From a virus (lineage: Duplodnaviria > Caudoviricetes): a DNA stretch of 36,088 nucleotides. A model generated the notes under the pieces. The model worked only from the letters and a program-made list of their open reading frames with translations, was not told where the DNA came from and ran no database searches. Made by a program: the position numbers and the translations under genes. Where the stretch lies: IMG/VR virus record IMGVR_UViG_3300032227_000453, positions 1 through 36,088 of that record; one strand, given 5' to 3'. This document shows positions 1 through 36,088 of this stretch, piece after piece. The first letter of the stretch is position 1. Each line of letters begins with the position of its first letter.

Positions 1-96
1 GCCTACGGACTGCACAACACCAAAACTGGAAAGAGCGAAATATGGCAAGTCGTAAAGGACGGAAAGGACTGGATCAGCCCAATGGGCAAACTCTAA
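1..96 (+). CDS. 3' end of a gene truncated by the window edge (...AYGLHNTKTGKSEIWQVVKDGKDWISPMGKL*)
   Basis: Frame 1 is open from base 1 to TAA at 94-96; same strand as the late arm. Confidence 0.5.
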   Translation, partial: AYGLHNTKTGKSEIWQVVKDGKDWISPMGKL

Positions 97-305
97 GCGC
101 GTTGGACCGTGCGCTGGCGGAGTTCGCGGATTACGAGACGCTAAAGCCGGACGAGTTCACGGTTCAAATGGTTGCGGACAAGAACCCTGGCGTGCCAAGG
201 ACCACCATGGCGCATCGGTTTGACGAGCTAGTTCGGAAGGGCGTAATGGACAAGCGCAAGCTCATTGTGGGTGGCAAAGTCACCTGCGCCTACCGCTACG
301 TGTGA
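42..305 (+). CDS. Hypothetical protein, possibly winged-helix; last gene of the plus-strand arm
   Basis: 87 aa ORF converging on the minus-strand arm with a 10-bp overlap. Confidence 0.6.
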   Translation: MASRKGRKGLDQPNGQTLSALDRALAEFADYETLKPDEFTVQMVADKNPGVPRTTMAHRFDELVRKGVMDKRKLIVGGKVTCAYRYV

Positions 306-535
306 TCACCGTCGATGCGTAGCCGTCCCTCTTCCTGCGCCACCAGCAGCTCGAAGCCTGACGTGTAGCCGAAGCCGGGTTCCGGGCTGGCCGCGTCGAT
401 CTCACGTGCCTGCTCCAGCGTGTGGCGGGGGTACTTCTCCAGCAGGTCGAGGTCTTTCTGGTTGATCGCCGGGACTTGCGCTCGGCGCATCTTCGCCAGT
501 GCCTGCATGGCTAGCTGTTTCTCCTCCTCGGTCAT
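296..535 (-). CDS. Hypothetical protein
   Basis: 79 aa; ATGA overlap with the upstream gene at 532-535. Confidence 0.7.
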   Translation of the reverse strand: MTEEEKQLAMQALAKMRRAQVPAINQKDLDLLEKYPRHTLEQAREIDAASPEPGFGYTSGFELLVAQEEGRLRIDGDHT

Positions 536-753
536 GGCGTTTCGCTGAGTTTCGCAAGCTGCCGTTCCAGCCGCTCAATCTTGGCAAGCAAACCAGCCTC
601 CCGCTCGGCGGACATGCCCAGCAGGCGGGCTTGTTCTTCGCCTTCCTCGCGGGCTGCGGCAAGTTCACGTTCGAGCTGCTTTGATGTCTCATAGACCTTG
701 ACGATGCTTTCGTTCGCAGCCGCATCAGTCCTCGGTGTCGGTCGTAGTCTCAT
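532..753 (-). CDS. Coiled-coil 'TPRTD...LERELA' family protein, paralog 1
   Basis: Start set at MRLRPTPRTD (ATG 753), identical to the N-terminus of the 1092-1640 product; ATGA coupling at the 3' end. Confidence 0.7.
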   Translation of the reverse strand: MRLRPTPRTDAAANESIVKVYETSKQLERELAAAREEGEEQARLLGMSAEREAGLLAKIERLERQLAKLSETP

Positions 754-811
754 GGTTTCTTGGTGATCTGTGGTGTTCGCCAAAAACGACGAATTGTCGC
801 CGTATGCGCCC

Positions 812-1099
812 TCATTTCGACAGTCTTGGCGAGTTGTGAGCAATGTAGTTTTTCCATTCTCCAGCATCACGAATGGCTTCGGCATTTCGGATTATTTCCG
901 TTACTCCAGCACAATCTTGGCGCATGGCCCTGAGCTTTTCTAGGCAGTATTCCAGCGCGGAGTCGAGAGCAACCTCGCGCCGGGACCGCCAGTCCACGTC
1001 ATAGCATCCGCATTCGCATTCTCCATGTGCTGAGCAAGCGCAGCCATCGCCGGGGAGATGGCCAGCCACAACGCTAACAAGCCGTTCGATGTTACTCAT
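812..1099 (-). CDS. Hypothetical Cys-rich protein (CxC...CxCxC)
   Basis: 95 aa; overlaps the upstream stop; starts in an attC-like left half-site and ends through a degenerate att-like site. Confidence 0.65.
   Translation of the reverse strand: MSNIERLVSVVAGHLPGDGCACSAHGECECGCYDVDWRSRREVALDSALEYCLEKLRAMRQDCAGVTEIIRNAEAIRDAGEWKNYIAHNSPRLSK
1072..1095 (+). mobile_element. Orphan left half of an attC-like site
   Basis: CGCTAAC-AAGCC-GTTCGATG resembles R''-spacer-L'' of the intact sites; no matching right arm found. Confidence 0.4.
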
Positions 1100-1640
1100 T
1101 GGCTCCTCTTTCTATCGCATCGAGCGCATCAGCAAGAGCGCGGATGAACAAACCGGTGTGCGGCGCGTCCTTCCATAACGGGGTCTCCCATCGATCGACA
1201 ACCGCTTTAGCAGCCTCTGCCAGCTTGTTACGTTGTTCTTCGGTTTTTTTTCGCAACATTTCGGATGACAAAGCAAGGCGTTGCCACGAATCAAGTTGCT
1301 CTCGCGCTTCGTTACGTTCACGTTGCAGCTCCGCCATCCTATCGTTCAGGTGTTTGGCAGCGTCAGACAGAACCCGCCGCTCCTTCTCAGACTCCTCCAG
1401 CTTGCGTGCCAGCACGTCAGCCTTCAGCTTCCAGCTCATCGACTGGTTTGCCCAGCTCTCGCATTGCTCCTCCATCTCGGCGAGTTCACGTTCGAGCTGT
1501 CTAGCAAAAGTCGGCCATTCATACGTTGCGGGGGCTAGGCTACTTTCAAAGCCATACAAATCAAAGTGGCGAATGCCTTCTTCGTTTTGATCCGTCCTCG
1601 GTGTTGGTCGTAGTCTCATGGTTTTGAAGTTTTGATTCAC
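1092..1640 (-). CDS. Coiled-coil 'TPRTD...LERELA' family protein, paralog 2 (start GTG 1640 or ATG 1619)
   Basis: Shares N-terminus with 532-753 and a C-terminal module (VVDRWETPLWKDAPHTGLFIRALADALD) with 1887-2315. Confidence 0.75.
   Translation of the reverse strand: MNQNFKTMRLRPTPRTDQNEEGIRHFDLYGFESSLAPATYEWPTFARQLERELAEMEEQCESWANQSMSWKLKADVLARKLEESEKERRVLSDAAKHLNDRMAELQRERNEAREQLDSWQRLALSSEMLRKKTEEQRNKLAEAAKAVVDRWETPLWKDAPHTGLFIRALADALDAIERGANE
1119..1196. repeat. 78-bp perfect direct repeat, copy 1
   Basis: Identical to 1974-2051 by manual alignment. Confidence 0.9.
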
Positions 1641-1673
1641 CCGATCTTTGGCGAGTAATCTTGGATGTTAGCT
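1626..1673 (+). mobile_element. Array-head recombination site (attI-position, atypical attC-like), array 1
   Basis: R box GTTAGCT at 1667-1673; 32/35 nt identical to 4223-4257; short GATTCAC/GTAATC stem; no AAC-containing R''. Confidence 0.65.
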
Positions 1674-1877
1674 TGGAATTTCAATGTATGCGATTCCGTC
1701 ACATTTTTCGCAAATATATCTTTCTGCCGTGTCAGCATCGGCATTACATGGATTGCCATCTTCGTCGTATGCTTGGTATTCAATTCCATTGCTGTCGCAA
1801 GCCGGGCATTTGCGGAATCTTACTTCTCCGCATATTACCTGTCTTAGCCATTCGTTTGAGCATTCTGTGTATTTCAT
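1668..1877 (-). CDS. Cassette K1 protein, small putative Zn-binding protein (two CxxC)
   Basis: CPAC...CEKC; TAA stop lies in the R box at 1668-1670. Confidence 0.75.
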   Translation of the reverse strand: MKYTECSNEWLRQVICGEVRFRKCPACDSNGIEYQAYDEDGNPCNADADTAERYICEKCDGIAYIEIPS

Positions 1878-1965
1878 AAAAGACAGCTAACAAGACGCGC
1901 CATCCAACGGCGTGGGTGTCTCTAGTTGATTTGGTTGTCCTGCGCCACCGTGGATGCGCTTTGCG
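1668..1965 (+). mobile_element. Integron-type gene cassette K1 (298 bp) with inverted gene
   Basis: Begins G|TTAGCT; own R'' is AGCTAAC (exact reverse complement); ends with attC; visibly AT-richer than flanks. Confidence 0.85.
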
Positions 1966-1971
1966 TTCGGC
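1885..1971 (+). mobile_element. attC: attC site (87 bp)
   Basis: R'' AGCTAAC, spacer AAGAC, L'' GCG[C]CATC, C[A]ACGG ... CCGTG, L' GATGCGC, spacer TTTGC, R' GTTCGGC; canonical extrahelical C and A on the top strand. Confidence 0.9.
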
Positions 1972-2315
1972 GAATCGAGCGCATCAGCAAGAGCGCGGAT
2001 GAACAAACCGGTGTGCGGCGCGTCCTTCCATAACGGGGTCTCCCATCGATCAACCACCGCCCTAGCAGCTTCGGCCAGCTGGTCCCGCTGCTCCCGTGCC
2101 TCGGCTAGCCGCTCGATTTCGTCTAGCGATTCAAGCAGTCGCCCTTCTGCCACTGTTTTCCATTCGTCGCGGTCTTTTATCGCATCGGCGAGCTCGCGTT
2201 CAAGCTGGCGGTAAACATCCTCATGCACGACGCTGCAAGGTCGGCTGGAAATCGTGTCCACGCGGTCAATCGGCATCGCTGCCTCGTCAGTCCTCGGTGT
2301 GGGGGTGTCTTTCAT
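1887..2315 (-). CDS. 'TPRTD...LERELA' family protein, paralog 3; C-terminus encoded by attC
   Basis: 142 aa; reads through the whole attC and stops at TAG inside R''. Confidence 0.75.
   Translation of the reverse strand: MKDTPTPRTDEAAMPIDRVDTISSRPCSVVHEDVYRQLERELADAIKDRDEWKTVAEGRLLESLDEIERLAEAREQRDQLAEAARAVVDRWETPLWKDAPHTGLFIRALADALDSPNAKRIHGGAGQPNQLETPTPLDGASC
1974..2051. repeat. 78-bp perfect direct repeat, copy 2
   Basis: Identical to 1119-1196. Confidence 0.9.
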
Positions 2316-2698
2316 ACAAGCTCCTCCGGTAGTTCGTCAGCTTCGATGCGGATCATGGACGCCATTAGTTCTGGAGCCGTGTTGTAGGAATCAACCCAGC
2401 TTCCTCCCCAAACATAGCCGACATCGACCACGTTGTCGCGCACGCGCCAGTAAGTGGTCTTGGATTTGTTCGTGTAGAACTCAAACTCCCGCAGGTCTTC
2501 AGCGGGTTCCTCCTCATCCATCCAGAACGTGGACGGGCTGCTGCATGACGAGATGCCGACGCACTTGAGAATCTCGATGTGGTCACCAGGGTTGCTCGCA
2601 GCCAGCTCCTCGGCAGCTTCTTGCGCTCCCTTAAGGGTGGCGTAGCGCGTCTCGTATTCGAGATCGGACGTGAATTGGACGTAGTATGACGGCTTCAT
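2312..2698 (-). CDS. Hypothetical protein
   Basis: 128 aa; ATGA overlaps at both ends. Confidence 0.75.
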   Translation of the reverse strand: MKPSYYVQFTSDLEYETRYATLKGAQEAAEELAASNPGDHIEILKCVGISSCSSPSTFWMDEEEPAEDLREFEFYTNKSKTTYWRVRDNVVDVGYVWGGSWVDSYNTAPELMASMIRIEADELPEELV

Positions 2699-2913
2699 GG
2701 TTGTCCCTCCTTCTTCCAGACCATGATCTCCAGCGTCTCATCGAAGCCGATAAACGTCTTGCAGCCATTGTGGTCGTAGCCTTCCGGGTTCCTCACTCCC
2801 TTGACCCACAGCCCGTCTTCGCCGATGTCGAGGATCTCGTAGGACACCCACTCCGACCCGTCATCCCATGCGCTGGTCTTCCAAAATACTAGGATTCTAT
2901 CTCCAATTTTCAT
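2695..2913 (-). CDS. Hypothetical protein
   Basis: 72 aa; fits the operon tiling. Confidence 0.7.
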   Translation of the reverse strand: MKIGDRILVFWKTSAWDDGSEWVSYEILDIGEDGLWVKGVRNPEGYDHNGCKTFIGFDETLEIMVWKKEGQP

Positions 2914-2917
2914 AGCT

Positions 2918-3220
2918 TCAGATTGTTTGTCGTAGATCTCGGTAAATTCTGTTCACTGATTTGTTGCCCTTGAGCATCTGGCGGCGTCTCCAGTTCTTGA
3001 GCGAGTTCAGGACCAGTCCGAACTGCAGCTCGACCATCGCGAGACTCGCGCCGTTTGGCCTTGCCTTCTCGTAAGTCTGGTTCGCTTTCTCCATCAGCGC
3101 GTCAACCTCTGGCCGACCGCGCCCGGGTGCGATGTTCGTCTTGCGTTCCGGCTTCGGTGCGGATCTCGGGATCTTCGCGGCAGCCTGCCGGGCTAGCTCT
3201 AGTTCTCGGGGAGTGATCAC
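2918..3220 (-). CDS. Hypothetical basic protein, possible HTH
   Basis: GTG at 3220 overlaps the upstream TGA (GTGA); helix-turn-helix-like C-terminal half. Confidence 0.6.
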   Translation of the reverse strand: MITPRELELARQAAAKIPRSAPKPERKTNIAPGRGRPEVDALMEKANQTYEKARPNGASLAMVELQFGLVLNSLKNWRRRQMLKGNKSVNRIYRDLRQTI

Positions 3221-3372
3221 TCCAGTTCGTTGTCCCATTCGATGAGCCCGATGAGGATGGCCAGTGCTGCCCCTAGCGCGAACCAGATGGCAAGCTGGGC
3301 GTCCCCTGTTGCGGCGGCTACGGCTGCGGCTACGACGAGCCATCCGCCCGCCCCTAAGATGATGAGTTTCAT
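3217..3372 (-). CDS. Small two-TM membrane protein
   Basis: MKLIILGAGGWLVVAAAV...LAIWFALGAALAILIGLI; two hydrophobic stretches. Confidence 0.65.
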   Translation of the reverse strand: MKLIILGAGGWLVVAAAVAAATGDAQLAIWFALGAALAILIGLIEWDNELE

Positions 3373-3379
3373 GGCGTGT

Positions 3380-3610
3380 TCAGTTCGATTGATTGGTTTC
3401 CTCATAATCCGGCTCGACTGTAAAGCCGCTTTTGAGTTCATGGTGAAAAATGTAGGACGCTAGGGCGCGGTCGCTTTCCTCTTGGAGCCGGCTGCATCCG
3501 CCCTGACAAATCAGCGGACTCTCCACGATGAACACGGCCTCGACTCGGTGCCCTCCGATTAAGACCCACGCGTTTACCTTGATCCGGCGTTTCTTGCTTT
3601 TCTTTTTCAT
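3380..3610 (-). CDS. Hypothetical protein
   Basis: ATG at 3610 overlaps the stop of the DnaC-like gene. Confidence 0.6.
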   Translation of the reverse strand: MKKKSKKRRIKVNAWVLIGGHRVEAVFIVESPLICQGGCSRLQEESDRALASYIFHHELKSGFTVEPDYEETNQSN

Positions 3611-4227
3611 AGGCCTGACTGCTTTGCTTTCCTGAATGAGTCCCACTCGAACGCCAGCCCGCACCCGTTCTCCCTGATGCGGTCAAGGACAGCAGGTGAT
3701 AGTGACGCCGCGAGCTGCTTCCGTGGGTAATTGCTAATGATGATCGTCGGGCGTTCATGCTGGTAACGGGCATCGATGATGGAGGTGAGCTTGCTGTTCT
3801 CGAACTCCGTCTCAGCTCGTTCTTGGATTTCATCGATCACCAGGAGCGCGGCGTCAACGTAATTCTCCACGATTTCCTTCTCCGACTTCGGCGAGGCGTG
3901 GTGGTAGGACGACTTAATGTCAGAGAATAGGTTCACCGCCGTGGTGTAGAGCATCGGACGCTTGACCGTGGATGCCGTCCAGCCTACCCCGCCAGCCGAT
4001 GCGTTAGGGCGCGATGGCTTGTGGTTCTTTGCCAGCTCCCACGCCATCCTCGTCTTGCCGGTGCCATGCCCGCCGTGCATGATCACAATGCCACCAGAAT
4101 CGATCGCCGCGAGGGCTTGGGCATAGTTGGCGTGCCAGCCCGCCCCCTCGGCTGCAGGGGCGTTCTCGTAGCGTTTCGGGAATCCTTTGAGCGCGTTCAT
4201 GTTTCTGATTGGCGAACGATTGTTCAC
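3607..4227 (-). CDS. DnaC/IstB-like AAA+ ATPase (helicase loader-like); start GTG 4227 or ATG 4200
   Basis: Walker A GGHGTGKT, Walker B LLVIDE, 'IIDARY...PTIIISN...DRI' typical of DnaC/IstB. Confidence 0.88.
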   Translation of the reverse strand: MNNRSPIRNMNALKGFPKRYENAPAAEGAGWHANYAQALAAIDSGGIVIMHGGHGTGKTRMAWELAKNHKPSRPNASAGGVGWTASTVKRPMLYTTAVNLFSDIKSSYHHASPKSEKEIVENYVDAALLVIDEIQERAETEFENSKLTSIIDARYQHERPTIIISNYPRKQLAASLSPAVLDRIRENGCGLAFEWDSFRKAKQSGL

Positions 4228-4260
4228 CCGACCTTTGGCGAGTGAACTTGGATGTTATGC
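4211..4260 (+). mobile_element. Array-head recombination site (attI-position, atypical attC-like), array 2
   Basis: GGCGAAC...GTTCAC...GTGAAC-TTGGAT-GTTATGC; near-identical to 1636-1670; lacks the canonical extrahelical base. Confidence 0.7.
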
Positions 4261-4574
4261 TGGGAATTTTCCACCTCGACGTGCCCCGTGATAAATCCAC
4301 GTTTGGGCATTCTGGCGGAGTGCATGACCGAAAGAATGTCGATACAGGTGTCCACGTGGTCGCCGCGTTTCAGAGGCCCCATGGTGAAGTCTGCGAAGTC
4401 ATCCCACCCCGCTTCCCCGAGGTGTCCGGCAGCGAGCACGCGGTAGTTTCCGACATCGCCACCGCCGCGCATGTCTCCGGCTGTTCCGTCGTTTTCGATC
4501 TCCACTTGCAGGAGTTTGCGTTTTCGGGATTCGTCCCCCCGTGGGATCAGTTCAATGGTAATTCTAAGAGGCAT
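4224..4574 (-). CDS. Cassette K2 hypothetical protein
   Basis: 116 aa; ATG lies in R'' (GCATAAC); TGA overlaps the GTG of the DnaC-like gene inside the array-head site. Confidence 0.75.
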   Translation of the reverse strand: MPLRITIELIPRGDESRKRKLLQVEIENDGTAGDMRGGGDVGNYRVLAAGHLGEAGWDDFADFTMGPLKRGDHVDTCIDILSVMHSARMPKRGFITGHVEVENSQHNIQVHSPKVG

Positions 4575-4667
4575 AACAAGTCGTGGGTGAGCAACCGGGA
4601 TCAGCGGTTGAGTTCATTTTCGTGTTCTGGCTTTTGCACCGCTGATCCCGGTGCCACCACTATTGCG
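4255..4667 (+). mobile_element. Integron-type gene cassette K2 (413 bp) with inverted gene
   Basis: Begins G|TTATGC; own R'' is GCATAAC (exact reverse complement). Confidence 0.85.
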
Positions 4668-4673
4668 TTCTGC
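4571..4673 (+). mobile_element. attC: attC site (103 bp)
   Basis: R'' GCATAAC, AAGTC, GTG[G]GTG[A]GC[A]ACCGGGATCAGCGGT ... ACCGCTGATCCCGGT GC CACCAC, TATTGC, R' GTTCTGC; 15-bp perfect stem, three extrahelical bases. Confidence 0.88.
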
Positions 4674-4882
4674 TCAAATTTTTCCCAATGGTCTTTGTGG
4701 GTTTCGATCCATAGGGAGTGTTCGGGATTTGACCTCGGCGCGAATATCTCCATTCGTCCATCTTTCTTGCTGCGTCGAGCTTCAAGAACTCCAAGAGCAC
4801 CTGATTCCCATTCGGAAGACCGCAGAACAAAGCATCGCATCCGACGCCAAAAAGCATTCAGTTTGAATCGAAGTGTTTTCAT
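4601..4882 (-). CDS. Cassette K3 hypothetical protein
   Basis: 93 aa; starts inside its own attC and stops inside the neighbouring attC. Confidence 0.7.
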   Translation of the reverse strand: MKTLRFKLNAFWRRMRCFVLRSSEWESGALGVLEARRSKKDGRMEIFAPRSNPEHSLWIETHKDHWEKFEQNAIVVAPGSAVQKPEHENELNR

Positions 4883-4903
4883 GGCGCGGATGGATTTTGA
4901 TCG
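4668..4903 (+). mobile_element. Integron-type gene cassette K3 (236 bp) with inverted gene
   Basis: Begins G|TTCTGC; own R'' is GCAGAAC (exact reverse complement). Confidence 0.85.
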
Positions 4904-4909
4904 TTAGCC
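4822..4909 (+). mobile_element. attC: attC site (88 bp)
   Basis: R'' GCAGAAC, AAAGC, ATC[G]CATCCG[A]CGCCA ... TGGCG CGGATG GAT, TTTGATC, R' GTTAGCC; right spacer (7 nt) slightly long. Confidence 0.83.
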
Positions 4910-5154
4910 GAAAGAAATTCCAGCCATTCAGTGATTTTCACGGAGTCTGAGACGTGTTGCCCGCAGTCGAGAATATAGACAAACCTCATGTTTTCTGAGT
5001 CCCATGAGACTTGCGTGAGAATCCAGGCTTTAGGGCAGAACCTATCCACGAATCCGCCTTTTTCGTCGTGCGCGATGCTTCCCCACGAATCAAGAGCGGC
5101 TAACAATGCGTGCGAGGCAACGCCGACAACATCGTTCTTCGATTCGGAATTCAT
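4879..5154 (-). CDS. Cassette K4 hypothetical protein
   Basis: 91 aa; ATGA overlaps at both ends, each inside an attC. Confidence 0.75.
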   Translation of the reverse strand: MNSESKNDVVGVASHALLAALDSWGSIAHDEKGGFVDRFCPKAWILTQVSWDSENMRFVYILDCGQHVSDSVKITEWLEFLSANDQNPSAP

Positions 5155-5178
5155 TCGCGGCGTGCCTCCACTTGATCG
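4904..5178 (+). mobile_element. Integron-type gene cassette K4 (275 bp) with inverted gene
   Basis: Begins G|TTAGCCG; own R'' is CGGCTAAC (8-nt exact reverse complement). Confidence 0.85.
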
Positions 5179-5184
5179 TTCTTT
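5098..5184 (+). mobile_element. attC: attC site (87 bp)
   Basis: R'' GGCTAAC, AATGC, L'' GTG[C]GAGG, CA[A]CGCCG ... CGGCGTG, L' CCTCCAC, TTGATC, R' GTTCTTT; canonical extrahelical C and A. Confidence 0.9.
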
Positions 5185-5369
5185 CCAACAACCCTGCGGA
5201 CCACCTGCCAGACGGCGCGGATGACACCCCTACGCCACCATGGTGCCACGTCTCGCGTGGATCGGTATTCGACACCCCATGCTGGGGTGTAGCGTTTCGG
5301 CTCCTCGGGGCAGTGGCGGCAGGGGATGTGCCGACCGCACTTGCAGATGTATTCGTTCATGGTTTCCAA
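5151..5369 (-). CDS. Hypothetical protein (CxC...CxxC); C-terminus encoded by attC
   Basis: 72 aa; ends ...KNDQVEARRE* with ATGA overlap inside attC. Confidence 0.65.
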   Translation of the reverse strand: METMNEYICKCGRHIPCRHCPEEPKRYTPAWGVEYRSTRDVAPWWRRGVIRAVWQVVRRVVGKNDQVEARRE

Positions 5370-5704
5370 AGATTGAGGGTTCGCAGAAAGGCTTCGGCTC
5401 GTTCGGCGGCGGTTGCGCTAGCTACAGCAAAGTATCCCCATCCGTTTGGGGCGAATCCCTTTTCGTCGCGCTCCGGGCCGATGGTCATTCTTGCTAGCAT
5501 CTCGCCGTATTTGTATTCGAGTTTGGGGTTTGCAATAAAAGCAATTTCAGCTTCGTTCATCGCGTTTAGGTCGTTGAGGTAATCTGGAATCTCATGCATT
5601 CCGTCGGCTGAAAGCTTTGCGCCATTTGGGAAATGCCATTCGCCATCAGATTGATAAAACCCGCAGGCCTGCGCAATGGCGATTCGTTGTTCTTGCTCGT
5701 TCAT
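5357..5704 (-). CDS. Hypothetical phage protein
   Basis: 115 aa; 'IAIAQACG...IPDYLNDLNAM...ATAAERAEAFL' pattern common in phage early regions. Confidence 0.75.
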   Translation of the reverse strand: MNEQEQRIAIAQACGFYQSDGEWHFPNGAKLSADGMHEIPDYLNDLNAMNEAEIAFIANPKLEYKYGEMLARMTIGPERDEKGFAPNGWGYFAVASATAAERAEAFLRTLNLWKP

Positions 5705-5711
5705 GGCTTAT

Positions 5712-5752
5712 TGATTTACCAGTCCTTCAGCGAGTGAACCGGAGTGTTCATT
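5712..5752 (+). mobile_element. Third array-head-type site, apparently empty
   Basis: 26/37 nt ungapped identity to 4220-4256, including GCGAGTGAAC and GTT at the same register; intergenic. Confidence 0.5.
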
Positions 5753-6026
5753 TTGAGTCGAGGATTTGTGAGATCGTGTATCCTTTCTGGAACTGGGTCA
5801 TCATGGAGTAGTCCACCGGAAGCGTCGGCTCGATCTTCTCCGACTCCTGCGTGCGGATGAGCACCTCCAGCGCGGAGCTAGGCGTCCGCCCCTCACGCTT
5901 GGCGAGGCGCATGATTCGCTGGTAGGTCTCCTGTTGCAAGGTAAAATTCACCGCAACCTTCTGCTCCCAGGGCTTGTGGCGTGGCCTTCCCGCCGTGATC
6001 TTGTAACCGTTGTCTCGCGCTCTCAT
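5748..6026 (-). CDS. Ribbon-helix-helix-like DNA-binding protein
   Basis: GRP...VAVNFTLQQETYQRIMRLAKREGRTPSSALEVLI; ATG 6026 overlaps the upstream TGA. Confidence 0.7.
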   Translation of the reverse strand: MRARDNGYKITAGRPRHKPWEQKVAVNFTLQQETYQRIMRLAKREGRTPSSALEVLIRTQESEKIEPTLPVDYSMMTQFQKGYTISQILDSK

Positions 6027-6220
6027 GACAGGTGGTATTGGGCGAAGGCTTTCCCGTTGTGTCGCACCGTGGTGGTGACGATGTTCATCCCCGCTTGCCT
6101 CAGCTCGGCGATGCGGGCGGCGAGTCTCATGCAGCCCCACTTGTTGAGGGCTTGCAGAGCAGTGAGCTTGTAGCCGCGTGCCAGCCAAGCCTCGATCTTC
6201 TGTGTGGTGTTCTTTTTCAT
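6023..6220 (-). CDS. Small winged helix-turn-helix protein
   Basis: LTALQALNKWGCMRLAARIAELRQAGMNI...AQYHL phage wHTH pattern. Confidence 0.75.
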   Translation of the reverse strand: MKKNTTQKIEAWLARGYKLTALQALNKWGCMRLAARIAELRQAGMNIVTTTVRHNGKAFAQYHLS

Positions 6221-6224
6221 GGCG

Positions 6225-6455
6225 TCAGTCTCCTTGTTCGTCGTCATCGAATGAGAACATCTCGCTGATGGCAGCCATGACCGCCATGTGGACCTGATGC
6301 TCGATCTCGTCCATCGACGGGTCTTCCGTGTGCTTGAATGCTCGGGACACCCCGTAGCGACATCCTGATTCGATTGCGTGGCTTAGGATTACGTATGTTT
6401 TTGCTTTCATGTTGTAACTCATTTGCATTTTCAGTCGGGGAGAATCGTTCTTCAT
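6225..6455 (-). CDS. Hypothetical protein
   Basis: ATG 6455 overlaps the stop of the RuvC-like gene; acidic C-terminus. Confidence 0.6.
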   Translation of the reverse strand: MKNDSPRLKMQMSYNMKAKTYVILSHAIESGCRYGVSRAFKHTEDPSMDEIEHQVHMAVMAAISEMFSFDDDEQGD

Positions 6456-6901
6456 GGCGCGTGGGTGCGTCTTCCATACTCGGCGATCAGGAGGCTGTCG
6501 GCTGTTGCGTGTGTCACCTTGATGTCGGGGAACAGTTCCTGCGCGAGCTTCTTGGTGATGTTTTTGTCGCCCTTCGTCATGCAGCCCATGGCTCGCTGCC
6601 ATACCTGCGGGCGGACGCGCTCGAACGGGATGCCCGCTGCGGTCAGTGCCATCTCTAGGTTGCCGTAGCCCCGGCCAAACGTGAAGGCGGAGACCACACC
6701 CTGCTGCGGGCTGCTGGCGACTTGCTCAAGGTAGGCCTTCGCCGTCGGGTGCGTGTCCCGGTAGCATCGCGCCAGCCCGTGGAGCAGCTCCCAGAGGTCG
6801 CCGATGGTGTCGGGCATCTTCTCCGCGCATGCTCGCCCGTTTTCGTCGATCCATGCGATGCCGCCGTTTACGCCAGGATCGACGCCGATGATGGTTTTCA
6901 T
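6452..6901 (-). CDS. RuvC-like Holliday junction resolvase
   Basis: IIGVDPGVNGGIA, YLEQV, FTFGRGYG, VRPQVWQ, ADSLLIA motifs. Confidence 0.88.
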   Translation of the reverse strand: MKTIIGVDPGVNGGIAWIDENGRACAEKMPDTIGDLWELLHGLARCYRDTHPTAKAYLEQVASSPQQGVVSAFTFGRGYGNLEMALTAAGIPFERVRPQVWQRAMGCMTKGDKNITKKLAQELFPDIKVTHATADSLLIAEYGRRTHAP

Positions 6902-7545
6902 GATTGTTGATTGGTTGGGAGTTTGCCGGGCTTCACGAACACAAGGAAGTAGGAATGAAAGATTCGCGCATGGCGTTGAGTTCCTTTTTGTGGTCCGGGC
7001 ATCCGGGATTTGGCGGGCAGGATGAAAAGGTCGAGAAGCCGGAAGCCTTCATGCTCTGCCCAGTTGCAGACGTTGACGTGGGTAGCGTGCATCCGGTGGT
7101 TGTGGATCACGTCTTGGCACTTGAAGACCAGCACGCCGCCGGGCTTCAGGACGCGCCATGCCTCAGAGAGCGTCCCTCGGTAGTGTTCCTCCAGTTCTTC
7201 GTATCGGTAGTATCCTCCGAACCGTGCCGTCATGGCCACCTTGCTGTTGTGGTCGCGTCCGTTCTTCACGTATGTCAGGAATGGCGGATCAAAGACCATA
7301 TTGCGAAGGCTGGCTGGACCGAGCGGGAGCATCTGGGAGTCAGCCTCGACCACGCCTTCATGCAATGGAGTGATGTCGAAGCAATATCGAGGACGCTCGC
7401 GCCCCTTCCAGAACGACCCGTTCCCGAATGTGGCATCGCACTCGAAGCCTCCCGGACAGTGTAGCCTCTCGATGGCTTTCAGGATTGCGTCATTGGTATC
7501 ATAGACGCTTCTCACGACGACATCGGTCTCCATTGTGGCGTTCAT
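6898..7545 (-). CDS. Amino (N6-A/N4-C) DNA methyltransferase-like protein
   Basis: DATFGNGSFW SAM-binding-like motif, VFDPPF catalytic motif, RVLKPGGVLVFK. Confidence 0.82.
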   Translation of the reverse strand: MNATMETDVVVRSVYDTNDAILKAIERLHCPGGFECDATFGNGSFWKGRERPRYCFDITPLHEGVVEADSQMLPLGPASLRNMVFDPPFLTYVKNGRDHNSKVAMTARFGGYYRYEELEEHYRGTLSEAWRVLKPGGVLVFKCQDVIHNHRMHATHVNVCNWAEHEGFRLLDLFILPAKSRMPGPQKGTQRHARIFHSYFLVFVKPGKLPTNQQS

Positions 7546-7745
7546 TGGTTCCACAGCTTCATCTTGAGTTTCTTCGCCAGCCCCACCACCGCATCCAGCT
7601 CATCCTCGCCGGTCCAGTTGTGCTGGGTCTCGCTCTTGTAGGCGATCCACCGCCCGTCCTTGGATTGCATCGTGTGGATGCCCTTCTCCTTCATCCATTT
7701 CAGGCGTGGGGAAAGGTCTTCAGGTAGTTCGTCGAATAGGTTCAT
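7542..7745 (-). CDS. Hypothetical protein
   Basis: 67 aa; ATGA overlaps. Confidence 0.7.
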   Translation of the reverse strand: MNLFDELPEDLSPRLKWMKEKGIHTMQSKDGRWIAYKSETQHNWTGEDELDAVVGLAKKLKMKLWNQ

Positions 7746-7948
7746 CGCAGGAGGTCTAGCTTAGGGCGTCCGACTTCAGGTCCGTGTGCGGTCTTGATGA
7801 TGCAGTGCTCAACGGTCTTCATGTCGTCAAGGACGCGCTGGAACATTCGTTGCTCCTTGGGCGAGTTGCCGTAGGGCAGGGTGAGTGACTCATAGCCTAG
7901 GCGCTTGGCTTCTTGGGCTGAGAGGACTGGCGGCGTGTAGTGTTTCAT
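7742..7948 (-). CDS. Hypothetical protein
   Basis: 68 aa; ATGA overlap. Confidence 0.7.
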   Translation of the reverse strand: MKHYTPPVLSAQEAKRLGYESLTLPYGNSPKEQRMFQRVLDDMKTVEHCIIKTAHGPEVGRPKLDLLR

Positions 7949-8016
7949 AGGAAAAGGCGCCCTGCTGCGATTCTCTGGGCGGGAGGATTGGTTACCGTCG
8001 CAGCTCGGTGGTTAGG

Positions 8017-8250
8017 TCAGAACGGGATCGTTCCATCGTCATCCTTGCCCTGCGCCCCATACGGCTTCGGCTCGTAGAACGAAATCCATCCGCTCCATTC
8101 CGGGGTAACAGGCACGCCTTCCAGCTTCAAGGACAGGTTGCCCTGATCGTTCTCGAAGACCGCGCCTACGGTGAGGTAGCGTTTCTTCTCGGTGCCGTCC
8201 TTAGTCGTGTATTTGCCCACGGTGGCAACTGCGTCGTATTTCTTTTTCAT
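8017..8250 (-). CDS. Small SSB-like protein
   Basis: Beta-rich 77 aa protein with acidic tail DDDGTIPF, located in the recombination module. Confidence 0.7.
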   Translation of the reverse strand: MKKKYDAVATVGKYTTKDGTEKKRYLTVGAVFENDQGNLSLKLEGVPVTPEWSGWISFYEPKPYGAQGKDDDGTIPF

Positions 8251-8252
8251 GG

Positions 8253-8606
8253 TCAATCTTTGATAAAGACTCCGTTCTCCATCTTGCCGGTGCGTCCTTT
8301 GATCTCGTCGTAGGCAGCTTGAAGGCAGTCCTCGAAGCGCAACCCAGCCATCTCGGCGGCGAGGATCAGCGTTACGGTGCAGTCGCCGATGCCGTCGATT
8401 AAGTCGATTTTCGATTCGTATTGCTTGCCCTTTCTGGAGAAGACAGACTGTCCTTGAGAATAAAGCACCGCAGCATCCCGCGTCTCGGTCAGTTCCTCCT
8501 GTGTTTTGGACAACTGGCCAAGCAGCGTGCCGCGTCCTTCGGGACCGGTGATGCCCTTGCTGACTCCCCATTCCCTTACTGCGTCGATTAGTTCTTGGAT
8601 GTTCAT
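8253..8606 (-). CDS. MazG-like nucleotide pyrophosphohydrolase
   Basis: QLSKTQEELTE...DGIGDCTVTLI...CLQAAYDEIKGRTGKMENGVFIK. Confidence 0.85.
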   Translation of the reverse strand: MNIQELIDAVREWGVSKGITGPEGRGTLLGQLSKTQEELTETRDAAVLYSQGQSVFSRKGKQYESKIDLIDGIGDCTVTLILAAEMAGLRFEDCLQAAYDEIKGRTGKMENGVFIKD

Positions 8607-8608
8607 GT

Positions 8609-9412
8609 TTACAGGTAAGCTGGTTTCTCGATGGTGATGATGCCTTCGTGCTGTTTAGGCCAGTGGTCGGTTGCGACGCATGCCTGCCATTGACCGAGCG
8701 CATTCATGTATCCAGCCCGGCCAAGGTCAATAAAATTCTCTGACAGCTCCACCCAGGCGGTCTCGAATGGCTCCTTCGTCTCGATGAAGCAGAACACGAA
8801 CCGCTTGCGGTTCTCCCCGCTGGCGGCGTTCCAGAGGTCGAGGTAAAGCGCAGCCTGCCAGTGATACCCACGGCTGGCAATCGTCCGCATGATCTCGTTT
8901 TGCGAGCCAATGCTGCCCGTGGTCTTGAGATCCACCAGCAGGTCCAGCCCGTCCGGCACGATGTCAATCATCCCCTTGATCTGGGTTGCGCCAATCTCCC
9001 CGAATGCTGCCACCTCGGAGTCATAGAGACCGGCGAAGCGTTGGGCATACTCCTCGGAGAAAATCTGCTCGCAGCAGGTAGCCGTTCGGATGTCATCGCT
9101 GGTGACGATCATTTTGCCCATCTCCCGCTGGTCATCCCGCCATTCCTGCGCTGCTTTTGTGCGGAAGTCGGCGAAGGGTGAGACGACCGCGATGGAATCG
9201 ACCGGGACGTTGGGTTCAAGGATGGCGGAGTGGATCAGCGTGCCGAGGTCCATTGCCTTGGTGACATCCTTGCCGGTGCTGTGCCGCCACCTGAAGGGCG
9301 ACTGGTGGAAGTCCCAGAGCAGTGACTTACTGACCGGTCCGTCAAGCTTGGCCGGGGTGGCTGTGCGCAGGTAATACGCCTTGCCAATGTTCTTTTCGAT
9401 GTGTGCTTTCAT
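8609..9412 (-). CDS. PD-(D/E)XK exonuclease, RecE/exonuclease VIII C-terminal-like
   Basis: GTLIHSAILEP, KGMIDIV, VDLKTT, YHWQAALY; adjacent to ERF. Confidence 0.85.
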   Translation of the reverse strand: MKAHIEKNIGKAYYLRTATPAKLDGPVSKSLLWDFHQSPFRWRHSTGKDVTKAMDLGTLIHSAILEPNVPVDSIAVVSPFADFRTKAAQEWRDDQREMGKMIVTSDDIRTATCCEQIFSEEYAQRFAGLYDSEVAAFGEIGATQIKGMIDIVPDGLDLLVDLKTTGSIGSQNEIMRTIASRGYHWQAALYLDLWNAASGENRKRFVFCFIETKEPFETAWVELSENFIDLGRAGYMNALGQWQACVATDHWPKQHEGIITIEKPAYL

Positions 9413-9420
9413 GGGTGCTT

Positions 9421-9996
9421 TCAGGCTTTGCGTTGCTTGGCGGCGAACGCCTTTTCGATGTGGGGGAGCTTGTCCGTGGTCAGGTCGGCGAGCTTAGCTG
9501 CCCCGTAGTGTTTCAGGAAGGCCGCTTCGTCGATGTTGAGGGCTTCCAGCGTGTCCTTGATGCCGATGGCCTGCTCCTCGCTGATTTTGGGGTATTCTGC
9601 GCGTTTCTGAGTGGTCGAGCTGTTGCCGTCGTCATCCTCCTGCGCGATCCCGGCGAAGGCTGCTAGGGCGTAGCGGCGAAGGTAGGTGGTCGCGGCGCCG
9701 ATGCCCTGCCCGTCTTGTTTAGCTGGGACGCATGAGATTTCACCGGAGATGTGGCCACCGCCGGAATGGCAGATGGCAGTCGTGACCGATACCTTCACCC
9801 CGTCAAATGACGGAGATTGAATGACACTCAGACCGTTGGCGGCGAGGACCGGACGGACGGTGTTGAGGACCTCCGCCAGATCCGCGTATTTGCTGCGGAA
9901 GTGCGGGTTAACGCTGGCTTTCGTTGCGTTCTCGACCTCACCTTGCATCTTGGCAAGTGCGGCGAGTAGTTCTGGGGTGCTGTGTGTCAGGTTCAT
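9421..9996 (-). CDS. erf: ERF-family single-strand annealing protein
   Basis: NPHFRSKYADL...QGIGAATTYLRRYALAAFAGIAQEDDDG signature. Confidence 0.92.
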   Translation of the reverse strand: MNLTHSTPELLAALAKMQGEVENATKASVNPHFRSKYADLAEVLNTVRPVLAANGLSVIQSPSFDGVKVSVTTAICHSGGGHISGEISCVPAKQDGQGIGAATTYLRRYALAAFAGIAQEDDDGNSSTTQKRAEYPKISEEQAIGIKDTLEALNIDEAAFLKHYGAAKLADLTTDKLPHIEKAFAAKQRKA

Positions 9997-10388
9997 TGCG
10001 TGTTGCTTGTTTCTGTTTGTGGATTAAGCGGGCTGAGAATGCCGTGAAGTTCTGCGAAGAATTGGATATTGAGGTATTGGCTAGGTCGAGCTTTTTTTTG
10101 ACGGTAAAGGTTGATTACGGCGGCCACCTGCTGCCGGACGGACCCATCCCCGCCATAGGAGCGGCTGAAGATTCGCTGTCTGGCATACATGGCTACCCCG
10201 TGGCTGATTCGGCCCACCACGCGGGCGGAATCGATCAGGCTGTGATGCTCAGACCAGAGGGCCATGACGATTTGCCGACCGTGAGAGGGCAGCGCGTGAC
10301 GGCTCGGGCCGAGGATCAGGTGCTTGTCGATGCCGAGCACCTGCGCGGTGCTCTCAAGCAGCGTGTCGAAGTCGTCAATGATGAGCAT
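9993..10388 (-). CDS. DnaA C-terminal (domain IV)-like DNA-binding protein
   Basis: LGIDKHLILGPSR...RQIVMAL...SL...VGRISHG..MYARQRI resembles the DnaA domain IV pattern. Confidence 0.6.
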   Translation of the reverse strand: MLIIDDFDTLLESTAQVLGIDKHLILGPSRHALPSHGRQIVMALWSEHHSLIDSARVVGRISHGVAMYARQRIFSRSYGGDGSVRQQVAAVINLYRQKKARPSQYLNIQFFAELHGILSPLNPQTETSNTQ

Positions 10389-10692
10389 TTCGTGCCTGCT
10401 TTCTAAGGTAACGGAACAGGGTAGCCACCGAGGTCTGGGTAACGGTCAAGCATGGCTCGTATGAGCTGAGGACGGTCTCGACGCCTGCCCACTTGAAGCC
10501 ATAGATTGAAAAGCCGGTGTGGATACGCTTGCCGGGTAGGAAGTGCGTCTTGCCTGCCTCGGTCCGCCTGACGTGCCAGATCGGCTTGTAGGGCGGCTTA
10601 GGCTCATGCGGCGGGTCGTTGTCCACGCTGGGGCAGTATTCGCCGGGGAGTTCGGCGATTTCCACGGCTGGCTCATAAAGGTCGTATGTCAT
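10375..10692 (-). CDS. Hypothetical protein
   Basis: 105 aa; fits the tiling. Confidence 0.65.
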   Translation of the reverse strand: MTYDLYEPAVEIAELPGEYCPSVDNDPPHEPKPPYKPIWHVRRTEAGKTHFLPGKRIHTGFSIYGFKWAGVETVLSSYEPCLTVTQTSVATLFRYLRKQARNAHH

Positions 10693-10727
10693 AATTTTGG
10701 TTGGTGCTGGATGGTGATAGTGAGGGT

Positions 10728-10892
10728 CTAGGCGTCGAGCGTCACGCCAACAAAGATCGACATCGCCAGGATGCCAACGATGGACGCGTAAGCGCCGAAT
10801 TCACGGCAGCCTGAGACGGCCAGCAGGACGAGCCCGGCGATGCATAGGGCCAAGGTGAGCCCGCAAAAGATCTTGCCTTGGTCAGTGGTCAT
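10728..10892 (-). CDS. Small two-TM membrane protein (not in the ORF track)
   Basis: Hand translation MTTDQGKIFCGLTLALCIAGLVLLAVSGCREFGAYASIVGILAMSIFVGVTLDA*, 54 aa. Confidence 0.65.
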   Translation of the reverse strand: MTTDQGKIFCGLTLALCIAGLVLLAVSGCREFGAYASIVGILAMSIFVGVTLDA

Positions 10893-10977
10893 TGGAGTCG
10901 GATTTGTAGATGAGCAGGGCGATCACCTCAGCGGCGAATGCGCAGAAGGCGAGGATGATAAGGAATTTTGCAATCAT
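10882..10977 (-). CDS. Single-TM micropeptide
   Basis: MIAKFLIILAFCAFAAEVIALLIYKSDSNDH, 31 aa, preceded by the CACTATCA motif. Confidence 0.55.
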   Translation of the reverse strand: MIAKFLIILAFCAFAAEVIALLIYKSDSNDH

Positions 10978-10996
10978 GGCGTGGCCTGATAGTGGT

Positions 10997-11206
10997 TCAT
11001 GCCCAATCGACGATCCCGCGCAGGCCGTCGTCAACTTCCACCGTAGAGACTGCGAAAAGGTCGGCGAGTTCTTCCGGGAGTGGAGTGCCATGGACGACGT
11101 AGGCAATGAAGTGCTCGCGGAAATGCCAGGGTTGAATGGCGTCCGAAGCGCAGGATTCGTTTTGGCAGCGATAGAAAAGCGAAGTTTTGGAGAGTTTGGT
11201 TCTCAT
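10997..11206 (-). CDS. Hypothetical early protein
   Basis: ATG 11206 follows a hairpin and the CACTATCACGC motif. Confidence 0.65.
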   Translation of the reverse strand: MRTKLSKTSLFYRCQNESCASDAIQPWHFREHFIAYVVHGTPLPEELADLFAVSTVEVDDGLRGIVDWA

Positions 11207-11252
11207 GGAGCGTGGCGTGATAGTGGCAGGGGATCGGACCCTGCCGGATGGT

Positions 11253-11528
11253 TCATGCGTTGAATTCCTCCCAGAGCGAATCAGAAAGGATCTGGAAGCT
11301 TCCTCCCCCCATGATGGCGTCGAATGCCTCAAGGGGAGTTTTGCCACCGTCCACCAAGGCGCGGATGGCCAGGCCGATCACCGCTTCAGGCGTCGGCGTG
11401 ATACCTTGCGCGGCGATGAGCGCGGCGATTCCGCAAAGGATGGTTTTTGCGCTTGGCGTGATAGTGGCCAGCCTCCCGCCATTGCTGGCTGGCTGCTGCA
11501 GGACGGTACTTGTGGGATCGTGTTTCAT
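11253..11528 (-). CDS. Hypothetical early protein
   Basis: 91 aa; follows a hairpin and the CACTATCACGC motif. Confidence 0.65.
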   Translation of the reverse strand: MKHDPTSTVLQQPASNGGRLATITPSAKTILCGIAALIAAQGITPTPEAVIGLAIRALVDGGKTPLEAFDAIMGGGSFQILSDSLWEEFNA

Positions 11529-11577
11529 GGTGCGTGCGTGATAGTGCGGGGAGGATTGAACTCCCCGCCATGGTTGT

Positions 11578-11772
11578 TTAGGCTGGTCGGACTTCCGTCT
11601 GGTTTTGGTTGTCCCAGGTCATGCGGTCCGGGTTGGACAGCGTGGAATGGTGCGGTCGGCGGTCGGTGTAACGCTCCGCCATGTCCGACAGTCGCACCAC
11701 GGTGTAGCGGTGAACCTGAGAGGCTGGCGCGGTAGTTCCCCGCGCGGGGGATTTGGTCCATTTTGGTTTCAT
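11578..11772 (-). CDS. Hypothetical early protein
   Basis: 64 aa between two intergenic hairpins; frame choice less certain. Confidence 0.5.
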   Translation of the reverse strand: MKPKWTKSPARGTTAPASQVHRYTVVRLSDMAERYTDRRPHHSTLSNPDRMTWDNQNQTEVRPA

Positions 11773-11819
11773 TGTTTCGATTGGTGAAGCGGGAGGGATC
11801 GGACCTCCCGCCGGTTAGG

Positions 11820-12176
11820 TCAGAAGCTGGAAACGATGATTCCGCCGTCGAATTCGATCAGCTTACCACGGTCCGTGATGTATTCGCGGATCGCGTCTTC
11901 CGTCGCGTCCTCGTCCGCGTCTTCCTCGTCAACTCCGGCAGCATCCAGCACGTCTGCAAGGTCGATTCCGTAGTCTGAAACCCAATCGAGGAGGCTGGCG
12001 TGTTCCGAGTAGTCGCTGCGCAGTGCGACGGCGCAAAACTCTAGTTCCTCGCCGATGGACTCCTCTTGCTCTTCCAGGTGCTCGACAAGCGCGAATGCTC
12101 CAGCGCGGGACCATTTGGCGTTCTTGTCGTCAATCAGGCGGAGCGCTGCGTCGTGGGTGGTCAATGTTGTTTTCAT
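11820..12176 (-). CDS. Highly acidic early protein, candidate DNA mimic/antirestriction protein
   Basis: Strong D/E enrichment (EEQEESIGEELE; DEEDADEDATED); among the first early genes. Confidence 0.6.
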   Translation of the reverse strand: MKTTLTTHDAALRLIDDKNAKWSRAGAFALVEHLEEQEESIGEELEFCAVALRSDYSEHASLLDWVSDYGIDLADVLDAAGVDEEDADEDATEDAIREYITDRGKLIEFDGGIIVSSF

Positions 12177-12211
12177 TTTTTCGGTGTGTGTGGTGTGTGT
12201 GTGTGTGGTAA

Positions 12212-12499
12212 TTAAATCAAAACCTCTCCGGCGTGGTCATTATCGCCGACCCATAGCGGGAGAACGTTAGTTATCGGCGACTGCGCGGCGGAGCGTGCGA
12301 CCTCGGCACGGATAGCGCGGGCTGCAAGAGCCTCCCGGTAACCTCCTTGCGATTGGCATGCGGTCCCCTCGGTAACCCATGCGTCGCGCTCGGCGGCGGA
12401 GTCAAAGCGGACGATCGTGCGAATAACGCGCATGGTGCGGGAGTCATGCATGCCAGCCCCGAATGGGTAGGTTGCAGCGTGGTAGTGTTTCGTTGTCAT
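12212..12499 (-). CDS. Hypothetical early protein
   Basis: 95 aa; CA-rich leader. Confidence 0.7.
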   Translation of the reverse strand: MTTKHYHAATYPFGAGMHDSRTMRVIRTIVRFDSAAERDAWVTEGTACQSQGGYREALAARAIRAEVARSAAQSPITNVLPLWVGDNDHAGEVLI

Positions 12500-12536
12500 G
12501 GTGCGGTGTGTGTGTGGTGTGGTGTGTGTGTAAAGA

Positions 12537-12659
12537 TCACTCCCAGGGCCAAGCCATCACAGTCCGGGCCTCCCCCCGGATGTCTGCATCGCCGGGACCG
12601 GCGGGCATGTAGCGGTAGGCGAGTGCGACGATGGCGACGAGTGCGAGGGTGGTTTTCAT
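12537..12659 (-). CDS. Small hydrophobic peptide
   Basis: MKTTLALVAIVALAYRY..., 40 aa. Confidence 0.5.
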   Translation of the reverse strand: MKTTLALVAIVALAYRYMPAGPGDADIRGEARTVMAWPWE

Positions 12660-12694
12660 GGGGTGGCGTAGTGAGAGCTTAGCGGGCGATTCGC

Positions 12695-12817
12695 TTAGAA
12701 AGGCGAGCCCGCTGCCGATGCGGCGGAGGCGAGGAACCAAAGGAGGCCCGCAGCGATTACTGCGAAGGCTACGAGTGCGAGGACGGTCATGATGTCGTCG
12801 AGTGTGAAGCGTTTCAT
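12695..12817 (-). CDS. Single-TM peptide, first early gene (not in the ORF track)
   Basis: Hand translation MKRFTLDDIMTVLALVAFAVIAAGLLWFLASAASAAGSPF*, 40 aa. Confidence 0.55.
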   Translation of the reverse strand: MKRFTLDDIMTVLALVAFAVIAAGLLWFLASAASAAGSPF

Positions 12818-12886
12818 CGGTGGTTTAGTTTGTGTTTCCGGTGGTTTGGTTTGCGTTGCGTGTCGCTCGTTGCTGGCGACGGATGC

Positions 12887-12915
12887 AACCTAGGATTTGT
12901 TCCCCAAATTGCCAA
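12887..12915 (-). promoter_or_regulatory. Putative sigma70-type early promoter
   Basis: TTGGCA-17 nt-TAGGTT on the minus strand with an upstream T-tract, ~70 nt before the first early ORF. Confidence 0.6.
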
Positions 12916-13081
12916 CAAAAAAATGCTAGCACCCCGAAAATTCCCCGCAACTTTTAGCTTGCCAAGCCCGCCAGCCTTACAGCCACAAGGGATTCGTGCG
13001 ATGGGACGGCGGAGAAAAAAATTCGCGATTTATTCGCGGCGGGGAGCGGCGGGAAATCTCAAATCGACCAGGCGAGCCTAG

Positions 13082-13111
13082 TTGACAAGCGGGCGCTTAA
13101 CGTGTAGGAAT
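13082..13111 (+). promoter_or_regulatory. Putative rightward promoter
   Basis: TTGACA-17 nt-TAGGAAT in the non-coding region. Confidence 0.5.
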
Positions 13112-13510
13112 CAACCGTTCCACGAACAGGACAGCGTGGAGCACGGGCAAAGGGCGGTAGCGAGCGCACCGTTCACTCAATCTAGGATCGCTGAATCGCA
13201 CGCTGGGGACTCTCGTGCGGTTAGCCTGGGCAGGTTCCACCCCTCCCTCGTTTGTAGAGCAGACATCCGAACGCCCCGCGAGTGCGGCAGCTGATTTGGG
13301 ACCACAGAACCAACGAGGGATCAAGCGATCTCCCCGTAGAGTCCCCGTTACACAGACGCAAGCGTGAAGCGGGCAAGGGGTTTGGTTTGTTCATCGACTC
13401 GACGAACACGGAAGGCAGCATCTGGGAATATCCACGCTGGAAACCCATTACTCCCCTTCATAAATAATCCCTAAAAACCCGCCAGCATCGCGCCATTCGG
13501 CCAGCCGTGA

Positions 13511-13714
13511 CTGGTAGCTCGTTCACGCCGTCAGCTCGGTCGCGCTGGCAGCTCGGTCGCGCTGGTAGCTCGGTCGCATCGCCAGCCTGGCAGATCGGTC
13601 GATTGATACGCTCGTTTGCGACATCACCGGCAGCGCCTAGCGGATAGCTCATGGCGCCGGCAGCTCGACGACATCGCCAGCCTGTCAGCCGGTCGATTGC
13701 AACGCTCGTTCGCG
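13511..13714. repeat. 17-bp tandem repeats plus a ~43-bp imperfect duplication
   Basis: CTGG(C/T)AGCTCGGTCGCG-like units at 13511, 13528, 13545, 13562 and 13587; 13577-13620 resembles 13672-13714. Confidence 0.8.
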
Positions 13715-13885
13715 GCGGTGATTGATGCGGGTGTTGGCACAACGGTATCGCAGCGGTGATGCTGGTGCGGGCTGGTTGCAAGTGCAAGCTGGTTGCGGTA
13801 GGGGGGAGGGGGTCGAGGGGTGCTGGGCGCGGTGACAGCTATTGGATCTCCCGCCCCTCGAAAAAATGCCCAACAGCGAAAGGTG

Positions 13886-13914
13886 TTGACAAACCTCCCC
13901 CATCTGCTACACCT
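13886..13914 (+). promoter_or_regulatory. Putative late-arm promoter, probably giving a leaderless mRNA
   Basis: TTGACA-16 nt-TACACCT; ATG at 13920. Confidence 0.6.
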
Positions 13915-13919
13915 GCCGC

Positions 13920-14174
13920 ATGAGCAGTCCGGTTTCGTATGATTTGCAGGGTCAGGGTGGTGGTAGTGTTCTTGCTGCTACTGATACGACGGCTTCCGGG
14001 GACTTCCGGTGGATTCAGGTGATTACCGATACGGTGTTTGCTGAATTGATTTCGTCGAACCTTGCTCATGACTCGAATCTTGTTGGTGTGACGATTCCGG
14101 CTGGCACTGGCATTGGTGGTCGGTTCAGCTCGATTGAAGTGTCGACTGGCCTAGTGATCGCGTATTACGCATGA
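13920..14174 (+). CDS. Small beta-rich hypothetical protein, probably virion-associated
   Basis: 84 aa; first late gene; ATGA overlap. Confidence 0.75.
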   Translation: MSSPVSYDLQGQGGGSVLAATDTTASGDFRWIQVITDTVFAELISSNLAHDSNLVGVTIPAGTGIGGRFSSIEVSTGLVIAYYA

Positions 14175-16603
14175 GCCAATTTGCCCAGAGTGGTAGCGCG
14201 TTGGATTCGGCGATTGGGGAGGACGTTGATCGTGGCTTCCTGTCGGTGAATCAGCGTTTGCCATTGAATCAGCTTCAGGAGGGCGAGGTGCGAGCTTCTC
14301 TGAATGGGCGGATGGAGGGGTATTGGCGGCCACGCAAGGGGGTGGTGGATCGGACTGGTGCGTTGGTGACTACGGGGTCTGCGTTGCAACTGCCGTTCTT
14401 TCTGATCGATACTGCGAAGACGATCTCTGGGGCGTCTGTTGCTGCTGGCGTGGTGACGATTACCACGTCGGTTAACCACGGGCTTACGGGTTCGGGCTTA
14501 GCGCGGATCTCGGGGTTGGCGGGTAACGTGCAGATGAACGGCGACTTCACGCTGACGGTGACGGGCGCGAATACCCTGACGTATTCGGTGCCGGGGCTGA
14601 CGACGATCACCGATCAGGCCGGAAGCCTTACTGGGACGTTGATCAACGATTCTGCCAGCTCGAACGTGCGTGCGTCTTGCTTGTTCAGCGACCCGAACAG
14701 CAACAACGATGAGTTCGTGATCATCGCGCTGGACACGGTGGCGAAGAAGGTGAACCTCTCGACGTATGCGGTGACGGATATTGCCTACCCTCCAGGGCAG
14801 GGGCTGGGAGAGGACACCGACATGATCCAGGTGTTCGACAAGGTGATGCTTTTTCGGGATGGCCAACAAGCGTTTGAATGGTATCCGAACGGGCGGGCGA
14901 TCACGTCGGCAGCTCAGGCGACGAACACGGTTACGGTCACACTGAAGGATCATGGTCTGCTTCTTGGCACAACGATTGTGGTTACCGGGTTGACTGGTGT
15001 AACGCCTGCCAATGGCACATTCACGGTCGCGTCGGTGACTGGCCGCGACACCTTCACCTACACTTTCGGGACCGTTCAGACTGTGACCTTCGGCGTGACG
15101 GCTGCCACGGTAACCGATGGCTTCACCTTGTCGCCCGGTGGGGACTATACCCAGCCTCAGACGTTCAACATTCAGGCGAAGGATGTTGAGGTTGTCAGTG
15201 GCTTAGTGACGGCTACGGTTTCTGGGAACACCACCATTCGCGCGGGCGATTTGATCGTGGTTCGTCAAGCCGCCACGCCTGCACTTGCTGGCATGCTTGG
15301 GAACGAGTATTACGTTACCTCTGCGACCACCACGGAGATCAAGTGGTATGCGCCAGTCGGGGATTACAATACGTCATCGACTGACGTTTTTGATTTTGGT
15401 GGCCGGTTCAGCGTGGGCGGTGGCTTCATGCACCAGCCGGGTGCGCCTTGGGGTATTCACTTCCAGCGTCGATTGTGGGTGCCTCACTACTACAGCCAGT
15501 CTGGGCCATACAGTGCGCCGGTCTTCACCAGCACGAAGATCACCGATGAGATTGCGGTGTCTGACATTCTTGACACAACGACGTTTGACCAGATCGAGAA
15601 CCAGTTCCGTGTGAGCGGAGGCACGGCTGATTACGTCGTGGCGATGCATGGATTCTACGATGACGCTCTCGTGGTGCTGAATCGCAACAGCCTACACCTC
15701 ATCAAGGGGACTCTTGGTAGCCTGTTGGACACCAGGGTGACCGAGCTGACCTCGGAAGTTGGGTGCTTGGCCCGCAAGTCCGTGGTGATGCGGGGGAACG
15801 TGATGATGTTCTTGGCTGACGACGGGGTTTATGGCATCGAGTTCCTCAACGACTACAACCTCCGTGGCGCCGACGAGCCGATCTCGAAGAACATCCAGCC
15901 CTACATCGACCGGATCAACGTTAATTATGCAGCCGATGCGGTGGGAACGCTCTTCGAGAACCGGTATTACCTTGCTGTTGCGCTGGATTCGACGCCCGGT
16001 GCGAACGATGCTCGCGGGAACAACTCGATTTTGGTGTTCAACTTCCTCAATAAAGGCTGGGAGTCCCTCGATACCTTTGGCGATTCACGATTCCTGATCT
16101 CCAATTTTGTGATTGGCAGCGCAGGGGTGCGGAACAACATCTACGCGGTGACCACAACGGGCGGTTTGCACCAGCTTGAAGCGGCTGATAGCTCGATTGA
16201 CCGCCTTGTGGTTGATGCTGACACCGGACAGGTCGTTACCCCGACGGTTGCGGCGTCCTTGACCACCCGTGGCTACGATCTCGGTACGATGGAGCGCAAG
16301 CGATTCACCGATGCGCAGGTGGTGATGCAGAATTTGCCCAACGAGACGGGGGAATACCTGATCTCCTTTGCGTCGGAGGACCCCGACACGGCGGTGGAGA
16401 TCGGGACGAGCACGCAATTCCTTGGCGGGACCGTGCTGGAGGCTAGCCCGGAGGGTGAGACCGCTGGAATTCGCTGCCGATTGGCGGGGATTCGGGGCTA
16501 TGTTGGCACCGTGATCTTGACAAGAACCATTGGTTCCCCCAAGGTGAACTCCGTCAAGGTGGCGGGTTCCGTTACCAACAGACAAATCCTTTCCCAGAAG
16601 TGA
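14171..16603 (+). CDS. Tail tubular B/stabilization (nozzle)-like protein with inserted beta-rich repeats
   Basis: 810 aa; 'EVGCLARKSVV...FLADDGVY...PISKNIQPYIDRIN...NRYYLAV' beta-propeller pattern; three 'VTxT...HGL..G..I' repeats. Confidence 0.75.
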   Translation: MSQFAQSGSALDSAIGEDVDRGFLSVNQRLPLNQLQEGEVRASLNGRMEGYWRPRKGVVDRTGALVTTGSALQLPFFLIDTAKTISGASVAAGVVTITTSVNHGLTGSGLARISGLAGNVQMNGDFTLTVTGANTLTYSVPGLTTITDQAGSLTGTLINDSASSNVRASCLFSDPNSNNDEFVIIALDTVAKKVNLSTYAVTDIAYPPGQGLGEDTDMIQVFDKVMLFRDGQQAFEWYPNGRAITSAAQATNTVTVTLKDHGLLLGTTIVVTGLTGVTPANGTFTVASVTGRDTFTYTFGTVQTVTFGVTAATVTDGFTLSPGGDYTQPQTFNIQAKDVEVVSGLVTATVSGNTTIRAGDLIVVRQAATPALAGMLGNEYYVTSATTTEIKWYAPVGDYNTSSTDVFDFGGRFSVGGGFMHQPGAPWGIHFQRRLWVPHYYSQSGPYSAPVFTSTKITDEIAVSDILDTTTFDQIENQFRVSGGTADYVVAMHGFYDDALVVLNRNSLHLIKGTLGSLLDTRVTELTSEVGCLARKSVVMRGNVMMFLADDGVYGIEFLNDYNLRGADEPISKNIQPYIDRINVNYAADAVGTLFENRYYLAVALDSTPGANDARGNNSILVFNFLNKGWESLDTFGDSRFLISNFVIGSAGVRNNIYAVTTTGGLHQLEAADSSIDRLVVDADTGQVVTPTVAASLTTRGYDLGTMERKRFTDAQVVMQNLPNETGEYLISFASEDPDTAVEIGTSTQFLGGTVLEASPEGETAGIRCRLAGIRGYVGTVILTRTIGSPKVNSVKVAGSVTNRQILSQK

Positions 16604-16606
16604 CCT

Positions 16607-17275
16607 ATGGCCGGAGTCGTCGATACAACATACAGCTTCGCTGATAATGACCTTATTACCAGCACGAAGCTGAACAACATCATCGACCAGACGACGTTCA
16701 CCAGCGATGCGCTCGTCTTTGGGAACAACACGTTGCAGGTTTCAGGCGGAAAGCTGATGGTTCGAGCTAGCGGCATCACTTCTAACGAGCTTGCTTCCGA
16801 TTCGGTGATTACGTCAAAGATTCTTGATGGATCTGTCACGCAGGCCAAAGCGTCCAATATGTTAGTCCCGGCTGGTGCCGTCATGGCGTTTGCGATGAAT
16901 GCCGCGCCGACCGGATGGCTTGCGGCAGATGGCAGCGCGGTTTCGCGCACGACCTATGCGACCCTGTTTGCTGCGGTGTCCACGATTTACGGTGTTGGCG
17001 ACGGGTCCACTACGTTTAACCTCCCCGATCTTCGTGGATACTTCGTTCGTGGCAGCGGAACCAACGGTGACGGCACGGCAGCCGGAACGTTTGGTGCCAA
17101 GCAGGCGGATGAACTGAAGAGTCACACCCACTCCACGTCTCCGATTGCTAGTGCTGGGTCACAAGTTCCAGCCGGAAGTGGATTCGGAATTATTGGAAGT
17201 GGTGTTACAGGAGCAACCGGAGGGGCGGAAACCCGACCTAAAAACATTGCCATGCTCTACTGCATCAAGCACTGA
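16607..17275 (+). CDS. Tail fiber protein with phage tail collar domain
   Basis: PAGAVMAFA...PTGWLAADGSAVSRTTYATLF...FNLPDLRGYFVRG...ETRPKNIAMLYCIK. Confidence 0.9.
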   Translation: MAGVVDTTYSFADNDLITSTKLNNIIDQTTFTSDALVFGNNTLQVSGGKLMVRASGITSNELASDSVITSKILDGSVTQAKASNMLVPAGAVMAFAMNAAPTGWLAADGSAVSRTTYATLFAAVSTIYGVGDGSTTFNLPDLRGYFVRGSGTNGDGTAAGTFGAKQADELKSHTHSTSPIASAGSQVPAGSGFGIIGSGVTGATGGAETRPKNIAMLYCIKH

Positions 17276-17628
17276 TGAACCCACATTTGGCAAAAGCAAT
17301 CGAAATCTATGAATCCCACGGCATTGACATCAAACCAATCCTCGATTGGCATCTGTGCAATGGGATTGTCATTTGCAATCCTGATGCTTTTGCCCTGTGC
17401 TTCCACACCGTCAGCCACGCTCTCGGTGGTGCCGTTGACTACGAGCACTCCGACACGCTTTTCGTCACCATGTGCTGCGGAAACATGCTTCAGTCGCTTC
17501 GTCCGCTCAAAGATCTCTACCGATTCATCTCGTTCCAGCGTGGGTTCAAGAACTCCGAACGCTTCCGCCTGCTAGACATGGAACGCTTTTACTCAAAAAT
17601 CAAACAACACCATGGGATCGAAGCCTAA
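17275..17628 (+). CDS. Hypothetical protein
   Basis: 117 aa between tail and ejection genes; overlaps its neighbours. Confidence 0.7.
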   Translation: MNPHLAKAIEIYESHGIDIKPILDWHLCNGIVICNPDAFALCFHTVSHALGGAVDYEHSDTLFVTMCCGNMLQSLRPLKDLYRFISFQRGFKNSERFRLLDMERFYSKIKQHHGIEA

Positions 17629-18508
17629 ATCAGTCAAGGTGCCAGAGGCGGACTACGCCAAGGACATCTCCAAGTTCGTTTCGGCGTATGGTGGTGCGCT
17701 CCCGCAGGTGCTTCAGTTTGAGCAGCAGTTCCGCCCTGAGTTTCAGGCACTCAACCTGCAAGACATCTCTGGTTTCCTCAGCGGCGTTGACGGGCAACAA
17801 GGCTTGTTCGGGCTGAGTCGCATGGCATCGCAAGAAGCCGGTGGGCAACTTGGTGCGGCACGAGAAGGCGAGCTTGGCACCATGACGGGGCAAGCACCAC
17901 TGACCCGTGGGCTGATGCAGGCGTTGTCCCCGGAACAGGCAGCAGCGGTCAGCGCATCCGCGCAAGAAGCCGAGCGTGCTAGGGCGGCAGCTCAGGGTGT
18001 CACCCCGCAGGAGCGTCGGACCTATGAGCAGCTTGCCCGTGAAGGATTCCAGTCAGCCGGGCGACTCGGAGGCAACCTGAACATTGCGTCGGAAGCCATG
18101 GCTAGAGAAGACGTTCGAGCCAGAAGGCGTGCTGAAGCAACGGCAGCAGAGCGTAATCTTTACAATCTAGCGGGGAGCTTCTACACACAGCCGGGTCTGG
18201 GGCTTCTCAGCCAGGCACCGCTGTCGTATCAGACTGGTCAGCAGTTCCTCGGGCTTGGCCTTGGAAGCATTGGTCAAGGAACCCCGCAGCTTATCAATCC
18301 AGACATGGGCCTCAACCTTGGGGCAGCGCAGCGTCAGAACCAGCTTCAGGCGCAGATGGCAAATGCTCAGGCTAGCGCGGCCTCGGGAAGCGGCATGATG
18401 GGAATGTTTGGACAAATCGGTGGAGCACTTGCCTCAAACCCCGCCGTGATTAAGGGTGGGGGCGCGTTGCTGGCAAAGGGTGGAGCAGCAGCAATCGCCG
18501 CGATCTGA
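17612..18508 (+). CDS. Putative ejection/internal virion protein
   Basis: G/A/Q-rich; glycine-rich hydrophobic C-terminus; position in a podovirus-like module. Confidence 0.65.
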   Translation: MGSKPKSVKVPEADYAKDISKFVSAYGGALPQVLQFEQQFRPEFQALNLQDISGFLSGVDGQQGLFGLSRMASQEAGGQLGAAREGELGTMTGQAPLTRGLMQALSPEQAAAVSASAQEAERARAAAQGVTPQERRTYEQLAREGFQSAGRLGGNLNIASEAMAREDVRARRRAEATAAERNLYNLAGSFYTQPGLGLLSQAPLSYQTGQQFLGLGLGSIGQGTPQLINPDMGLNLGAAQRQNQLQAQMANAQASAASGSGMMGMFGQIGGALASNPAVIKGGGALLAKGGAAAIAAI

Positions 18509-19314
18509 TGATCTCAAAAGTAAAGTCCGCGATCAAAAACGTGGAGACGTGCCTCAGCGTCTCTAAGAAGCCGTGCCTTGCATGGAGCGGCGGGAAGGAC
18601 AGCATGGCATTGCTGGATCTCGTCTTCAACAAGGTAGGTGCGAGGGTGCCGATTGTGTTCTACCGGGAGCAATGGCAGCCCGCTAAATACGCATTCCAGA
18701 ACCGAATCATCGAGGAGTGGGGGCTTGAGGTTTACACGTGGCACCCGACCTACACGGCTTTCCAGCAGACCGGCGACGAGTTCGAGGTGCAGAACAAATA
18801 CTTCTTCGACGCGACTGACATGACCTGCCCGACGGGGATCACCCCGGTTGAAGAGGGCAAGCCGTGGGTCTGCGCGATGGACATCTACAACCGCCCCAAG
18901 AGTGCGGGAATCTTTGCCGGGTGGGATGGCATGCTGGTGGGGCATAAGCTCTGCGACTCCGACCCGATTTATGGCGGGGATGCAGGTGTGCGCGTTGACG
19001 TGCGCATCAACCCTGGGCAATGCAATGCGTTCTACCCGATGAAAGACTGGACGCATGACGACGTATTCCAGTATTGCGAGGAGAACGATGTGCCGATTCA
19101 GACCAGTCGCTACGAAAAGGTAGGTGGCAAGTGGTCCGAGAAGGCCGACCGGACGCATAATTGCGATTACGTCCACGCTTGCACGGCATGCATTGATCGC
19201 AGGGCAACCGCGCCAAAATTCGTGCATTGCCCGAAACTTGACTGCACGATTGAAAACGTTTCTAATCGGGTCACTTGGTTCGACCAGACGATCCCAACCT
19301 ACATGAAGGACTGA
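18508..19314 (+). CDS. PAPS reductase-family (PP-loop) protein
   Basis: LAWSGGKDS PP-loop, YPMKDWTHDDVFQY, CTAC. Confidence 0.85.
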   Translation: MISKVKSAIKNVETCLSVSKKPCLAWSGGKDSMALLDLVFNKVGARVPIVFYREQWQPAKYAFQNRIIEEWGLEVYTWHPTYTAFQQTGDEFEVQNKYFFDATDMTCPTGITPVEEGKPWVCAMDIYNRPKSAGIFAGWDGMLVGHKLCDSDPIYGGDAGVRVDVRINPGQCNAFYPMKDWTHDDVFQYCEENDVPIQTSRYEKVGGKWSEKADRTHNCDYVHACTACIDRRATAPKFVHCPKLDCTIENVSNRVTWFDQTIPTYMKD

Positions 19315-19318
19315 CATT

Positions 19319-21064
19319 ATGGCTCTACTAGGATCATCAGTTGACCCGAGGTTGTTCTTGCAGGACTACTCAGGATTCACCCGTGCTGCGGAGATTCAGG
19401 CACAGGGGTTGCAGAACCTTGGGCAGAACATCGCGGGCGGGATTGAGAAGGTGGGGGACTACTTTAAGGAGCAGGGCAACAAGAAGAAGCTCATCAAGCA
19501 AAGCGATGTCCAGATCGACGCGGCGTTGACGCTGTTCCCCGATCTCACGCCGACTCTACAAGACGTTCGGGACAAAATCCGCGATGAAAACATCCCACTG
19601 AATGATCGAGCGGCGATTGCGGAGTCGGTGGCCGGGCTGATCAACATGGGAACGAATCAGATGCGTTTCCAAGCTGAGCGCAATCTGAAGCTGGCTGAGC
19701 TGGCAGCACGCAGCGCACCAGAAGGACCGAAGCCTACAACCTACAAGCCGAGCACGATTGACGTTGGCGGCCAGAAGCTCTACGTCGCGGTTGGCAGCGA
19801 TGGGTATTACTACGACCCACAAACCAAGACGCCGATTCTTGATCTCGACGCCTACGCCAAAGGCCAGCCTCCAGAGGTTTATGGTGGCGCAATGGGGGGC
19901 GGCATGGGAGGAGGCCAATTCCTTACGGAGGCGGACATGATTCCGCTACCCGGTGCTGACATGGCACCAGAAAACCAACGCGCTTCGGAGATCATGAATG
20001 CGCTTGGGTTCTCCCCGATGCAAGCAGGTGGACTTGAGCCTGGCATTGCTGGCCCGGTTATTCCTGATCTTACCTCTCCCACTGCCGATCCTGAACAGAT
20101 CCAAGCGGTGCTGAATGCTGATGCCGATCAAGGCGTTCTTCCTCCAATCGATCAACCGCAAGTCCAACCACAAGCTCAAGCGGCACCCAAGTCTCGCCTC
20201 ATTGGCCAACCAAAGGATACTAGCACCTTCCGCCCCGCAACACCGGAGGAAGTGCAGGTCTATGGAAGCCAAGGTCAGATCGACACCCAGACTGGTCGAT
20301 TCTACCCGATTCGCCCGCCGTCTGGAATGTCCATCGAATCAACCCCCGGCGGAGGATTCCGAGTTGTGCAGGGCGCAGGAGTGAAGGGAGAAGGCGTCAA
20401 GCAAGCTCAAGAGCAGCTCTCAAGGGAGAATCTTCGCATCATCTCTAGCACTACCGATGAGGCGTTCACCTTGCTGGACCGTGTTGGAACGGACAACCCG
20501 CTTGTTGCTGCCGGAAATGCGGCTCTAGCCAAAGCACTTCCAGCATCTGAGACCGGACAGCTTCAAACATTTTTTGAACGCCTCAATGGCGAAAACTCGT
20601 TTGAGCGGATGCGGTCGTTGCGGGCTAGCTCTCCAACTGGTGGTGGTCCTGGCAGCATGACGGAGAAGGAGTGGCCAAGATTTGAAGATCGATACTACCG
20701 CCTCAACGTGAATGCGACAAAGGATGCCCTTGAAAAAGGCTTGAGCTTGAACATGCTCAATTCGTTTGAGGCTGCCAACGGGACTCCCGACGACGTAATC
20801 AAGTCACTGAAGGAGAAGAAGATCACGCAGCAACAGTTCGACAGCTACGTAAGAGATTACGTGACCACGCGGAACATCGCTCGGGTCAACGCTTCTGGCG
20901 TTCCCGGCAAGGCGAACGACTGGACCAAGCTGAACAAGACGCTAATCAATCTCTCTACTGACTTTGAGGCACCTAGCGCAGGTGCTGACCCAAACCCAGA
21001 CCTGAAAACCAAGGCGGACGCGGTATTGGAGGATGTAAGAAGGATGGCCACTGAGAACCAATAA
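19319..21064 (+). CDS. Putative ejection/internal virion protein
   Basis: 581 aa; helical with P/Q-rich linker; position. Confidence 0.65.
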   Translation: MALLGSSVDPRLFLQDYSGFTRAAEIQAQGLQNLGQNIAGGIEKVGDYFKEQGNKKKLIKQSDVQIDAALTLFPDLTPTLQDVRDKIRDENIPLNDRAAIAESVAGLINMGTNQMRFQAERNLKLAELAARSAPEGPKPTTYKPSTIDVGGQKLYVAVGSDGYYYDPQTKTPILDLDAYAKGQPPEVYGGAMGGGMGGGQFLTEADMIPLPGADMAPENQRASEIMNALGFSPMQAGGLEPGIAGPVIPDLTSPTADPEQIQAVLNADADQGVLPPIDQPQVQPQAQAAPKSRLIGQPKDTSTFRPATPEEVQVYGSQGQIDTQTGRFYPIRPPSGMSIESTPGGGFRVVQGAGVKGEGVKQAQEQLSRENLRIISSTTDEAFTLLDRVGTDNPLVAAGNAALAKALPASETGQLQTFFERLNGENSFERMRSLRASSPTGGGPGSMTEKEWPRFEDRYYRLNVNATKDALEKGLSLNMLNSFEAANGTPDDVIKSLKEKKITQQQFDSYVRDYVTTRNIARVNASGVPGKANDWTKLNKTLINLSTDFEAPSAGADPNPDLKTKADAVLEDVRRMATENQ

Positions 21065-21065
21065 G

Positions 21066-24000
21066 ATGTCCGAAGACAAAAAATACATCGAGTCGGAGCT
21101 TTCGCGGGTTCGTGCTGGCATCGTTGATATTGGTGCTTACATCAACAAGGCAAAAGAAGCTGGTGACGAGGAGACCAAGCTGAAGCTGATGAAGAAAGCA
21201 GAGGTTCTTGGCGACTACGCGAAAAGCCTTGAATCTTCCTACACCTCCCTGCTGGAGCAAGAGCAAGCTGCCACGCAACAGGATCGTGCGGCACTGGAGA
21301 AGGAGCTGGCGGCACCGATTTACGAGAGAAAGATCGCTCCTACAACCTTCGACCTGCCAACTTACAGCTCCTATGCTCCGGTGATGCCAAAGGTCACCCA
21401 GCCGGATGTAGAGGCAAAAATGGCAAGGAATCGAGAGATTGCCGGGCAACTCACCAACACTCCAGTCGGACAAGGCGGGACCGAGGCGGAGATGCTGCCT
21501 GCGGGTCTGCGTGCGCAAATGGGGACGCTGCCCACACCGGAGTCAAAAGCGCAGCTCCTTCAGAAGAACTTCCCTGACGCGAACATCAGCCCGCTGAACG
21601 TGGGCGGGAACACCGAGTTCTTGATCAAGATGCCGGATGGCACGGTCAAGACTACATTCGACAAGGGAATCGCCGGGTTGGCAGGTGCCGCAGCGGTTGA
21701 GGCACTGCTTACCCCAGCTCAGATCGCAGCCGGGCTTGGGACTATTGCTCTCACAAAAATCCCAGCAACGGGGTTGGGAGCAAGCGCATTAACGCGTTTG
21801 GGTTTAGGGACGATTATCGATGAGGCTCTCCGCTTGGGATACGGAATAGAGCAGCAGCCTACAGAGTCGCTTGGAAGGCGTGGAACCGAGGCAGCCATTG
21901 AATTGGTCACAGGCGGCCTTGTTGACGTTGGGATTCCTGCTTACCGTGCCGCCCGCATTCCAAGCCCATTCAGCAATGAGTTTGCGAAAAACCTAGAGCG
22001 GTCTGCGGCTAGGCTGTCTGCCCGTGAAGCTCAGCTCGCGGCAAAACAAGGGCGTGTGCCAGGCGTCATTCAGGTGCCACTCGGTGCGAAGCTGGCTGGT
22101 CCAGAGGGCATGCAAGCCCAGAAGGAGCTGGCCGGGGAGTTTGCTGGTTCTGGCATCGCAGCAGGATCACGTGGAACCCAAGAAACGCTTGTTCGACTAG
22201 CTGACGACGTGAAGTCAACAGTTCCGATTACCGCCAACGACTTCTCGGCTATCGCAGTCAACCGCGAAGGCAGGATCAGGTCGCTGGCAAACAGCATTGC
22301 GGTGGCAACGAAGAGCAACGAGCGCGTTGTAAAGGATGCGCTTGAGCGGCAATTTACCTCTGGCAAAGCATCCAATATTGACGACCTAGGCGATGCGTTG
22401 CGGACTTCGATTCTTGCAGCAGAAGAGCAAGCCAAGAAAGACGTGGACGCGGCTTACGGTGAGATCTTCAATCTTGCTGACCAGGGCGGCTTCCGAACAA
22501 CTCCTGAAGAGATGCTGGATCTTGTTGCGTCGATGAAGCGCAACGAAATCAACGTTTCTGGCTCGATTGACGACTCCGCCATTAAGGGTGTCGAGGCTAG
22601 ACTCAGGAGGAGGCGCGATGCCCCCAAATTACTGCAAGAGGCAAGAGCTAAATACGCAAAAAACCCGACGCAGGATCTGAAGAATGAAATCGAAGATCTT
22701 GTTGTATTGAGTAGGCCGATGGGGTCTGAAGACTTTGACAATTTCATCAGGGACTTCAGGAATGCTCGCGTTGAGAACGCTGTCGGAGGGAAGACGACGG
22801 ATGCTTTTGGTGCAGCCATTGCCGCAAGACTCTCTGATTACCGGCGAAATGTTTACGGATCAATCAATACGACTCTTCCGAACGGAAGCGTAGTCAACAT
22901 TGGTGACTTGTTTGAGGAAACAACCAAGAAGGTGCAAGAGCGCGTTGCGTTTGAGAAAAACCTGCTTGGCAACATCCTGAAGGAAGCCGCTGGCGAGCAA
23001 GCGACTACTCCACGCGAGATTGTGTCAAAGGTGATGAGTGAGCCTGCAACAGTTGATCGTGTTGCAACAGCTCTTCGGCAGCTTGGGCAATCAGACCCAA
23101 CAAGAGCAGGGGAGGCAGATCGAATCCTTGGGCTAATGCAGGCCCAATACCTAAACGACATTGGGATTGGCGGCGTGAACGCTAAGCCTATCAGCCAGAT
23201 CAAAATTGATCCCGGAATGCTCAAATCCCTTTACGGTAATAATGCCGGTGGCAACATGCAGCGCAGTCTTGAGTCGCTGAACAAAAACATCCGGCTGTTG
23301 AAGGGGAACAAGGTTGCAGACTTGACTTTTAATGATGTGCAACGAATGAGTCAGGCCTTGACCCAATCTGAGAGAGACCAGCTCACAAGAACGATTGGAA
23401 AACGAATGGCACTTGAGAAGGAGCAGCGCGAGGTGATCAACTCGCAAATTTTCAAGCTAGCAAAGTCCACAAACTTCAGCAATATTGATCCAGATGTCTT
23501 GTCGAAGGCGATTCTGTCTGACAACTCAACCGTCGGCCAGGTCAAATCCGCCATGACCGATCTGAACAAATTATCGCCAGCGTCTCGGAATCTCTACAAG
23601 GGAGACTTCATCAGGGAGCTTTTGGATCAATTCCCCGGTGGAACCCCAACCTCTAACGCGCCATTTACGCCGATTCTCGACGCGAAGAAGTTCATCGCCG
23701 CCTATGAGTCTCCAAGCAAAACCGGGAAAAGCCAGTTTGCTCGCAAGCTTGAAGCTGTCCTTGGCGAGGATGATGCCAACTTCTGGTACGACCTAGCCAA
23801 AATCTACGATGCCAACACACCGATTGACCTTTCCAAGTCGTCTGATGCGAGGCTTATTGCTGGTAAGGAAGGCGTCTCGGTGTTCTTGACCACGGGTCTT
23901 GCGTCGAAGGCAAGAAATCGCATTCTCGCATCAATGCTCTCGACTGGTTCCCAGCGTCACGGTTTGAAGACGGCTTTGGCAAGGAATGCTCTACCAGGCG

Positions 24001-24176
24001 GCGTAAACGATGCTTACAAGAAGATGTTCCGCGAGGCGTTCCTGACTCGGCAGGGGCTTACGGCTCTTGGTTACCAAGCGTCCCAAGATCCAGAGTTTTC
24101 GGCAGAGCTTACCAATATGGCTAGGGAGTTCCGCCAGAAGGAGGGCATTGACACCCCCGAGATTATCGAGAAGTAG
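21066..24176 (+). CDS. Putative large ejection/internal virion protein
   Basis: 1036 aa; alpha-helical with an A/G-rich hydrophobic segment; third of three size-graded genes. Confidence 0.65.
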   Translation: MSEDKKYIESELSRVRAGIVDIGAYINKAKEAGDEETKLKLMKKAEVLGDYAKSLESSYTSLLEQEQAATQQDRAALEKELAAPIYERKIAPTTFDLPTYSSYAPVMPKVTQPDVEAKMARNREIAGQLTNTPVGQGGTEAEMLPAGLRAQMGTLPTPESKAQLLQKNFPDANISPLNVGGNTEFLIKMPDGTVKTTFDKGIAGLAGAAAVEALLTPAQIAAGLGTIALTKIPATGLGASALTRLGLGTIIDEALRLGYGIEQQPTESLGRRGTEAAIELVTGGLVDVGIPAYRAARIPSPFSNEFAKNLERSAARLSAREAQLAAKQGRVPGVIQVPLGAKLAGPEGMQAQKELAGEFAGSGIAAGSRGTQETLVRLADDVKSTVPITANDFSAIAVNREGRIRSLANSIAVATKSNERVVKDALERQFTSGKASNIDDLGDALRTSILAAEEQAKKDVDAAYGEIFNLADQGGFRTTPEEMLDLVASMKRNEINVSGSIDDSAIKGVEARLRRRRDAPKLLQEARAKYAKNPTQDLKNEIEDLVVLSRPMGSEDFDNFIRDFRNARVENAVGGKTTDAFGAAIAARLSDYRRNVYGSINTTLPNGSVVNIGDLFEETTKKVQERVAFEKNLLGNILKEAAGEQATTPREIVSKVMSEPATVDRVATALRQLGQSDPTRAGEADRILGLMQAQYLNDIGIGGVNAKPISQIKIDPGMLKSLYGNNAGGNMQRSLESLNKNIRLLKGNKVADLTFNDVQRMSQALTQSERDQLTRTIGKRMALEKEQREVINSQIFKLAKSTNFSNIDPDVLSKAILSDNSTVGQVKSAMTDLNKLSPASRNLYKGDFIRELLDQFPGGTPTSNAPFTPILDAKKFIAAYESPSKTGKSQFARKLEAVLGEDDANFWYDLAKIYDANTPIDLSKSSDARLIAGKEGVSVFLTTGLASKARNRILASMLSTGSQRHGLKTALARNALPGGVNDAYKKMFREAFLTRQGLTALGYQASQDPEFSAELTNMAREFRQKEGIDTPEIIEK

Positions 24177-24182
24177 TCCAAT

Positions 24183-24734
24183 ATGGATGATCCCAAACTC
24201 CAGCAGCTCAAAGAAAACTACTACGATGACCGCGAGGACAAGGCGGCGTGGTTCCTTGAGGTGAAAGAGCGTGCCAAGAACGTCTCTCGGAACAACGTCG
24301 AGCACTACGCGCCGAACAAGGCTGCGCTTGCTTTGTATCTGCTGTCCCAGGGTGCGCGGATCAAGACGATTGCCGAGAAGACTGGGTTAGGTCGCGCCGT
24401 CATTCGTGGGCTGGAGTGGAGGCACAACGACACGCTGGAGACCAAGCGCAAGGAGTTCTCCATGCGTTACGCAATCGCTGCGCAAGAATTCACCGATCTT
24501 CTCCTAGATAAGGCGACCCAGCTATTCGACGACCCTGACGCGCTGGCGAAGATCTCCCCCGAGAAGCTAGCGATCACCGTGGGCATCCTCACCGACAAGG
24601 CCGCTCAGCTTACCGGCATGGCGACTACCGTGGTGGAGCATCGCAAAGGTGCCAGCCTAGAGGACGCGGCCAAGATGATCAATGAGGCTCGACAACGGGT
24701 GCAGGGCAAGGTAATCGACGCGGAGATCGTATGA
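24183..24734 (+). CDS. terS: Putative terminase small subunit
   Basis: HTH-like N-terminal half; C-terminal VIDAEIV; directly upstream of terL. Confidence 0.65.
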   Translation: MDDPKLQQLKENYYDDREDKAAWFLEVKERAKNVSRNNVEHYAPNKAALALYLLSQGARIKTIAEKTGLGRAVIRGLEWRHNDTLETKRKEFSMRYAIAAQEFTDLLLDKATQLFDDPDALAKISPEKLAITVGILTDKAAQLTGMATTVVEHRKGASLEDAAKMINEARQRVQGKVIDAEIV

Positions 24735-26332
24735 TTTGGCGCAAGCACCAGATTCTCACGCCGCCTTCCGACGAGGAGATCGCGGCGATGACTCCAGAGG
24801 AGGTTCTGGAGATCTACAAGGTTTACCACGAAGCCATCGAGAATGCGGAGAAAGACCCGTATCAGTATGGGTTCCAGCTCCCACACTGGAAGAAGGCGGA
24901 AGAGCAGCTCAGCGAGGTAAACGAAATCCTTGCGCTGGGCGGTAACAGGTCAGGGAAAACACAATTTGGCGCATTTTCTGTCGTTCGTGCTGCGGTGGAG
25001 AATCCCAACTCCGAGATCTTCTGTTTCGCCCAAACGTCTGAGGTGTCCATCCGCCAGCAACAAAGCGCTGTGTGGTCGTGGCTGCCCGAGTACCTGAAGA
25101 CCAAGTTCACCAGCGCGAACGCTTACATTTCATACAAAAAGAAGACCGGGTTCACCGATTCCTCGCTGATTCTGCCGAACGGGTCGCAGATCATCTTCAA
25201 GACCTACTCGCAGTATCAGAACAACCCGACCATCCTAGAGGGTGCCGAGCTTGGTTCCCGCAATCCGGTGTGGCACAATATCGGCGTCTGGCTTGACGAG
25301 TATCTGATTGGTCCTGAACTTATTACCACTCTACGGCTTGGGCGTCTCGCCACGCGGAACGCCAAGATGCTGGTGACGTTCACGCCCATCAGTGGATGGA
25401 CCGAGGTCATCAAGGAGTATCTAGACGGAGCGACTACCATTGAAAGCCGGAAAGCTGAGCTGCTAAACGGCGAGCTGGTTCCCTACGTCCAGCGGTCCAA
25501 AAAGCTCAACGCGTCGGTTCACTACTTCCATTCGCAGGACAACCCGTTCGGCGGCTACGAGCGCATCAAGGAGGCACTGAATGGTCGAAGCCGGGAAGAG
25601 ATTCTCATCCGGGCATACGGGGTGCCGATGAAGTCGCATGCCACTAAGTTTCCGAAGTTTAACAAGATCGTCAACGTGGTGGACAGTGACAAAATCCCTA
25701 CAAGGAATGTCACGAGGTATCACGTCATCGACCCCGCAGGCGCGAAGAACTGGTTCATGTGCTGGATTGCGGTGGACGAGACTGGGACGATGTGGGTTTA
25801 CCGCGAATGGCCGGGTGTGGATGTCGGCGACTGGGCGGAGTGGAAGGGCGGCAAGTGGGTGCCGGGCGAGGGTGCTAAGGGGCAGGGCTACGGCATCCGG
25901 GACTACGTGGAGCTGATCGAGGAGATGGAAGGCGACGAGGAAATCTTCGAGCGCATCATCGACCCTCGGCTGGGTGCCGCGAAGTATCAGGTGCAAGACG
26001 GTTCATCCTCGATCATCGAAGACCTGAACGACGCTGGCATGGTGTGCATCCCCGCACCAGGGCTGGACATCGACGACGGCCTGCAAGCTTTGATCGGGAA
26101 AATGGCATGGGACACGTCTAAGCCGCTGGATTCTGTCAACCGCCCCTACTTCTACGTCAGTTCTGATTGCCAGAACATCATCCAAGGCTTGTCGGAATAC
26201 ACCGGCGAGGGAGGACTGAAGGAAGCGTGGAAGGACACGATTGACGTGCTGCGATACGCTGCGATCTCCGGGATTGACCACGTTGACAATCTTGATAATT
26301 TTGTTACAACCCACGGAAGCGGAGGCTACTAA
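24731..26332 (+). CDS. terL: Terminase large subunit
   Basis: Walker A GGNRSGKT, Walker B VWLDE, TFTP coupling motif, nuclease IDP...KDTIDVLRY. Confidence 0.93.
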   Translation: MIWRKHQILTPPSDEEIAAMTPEEVLEIYKVYHEAIENAEKDPYQYGFQLPHWKKAEEQLSEVNEILALGGNRSGKTQFGAFSVVRAAVENPNSEIFCFAQTSEVSIRQQQSAVWSWLPEYLKTKFTSANAYISYKKKTGFTDSSLILPNGSQIIFKTYSQYQNNPTILEGAELGSRNPVWHNIGVWLDEYLIGPELITTLRLGRLATRNAKMLVTFTPISGWTEVIKEYLDGATTIESRKAELLNGELVPYVQRSKKLNASVHYFHSQDNPFGGYERIKEALNGRSREEILIRAYGVPMKSHATKFPKFNKIVNVVDSDKIPTRNVTRYHVIDPAGAKNWFMCWIAVDETGTMWVYREWPGVDVGDWAEWKGGKWVPGEGAKGQGYGIRDYVELIEEMEGDEEIFERIIDPRLGAAKYQVQDGSSSIIEDLNDAGMVCIPAPGLDIDDGLQALIGKMAWDTSKPLDSVNRPYFYVSSDCQNIIQGLSEYTGEGGLKEAWKDTIDVLRYAAISGIDHVDNLDNFVTTHGSGGY

Positions 26333-26598
26333 TGCAGCAATCATCAGCAAAGAAGAGAGGGCGTCCCCCCAAGCGGAAGATGGACAAGCCCATTGAGTTG
26401 TCCGATGTGGTCATCAAGCCGATGACGGCATTCGTAGTCTCCGCCTGCCCGAATCCCTTGTGGGTGACCGCCAGCCTCGGTGGCTTTCGAATCGACGTGA
26501 AATGCCCCGCATGGGCGTCCAAGTCACTGGTTGGCAAGGAGATTGAGATTTGCCTCATCCCGTCTGAAACAGGAAATTATTACGAATACGTAAAATGA
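26332..26598 (+). CDS. Hypothetical protein with AT-hook-like motif
   Basis: KKRGRPPKR at the N-terminus. Confidence 0.7.
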   Translation: MQQSSAKKRGRPPKRKMDKPIELSDVVIKPMTAFVVSACPNPLWVTASLGGFRIDVKCPAWASKSLVGKEIEICLIPSETGNYYEYVK

Positions 26599-28661
26599 AT
26601 TACACCCAAGAGATGGAAGACGAGGCAATGGTTTACGTGGACAAGGAGCCTGACATCGGTGCCTTGTCGAGTGCCTACGATGACTGCCTGATCGACCTCG
26701 ATTACTACTTCGAGTCGTGCCTGCGGTCCTACAACGACCGGCGCAACATCTGGGACGGCAAGTCCGACGACCTCCGCAAGAACGGCGCGAACGCCTTCCC
26801 GTGGCAGGGGGCGTCCGACCAAGAGGTGAACGTCGTCGGCGAGCGGATCGACACCTACGTCGCGCTGTTCGACCAGGCTCTCTCCCGCTCCCACATCAAG
26901 GCGTTCCCAACCTCGATGGCGTCCATGCCTCGGGCGGCGATTGTGTCCTCCTTCCTCAAGTGGATGCGCTCCTCCTACATCCCCGATTTCAAGCGGCAGA
27001 TGGAGCTGGGCGGGAATTACCTGCTGGAGAAGGGGCTGATGGTCACCTACGTGGGCTGGAAGCGTGAGCGTCGGTCCTACCTGCAAAGCGTCAGCCTTGA
27101 GCAAATCGCGCAGGCGTCTCCCGACCTTGCCGAGCTGATCCTGAGTGGCGAGGACGACGAGATGCTCCTCAACCTGATCCAAGACTCCTTCCCTGCGCTG
27201 TCCACCAAGCGTGCGAAGAAGGCGATCCACGACCTGCGTGCGATGGCCGTGGCGGAAATCCCGCTTTCCCGCCAGACGGTTGACTGCCCGATTGTCCACT
27301 CGTGCGCTCCGGACGGCGAGGTGATCTTCCCGTCCTACATCTCCGACCCGCAGCGTGCGCCCTACATGTTCTGGCGAACATTCCTAACGGCGCAAGAGCT
27401 GGAGAAGAAGGTGACGAATGAAGGCTGGGACCGCAAGTGGGTGGATCACGCCATTGCTAACCTGCGTGGCAAGGACTCCATGTATCTGGACGGCGAGAAG
27501 CTGAAGACGGATACACGCCTGCCGATCACGGACGACAACGATCTTGTCATGGTGGTGTATGGCTACCAGCGGCTGATCGACGAGGAGGACGGTTCCGAGG
27601 GCATCTATTGCACGGTCTTCCACCCGCAGGCCGACGGCTACGCGAAGCACGAACTGCTCAACGGATACGACGATTACCCGTTCATCGTAACCCGACTTTC
27701 GAATGACCAGAAGCGAATGTATGAAGTCCAGACCTTCTCGGACATCCTCCGAGGGTCGCAGATGCAGATCAAAACGGAGCGCGACAGCCGGATCGACCGA
27801 GCTTCGCTGGCTACCCTTCCACCTATTATGCACCCTGCTGGAAGGCCTCCTTCTGATTGGGGTCCTGGTCGCCGAGTCCCCTATCGGCGTTTGGGTGAAA
27901 TCGCCTTTGGTCCGATTCCTCCGCGTGATGACGGTTCCGTTGAAGCTGAGCTTTCGATGCGTGGCCAAGCTGATCGCGCTGTGGGGCTGGATCTTACAAA
28001 CCCCCTCGCGGTGGCGCGTCAGCAGTTCTTCATCACCCGGTTCCTCGACCACGTGAAGGACGTGCTGACCATGGCGTGGAAGCTCTTCCAGCGCATGGGA
28101 CCGGACGAGGTGTTCTTCCAAGTCACCGGCAACCCGAACCCGCAGGTGATGACCAAGGGCAGCCCGGACGAGAACTTCAGCATCACGGTGTCGTTCGACT
28201 CGCTGGCTACCGATCCTGAGACGGCGGAAACCCAGCTCAAGAACATGGTGTCGCTGGTCCAGCTAGACCGTAATGGCATCCTCGATGTGAACAAGCTGCT
28301 TGAGTTCACCGCGTCGGCGATCAACCCAATCTTCGCTGACTACGTTCTCCAGCCGATGGAGGAAGCCCAGCAGAAGGTGGCGAAGAACGTGACCGATGAC
28401 CTCGCCAAGATCTTCGCTGGCATCGAAGTCCCCGCCCAGCCGAACGGTGCTCAGATCGCCATGCAGATGGTGCAGGCCTACGTCCAGCAGCCCGATGTGG
28501 CGGCTAGAGCGCAGTCTAACGAGGCTTTCGCGGCACGCTTGCAGAAGTATGCCGGGGCCTACCAGTTCCAGCTACAGCAGGCCCAGAATGCAGAAATAGG
28601 AAAAATCGGGGTCGCGCCCGCCCAGATGGGTGACATCAACCTTCAGAACATGGAGCAATGA
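26595..28661 (+). CDS. Portal protein
   Basis: 688 aa downstream of terL; Q-rich helical C-terminus as in P22-like portals. Confidence 0.82.
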   Translation: MNYTQEMEDEAMVYVDKEPDIGALSSAYDDCLIDLDYYFESCLRSYNDRRNIWDGKSDDLRKNGANAFPWQGASDQEVNVVGERIDTYVALFDQALSRSHIKAFPTSMASMPRAAIVSSFLKWMRSSYIPDFKRQMELGGNYLLEKGLMVTYVGWKRERRSYLQSVSLEQIAQASPDLAELILSGEDDEMLLNLIQDSFPALSTKRAKKAIHDLRAMAVAEIPLSRQTVDCPIVHSCAPDGEVIFPSYISDPQRAPYMFWRTFLTAQELEKKVTNEGWDRKWVDHAIANLRGKDSMYLDGEKLKTDTRLPITDDNDLVMVVYGYQRLIDEEDGSEGIYCTVFHPQADGYAKHELLNGYDDYPFIVTRLSNDQKRMYEVQTFSDILRGSQMQIKTERDSRIDRASLATLPPIMHPAGRPPSDWGPGRRVPYRRLGEIAFGPIPPRDDGSVEAELSMRGQADRAVGLDLTNPLAVARQQFFITRFLDHVKDVLTMAWKLFQRMGPDEVFFQVTGNPNPQVMTKGSPDENFSITVSFDSLATDPETAETQLKNMVSLVQLDRNGILDVNKLLEFTASAINPIFADYVLQPMEEAQQKVAKNVTDDLAKIFAGIEVPAQPNGAQIAMQMVQAYVQQPDVAARAQSNEAFAARLQKYAGAYQFQLQQAQNAEIGKIGVAPAQMGDINLQNMEQ

Positions 28662-28706
28662 AAAATGGTTGCAATTCAGAACTAGGTCGCCAGACTCCGG
28701 TTGCCA

Positions 28707-28880
28707 ATGAACGCCACCACAGAACAAAGAACTGAATTCAACCTCAAGATCTACCAATGCCCTGATGGGTCTTGGCGGATTCTCTCTGAGGATTACATTG
28801 ACGAATGGGCGGACGACAAACTTCGCGGCCTAGACCCTAAAGAGGTAGCCTGCGAAATCAGGAAGCTCCTCACCAAGTAA
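28707..28880 (+). CDS. Hypothetical protein (57 aa, not in the ORF track)
   Basis: MNATTEQRTEFNLKIYQCPDGSWRIL...EIRKLLTK*. Confidence 0.5.
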   Translation: MNATTEQRTEFNLKIYQCPDGSWRILSEDYIDEWADDKLRGLDPKEVACEIRKLLTK

Positions 28881-28899
28881 CCACCCAAGGGATGGAACA

Positions 28900-29046
28900 A
28901 TGAAGAAAAATCTGGTCAAACGAGCTGATGGTTCCTACTCTCCTCGCGGGATGTGGGACAACATCCGTGCAGCTAAGGGCTCCGGCAAGAAGCCAACCAA
29001 GGAGATGCTGAAGCAGGAGCGTAAAATCAAACTGAAGACCAAATGA
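28900..29046 (+). CDS. Small Lys-rich protein (48 aa, not in the ORF track)
   Basis: MKKNLVKRADGSYSPRGMWDNIRAAKGSGKKPTKEMLKQERKIKLKTK*; ATGA overlap. Confidence 0.65.
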   Translation: MKKNLVKRADGSYSPRGMWDNIRAAKGSGKKPTKEMLKQERKIKLKTK

Positions 29047-29264
29047 ACTGGCTACCAAACGATATTGCCCGATGCAAGGGCATGTGGGTGGAAGAAGGCG
29101 AACACTCCGGCTGGCGTGAGGGCTGCGAGAACTGCCTGCGTCGCACGGCACCGAAGCCGGAACGCTACGTCATGATCGCCCCGCCGGAAATCATCACGTT
29201 TCAATGCGAATACCTGATCGAACCCTATGGAGAAGAGATTCAAGAAAGTGGTGACCAACCCTGA
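29043..29264 (+). CDS. Hypothetical Cys-containing protein
   Basis: DIARCKG...CENCLRR...CEY. Confidence 0.65.
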   Translation: MNWLPNDIARCKGMWVEEGEHSGWREGCENCLRRTAPKPERYVMIAPPEIITFQCEYLIEPYGEEIQESGDQP

Positions 29265-29451
29265 GACTGGTCGCAAGAAGACCGTCCGGTATGGGCAAAA
29301 GGGTGCAACCATCTCACCGGGCTCAGCCCGTGGGGACGCATACTGTGCCCGTTCCGCGAAGATCAAAGGCGACTGGCGCAGCGATAAGAACTCACCCAAC
29401 AGCCTTTCGCGCCGGAAATGGCGCTGCCGAGGGGACAAATCAATGAAGTAA
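29227..29451 (+). CDS. Small basic phage protein
   Basis: VRYGQKG...YCARS...NSPNSLSRRKWRC pattern. Confidence 0.7.
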   Translation: MEKRFKKVVTNPETGRKKTVRYGQKGATISPGSARGDAYCARSAKIKGDWRSDKNSPNSLSRRKWRCRGDKSMK

Positions 29452-29454
29452 TCT

Positions 29455-29586
29455 ATGAAGAAGACCAAATCAGGAGGCTGCGGCCACGAAAAGATGGAAG
29501 GCAAGAAGAACGGCAAGGGCAAACGCTACCTTGAGGTGGAGATCACCATGGGGAAGATGCCCAAGAAGCAAGGCAAGCGGAAGTAG
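29455..29586 (+). CDS. Small Lys-rich protein (43 aa, not in the ORF track)
   Basis: MKKTKSGGCGHEKMEGKKNGKGKRYLEVEITMGKMPKKQGKRK*; fills the gap. Confidence 0.6.
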   Translation: MKKTKSGGCGHEKMEGKKNGKGKRYLEVEITMGKMPKKQGKRK

Positions 29587-29588
29587 CC

Positions 29589-29843
29589 ATGAGGGACTAC
29601 AAGAAGGAATACCAAGAGTATCACAGCAAGCCCAAGCAGATTGCACGCCGGGCTGGGCGTAATGCTGCGCGTGCCAAAGCTGTGAAGCTGGGCATGGCGT
29701 CGAATGGTGACGGGAAGGACATCCACCACAAGAACAACAACCCGAAGGACAACCGCGCTAGCAACCTAGCCGCCACCTCGGTGAGCAAGAATCGTGGGTT
29801 CCCGCGCACCTCGAAGAACAAGCCGAAAGGAAAACTGAAATGA
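29589..29843 (+). CDS. HNH endonuclease-like protein
   Basis: GDGKDIHHKNNNPKDN...SNL...SKNR. Confidence 0.75.
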   Translation: MRDYKKEYQEYHSKPKQIARRAGRNAARAKAVKLGMASNGDGKDIHHKNNNPKDNRASNLAATSVSKNRGFPRTSKNKPKGKLK

Positions 29844-30052
29844 CGCCACTCCCCAAGCCGAGCATCCAGCAAGCTGTTGCGGCTCTTTCCGACCGCGACG
29901 AGTTCAAGGTGATCGTCGAGTTCATCCGTGACGAGCGGGACCGATTCTTTGCAGACTTCCGCCAGACGGCCACGGAGAACGACGTGATGAAGATCTGCGG
30001 CAGCATCTCCACGCTGGACGAGCTTCTGACGCTTCTGACTAGGGGGGCTTGA
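29840..30052 (+). CDS. Hypothetical protein
   Basis: 70 aa helical; ATGA overlap; precedes the scaffold gene. Confidence 0.7.
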   Translation: MTPLPKPSIQQAVAALSDRDEFKVIVEFIRDERDRFFADFRQTATENDVMKICGSISTLDELLTLLTRGA

Positions 30053-30117
30053 CAAGCTCAGGCTTTTTGCGTTAGTTGTTCTCCACGGCCTCTTTAGTGG
30101 GTTAATTCAACCTCAGT

Positions 30118-30150
30118 GGGGGTCACGGTTTCTGCCGTGGCCCCCTTTTT
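30118..30150 (+). terminator. Rho-independent terminator
   Basis: GGGGGTCACGG-loop-CCGTGGCCCCC-TTTTT. Confidence 0.8.
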
Positions 30151-30179
30151 CGTGCCCGGTTCCGCGAAAACGCGAACGC

Positions 30180-30209
30180 TTGACAAATGCACTCGGATTG
30201 CGTAATCGT
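30180..30209 (+). promoter_or_regulatory. Putative promoter for the scaffold/capsid operon
   Basis: TTGACA-17 nt-TAATCGT between the terminator and the scaffold ATG. Confidence 0.55.
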
Positions 30210-30247
30210 CAGCCATTCGCACCGCCGAGCGTAAATGGCGTTTTAAT

Positions 30248-31273
30248 ATGAGCAATCCAGAAGCTATCGCTGAGGCTACAGAATCAGTGGACGACAACCT
30301 GACATTCGAAGAGCTTGTAGCTCAGAGAATCGCCAGACATAGCACCGAAGCTGAATCGGAGGTGGAAGCCGAAGAGGAGGAGACCCAGGATGAAGAAGCC
30401 GAAGTGGAGGAATCCACCGAGGAAGAGTCCGAGGAATCCGAACCGGAGGAGGAAGCTGAAGAAACGGAAGAGGAAAGCGACATCGACCTGCTGTCCCTGA
30501 CAACGGAACAGATCCAGAATCTTGCTAAGAAGGGGAAGAGCCGACTGCTTCAACGCATCGGTGAGCTGACCGCTCAGAAGAAAGCCCTAGAGGAGCAGAT
30601 TCGATCAAAGCCGGAAATCAAGGAAGTCCCCCAAGATCAGAACCCATTTCGTGACATCACGTCGTTCGACGACCTGAAGGCGAAATACGAAGAGCTTGAG
30701 CGAACCCTTGAGTCAACGGATGACATCCTTGAAGAGCACATTGATTACCGTCCCGAGGACCTGATCATTGTGGGCGATAAGGAGTTCACCAAGCAGCAGA
30801 TCCGAAAAGCCAACCGAAACGCCCGTGAGGCATTGACGAAATACATCCCAGCTCAGCAAGCCTACCTCGCGCAGGTTGCTCAGATGGAGCAGATGAAGAG
30901 TCAATACATCGCGGCAGCCGAGGAAGAGGTTCCCGACATCAAGGACGAAAGCACCAATGTTGGGAAGCAATTCAAGGCGCTCATGTCTGACCCTCTGATT
31001 GAAAAGCTGCGAAAGCAAGTTCCAGAGATCGGGTATCAAATTGAATACATCCTAGCTCATGCGTCGAACTCGATCCATGGGAAAGCCAAGACGAAGCAGC
31101 TACCTGCGGTGGGGAATAAATTGAAGGTGAAGCCATCCTCAAGCCCATTTGGTGCAGGCGCAGCGAAGTCCTCGGTGAACCCCAAGGCGAAGGTTGCGGA
31201 TGCATTCAGCCGTTTCGAGAGGAGCGGGAGCGCGGAAGATTGGGTTGCTGCACGAATTGCCAAATACAAGTAA
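30248..31273 (+). CDS. Capsid scaffolding protein
   Basis: Very acidic N-terminus, coiled coil (RIGELTAQKK), directly upstream of the capsid gene. Confidence 0.8.
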   Translation: MSNPEAIAEATESVDDNLTFEELVAQRIARHSTEAESEVEAEEEETQDEEAEVEESTEEESEESEPEEEAEETEEESDIDLLSLTTEQIQNLAKKGKSRLLQRIGELTAQKKALEEQIRSKPEIKEVPQDQNPFRDITSFDDLKAKYEELERTLESTDDILEEHIDYRPEDLIIVGDKEFTKQQIRKANRNAREALTKYIPAQQAYLAQVAQMEQMKSQYIAAAEEEVPDIKDESTNVGKQFKALMSDPLIEKLRKQVPEIGYQIEYILAHASNSIHGKAKTKQLPAVGNKLKVKPSSSPFGAGAAKSSVNPKAKVADAFSRFERSGSAEDWVAARIAKYK

Positions 31274-31290
31274 GCTAACCAACTACGACC

Positions 31291-32295
31291 ATGCCTATCT
31301 CCAATACCTACCAACCGTCCGCTCCGGCTGCGAAGACCGGAACTGGTTCCGCCATCTCCAACCGGGAGGATCTGAGCAACGAACTTGCCATTCTCGCCGC
31401 TGAAGACACCCCGATCCTTTCGCTCTGCTCGAAGGGTAAGGCCACCTCGACGTTCAGCGAATGGACTGTTGATTCCCTCGCTTCCCCGGTCACCACCGGC
31501 ATCAGCGAAGGCTCCGACGTGACCTCGTTCTCCGACAAGTTCGCCAATCGCGCCCGCCTTGGCAACTACGTCCAAGTGATGCGCCGCGACTACCTCGTGT
31601 CGAACCTGCAACAAGCCGTGACCAGCGTTGGCCCCGCCAACATTGCCCAGGCTGAAGCGAAGTCGATGCGCGAAATCAAGCGTGACATCGAAGCCACCAT
31701 CGCCTCGGACAACGAGATGACCGTGGAGAACGGCGCAGGCACCCCCTACGGCATGCGCGGCCTCGGCAAGTGGATTCAATCCACCGCTCAAGCAACCAAC
31801 CCGGTTCCTGCGGACTACCGCACTCCGACGGCTTCGATCTTCTCCTCTGGCACCTTCAACGAAAGCGCGTTCAACTCGCGGATTGGTTCGATCTTCGCCG
31901 AAAACGGTGAGATGAACTCCCTCACGCTTGTGGCCAACGTCGCGCTTCGCCAGTTGATCAGCGGCTTCACCCGCGCTCAGCCCTCCAGTGCTGGCGTGAC
32001 CTACCACGTCAACCAAGACGCAACGAGCAAGGCGATCACCCTCTCGGTCAACCTTTACGATTCCGACTTCGGCGTCGTGAAGATCGTGAACGGCAACCCG
32101 AGCTGCATGCCCACCGGTAGCGGCACCAATTTCGGGTATATCCTGAACCCGAAATACCTCGGCTTCAACAGCCTCATCCCAATGGGTGCCACCCGCCTTG
32201 AGAACCAAGGTGGTGGCGAGCGTGGTTTCGTTGACGTTGCTGGCACTCTGGTGTGCAAGCACCCGAAGGCCCACGGCAAGATCGCATTCACCTGA
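31291..32295 (+). CDS. Major capsid protein (SU10/DUF5309-like)
   Basis: NREDLS...DTP...EWTVDSL...EG...NYVQ...KRDIE...YDSDFG motif series; strong codon bias. Confidence 0.9.
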   Translation: MPISNTYQPSAPAAKTGTGSAISNREDLSNELAILAAEDTPILSLCSKGKATSTFSEWTVDSLASPVTTGISEGSDVTSFSDKFANRARLGNYVQVMRRDYLVSNLQQAVTSVGPANIAQAEAKSMREIKRDIEATIASDNEMTVENGAGTPYGMRGLGKWIQSTAQATNPVPADYRTPTASIFSSGTFNESAFNSRIGSIFAENGEMNSLTLVANVALRQLISGFTRAQPSSAGVTYHVNQDATSKAITLSVNLYDSDFGVVKIVNGNPSCMPTGSGTNFGYILNPKYLGFNSLIPMGATRLENQGGGERGFVDVAGTLVCKHPKAHGKIAFT

Positions 32296-32345
32296 TGCTG
32301 CGTAGTAATCCAAATCAGATTCATTAACCAAACAGAAATACGATC

Positions 32346-32768
32346 ATGCCACTACTGACTAACAACGAAGAGCGCGGGTTCACCCACTACTTCCGCATGA
32401 ATGCCGCAGACCTCGTGGCTGCTGGCACCACCGCGAAAGTGATTGCTCAAATCCCTCGCGGCGGTGTCGTCACCAATGCCGCAGTGACCGTCATCATCCC
32501 GATTGCGGGTGCTAGCGACATCACTGTGACCGTTGGCTACACCGGCACTGCCGCCGGGTTCATCGCGTCAACCGACCTCGACGGTCTCACCGCGACTGCC
32601 TACAACACCGGTGCTGCGCTCGACACCGAGCCGGGATACGTCAACAACACGACCTCCGCCGTCAACGTCATCGCCACCCTTGGCGGCACCGTTGCGAACA
32701 TCACCGCTGGTGAGGTGGTTTACTGCCTGACCATCCTTGATCCGTTCAGCATCGGCTCCAACGCCTAA
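32346..32768 (+). CDS. Putative capsid decoration/cement protein
   Basis: 140 aa; A/T/G/V-rich; between the capsid gene and a terminator. Confidence 0.65.
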   Translation: MPLLTNNEERGFTHYFRMNAADLVAAGTTAKVIAQIPRGGVVTNAAVTVIIPIAGASDITVTVGYTGTAAGFIASTDLDGLTATAYNTGAALDTEPGYVNNTTSAVNVIATLGGTVANITAGEVVYCLTILDPFSIGSNA

Positions 32769-32777
32769 TCCGTAACC

Positions 32778-32820
32778 GGGGCAGGGGGACCTAAACCATC
32801 CTCCTGCCCCCTTTTTTCTT
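32778..32820 (+). terminator. Rho-independent terminator
   Basis: GGGGCAGGGGGA...TCCTCCTGCCCC followed by a T-tract. Confidence 0.8.
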
Positions 32821-33099
32821 ATGTTTGCCGAAGAGCAGATCAATGCCGCGCTGGTCCGGGAGCTGTGTTCTGGCCGTCAGCTCATGGAGAGCATGGAGAA
32901 ACGCCGGGAAATCGAGGCTGCGGCTGAAGCCCGTGCAATGCGCGAATCGAAGTCCATGCTGGGCAAGCCCATCGGTGCCGTCCCCCAGCGAGAATACTTG
33001 CTTTTGGCCAACAAATATGGCAATGAGTGCTGGGACGACCGTGAGTTCGTCCGGGACTTCTTCAAATCTCAGTCGCACCTGAAAGCCGGTAACATCTGA
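32821..33099 (+). CDS. Hypothetical protein
   Basis: 92 aa; TGATG overlap with the next gene. Confidence 0.7.
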   Translation: MFAEEQINAALVRELCSGRQLMESMEKRREIEAAAEARAMRESKSMLGKPIGAVPQREYLLLANKYGNECWDDREFVRDFFKSQSHLKAGNI

Positions 33100-33713
33100 T
33101 GCAAACCAAGACCTACTCCCAGCTCATTTCGCTGATCCAGTCTCTGAGCGGGGTTGTCTTCGCGACCATCGAACTTGGCCGGATCAAGGCACTGATCAAC
33201 CGCCGGGCGCTGCGTGCGTATCGCTCAACGAACTACTGGCCGCGATTCCTCAAGATCGGCGAGGAGCGCACGGTGACGAATAACGTGGTCGGCTACACCG
33301 AGGCTGGGCTGGACGCCATTGACACGTTCCTCCGCGTCCACAAGCAGGCACCCTACATCAACGTATCGGTGCAGGAATACGACATCATGGTGACCGCTGA
33401 CGGGGCTACGCTAGTAGCTGGTAGCAGCGGGCCGACCTCGGCATTCGTCACCTACAAAAAGCAGCTCGCGGACACCTACGGGGAAGACCCTGGTGAAGTC
33501 AGCGACATCCCAGCCGAGTGGTTCCAATACATTGCGCACGGCACCTACGCCGACTACCTCCGCGCTGAAGGTCAGCAGGAGAAAGCCGCGCTGGCAGACC
33601 AAGAGGCTGACCTACTTCTTCAGGAGGAAATGATCCGCATCGACGAGCAACACACCCCACAGATGGTTGCAAATCGAATCTTTACCAACGCCAACATGCA
33701 GATGCGCTACTAA
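33099..33713 (+). CDS. Putative head-tail adaptor (tail tubular A-like)
   Basis: 204 aa; INRRA...WP, 'IPAEWFQYIAHG' pattern; position after the capsid genes. Confidence 0.65.
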   Translation: MQTKTYSQLISLIQSLSGVVFATIELGRIKALINRRALRAYRSTNYWPRFLKIGEERTVTNNVVGYTEAGLDAIDTFLRVHKQAPYINVSVQEYDIMVTADGATLVAGSSGPTSAFVTYKKQLADTYGEDPGEVSDIPAEWFQYIAHGTYADYLRAEGQQEKAALADQEADLLLQEEMIRIDEQHTPQMVANRIFTNANMQMRY

Positions 33714-33849
33714 TGAGCTACATCCTTGGATACACCCTTGGGCGATGAACCACTCGTCCGGCATGATTCACGCGCTCTCCCTAGCGGCGGGCGTGTCATG
33801 CATTGCTTTCTGACAACCGACCACCCCTCCCACCTACCCCGACAGACCC

Positions 33850-36060
33850 ATGAGCGACATTCGACTTTACCCCCTGAGCAGGCTGACATCCCTCGCGCAA
33901 TACTCCGACAAGGCCATGCTGGTCGTCACGGAGGGGACTGGTAGCGCGGCTGATGCTGCTGAGGTGGCTGCTGCTATCGGGACATCGCCGGAATCCCTCA
34001 TCACTGGGGCGCAAGCGATGGACGGGACGCAAGAAATCGCATTCCGATCTGCCACGCAGACTCCCAAAATCGGATTACCAGTCGGCACGAATTTCGGACC
34101 CAGACTCATGTCCGATGCGCAGCAACAAAACCCTCAACTCCGCGTATTGTTTCTAGGTGATTCAATCTGCTACCCGCCTGATAAACACCTACGATCTGTG
34201 CTCGGTTACGGGGGATGGATGGGGTCGGTGGTGAATGGGGGAGTTAACGCGGTTCTTGCAGGTGGTGCTACAGCTACCAATTCTATTGGAACACCTAATG
34301 CCTACGCGAAATCATTTACAGGAAGTTGGGCAAACTTAGGGACTGGAACTGTGCTGTTCTCCAAGCTTGGCCCAACTCTTGGTCGTCGAGTTTTTGTTTT
34401 TTTCTGGAGTGAAACTGGTGGAGGGACTTTTACGGTCGAGTCCGATTTCAATGGCGATAGTAACTGGACAACTCTGAAGGCAGGAACCCTTACAGGTGGT
34501 GGCCTTAATGGTCAGGTTGTATCGGTAAGTGGTAACGCCACAATTAACGCCTCTGGAGTTGTTGACGCATCTGAAGGCGGGGCAACAGGAGCTTTGCGCT
34601 GTTTGATTTTTGATTTTGCAAATCCAGAATATTTAAGAATCCGTTGTAACGGATCGGGATCAACTGGATCAGCAAAAATCATCTCGGCTGGAGCGGTTGA
34701 AGTAGTGGCGAGCGGAACTAGACTGTCGGGCTACGTTGGGCTCGATTGTTCCATGGCGGGATCAACGCCCCAACAGTGGGACGATATGCCAGATCAGGCT
34801 ATTCAGACTGTAATGAACTTTTGGAACCCTGACGTTATTTATGTTCGAGGTTCTGAAACATTGACAGATTGGCAGAATTCGTTTGCTCCGCTAGCGGCAA
34901 AGTTTTTGGCTATTAAGCCGAATCTTGAGTTTGTTCTCGTGGGAATGCACGTTACTGGATCGAACAATACAAACACACTCGATAGCATCGACCAGTGGCA
35001 GCAACAGTGGTGTGACCAGAATAACGGCGTATTCATACCAGTTCGCAACAGGATGGGCACGATCGACTGGTCCATCGAAAATCGCCTCACCGGAACTGTC
35101 TTTGGTGGCGCGTTCACAGTTACGTCTGGTAGTGCGTCAACAAACATTCTCACACTATCTAACACACTCCCTGCTAATACCAACGGTAGTTGGATTATCT
35201 TGGAATCCAAGTCCGGTGGGTCAAACTTGGTTGTTGGTAGAGCTTACAGGATTCTTTCGGGCCAAGGCACAAACCAGATGATGTTGGCGGATTACAATGG
35301 AACCACGCCTATCTCGCTTGGGTCCGACGTTACGGAAGCCACCATCGGCATCCAAGATGCCCTACACATGAGTTCGGAAGGGCAGTCGTTTGTAGCTGGT
35401 ATTGTGATTGAAGCAATGAATCAGTTCTTTGTTTCTCGATTTTCGCTAAATGGGTATGCCCCCACTAACGAGGGTTGGCAGCGAAACGTAGTAACACCGG
35501 AACGTATTCAGAGTGATTCTTCTGATCGCGCATGGACTTTTGCTGGTCCGTCATACAAGCGAAGGTCCATCTCAATCGGCAACACTAACGGAAACACCGC
35601 GTTTGGTGGTTACCCAAGCGCGATGTCGATCGGGTCTTTTGGATCAAACAGTGGATACATCACTGGACCAAACTCTAGTGGAGTTGGATTTTTGTTTGAC
35701 GCCAACTTTGGGGTTTTTGGTCAGAACGTAGCGAGCGGAACGTTTAGGAGTCTTAATGCCGGTGTCAATGGTTTGACGGATTGGTTTGAAGTTTTTGGCA
35801 ATAGTAATGCCAATAATCGAAACGCTCTTGCAGTTTCTACTATTGGTAATACCGCAGCTCACGGGCCTCTTCAAGTTTGGCGCAACAACGCATCTTCTTC
35901 TTCCAAAGGCACTGAAGTTGCTCGCATGGATGCTCTAGGTCGATTCAGCCCGACGATCCCTGAATACGCGAACGATGCCGCCGCAGATGCCGATTCTGCC
36001 TTGCCATCAGGATTCCTCTACCGCGTAACGGGCAACCGAGCAGTCTTCCGTAAACCATAA
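33850..36060 (+). CDS. Tail spike/fiber with SGNH/GDSL hydrolase domain
   Basis: VLFLGDSI block I, PDVIYV, and DALH (DxxH); G/S/T/N-rich beta regions. Confidence 0.72.
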   Translation: MSDIRLYPLSRLTSLAQYSDKAMLVVTEGTGSAADAAEVAAAIGTSPESLITGAQAMDGTQEIAFRSATQTPKIGLPVGTNFGPRLMSDAQQQNPQLRVLFLGDSICYPPDKHLRSVLGYGGWMGSVVNGGVNAVLAGGATATNSIGTPNAYAKSFTGSWANLGTGTVLFSKLGPTLGRRVFVFFWSETGGGTFTVESDFNGDSNWTTLKAGTLTGGGLNGQVVSVSGNATINASGVVDASEGGATGALRCLIFDFANPEYLRIRCNGSGSTGSAKIISAGAVEVVASGTRLSGYVGLDCSMAGSTPQQWDDMPDQAIQTVMNFWNPDVIYVRGSETLTDWQNSFAPLAAKFLAIKPNLEFVLVGMHVTGSNNTNTLDSIDQWQQQWCDQNNGVFIPVRNRMGTIDWSIENRLTGTVFGGAFTVTSGSASTNILTLSNTLPANTNGSWIILESKSGGSNLVVGRAYRILSGQGTNQMMLADYNGTTPISLGSDVTEATIGIQDALHMSSEGQSFVAGIVIEAMNQFFVSRFSLNGYAPTNEGWQRNVVTPERIQSDSSDRAWTFAGPSYKRRSISIGNTNGNTAFGGYPSAMSIGSFGSNSGYITGPNSSGVGFLFDANFGVFGQNVASGTFRSLNAGVNGLTDWFEVFGNSNANNRNALAVSTIGNTAAHGPLQVWRNNASSSSKGTEVARMDALGRFSPTIPEYANDAAADADSALPSGFLYRVTGNRAVFRKP

Positions 36061-36065
36061 TGCCA

Positions 36066-36088
36066 TGACCCCCACCGACCACCTCGCC
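36066..36088 (+). CDS. Start of a gene truncated by the window edge
   Basis: ATG ACC CCC ACC GAC CAC CTC...; open to the end. Confidence 0.35.

Follow-up and report, generated by a model that had tools for sequence, protein, structure and literature searches.

How can a phage carry integron-type gene cassettes among its early genes when its own genome encodes no integron integrase? The question is raised by a 36,088-nucleotide stretch of DNA (the window, i.e., the whole stretch analysed) from a freshwater phage. The record is linear, with a CheckV completeness of 50%; the genome is near-complete, with ~1.8 kb probably unsequenced. Profile searches, including Pfam and PHROG, detected no tyrosine recombinase or IntI in it, and a relative (G004) has no integrase across the stretch matching the unsequenced gap; the check for intI proposed in the initial annotation found none, as far as the record and this relative show. 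In having no detected intI gene the arrays differ from a complete integron. Recombination genes encoded by the phage are Erf, exonuclease VIII and RuvC. A core gene for a DnaC-like helicase loader (3607..4200, minus strand; PHROG 50, E 1.5e-38) lies downstream of array B in the direction of transcription. An Rfam scan of the window gave no matches, nor did blastn of positions 1000-6000 against 50,697 GenBank phages.

Four hairpins, at 1885-1971, 4571-4673, 4822-4909 and 5098-5184, had been described as having attC architecture. A scan for AAC, five bases, a stem with bulges, five to seven bases and GTT returned exactly these four, all on the plus strand, and no site in any of 30 dinucleotide shuffles. 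A covariance model trained on 18 bacterial attC sites that did not include those of the window scored the four at 50.2-55.1 bits, the next match being at 14.1 bits. Their lengths (87, 103, 88 and 87 nt) fall within the 55-141 nt given in a passage of PMC7370490; R'' ends in AAC, R' starts with GTT, and each site has paired L boxes, a central spacer left unpaired and an R''-L'' arm from which two or three bases protrude extrahelically. Read on the bottom strand, the first of these bases is G in attC1 and attC4 and C in attC2 and attC3. Computed probabilities of the recombinogenic fold of the bottom strand were 0.21, 0.15, 0.10 and 0.32, above those of the top strand at all four sites; by plain folding energy attC2 and attC3 stood out from shuffles (z -5.9 and -2.65), whereas attC1 and attC4 were no better than shuffles (z 0.72 and -1.44). 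The site attC1 (54.9 bits) is close to the chromosomal attC type of Verrucomicrobiota, with similar sites in GTDB loci; attC2 (55.1 bits) has three extrahelical bases; in the arm of attC3 (50.2 bits) the stop of B3 and the start of B2 share an ATGA on the bottom strand, and in attC4 (54.1 bits) an ATGA overlaps the stop of the flanking gene with the B3 start. Taken together, anatomy, model score and predicted fold confirm these hairpins as attC sites. All four lie on the same strand within 3.3 kb with no intI nearby, an arrangement that places them among the CALINs (at least two same-strand attC sites within 4 kb, no intI nearby).

A cassette was recognised as a unit bounded by G|TT at either end and preceded by an R box complementary to the R'' of that unit, and this offset complementarity is exact in all four units: the R'' 7-mers have their reverse complements at 1667, 4254, 4667 and 4903, as originally claimed. 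An exact partner is expected by chance for 4.8% of sites (24 of 500 AAC sites). The R''/R' pair inside each present hairpin is imperfect, again as described, with 1 to 4 of 4 free positions differing. In cassette A (1668..1965, +; 298 bp) the R box at 1667 (GTTAGCT) exactly complements the R'' at 1885, and 1575-2003 is identical in runs X2 and X4. Its gene (1668..1877, -) encodes 69 aa with two CxxC motifs, stops with a TAA inside the R box, and has eight homologs, with an excess of third-position substitutions against those of L177 and L178. Cassette B1 (4255..4667, +; 413 bp) holds a gene for 116 aa (4224..4574, -) with its ATG inside R'' and a tail, after the residues HN, encoded by the neighbouring site; among 34 homologs 32 start with MP(L/I)R, and GHN is followed by 13 different tails in 13. 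Third positions hold 14 of the 16 listed differences from X2. For cassette B2 (4668..4903, +; 236 bp; exact R-box partner) the gene is most likely 4601-4882 (-), judging by frame and ATGA coupling, with 4660-4857 as the alternative frame; a search gave no convincing homolog, two weak matches (E 2e-4) in unrelated contexts being rejected. In X2, X3 and X5 (753-nt record) another unit lies upstream of cassette B3 (4904..5178, +; 275 bp), which itself is preserved. Its 91-aa gene (4879..5154, -) starts in the attC4 loop, ends in attC3 and shows a third-position excess; of 35 matches including itself, 34 were scored, and 23 of these have both the cassette-type head and tail and 4 have neither. Two flanking phage genes also enter the hairpins: that at 1887..2315 (-) runs through attC1 as far as a stop codon in the R'' box of this site, while its paralog at 1092-1619 has a different end, and that at 5151..5360 (-) reads into attC4, its homolog in L002 matching at the N-terminus only. 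No cassette protein of the window had a Pfam or PHROG match; PHROG 8231 was weakly touched by 4 of 26 members of the B1 family, and the ESM Atlas held no usable match for B1 or a B3 homolog. By analogy with a Tad2-like cassette in the array of another phage, one might guess at roles in host conflict for these proteins.

The cassette ORFs of the window lie on the minus strand, i.e., the bottom strand of attC, opposite to the placement in bacterial cassettes, a point missing from the initial annotation. Cassettes A, B1 and B3 do not have the canonical layout of an ORF on the attC top strand, upstream of attC. Most cassette bodies are stop-free on both strands (26 of 40 viral bodies, three of the four in the window), so that orientation depends on codon tests, and codon-position substitutions show bottom-strand coding for A, B1 and B3, three of the four genes. 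Top-strand ORFs such as 4209-4907 and 1684-1890 were dismissed as antisense shadows, the in-register top frame having an amino acid identity of 0.41-0.66 against 0.73-0.90 for the bottom frame; this top frame is still open in both B1 homologs tested. Among 75 scored bacterial loci 57 were forward, 5 reverse and 13 unclear; among 18 scored viral loci, which were selected for resemblance to the window and do not count as independent, 15 were reverse, 1 forward and 2 unclear. Gene direction implies that the arrays are transcribed from the far side relative to the attI side, within the phage early block.

The genes of the window read through the hairpins in a single fixed frame, with stop-to-start coupling inside them. 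All four sites are entered in the frame that reads AAC as Asn, as are 33 of 49 viral sites (in 3 the stop falls within the R box, 2 use another frame, 11 have none), against 29 of 158 bacterial ones (33 and 7 in the other frames, 2 stops, 87 with none). The ATGA overlap occurs inside two of the four window sites, 14 of 50 viral sites and 6 of 178 bacterial sites. On the transcript each attC would precede its gene; the upstream gene would enter at G|TT in the Asn frame and terminate within the hairpin, and the ribosome would be passed to a start codon in the same hairpin. In the explanation that we find best, entry frame and in-hairpin coupling would allow any cassette to be exchanged with operon expression intact.

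Both leading R boxes end one shared degenerate hairpin, which had also gone undescribed. Lead site A (1623..1673, +) is a short hairpin resembling attC that ends with the G|TT crossover at 1667/1668, with AAG rather than AAC in R'', and shares a 34-nt repeat with lead site B; it gave no fold signal (z -0.01) and is absent from the covariance-model matches. Lead site B (4211..4260, +; crossover 4254/4255) is a 50-nt degenerate attC lacking the first extrahelical base (14.1 bits, E 0.094; fold z -3.36), and within it the B1 stop overlaps a GTG that shares the dnaC reading frame. An exact partner of its R'' at 775, 3.4 kb away, was set aside as chance. In the lead sites, considered as possible attI sites, 6-7 nt separate AAT/AAC from GTT, as in an attC arm, against ~5 before the first cassette in IntI-bearing phages (by eye). 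Viral contigs searched for exact copies of the lead element yielded none. A possible fifth, decayed unit spans 5356..5746: a gene (5357-5704, -) and a third copy of the lead element (5715-5748), bounded on both sides by G|TTCAT. It is skipped by contigs of X2-X4, with six letters that fit either side; having no R'' partner and no model match, it is as likely to be a microhomology indel as a decayed unit. A relic at 1072 is decayed as well, and a decayed attC precedes a B3 homolog in L182. The two lead sites may be worn-down attC hairpins that serve as fixed docking edges.

Comparison with relatives in freshwater metagenomes bore out the predicted breakpoints: array contents change at the G|TT crossovers or within six bases of them. 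Replacement joints run from 4256 to 4897 and from 4256 to 5177 in X2, X3, X4 and X5 (in X5 record 18, a single 718-nt contig has 661 other letters at the joint); 4897 lies six bases before the crossover, in a spacer common to attC sites. Lead B forms the fixed edge of this variable array, as 4206-4256 has no differences in X2 and X3 and the joints begin at 4256. Between this lineage-specific lead and the right flank at least three contents were found, with an internal boundary at the B2/B3 crossover. In X2, B1 stands as a unit (4254-4670) amid other DNA, behind a different attC arm, and in an otherwise unrelated phage (G003) the sole blastn match is 4254-4673 (83%), cassette B1 end to end; in both, identity sets in with the first base of G|TT, and the preceding sequence is unrelated. 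B1 also occurs in L020 and L023 with other neighbours, and the genes of A and B3 form cassettes with different attC bodies in L177 and L181. Movement as a G|TT-bounded unit was thus seen for B1 and B3, and for A in distant contexts only; B2 was absent from relatives and not seen elsewhere, and array A did not vary among the compared runs. The compared sequences are assembled contigs, which drop rare forms, and X2-X5 come from one study; in them no empty junction was seen and no reordering of the same cassettes, and among the listed joints none went back at cassette ends, as excised circles would. L001 and L002 were discarded as empty-site controls, being only 77% identical with differing flanking genes. 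Of the gain, loss and reordering of early genes originally proposed, replacement among relatives therefore stood, while clean loss and reordering were not observed.

Since close relatives differ exactly at the attC hairpins, the phage likely borrows a cassette-swapping enzyme that it does not itself encode and trades genes with other phages. We consider it likely, as one joint explanation, that four integron-type cassettes sit in the early gene block with genes opposite to the bacterial cassette strand, and that an integron integrase acting in trans inserts and replaces them at G|TT, most likely the chromosomal IntI of a Verrucomicrobiota host. That host is suggested by the attC type, 76 of the 80 listed GTDB matches carrying Verrucomicrobiota titles; of 101 genomes sampled from the Luteolibacter family, 47 score above the IntI cut-off. 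The earlier proposal of a host integrase in trans agrees with the integron-type cassettes, the G|TT variation and the absence of a genomic integrase, although the enzyme need not be the host's: the best reading is a supply by the host or a co-resident phage. The cassette genes belong to a phage gene pool and were not found in host cassettes: of 401 Verrucomicrobiales genomes, one had a member of the B1 family, and it lacked attC there. Fresh cassettes would be supplied by another phage genome sharing the cell, some such phages carrying an IntI themselves.

It is possible, if rather doubtful, that IntI comes mainly from such co-infecting or resident phages, with the same cassettes and the same reaction and the host integron a bystander. 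Three of the four viral records checked have an integron integrase gene, apparently intact in two and truncated in the third: G003, which has B1, encodes an integrase of 349 aa that among solved structures matches IntI4 best (2A3V, E 1.4e-32), has R-K-H-R-H-Y and aligns across the insertion region specific to integrons; G002 has one of 325 aa, and the truncated one in G005 adjoins a B1 homolog. The pool of cassette genes is also phage-side. Against this, both whole phage integrases fall below the TIGR02249 cut-off (236 and 180 bits vs 265), host IntI is common and attC1 is near the host chromosomal type, and as IntI1 recombines foreign phage attC sites (PMC9892861) a dedicated enzyme is unnecessary.

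Less probable still is that IntI assembled the arrays in another setting or in the distant past and that they are now moved only as blocks by Erf/exonuclease VIII homologous recombination using flanks and attC stems. Besides these enzymes and RuvC, a 2.3-kb array insert in L001 with a duplicated, diverged ~20 nt of the exonuclease gene end and no clean G|TT insertion fits this account, as does the B1 gene with different attC bodies diverging just past R''; the three or more contents between the same lead B and flank with a boundary at B2/B3, the onset of B1 identity at G|TT and the four R-box offsets, still exact, all speak against it. That the hairpins are inert relics of once-acquired bacterial cassettes, kept as spacers or expression signals, is very improbable and largely refuted by the crossover-bounded variation in close relatives; the decayed lead sites, the 1072 relic and the decayed site in L182 would suit it, whereas the genes are absent from host cassettes and face the opposite way, and the four sites keep a high computed recombinogenic fold.

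Beyond the preferred reading of an integrase acting in trans, we tentatively suggest, short of an even chance, that phages of Verrucomicrobiota run a mirror-image integron economy, in which the IntI of host or phage moves shared inverted cassettes, with attC as a frame-locked translational coupler, from one phage to another unrelated one. The cassette genes are found as ordinary phage genes lacking attC, too, in L178, L183, L021 and L176, so phage early operons may be a birthplace of cassettes, which could be made by attC insertion at G|TT beside existing phage genes. A B3 family tree (34 rows, 64 columns, one row dropped for a truncated core) had no well supported branch among 30 and gave no order of plain and cassette forms. 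The first formation of cassettes is called largely unknown in a passage of PMC5371416; genes found with and without attC provide a handle on it, and if phage operons are a birthplace, the origin of cassettes becomes directly testable. Sites that vary at the crossover in natural populations and link unrelated phages point to a site-specific route to phage mosaicism, and the cassettes form a ready-bounded library of small accessory genes for counter-defence screening. Some pipelines, according to part of PMC7370490, call ORFs on the top strand only, so inverted cassette genes would be missed or mis-called.

Integrons are treated as bacterial devices and phage attC sites as rare strays, whereas the sites of the window are adapted to phage expression. 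The occurrence of attC arrays in phages, initially put forward as rare, is not itself new: clusters without an integrase are already published, Qi et al. 2023 reporting 17 CALINs in 10,705 phage genomes and recombination of five of six tested sites with IntI1 (PMC9892861). The text as read presents TJE1 and PH101 as arranged in the usual bacterial manner, with no word on inverted or coupled genes or on variation within populations. When we checked phages of that study, TJE1 had three sites on the gene strand and MW202573 four sites opposite its genes, so an inverted array was already in that set, uncommented in the same text. We found no description in the literature of the inverted, coupled attC form, and the window contributes population-level breakpoints and a cassette shared end to end.

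The sedentary chromosomal integrons of Verrucomicrobiota share the attC sequence type and anatomy of the window; there, in contrast, genes are forward (86 top-only vs 6 bottom-only among 118 bodies), an intI platform is present and cassettes are about twice as long (median body 477 vs 238 nt). SALINs resemble the window in that IntI leaves one or two cassettes outside integrons with no integrase nearby, and attG-type insertion is, by analogy, a plausible founding route for these arrays; they lie in bacterial chromosomes, however, and the part of the account available to us mentions no inverted genes, repeated site use or phage exchange (Loot et al., bioRxiv 10.1101/2022.09.11.507474). Synthetic attC sites placed in coding sequence still recombine when translated (Nivina et al. 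2020, PMC7439510); those were engineered, whereas the natural sites of the window encode protein heads and tails on the bottom strand. Similarly, in class 1 integrons the overlapping stop and start codons of ORF-11 in attI1 aid cassette translation (PMC8876359), but this coupling runs on the top strand from attI, while that of the window is built into the bottom strand of each attC.

The initial annotation had proposed four attC hairpins, attC1 to attC4 (1885-1971, 4571-4673, 4822-4909 and 5098-5184), and exactly these four were returned by a structural scan of the window, with none in 30 shuffles. They scored 50-55 bits on the + strand, and the next match 14 bits, with a covariance model built from 18 bacterial attC sites, in which the pairs covary strongly (two-sided changes in 15 of 19 pairs). 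As had also been claimed, the upstream R box of each cassette (A, 1668-1965; B1, 4255-4667; B2, 4668-4903; B3, 4904-5178) is the exact complement of its own R'' at the G|TT crossover, a 4.8% chance event per site. The recombinogenic fold had a computed share of 0.10-0.32 on the bottom strand and a lower one on the top strand; plain folding energy was unremarkable for sites 1 and 4. The cassettes are real and form a CALIN by definition, although they do not pass the test for canonical orientation.

Every cassette ORF lies on the minus strand, the one that forms the bottom strand of attC. Since three of the four cassette bodies are free of stops on both strands, coding was tested directly by codon-position substitutions. 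In the minus frame, comparisons with two homologs each gave 14/5/27 and 16/8/38 substitutions at positions 1/2/3 for cassette A, 10/6/32 and 17/12/48 for B1, and 9/6/30 and 12/9/26 for B3; in the B1 copy of sequencing run X2, 14 of the 16 differences listed were at third positions. The homolog search gave none usable for B2, whose gene is thus putative, and the protein scan assigned none of the four cassette proteins to a family.

One pattern derived from attC1 and attC3 was searched in both GTDB and viral contigs, yielding 124 loci and 21 loci, the latter picked for likeness to the window and not independent. Of the bacterial sites, 75 could be scored for orientation, a further 52 having insufficient flank: 57 point forward and 5 in reverse, and 13 were unclear. 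Scored likewise, 15 of 18 viral sites are reverse, one is forward and two are unclear (3 unscored); collapsing duplicates by hand leaves 9, 1 and 2. A start-free test agreed, although it is weaker for phages: 86 of 118 bacterial bodies were stop-free on the top strand only, 6 on the bottom only, 13 on both and 13 on neither, as compared to 2, 7, 26 and 5 of 40 viral bodies. Gene inversion relative to attC thus appears, from these sequence comparisons, to be a phage trait.

The crossover AAC is read as Asn by a long open frame entering the site on the bottom strand in all four window sites and in 33 of 49 viral sites; at bacterial sites this was seen in 29 of 158, other frames being equally common there. 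ATGA, a stop overlapping an ATG, occurs inside the site in the Asn frame in two of the four window sites, 14 of 50 viral and 6 of 178 bacterial ones. An MP(L/I)R start, with its ATG inside R'', was found in 32 of 34 B1 homologs; the core ends in GHN in 13 of the 34, followed by 13 different tails, and both a head and a tail of cassette type are present in 23 of the 34 B3 homologs scored. We infer that the fixed frame of hairpin translation would preserve expression after a cassette swap.

Part of the region is held by six sequencing runs, of which X1 is possibly the source and X2-X5 belong to one freshwater study. The core genes of these contigs are roughly 90-99% identical to the window, and joints were found at 4256->4897 and 4256->5177. 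In one 718-nt contig (X5, record 18), 4230-4256 is followed by 661 other letters and then by 5177-5206, all three B cassettes being replaced; a 753-nt record retains B3 with different DNA before 4897, and its coordinates suggest that ~416 other letters lie between. In X2, B1 is present as 4254-4670 in a 1,945-nt contig, preceded by sequence that reads as another attC arm. Array A is identical in X2 and X4 over 1575-2003. Of the proposed gain, loss and reordering of cassettes at G|TT, replacement at these two joints stands, whereas the joints listed for the run contigs include no empty junction, circle or reordering. The evidence of natural cassette exchange is unusually direct.

A distant relative (77%; L001/L002) lacks both window arrays and carries its own inverted arrays elsewhere. 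A 2.3-kb insert (L001 1238-3521) separates its MazG and exonuclease VIII genes, a junction uninterrupted in the window near 8608, and has no integrase; behind an attI-like site it holds two inverted cassettes, of which one is PAPS-reductase-like. The insert ends at G|TT and carries a duplicated gene end, which makes homologous transfer the better fit.

The same 34-nt element stands in front of both arrays. Lead site B (4211-4260), a 50-nt hairpin scoring 14 bits, lacks the first extrahelical base; lead site A (1623-1673) has this base and a broken R''. In X6, the TTGGAT spacer of the lead sites ends a full attC arm before B1. We read the lead sites as worn attC sites that may serve as fixed docking edges, not attI; their size alone is compatible with activity, since a 50-nt site of phage TJE1 recombined in the assay of Qi et al. 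(2023, PMC9892861). An attC relic (left arm, 10.6 bits) at 1072-1100 provides the N-terminus (...ERLVS) of ORF 812-1099, and a possible worn hairpin (780-841) lies at the other end of this ORF. Contigs of X2-X4 skip a 391-bp unit (5356-5746) that has GTTCAT at both ends and contains one gene and the lead element in a third copy; a microhomology indel would explain it, as would a fifth cassette that has decayed.

The sole match between phage record G003 and the window, at 83%, is 4254-4673, the B1 cassette end to end. G003 has 14 covariance-model matches, all on the + strand, its listed array genes (26-34.5 kb) being on the minus strand. It encodes a 349-aa integrase with the catalytic residues present and IntI4 as nearest solved structure; that of G002 has 325 aa, and both of these whole phage integrases fall below the TIGR02249 cut-off. 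In G005 a truncated integrase gene directly adjoins a B1 homolog. The phage-borne integron integrases (L173 8053-9102, L169 1026-2003, L023 3422-3646) share the strand of the inverted cassette genes, and the two whole ones may form a phage clade. A and B3 turn up elsewhere in three settings: in cassettes whose attC bodies differ (L177, L181), following a decayed site (L182), or as plain phage genes (L178, L183); one inverted array carries a Tad2-like anti-Thoeris gene (L020 3430-3747; PF11195, E 9e-23; 1 of 14 proteins scanned). The B1 gene is joined to different attC bodies in the window (4571-4673), L019, L020 and L023, diverging just after R'', and in both X3 and X6 loose ends lie at 4580; this suggests that cassettes also exchange their attC sites.

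The window covers an entire viral record (36,088 bases), classed as linear with a CheckV completeness of 50%. It has (47 proteins scanned) a leftward block with a DnaC-like loader, RuvC, a DNA methyltransferase, MazG, exonuclease VIII and Erf, and a rightward block with tail genes, terminase and an SU10-type capsid. The divergent region has a 17-nt tandem repeat (13508-13593) that could be a replication origin. Paralogous coiled-coil genes (532-885, 1092-1619, 1887-2315) share a PTPRTD start, with joints between copies in relatives, and the DNA methyltransferase gene (6897-7541) is skipped in most X2-X4 contigs (joint 6896->7541), with no attC nearby. Protein scan and six-frame search found no tyrosine recombinase or integron integrase in the window, the lack of an integrase having been noted initially. 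The relative G004 bridges the two ends of the window, with ~1.8 kb between the matching parts, where four small genes by eye resemble lysis genes and a phosphoesterase; as it likewise gave no integrase match, the genome is probably near-complete and integrase-free.

IntI acting in trans would most likely excise and insert the inverted cassettes, with G|TT as the crossover. The early transcript of the phage would run through them starting at the far side, and translation would be kept going by coupling within each attC. Verrucomicrobiota titles account for 76 of 80 listed GTDB loci (124 in all), and this attC type, the one basis for the assignment, suggests a Verrucomicrobiota host. The IntI cut-off was passed in 47 of 101 sampled Luteolibacter-family genomes; among 401 Verrucomicrobiales genomes, one has the B1 family, located in a phage-like stretch that lacks attC. 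As host IntI is common and attC1 is of host type, the host is placed somewhat ahead as the enzyme source. The earlier proposal of a host integrase keeps the support of the integrase-free window and these host genes, but G002 and G003 encode their own. A phage-encoded IntI is somewhat behind, yet a cassette can be gained only if the cell also contains another phage genome, which may bring its own enzyme. Erf recombination surely contributes by moving arrays as blocks, but on its own it leaves unexplained why the same pair of lineage-specific edges encloses three different contents.

Inverted, translation-coupled phage cassettes were not found described in full-text searches, with most subscription journals outside their scope; further literature includes 10.1101/2022.09.11.507474, PMC4889954, PMC8876359, PMC11551772, PMC13323075, PMC5371416, PMC7370490 and PMC7439510. 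Qi et al. reported 17 CALINs in phages and found that IntI1 was active on 5 of 6 sites; their text does not mention inverted genes, and their figures or Dryad annotation may show orientation. Among their phages, TJE1 is canonical, and MW202573 is inverted: this published phage CALIN has four attC sites (2069-3738) on the strand opposite the annotated genes.

What the first reader, a model, noticed from the sequence alone, without database searches (positions are those of the whole stretch)
1626..5752. A conserved non-canonical site heads each array, a candidate phage attI-equivalent, with a possible empty copy
Seen: the leftmost site of both arrays is nearly the same 35-mer (1636-1670 vs 4223-4257, 32/35 identical; TTCACCCGAyCTTTGGCGAGTrAwCTTGGAT-GTTA), whereas the four true attC sites differ from each other. 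These sites have only a short stem and lack the canonical extrahelical-base pattern. A third copy at 5712-5752 (26/37 identical) has no cassette after it, and the RHH gene's TGA lies in its R box. Known: attI occupies this position on the top strand, and IntI can also use degenerate secondary sites. Inference: these are phage-maintained landing pads at gene junctions; an alternative is decayed minimal attC sites.
Basis: partly seen in the sequence, partly recalled or inferred. Interest (0 to 1): 0.8.

Follow-up and report, generated by a model that had tools for sequence, protein, structure and literature searches.

The report
Portable cassette entry site in phage
A short DNA motif present three times in this freshwater-type phage marks the exact base where integron-style gene cassettes differ between strains, so it likely serves as the entry point for a host enzyme, but it comes and goes between strains rather than being a fixed landing pad.

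Summary
The repeat is real: 32/35 between sites 1 and 2 and 26/37 for site 3. The arrays are true attC-bounded cassettes with reversed genes, and no integrase was found in the record.

In an independent freshwater study, site 2 stays constant while at least two other stretches follow its G|TT.

Three corrections:
- Site 1 does have the canonical bulged base.
- Site 3 is absent from the empty allele. It arrived as the right end of a 391-bp gene-plus-site unit bounded by GTT.
- The motif is not fixed. Strains lacking site 2 and site 3 exist, and probably site 1 too. Related phages head their arrays with other sites; one family (B, 50-56 bp, T-G|TT, variable right side, one empty copy) is probably homologous.

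Best reading (0.5): a portable, attC-shaped but attI-acting entry site, likely used in trans by a host IntI. Rival: a shortened or decayed attC (0.3). No enzyme test was possible. This is a new variant of a known kind (phage CALINs, attG sites, delta-attI cassettes).

The parts
1623..1673 (+). Head site 1 (family A). Conserved core 1636-1670, crossover core GTT at 1667-1669. Short L-arm hairpin with a bulged G on the bottom strand; the R'' position reads AAG, not AAC
1668..1965 (+). Cassette a (298 bp). 69-aa ORF 1668-1877 on the minus strand; closed by attC_a 1885-1971
   Evidence: 7/7 R'/R'' complement; 1575-2003 identical in 2 P2 runs, 1575-1931 in a third
4211..4260 (+). Head site 2 (family A), 50 bp from the AAC box to the GTT box; GTT at 4254-4256. 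Just upstream (on the minus strand) of the DnaC/IstB-like ATPase gene
   Evidence: different DNA right of 4256 in study P2
4255..4667 (+). Cassette b (413 bp). 116-aa minus-strand ORF 4224-4574 whose last 10 codons and stop lie in site 2; attC_b 4571-4673
   Evidence: found behind another attC-like end, with both ends at the GTT cores, in run X2
4668..4903 (+). Cassette c (236 bp). Minus-strand ORF 4601-4882 that starts and stops inside attC loops; attC_c 4822-4909
   Evidence: replaced by other DNA in P2 alleles
4904..5178 (+). Cassette d (275 bp), the distal one. Minus-strand ORF 4879-5154; attC_d 5098-5184
   Evidence: kept in one P2 allele with 2 differences over 4897-5206
5355..5745 (+). 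391-bp polymorphic unit: 115-aa minus-strand phage-type gene (5357-5704) plus site 3, with the same 6 letters (starting GTT) on both sides
   Evidence: joint 5354->5746 in runs X2, X3, X4, X5 (P2) and X7 (P3); outgroup L001 also lacks it; 1362 homologous proteins
5702..5752 (+). Site 3 (diverged family A copy), GTT at 5746-5748. No cassette to its right, no AAC at the R'' position, weak fold

Best explanation
The motif is the point at which integron-type cassettes differ between strains at site 2, and it likely works as a portable attI-like entry site that a host integron integrase would use in trans. Shown: the cassettes behind sites 1 and 2 begin exactly at G|TT. Site 2 is constant while its right side varies. 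No tyrosine recombinase was found in this record or in 5 related records. Site 3 entered the genome together with the gene to its left. Inferred: a circular cassette's folded attC bottom strand recombines with the double-stranded head at G|TT, so new cassettes go in next to the head. Because the operon runs leftwards and the cassette genes are reversed, no Pc promoter is needed. In all three sites the minus-strand frame through AAC meets a stop after 10 codons, 11-23 nt before the next phage ATG, so an inserted gene would be terminated and coupled without breaking the operon. The site probably descends from a shortened attC-type hairpin (about 50 bp, probably homologous to family B heads of related phages). 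It spreads to new gene junctions as the right end of gene-plus-site units, in the manner of delta-attI cassettes or by phage annealing recombination, and so could seed new arrays.
For: Three different right sides at one G|TT: the window's cassette b, an allele with about 420 bp followed by cassette d (joint 4256->4897), and an allele joining 4256->5177. Both joints are in 4 of 4 P2 runs laid. This implies repeated crossover at the same base. The distal cassette d is shared while proximal ones differ. Heads differ as a class from cassette attC: 14 of 14 cassette attC have AAC followed by AA and C before GTT, whereas 8 of 8 heads have T before GTT and none has AAC-AA. Heads are 50-56 bp, below the 57-141 bp attC range stated in PMC12901181. 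Sites 1 and 3 lack the AAC R'' box needed for a folded attC. Family B heads occur in 3 related phage records with three different right sides: two cassettes with a 7/7 R'' match, and one native phage gene directly, i.e. empty. They lie at two different gene junctions. B matches the A-only profile at 10/16, a score reached by 60 of 14,382 GTT contexts. A joint A+B pattern hit only these 3 records in IMG/VR. No PF00589 match in the window or in 5 related records, including complete G403, which has an array.
Against: No recombination assay was done and the host is unidentified. Right-side variation was seen only for site 2; site 1 plus cassette a is identical in P2. The layout is attC-like (AAC-5-L''...L'-6/7-GTT, bulged G in site 1, bottom strand folding better in sites 1 and 2). 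It is unlike six intI-proximal junctions of Verrucomicrobiota, which are short A-rich runs; the best identity to family A anywhere in 31 intI loci was 22/35. T before GTT is not diagnostic of attI (3 of those 6). Site 3 closes an inserted unit, as an attC would. Other relatives head arrays with unrelated sites (family C, 6/16). A P3 strain has neither hairpin nor array at the site 2 junction. The A-B likeness is modest (about p 0.01 over three head types tried).
Confidence: 0.5

Rival explanations
1. The three copies are members of one short attC family, partly decayed. Each is the closing site of an old unit to its left, recombines as a folded single strand, and heads the array only because it is the leftmost attC.
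For: Site 3 closes a 391-bp unit bounded by GTT cores. The four bases at its R'' position predict a left junction that lies exactly 391 bp upstream. Site 1 has the bulged G. Sites 1 and 2 fold better on the bottom strand (-2.2 vs -0.5 and -7.7 vs -6.2 kcal/mol). Site 2 and the B heads keep an AAC box. The differences between sites 1 and 2 keep the L arm paired.
Against: No AAC in sites 1 and 3, and the sites are shorter than the stated attC range. They break the AAC-AA and C|GTT rule seen in 14 of 14 cassette attC. The predicted left junctions for sites 1, 2 and B lie 1.5-6.5 kb away. The 391-bp match is confounded because both ends are Met-Asn gene starts; the same 7-mer occurs 3 times upstream. 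Fold z-scores are 0.0 for site 1 and 0.1 for site 3.
Confidence: 0.3
2. The motif is a gene-junction element (stop plus spacer, perhaps an operator dyad) spread among junctions by phage annealing recombination. Its GTT is only an opportunistic secondary (attG-type) target.
For: The same stop register occurs in all three sites. The phage encodes an ERF annealing protein. The probable site-1-less allele is a replacement without GTT at the joint. GTTCAT occurs 13 times in 1-10,400. Relatives use unrelated heads.
Against: Repeated use of one G|TT in P2 and in family B. The attG right-hand motif CRGM is absent in 6 of 6 flanks tested. No sigma-70 promoter-like site was found in 1400-6100 and no terminator-like hit falls on the motif.
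Confidence: 0.17
3. The repeat is chance or an assembly artefact.
For: No copy was found in IMG/VR or GTDB, and the only two JGI hits are chance.
Against: Shuffle test. Independent study P2 holds sites 1 and 2. Site 3 rests on the source sample X1 alone.
Confidence: 0.03

Closest known systems
Integron attI sites (attI1, attI2)
   Same: Sits at the head of an attC-bounded array; crossover at G|TT; left side constant and right side variable (site 2, family B).
   Different: No adjacent intI was found and the genes are reversed. There are several copies per genome, and they are polymorphic for presence. It has a hairpin left arm and G+C-rich sequence, unlike the A-rich minimal attI consensus given in PMC12901181.
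CALINs in phage genomes (Qi et al. 2023, PMC9892861; parts 1, 3 and 4 of 7 read)
   Same: attC arrays in phages without an integrase; 5 of 6 phage attC sites tested were recombined by IntI1.
   Different: In the parts read, that paper describes an attI only for a Shewanella prophage with intI, and notes GTTRRRY motifs at CALIN boundaries. It does not describe a phage-specific repeated entry site or strain-level cassette swapping.
attG secondary sites (bioRxiv 10.1101/2022.09.11.507474; methods part and passages read)
   Same: Non-attI, non-attC targets with a GWT core that take cassettes, some as hotspots.
   Different: attG sites are unrelated 18-nt genomic sequences with a right-hand CRGM motif, which is absent here. 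This site is a repeated 35-50 bp family conserved on the left.
Delta-attI-type gene cassettes (PMC12901181; abstract, part 1 of the introduction and one results section read)
   Same: A gene followed by an attI-derived site instead of attC, moving as a unit; matches the 391-bp gene-plus-site-3 unit.
   Different: Known from class 1 and 2 integrons, mostly with 14-18 nt attI fragments. Here the whole motif travels, in a phage, with a reversed phage gene.

Membership tests
Integron attI | Lies at the head of a cassette array, with crossover at G|TT | tested here: met
   (sites 1 and 2)
Integron attI | Left side constant, right side variable among relatives | tested here: met
   site 2 only; not seen for site 1
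Integron attI | Adjacent to an intI gene | tested here: not met
   no PF00589 match in the record (record rated 50% complete) or in 5 related records, 2 of them complete
Integron attI | Stays in place in the empty allele | tested here: not met
   cassette-free alleles lack site 2's hairpin (X7) and site 3; met only by the family B copy in L053
Integron attI | Recombines as double-stranded DNA with IntI | not testable with these tools
   needs a strand-delivery assay
attC | R'' box with AAC complementary to R' | tested here: inconclusive
   present in site 2, absent in sites 1 and 3
attC | Paired L''/L' with an extrahelical base on the bottom strand | tested here: inconclusive
   predicted for site 1; first bulge absent in site 2; site 3 does not fold so
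attC | Length 57-141 bp (PMC12901181) | tested here: not met
   50-51 bp
attC | Closes a mobile unit on its right end | tested here: inconclusive
   met for site 3; no nearby left boundary for sites 1 and 2
attG | GWT core | tested here: met
   GTT in all three sites
attG | CRGM motif at +6 to +9 of hotspots | tested here: not met
   0 of 6 flanks
CALIN | [quoted passage not shown] | tested here: met
   own structural scans, not IntegronFinder

The most novel reading that the evidence does not exclude
This phage clade has evolved its own cassette entry sites from shortened attC hairpins. The sites travel with genes to new junctions, seed fresh arrays and supply the stop codon that keeps the operon intact, which gives a multi-site, integrase-free phage integron run by the host's IntI.
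Probability: 0.35. Interest if true: 0.8.

Novelty: new variant of a known kind. Interest (0 to 1): 0.55.

Why it matters
Phage attC arrays are in print, but how cassettes get into a genome with no attI and no integrase is open. Here there is a short, nameable site with strain-level evidence that cassettes are swapped at it, and it can go straight into standard IntI assays. If it acts like attI yet derives from attC, it bears on the origin of attI sites and on how phages borrow host integrons to shuffle accessory genes.

Tried and rejected
- Exact-pattern searches for family A: 0 hits in IMG/VR with three patterns and 0 in GTDB. The 2 JGI metagenome hits both lie inside unrelated coding sequence and were rejected as chance. 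These scans may leave out very near relatives.
- Family A as a host attI: 0 of 401 genomes of the Verrucomicrobiota-labelled phylum sample at 3 mismatches. The phylum was my guess; the capsid search gave 1 of 401 at 30% identity, so the host is not established.
- Family B pattern in GTDB: 19 hits, none with the left arm or a nearby integrase motif; rejected as chance. Viral hit L051 has only the right part and was left out of the count.
- Fuzzy scan of 45 related loci, 555,047 bases: none at 23/35 or better. Three further loci and four related records (G404 only its first 15 kb) reached at most 21/35.
- No Rfam match at E<=1; no match in annotated phage records for 1600-2000.
- Joint 4234->4172 in two P2 runs was not resolved.
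- Literature searches returned no paper whose title or abstract start describes a repeated phage-specific entry site. The library lacks most subscription papers, and no supplements were read.
Full report
Setting. The window is a 36,088-base virus record rated 50% complete. It has a terminase, an SU10-type capsid, ERF, DUF3799 and a DnaC/IstB-like ATPase, and no tyrosine recombinase match. The finding lies in a leftward-running operon of small genes.

Observation. Sites 1 and 2 are 32/35 identical. Site 3 is 25/35 to site 2 and ends in the same GTT register. No shuffle of 100 reached 25. Four attC sites (1885-1971, 4571-4673, 4822-4909, 5098-5184) are unlike each other. At 4 of 4 junctions the 7-mer at G|TT is the exact reverse complement of the next R'', so cassettes a, b, c and d are genuine and begin at sites 1 and 2. 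Their genes run against the attC direction. One correction: the predicted bottom-strand fold of site 1 has a bulged G, so it does not lack the extrahelical base. What sites 1 and 3 lack is the AAC box; site 2 has it.

Population test. Assembled contigs of other samples were laid on the region. In study P2, all 4 runs laid show two joints leaving site 2 at 4256, the last T of GTT. One goes through about 420 other bases (my count from record coordinates) into cassette d. The other goes through an unknown stretch to 5177. With the window's allele that makes three right sides at one crossover base, and the distal cassette is the shared one. In run X2, cassette b sits behind another attC-like end, with its boundaries at the GTT cores. 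Five runs of two studies skip 5355-5745, that is the 115-aa gene together with site 3, with the same six letters on both sides. The more distant phage L001 lacks this unit too, so it is likely an insertion in this lineage. Site 3 is therefore empty on its right but arrived with the gene on its left. For site 1, P2 holds the identical site-plus-cassette allele and also a joint 1623->1110 through seven letters. Because 1116-1238 duplicates 1971-2093, I read this as an allele without site 1; that reading is an inference. No variation right of site 1 was seen.

Relatives. Family A was not found in IMG/VR, in GTDB or in 45 related loci, and the two JGI hits are chance. Chained attC arrays with reversed genes occur in related records G403, G405 and G406, but in only 2 of the 43 loci fetched with the RusA-like gene (that label is mine by eye). 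Their heads differ. Family B (L050, L052, L053) is a 50-56 bp AAC...GTT hairpin with three different right sides, one of them a native phage gene with no cassette, and it occurs at two different gene junctions. It scores 10/16 against an A-only profile, in the top 0.4% of 14,382 GTT contexts. A joint pattern retrieved only these three records. I take homology with A as likely but not proven. Family C (L001, L035) has an AAT box five bases before GTT and is unrelated; the L035 head rests on a 6/7 match. Across all, 14 of 14 cassette attC have AAC-AA and C before GTT, while 8 of 8 heads have T before GTT. The 14 were picked from scans that required only AAC, GTT and pairing. None of five related records, two of them complete, has a tyrosine recombinase match.

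Host comparison. Guessing a Verrucomicrobiota host, I found an integron integrase over the family cut-off in 116 of 401 genomes. I read 31 intI loci. Six show an intI-proximal junction, A-rich by eye and unlike family A. Family A was in 0 of 401 genomes. The host itself is not established.

Mechanism. Shown: boundaries, polymorphism, no integrase found, and a common stop register (the frame through AAC stops after 10 codons, 11-23 nt before the next ATG). Inferred from established integron biology: a host IntI joins a cassette's folded attC to the head at G|TT. I favour a portable, attC-shaped site acting like attI (0.5), because one base is reused and two of three copies cannot form an attC R box. 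A short or decayed attC family (0.3) explains site 3 and the hairpin as well. An opportunistic target within a junction element spread by annealing recombination gets 0.17.

Known systems. Phage CALINs with IntI1-active attC (PMC9892861; parts 1, 3, 4 of 7). attG sites (bioRxiv 10.1101/2022.09.11.507474; one methods part and passages). Delta-attI cassettes (PMC12901181; abstract, part of the introduction, one results section). CALIN definition (PMC4889954; passages). It works like attI at site 2 but fails membership (no adjacent intI, not retained in empty alleles). It also fails attC length and the attG right motif. Six literature searches showed no description of such a phage site in their listings; supplements were not read. 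Earlier AI notes of this scan describe similar docking sites in other phages. They are unchecked leads: they suggest the phenomenon recurs, and I do not count them as support.

Verdict. Observation partly confirmed, interpretation partly supported. New variant of a known kind; interest 0.55.

Noticed in passing
window 4601-5360: Cassette genes start and stop inside attC loops with overlapping stop/start codons. In attC b, c, d and site 2 the gene enters through the AAC triplet in frame, so C-terminal tails come from whichever site lies to the left.
   Followed up: partly
L001 reverse complement 5440-5475 and L035 reverse complement 6320-6350: A third head type (family C), with an AAT box five bases before GTT, is shared by two phages. 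It has the most attI-like geometry seen here.
   Followed up: partly
window 4571-4580: In run X3 a low-depth contig leaves the window at 4580 into letters that match an attC of L035, suggesting cassette b's gene paired with a different attC.
   Followed up: no
window 4159-4234: Two P2 runs have an 821-base contig with this stretch at one end and 4172-4204 again at the other, suggesting a roughly 700-base insert with a duplicated dnaC start.
   Followed up: no
window 8594-8609: The start of the 117-aa gene carries the same last 10 bases as sites 1 and 2. Relative L001 has a two-cassette array ending at the GTT at 8607. May be chance.
   Followed up: no
window 532-2315: Paralogous small genes share 5' ends (724-758 vs 1590-1624) and 3' ends (1116-1238 vs 1971-2093), and P2 strains are rearranged through these repeats.
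   Followed up: partly
L002 reverse complement 2630-2680; L053 900-830: About 50 bases left of family B heads are conserved between two phages (91% over 100 bases including the site) and look like a promoter region by eye.
   Followed up: no

Follow-up and report, generated by a model that had tools for sequence, protein, structure and literature searches.

The early operon of a 36-kb phage very probably carries inverted, mobile gene cassettes of the integron type, which share a single reading frame and are likely moved by an integrase from outside the phage genome. The window, meaning the whole stretch of DNA analysed here, is the entire virus record of 36,088 bp; it is linear and about 50% complete according to CheckV, although the related records that possess terminal repeats are 37–40 kb long. 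Terminase and major head genes are encoded on the plus strand, and the early operon, including Erf, exonuclease VIII, a methyltransferase, a resolvase and a DnaC-like helicase loader, on the minus strand. Four cassettes (K1–K4) were found inside this operon, in two arrays, with attC sites of the Verrucomicrobia type.

Structure of the attC sites and short hairpins

Four full attC sites were detected, each supported by its box layout and by a scored finder, together with a short hairpin at the left end of each array:

1624–1673, plus strand: short hairpin D3a, left end of array 1, with GTT at 1667, frame-0 tail NIQDYSPKIG and GTGA at 1637–1640
1885–1971, plus strand = top strand: attC1, near-identical sites in other phage contigs
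4211–4260, plus strand: short hairpin D3b, with GTT at 4254, tail NIQVHSPKVG and GTGA at 4224–4227 (folding z −3.4)
4571–4673, plus strand = top strand: attC2 (folding z −5.9)
4822–4909, plus strand = top strand: attC3, with an ATGA overlap at 4879–4882 (folding z −2.65)
5098–5184, plus strand = top strand: attC4, with an ATGA overlap at 5151–5154

All four full sites have the layout R″ (RYYYAAC), 5 nt, L″, then L′, 5 to 7 nt and R′ (GTT). The finder was trained on 222 pattern hits, with attC2 outside the training set, and scored the four sites at 24–29; in 416 kb of shuffled sequence no site scored as high as 16. Although the search pattern did not include the AAC triplet, 42 of 61 unique viral hits had it where expected, 40 of them with the exact spacing. 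The scored finder replaced a first heuristic one, which overlooked attC2 when its settings were tightened and, over 646 kb, had 11 hits where shuffles had 8. Extrahelical bases, by whose canonical identity the attC bottom strand is set, are located on the left arm of the plus strand: read on the bottom strand they are G+T in site 1 and in site 4 and C+T in site 3, and site 2 has three bulges.

The 5′ GTTRRRY of each cassette (1667, 4254, 4667 and 4903) is an exact 7/7 reverse complement of the R″ box of the same cassette, in four of four cases. A 4/4 match between a cassette's own R′ and R″ boxes was likewise found in 118 of 147 viral cassettes, against 7 of 147 for composite sites. The 7/7 match is symmetric, hence orientation was taken from the travel of the 5′ site instead (see below). 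Sites 2 and 3 and the hairpin at 4211 fold better than their shuffles, whereas sites 1 and 4 do not (z +0.7 and −1.4). Folding energy was rejected as a strand test, as it did not tell top and bottom strands apart.

The hairpins at 1624 and 4211 are not full attC sites and are without a clear bulged base. A third copy (D3c) is described with the fifth removable unit below, and two of the three, D3a among them, fold no better than shuffles. D3a and D3b, with a 6-nt spacer, form the left ends of the arrays, unlike the attI-like motif of other phage and bacterial loci, and the content of relatives varies exactly there. Two exact-pattern scans of viral contigs returned no copy of the short site.

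Left array ends in eight other phage loci (L031, L059, L066, L089, L103, L257, L275 and L286) have an attI-like motif in common, which is close to one in the Verrucomicrobia loci L147, L182 and L185; on the mRNA strand it reads Asn-Ser-stop, often followed by ATG. Elsewhere in the window, positions 1071–1099 hold an AAC, 5 nt, GTT arrangement resembling a collapsed attC or simple site; gene 1092–1619 stops on a TAA within it and gene 812–1099 begins with an attC-like leader. A seven-mer at 775–781 is complementary to the R″-like box of the 4211 hairpin, 3.4 kb away, with a chance expectation of about 1 in 4.

Cassette genes and their orientation

The cassettes, their genes and the flanking phage genes are as follows:

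1668–1965, plus strand: cassette K1, crossover to crossover, 5′ GTTAGCT complementing its own R″ box 7/7
1668–1877, minus strand: K1 gene, 69 aa, Cys-rich, stopping on the TAA of the R′ box, with a weak Zn-ribbon Pfam match below cut-off
1887–2315, minus strand: upstream phage gene, 142 aa, last 26 residues encoded by attC1
3607–4200, minus strand: DnaC-like helicase loader (phrog_50), first gene behind array 2, conserved start ATG at 4200
4255–4667, plus strand: cassette K2, found elsewhere as the exact piece 4254–4670 and in loci L295 and L273
4224–4574, minus strand: K2 gene, 116 aa, ATG within the R″ box, 34 homologs with tails that vary after His-Asn
4601–4882, minus strand: K3 gene, 93 aa (cassette 4668–4903), start inside attC3, last 22 residues from attC2
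4879–5154, minus strand: K4 gene, 91 aa (cassette 4904–5178), leader from attC4, last 8 residues from attC3
5151–5360, minus strand: upstream phage gene of 69 aa that forms the fixed right flank of array 2; attC4 encodes its last 9 residues

A typical cassette gene points toward its attC, an arrangement that is usual and not obligatory. All four genes here point away from their own attC, and it is the 5′ site which travels with the gene. A preliminary description, made from the letters alone, had taken the plus strand as the attC top strand, with the four genes on the minus strand and an attC at the 5′ end of each, and had reported five genes crossing R′ with AAC read as Asn and stopping inside the site; both were reproduced at the same positions, as were the ATGA and GTGA motifs listed above. 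The two tails that it derived by in silico excision can be read directly from the native short hairpins. Its gene starting at 5369 does cross attC4, although that start is less likely than the ATG at 5360 (ATGA overlap; a relative, L001, starts there). Not mentioned there were the gaps before the next ATG at attC1 and attC2, the short form of the left-hand hairpins, and a sixth R′ crossing, that of the K1 gene (1877–1668), which stops on the R′ box with no read-through and whose ATG is 8 nt outside its attC.

The attC1-encoded tail also ends unrelated genes elsewhere, and the paralog at 1092–1619 of the 1887–2315 gene ends differently (repeat D1). Three paralogous coiled-coil genes (532–750, 1092–1619 and 1887–2315) share an N-terminal TPRTD motif and the repeats D1, D6 and D11, which are likely recombination hot spots. 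One joint, from 1623 to 1110, probably arose from repeat D6 and was not counted.

None of K1–K4 matched a PHROG family or an above-cut-off Pfam family. K2 and K4 gave folded models, the low-confidence parts being residues 1–12 and 87–91 of K4 (its leader and tail) and the end of K2; neither model had a Foldseek match in the PDB at E ≤ 0.001, and the K4 core had no usable match in the atlas. The phage might instead have captured ordinary bacterial cassettes; any true genes in them would lie on the plus strand, if there are genes at all, and the minus-strand frames would be shadows. This attC type is indeed also found on Verrucomicrobia chromosomes, and plus-strand ORFs of 60–230 aa overlap the region. 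These ORFs do not, however, fit the cassette bounds, whereas the minus-strand proteins have conserved families and, for K2 and K4, folded models; some homologs of K2, K3 and K4 also end without the Asn tail, those of K2 in loci with no called attC. A shadow origin is already largely refuted, and we give it almost no weight.

Protein tails are exchanged after the crossover Asn

The preliminary description had inferred swappable C-terminal tails and had suggested checking whether similarity between homologs ends at the Asn encoded by AAC; this was borne out for three families. His-Asn is present at the crossover in 13 of 34 K2 homologs and all 13 tails differ, as do all 11 tails among the 11 of 14 K3 homologs with Asn (15 hits, from which one 487-aa repeat protein was dropped). 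Asn is found in 25 of 34 K4 homologs, with 24 of 25 tails distinct, and leaders vary in this family too. The tail of the best K2 homolog resembles that given by attC4 in the window.

The Asn tail is lacking in the remaining K2, K3 and K4 homologs, and the K2 homologs in L297, L300 and L301 have no called attC alongside. The three families hence occur outside cassettes as well. The K2 homolog at L301:2501–2827, where no attC was called, lies directly behind a likely type I restriction specificity subunit gene, as read from its sequence.

Mobility of the cassettes in natural populations

An exact copy of 4254–4670, comprising K2 and its 5′ attC, is bordered by other sequence on both sides in 1.9-kb contigs from runs X2 and X3. 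These runs come from a study other than that of the likely source run X1; X2–X4 form one study and hence one population rather than three. A different attC arm precedes K2 in run X7. More distant copies of K2 occur in arrays with other neighbours: in L295, a 9-site array, K2 and its 5′ attC are 83% identical from 4254 into attC2, and in L273 identity is 76% from base 4254. Contigs of relatives end at 4256 and begin at 5177 (X3 and X4). Joints were found from 4256 to 4897 and from 4256 to 5177. A contig of 753 nt runs from the left site to K4 by way of some 415 other bases, and a second contig links 4256 with 5177; as the read joints give only their two sides, no empty array-2 site was seen directly.

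K4 was also found as a unit in other array contexts, and K3 only by its protein tails. The K3 stretch is without cover in X2–X4, which is not by itself evidence. No viral locus was found for the K3 or K1 proteins, and with no homolog locus found for K1, its mobility was not seen.

Travel of the 5′ site was assessed in 158 cassettes bounded by two full sites, which gave nine homologous pairs, one near-identical pair being dropped. The gene's 5′ site was more similar than the 3′-side site in seven of the eight non-identical pairs, hence the inverted reading is confirmed without recourse to the bulged bases. Taken together, these sequence comparisons support K1–K4 as probably real, mobile and inverted integron-type cassettes.

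The preliminary description missed a fifth removable unit, located at the ATG-AAC start of the gene beginning at 5360:

5355–5745, plus strand: fifth removable unit, gene 5704–5357 on the minus strand plus short site D3c, with a 6-nt direct repeat at 5355 and 5746
5700–5752: short hairpin D3c, third copy of the short hairpin and part of the fifth unit

The unit is skipped by a clean 391-nt deletion in X2 and X3, with a matching loose end in X3 and X4, and is absent in L001/L002. Its gene encodes 115 aa and belongs to a family with 1,362 homologs, and its hairpin encodes an 11-codon ORF.

Orientation and reading frame at phage and bacterial sites

Pattern scans gave 66 + 55 viral and at least 129 genome loci, to which 45 related-phage loci were added; 49 loci had short flanks. 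Nearly all genome titles among the matches listed (80) were Verrucomicrobia. The finder called 234 unique viral sites and, among the matches listed, 245 bacterial sites. The preliminary description had suggested scoring ORF orientation and frame in both groups. By ORF length, a noisy measure made with no gene caller, 181 of 227 viral sites were inverted and 34 standard, whereas bacterial sites among the matches listed were mostly standard (158 of 234, with 42 inverted).

A bottom-strand ORF of at least 50 codons reached 182 viral sites. It crossed in the Asn frame at 155 and in other frames at seven, and stopped at R′ at 20; the bacterial counterparts among the matches listed numbered 28, 39 and six. 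The frame across R′ is thus shared rather than random in phages, with 155 of 162 viral read-through genes in the Asn frame against 28 of 67 bacterial ones at the same attC type among the matches listed (Fisher p 6e-19). Taking one site per similarity cluster, the Asn frame was used at 80 of 82 viral and 8 of 21 bacterial sites among the matches listed; the sites represent two attC sub-types plus neighbouring sites, and the clusters are only partly independent of one another.

An in-site stop in frame 0 is present at 167 of 179 viral inverted sites and at 100 of 132 bacterial standard sites among the matches listed. Bacterial sites thus often have such stops as well, and part of the pattern is older than its use by phages. 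The in-site stop forms an ATGA at 59 of 179 viral sites against 3 of 132 bacterial sites among the matches listed, and 49 of the 59 open a frame of at least 50 codons.

Coupling of stops and starts

Overlap was seen at only two of the four full attC sites of the window; the next ATG follows the stop after 9 nt at attC1 and 26 nt at attC2, and the K1 gene ends 48 nt before the next ATG. When 182 inverted viral sites were compared with the longest downstream ORF, 43 had a −4 or −1 ATG overlap, 42 were within −20 to +15, 71 had a gap of more than 15 nt and in 26 the ORF was fused, ATG-less or started far upstream. The overlap is real and enriched at phage sites, yet it is the minority state.

The preliminary description had claimed more, namely that every order of cassettes gives a terminated upstream gene and a tightly coupled start, GTG starts at the docking sites included. 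Its termination and shared frame stood. Tight coupling is favoured by the ATGA enrichment (about 14-fold at phage sites), by 77 of 155 sites where a downstream ATG falls between −11 and +10 nt relative to the stop, and by the 4-nt overlap at 13 of 29 early-operon junctions, with operon limits as delimited in this analysis. A coupled start in any order found no support in that form, given the gaps in the window, the 71 of 182 sites with long gaps and the 20 of 182 upstream genes that stop at R′. The GTGs at both docking hairpins are in frame and open with the downstream genes (chance about 1 in 9), which favours that description, but among 33 DnaC loci of relatives, not all of them from separate contigs, 24 have an ATG matching 4200 and none has the nine-residue extension to the GTG at 4227. 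Relay mini-ORFs were not clearly enriched across sites (8 observed against 4.9 expected, p 0.07). We therefore judge coupling of every start in every order unlikely. What is independent of order is termination, plus the start geometry of each cassette's own site.

Two mini-ORFs were observed in the window, one in attC1 (1874–1903, minus strand, 9 codons), the stop of which overlaps the ATG of K1 as ATGA, and one in attC2 (4564–4617, minus strand, 17 codons), the stop of which overlaps the K2 start by 11 nt. In each case the mini-ORF begins 17 nt ahead of the point where the upstream stop ends.

Possible source of an integrase

A complete integron would possess an intI gene; no tyrosine recombinase (PF00589) match was found at E ≤ 1 in the record, which is possibly incomplete. 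With three attC sites within 620 nt and no intI nearby, the record fits the CALIN type of attC cluster. Full-length IntI-like genes were present in 6 of 50 related virus records, a subset of the viral array loci chosen for longer records, at 180–260 bits and thus under the 265 cut-off, and an integrase match was absent in 14 of 17 near-complete related records. Five of the six phage genes lie just past the left end of the inverted array, in canonical position and co-directional with the cassette genes. Phage IntI-like recombinases in L307–L312 were located inside early operons, adjoining replication genes. A recombinase gene adjoins arrays of the same attC type in the bacterial loci L150 and L158.

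The scarcity of integrases, in this record and in most near-complete relatives, could also mean that the sites are relics with no integrase acting now, and that phage homologous or microhomology recombination exchanges attC-derived sequence. The phage does have Erf and exonuclease VIII genes, a 6-nt direct repeat flanks the fifth unit where a gene starts, and the attC leaders differ between K4 homologs. Against this, boundaries fall exactly on G|TT despite about 50% identity between neighbouring sites, and bulged bases, spacers and 7/7 R′/R″ matches have all been retained. Relic sites thus seem to us rather improbable, and integrase-mediated movement of inverted cassettes is the reading followed below.

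A model of inverted cassettes in a phage operon

Every unit extends from a GTT crossover as far as the attC 5′ of its gene, and gene and attC travel together. Read on the mRNA strand, this crossover is AA|C, hence a gene in which AAC is Asn acquires its tail and stop from the site that happens to follow, and that site often also holds the start and leader of its own gene. Because tail and stop come from the following site, termination is independent of order for Asn-frame genes. A minority of genes, K1 in this window, instead use the TAA or TGA within the R′ box as their stop. How tightly a gene is coupled depends on the attC of its own cassette, with K3 and K4 tight and K1 and K2 loose.

Transcription of the array probably comes with that of the phage operon and not from Pc, and selection for uninterrupted translation may keep the shared frame, in-site stops and ATGA overlaps. 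The hairpins at 1624–1673 and 4211–4260 are candidate fixed docking sites replacing attI, and the enzyme may be the IntI of a Verrucomicrobia host or of a co-infecting phage, acting in trans. The layout likely lets genes be reshuffled inside the phage operon without breakage.

A broader reading, which we put forward tentatively, is that Verrucomicrobia phages run a mirror-image integron system of their own. They would draw on a shared pool of inverted cassettes, made of ordinary phage genes trimmed at both ends, with the translation convention (Asn frame, site-encoded tail, stop, start and leader) held in the site, and host or phage IntI would shuffle them in natural populations. If so, the fifth unit would exemplify capture at an ATG-AAC start, and with it the origin of new cassettes and docking sites.

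Integrons are bacterial tools, lately linked to phage defence; phages appear to use integron sites for their own accessory genes. The layout offers a way to shuffle promoterless genes within a translated operon and a natural case of protein ends swapped by site-specific recombination, which would explain the variable termini of many 'hypothetical' phage proteins. Pairs of cassette and non-cassette homologs bear on how cassettes are made.

Comparison with known systems

Comparative and population data give good support to a variant of the integron cassette system, in which frame locking and tail swapping appear to hold and universal tight coupling does not. A literature search, with most subscription papers beyond its reach, found no paper on inverted, frame-locked phage cassettes.

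The closest reported case is that of phage CALINs, attC clusters in phages with no integrase as here, five attC sites of which recombined with IntI1 (Qi et al. 2023, PMC9892861). Its supplement has 17 CALINs; the arrays presented in its main text have a typical cassette structure or divergent sites, and inverted genes, a fixed R′ frame and site-encoded tails are not described in that text.

Verrucomicrobia, noted as an integron-bearing phylum in the part of Cury et al. 2016 (PMC4889954) consulted, have sedentary chromosomal integrons (Luteolibacter, Akkermansiaceae) which, among the matches listed, share attC sequence type and box spacing with the phage sites and show the own R′/R″ match in 94 of 121 cases. 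Genes in those integrons differ, again among the matches listed, in mostly pointing toward attC (158 against 42 of 234), with no bottom-strand frame bias and almost no ATGA overlap.

Class 1 integrons have ORF-11 across attI1 and short ORFs in attC that give translational coupling, and, in the sections available of that source (PMC8876359), the frame crosses the crossover and the stop comes from the incoming cassette, as in the phage. The coupled frame there is a short top-strand leader, whereas here full-length cassette proteins are read from the bottom strand with swapped C-termini.

Lastly, inverted-integrase integrons of Treponema and others have intI co-directional with the cassette genes, as do the IntI-encoding related phages. 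As far as the available text of Cury et al. 2016 (PMC4889954) goes, it is intI that is flipped relative to attC in those integrons, whereas in the phages intI is canonical and the genes are flipped inside the cassettes.
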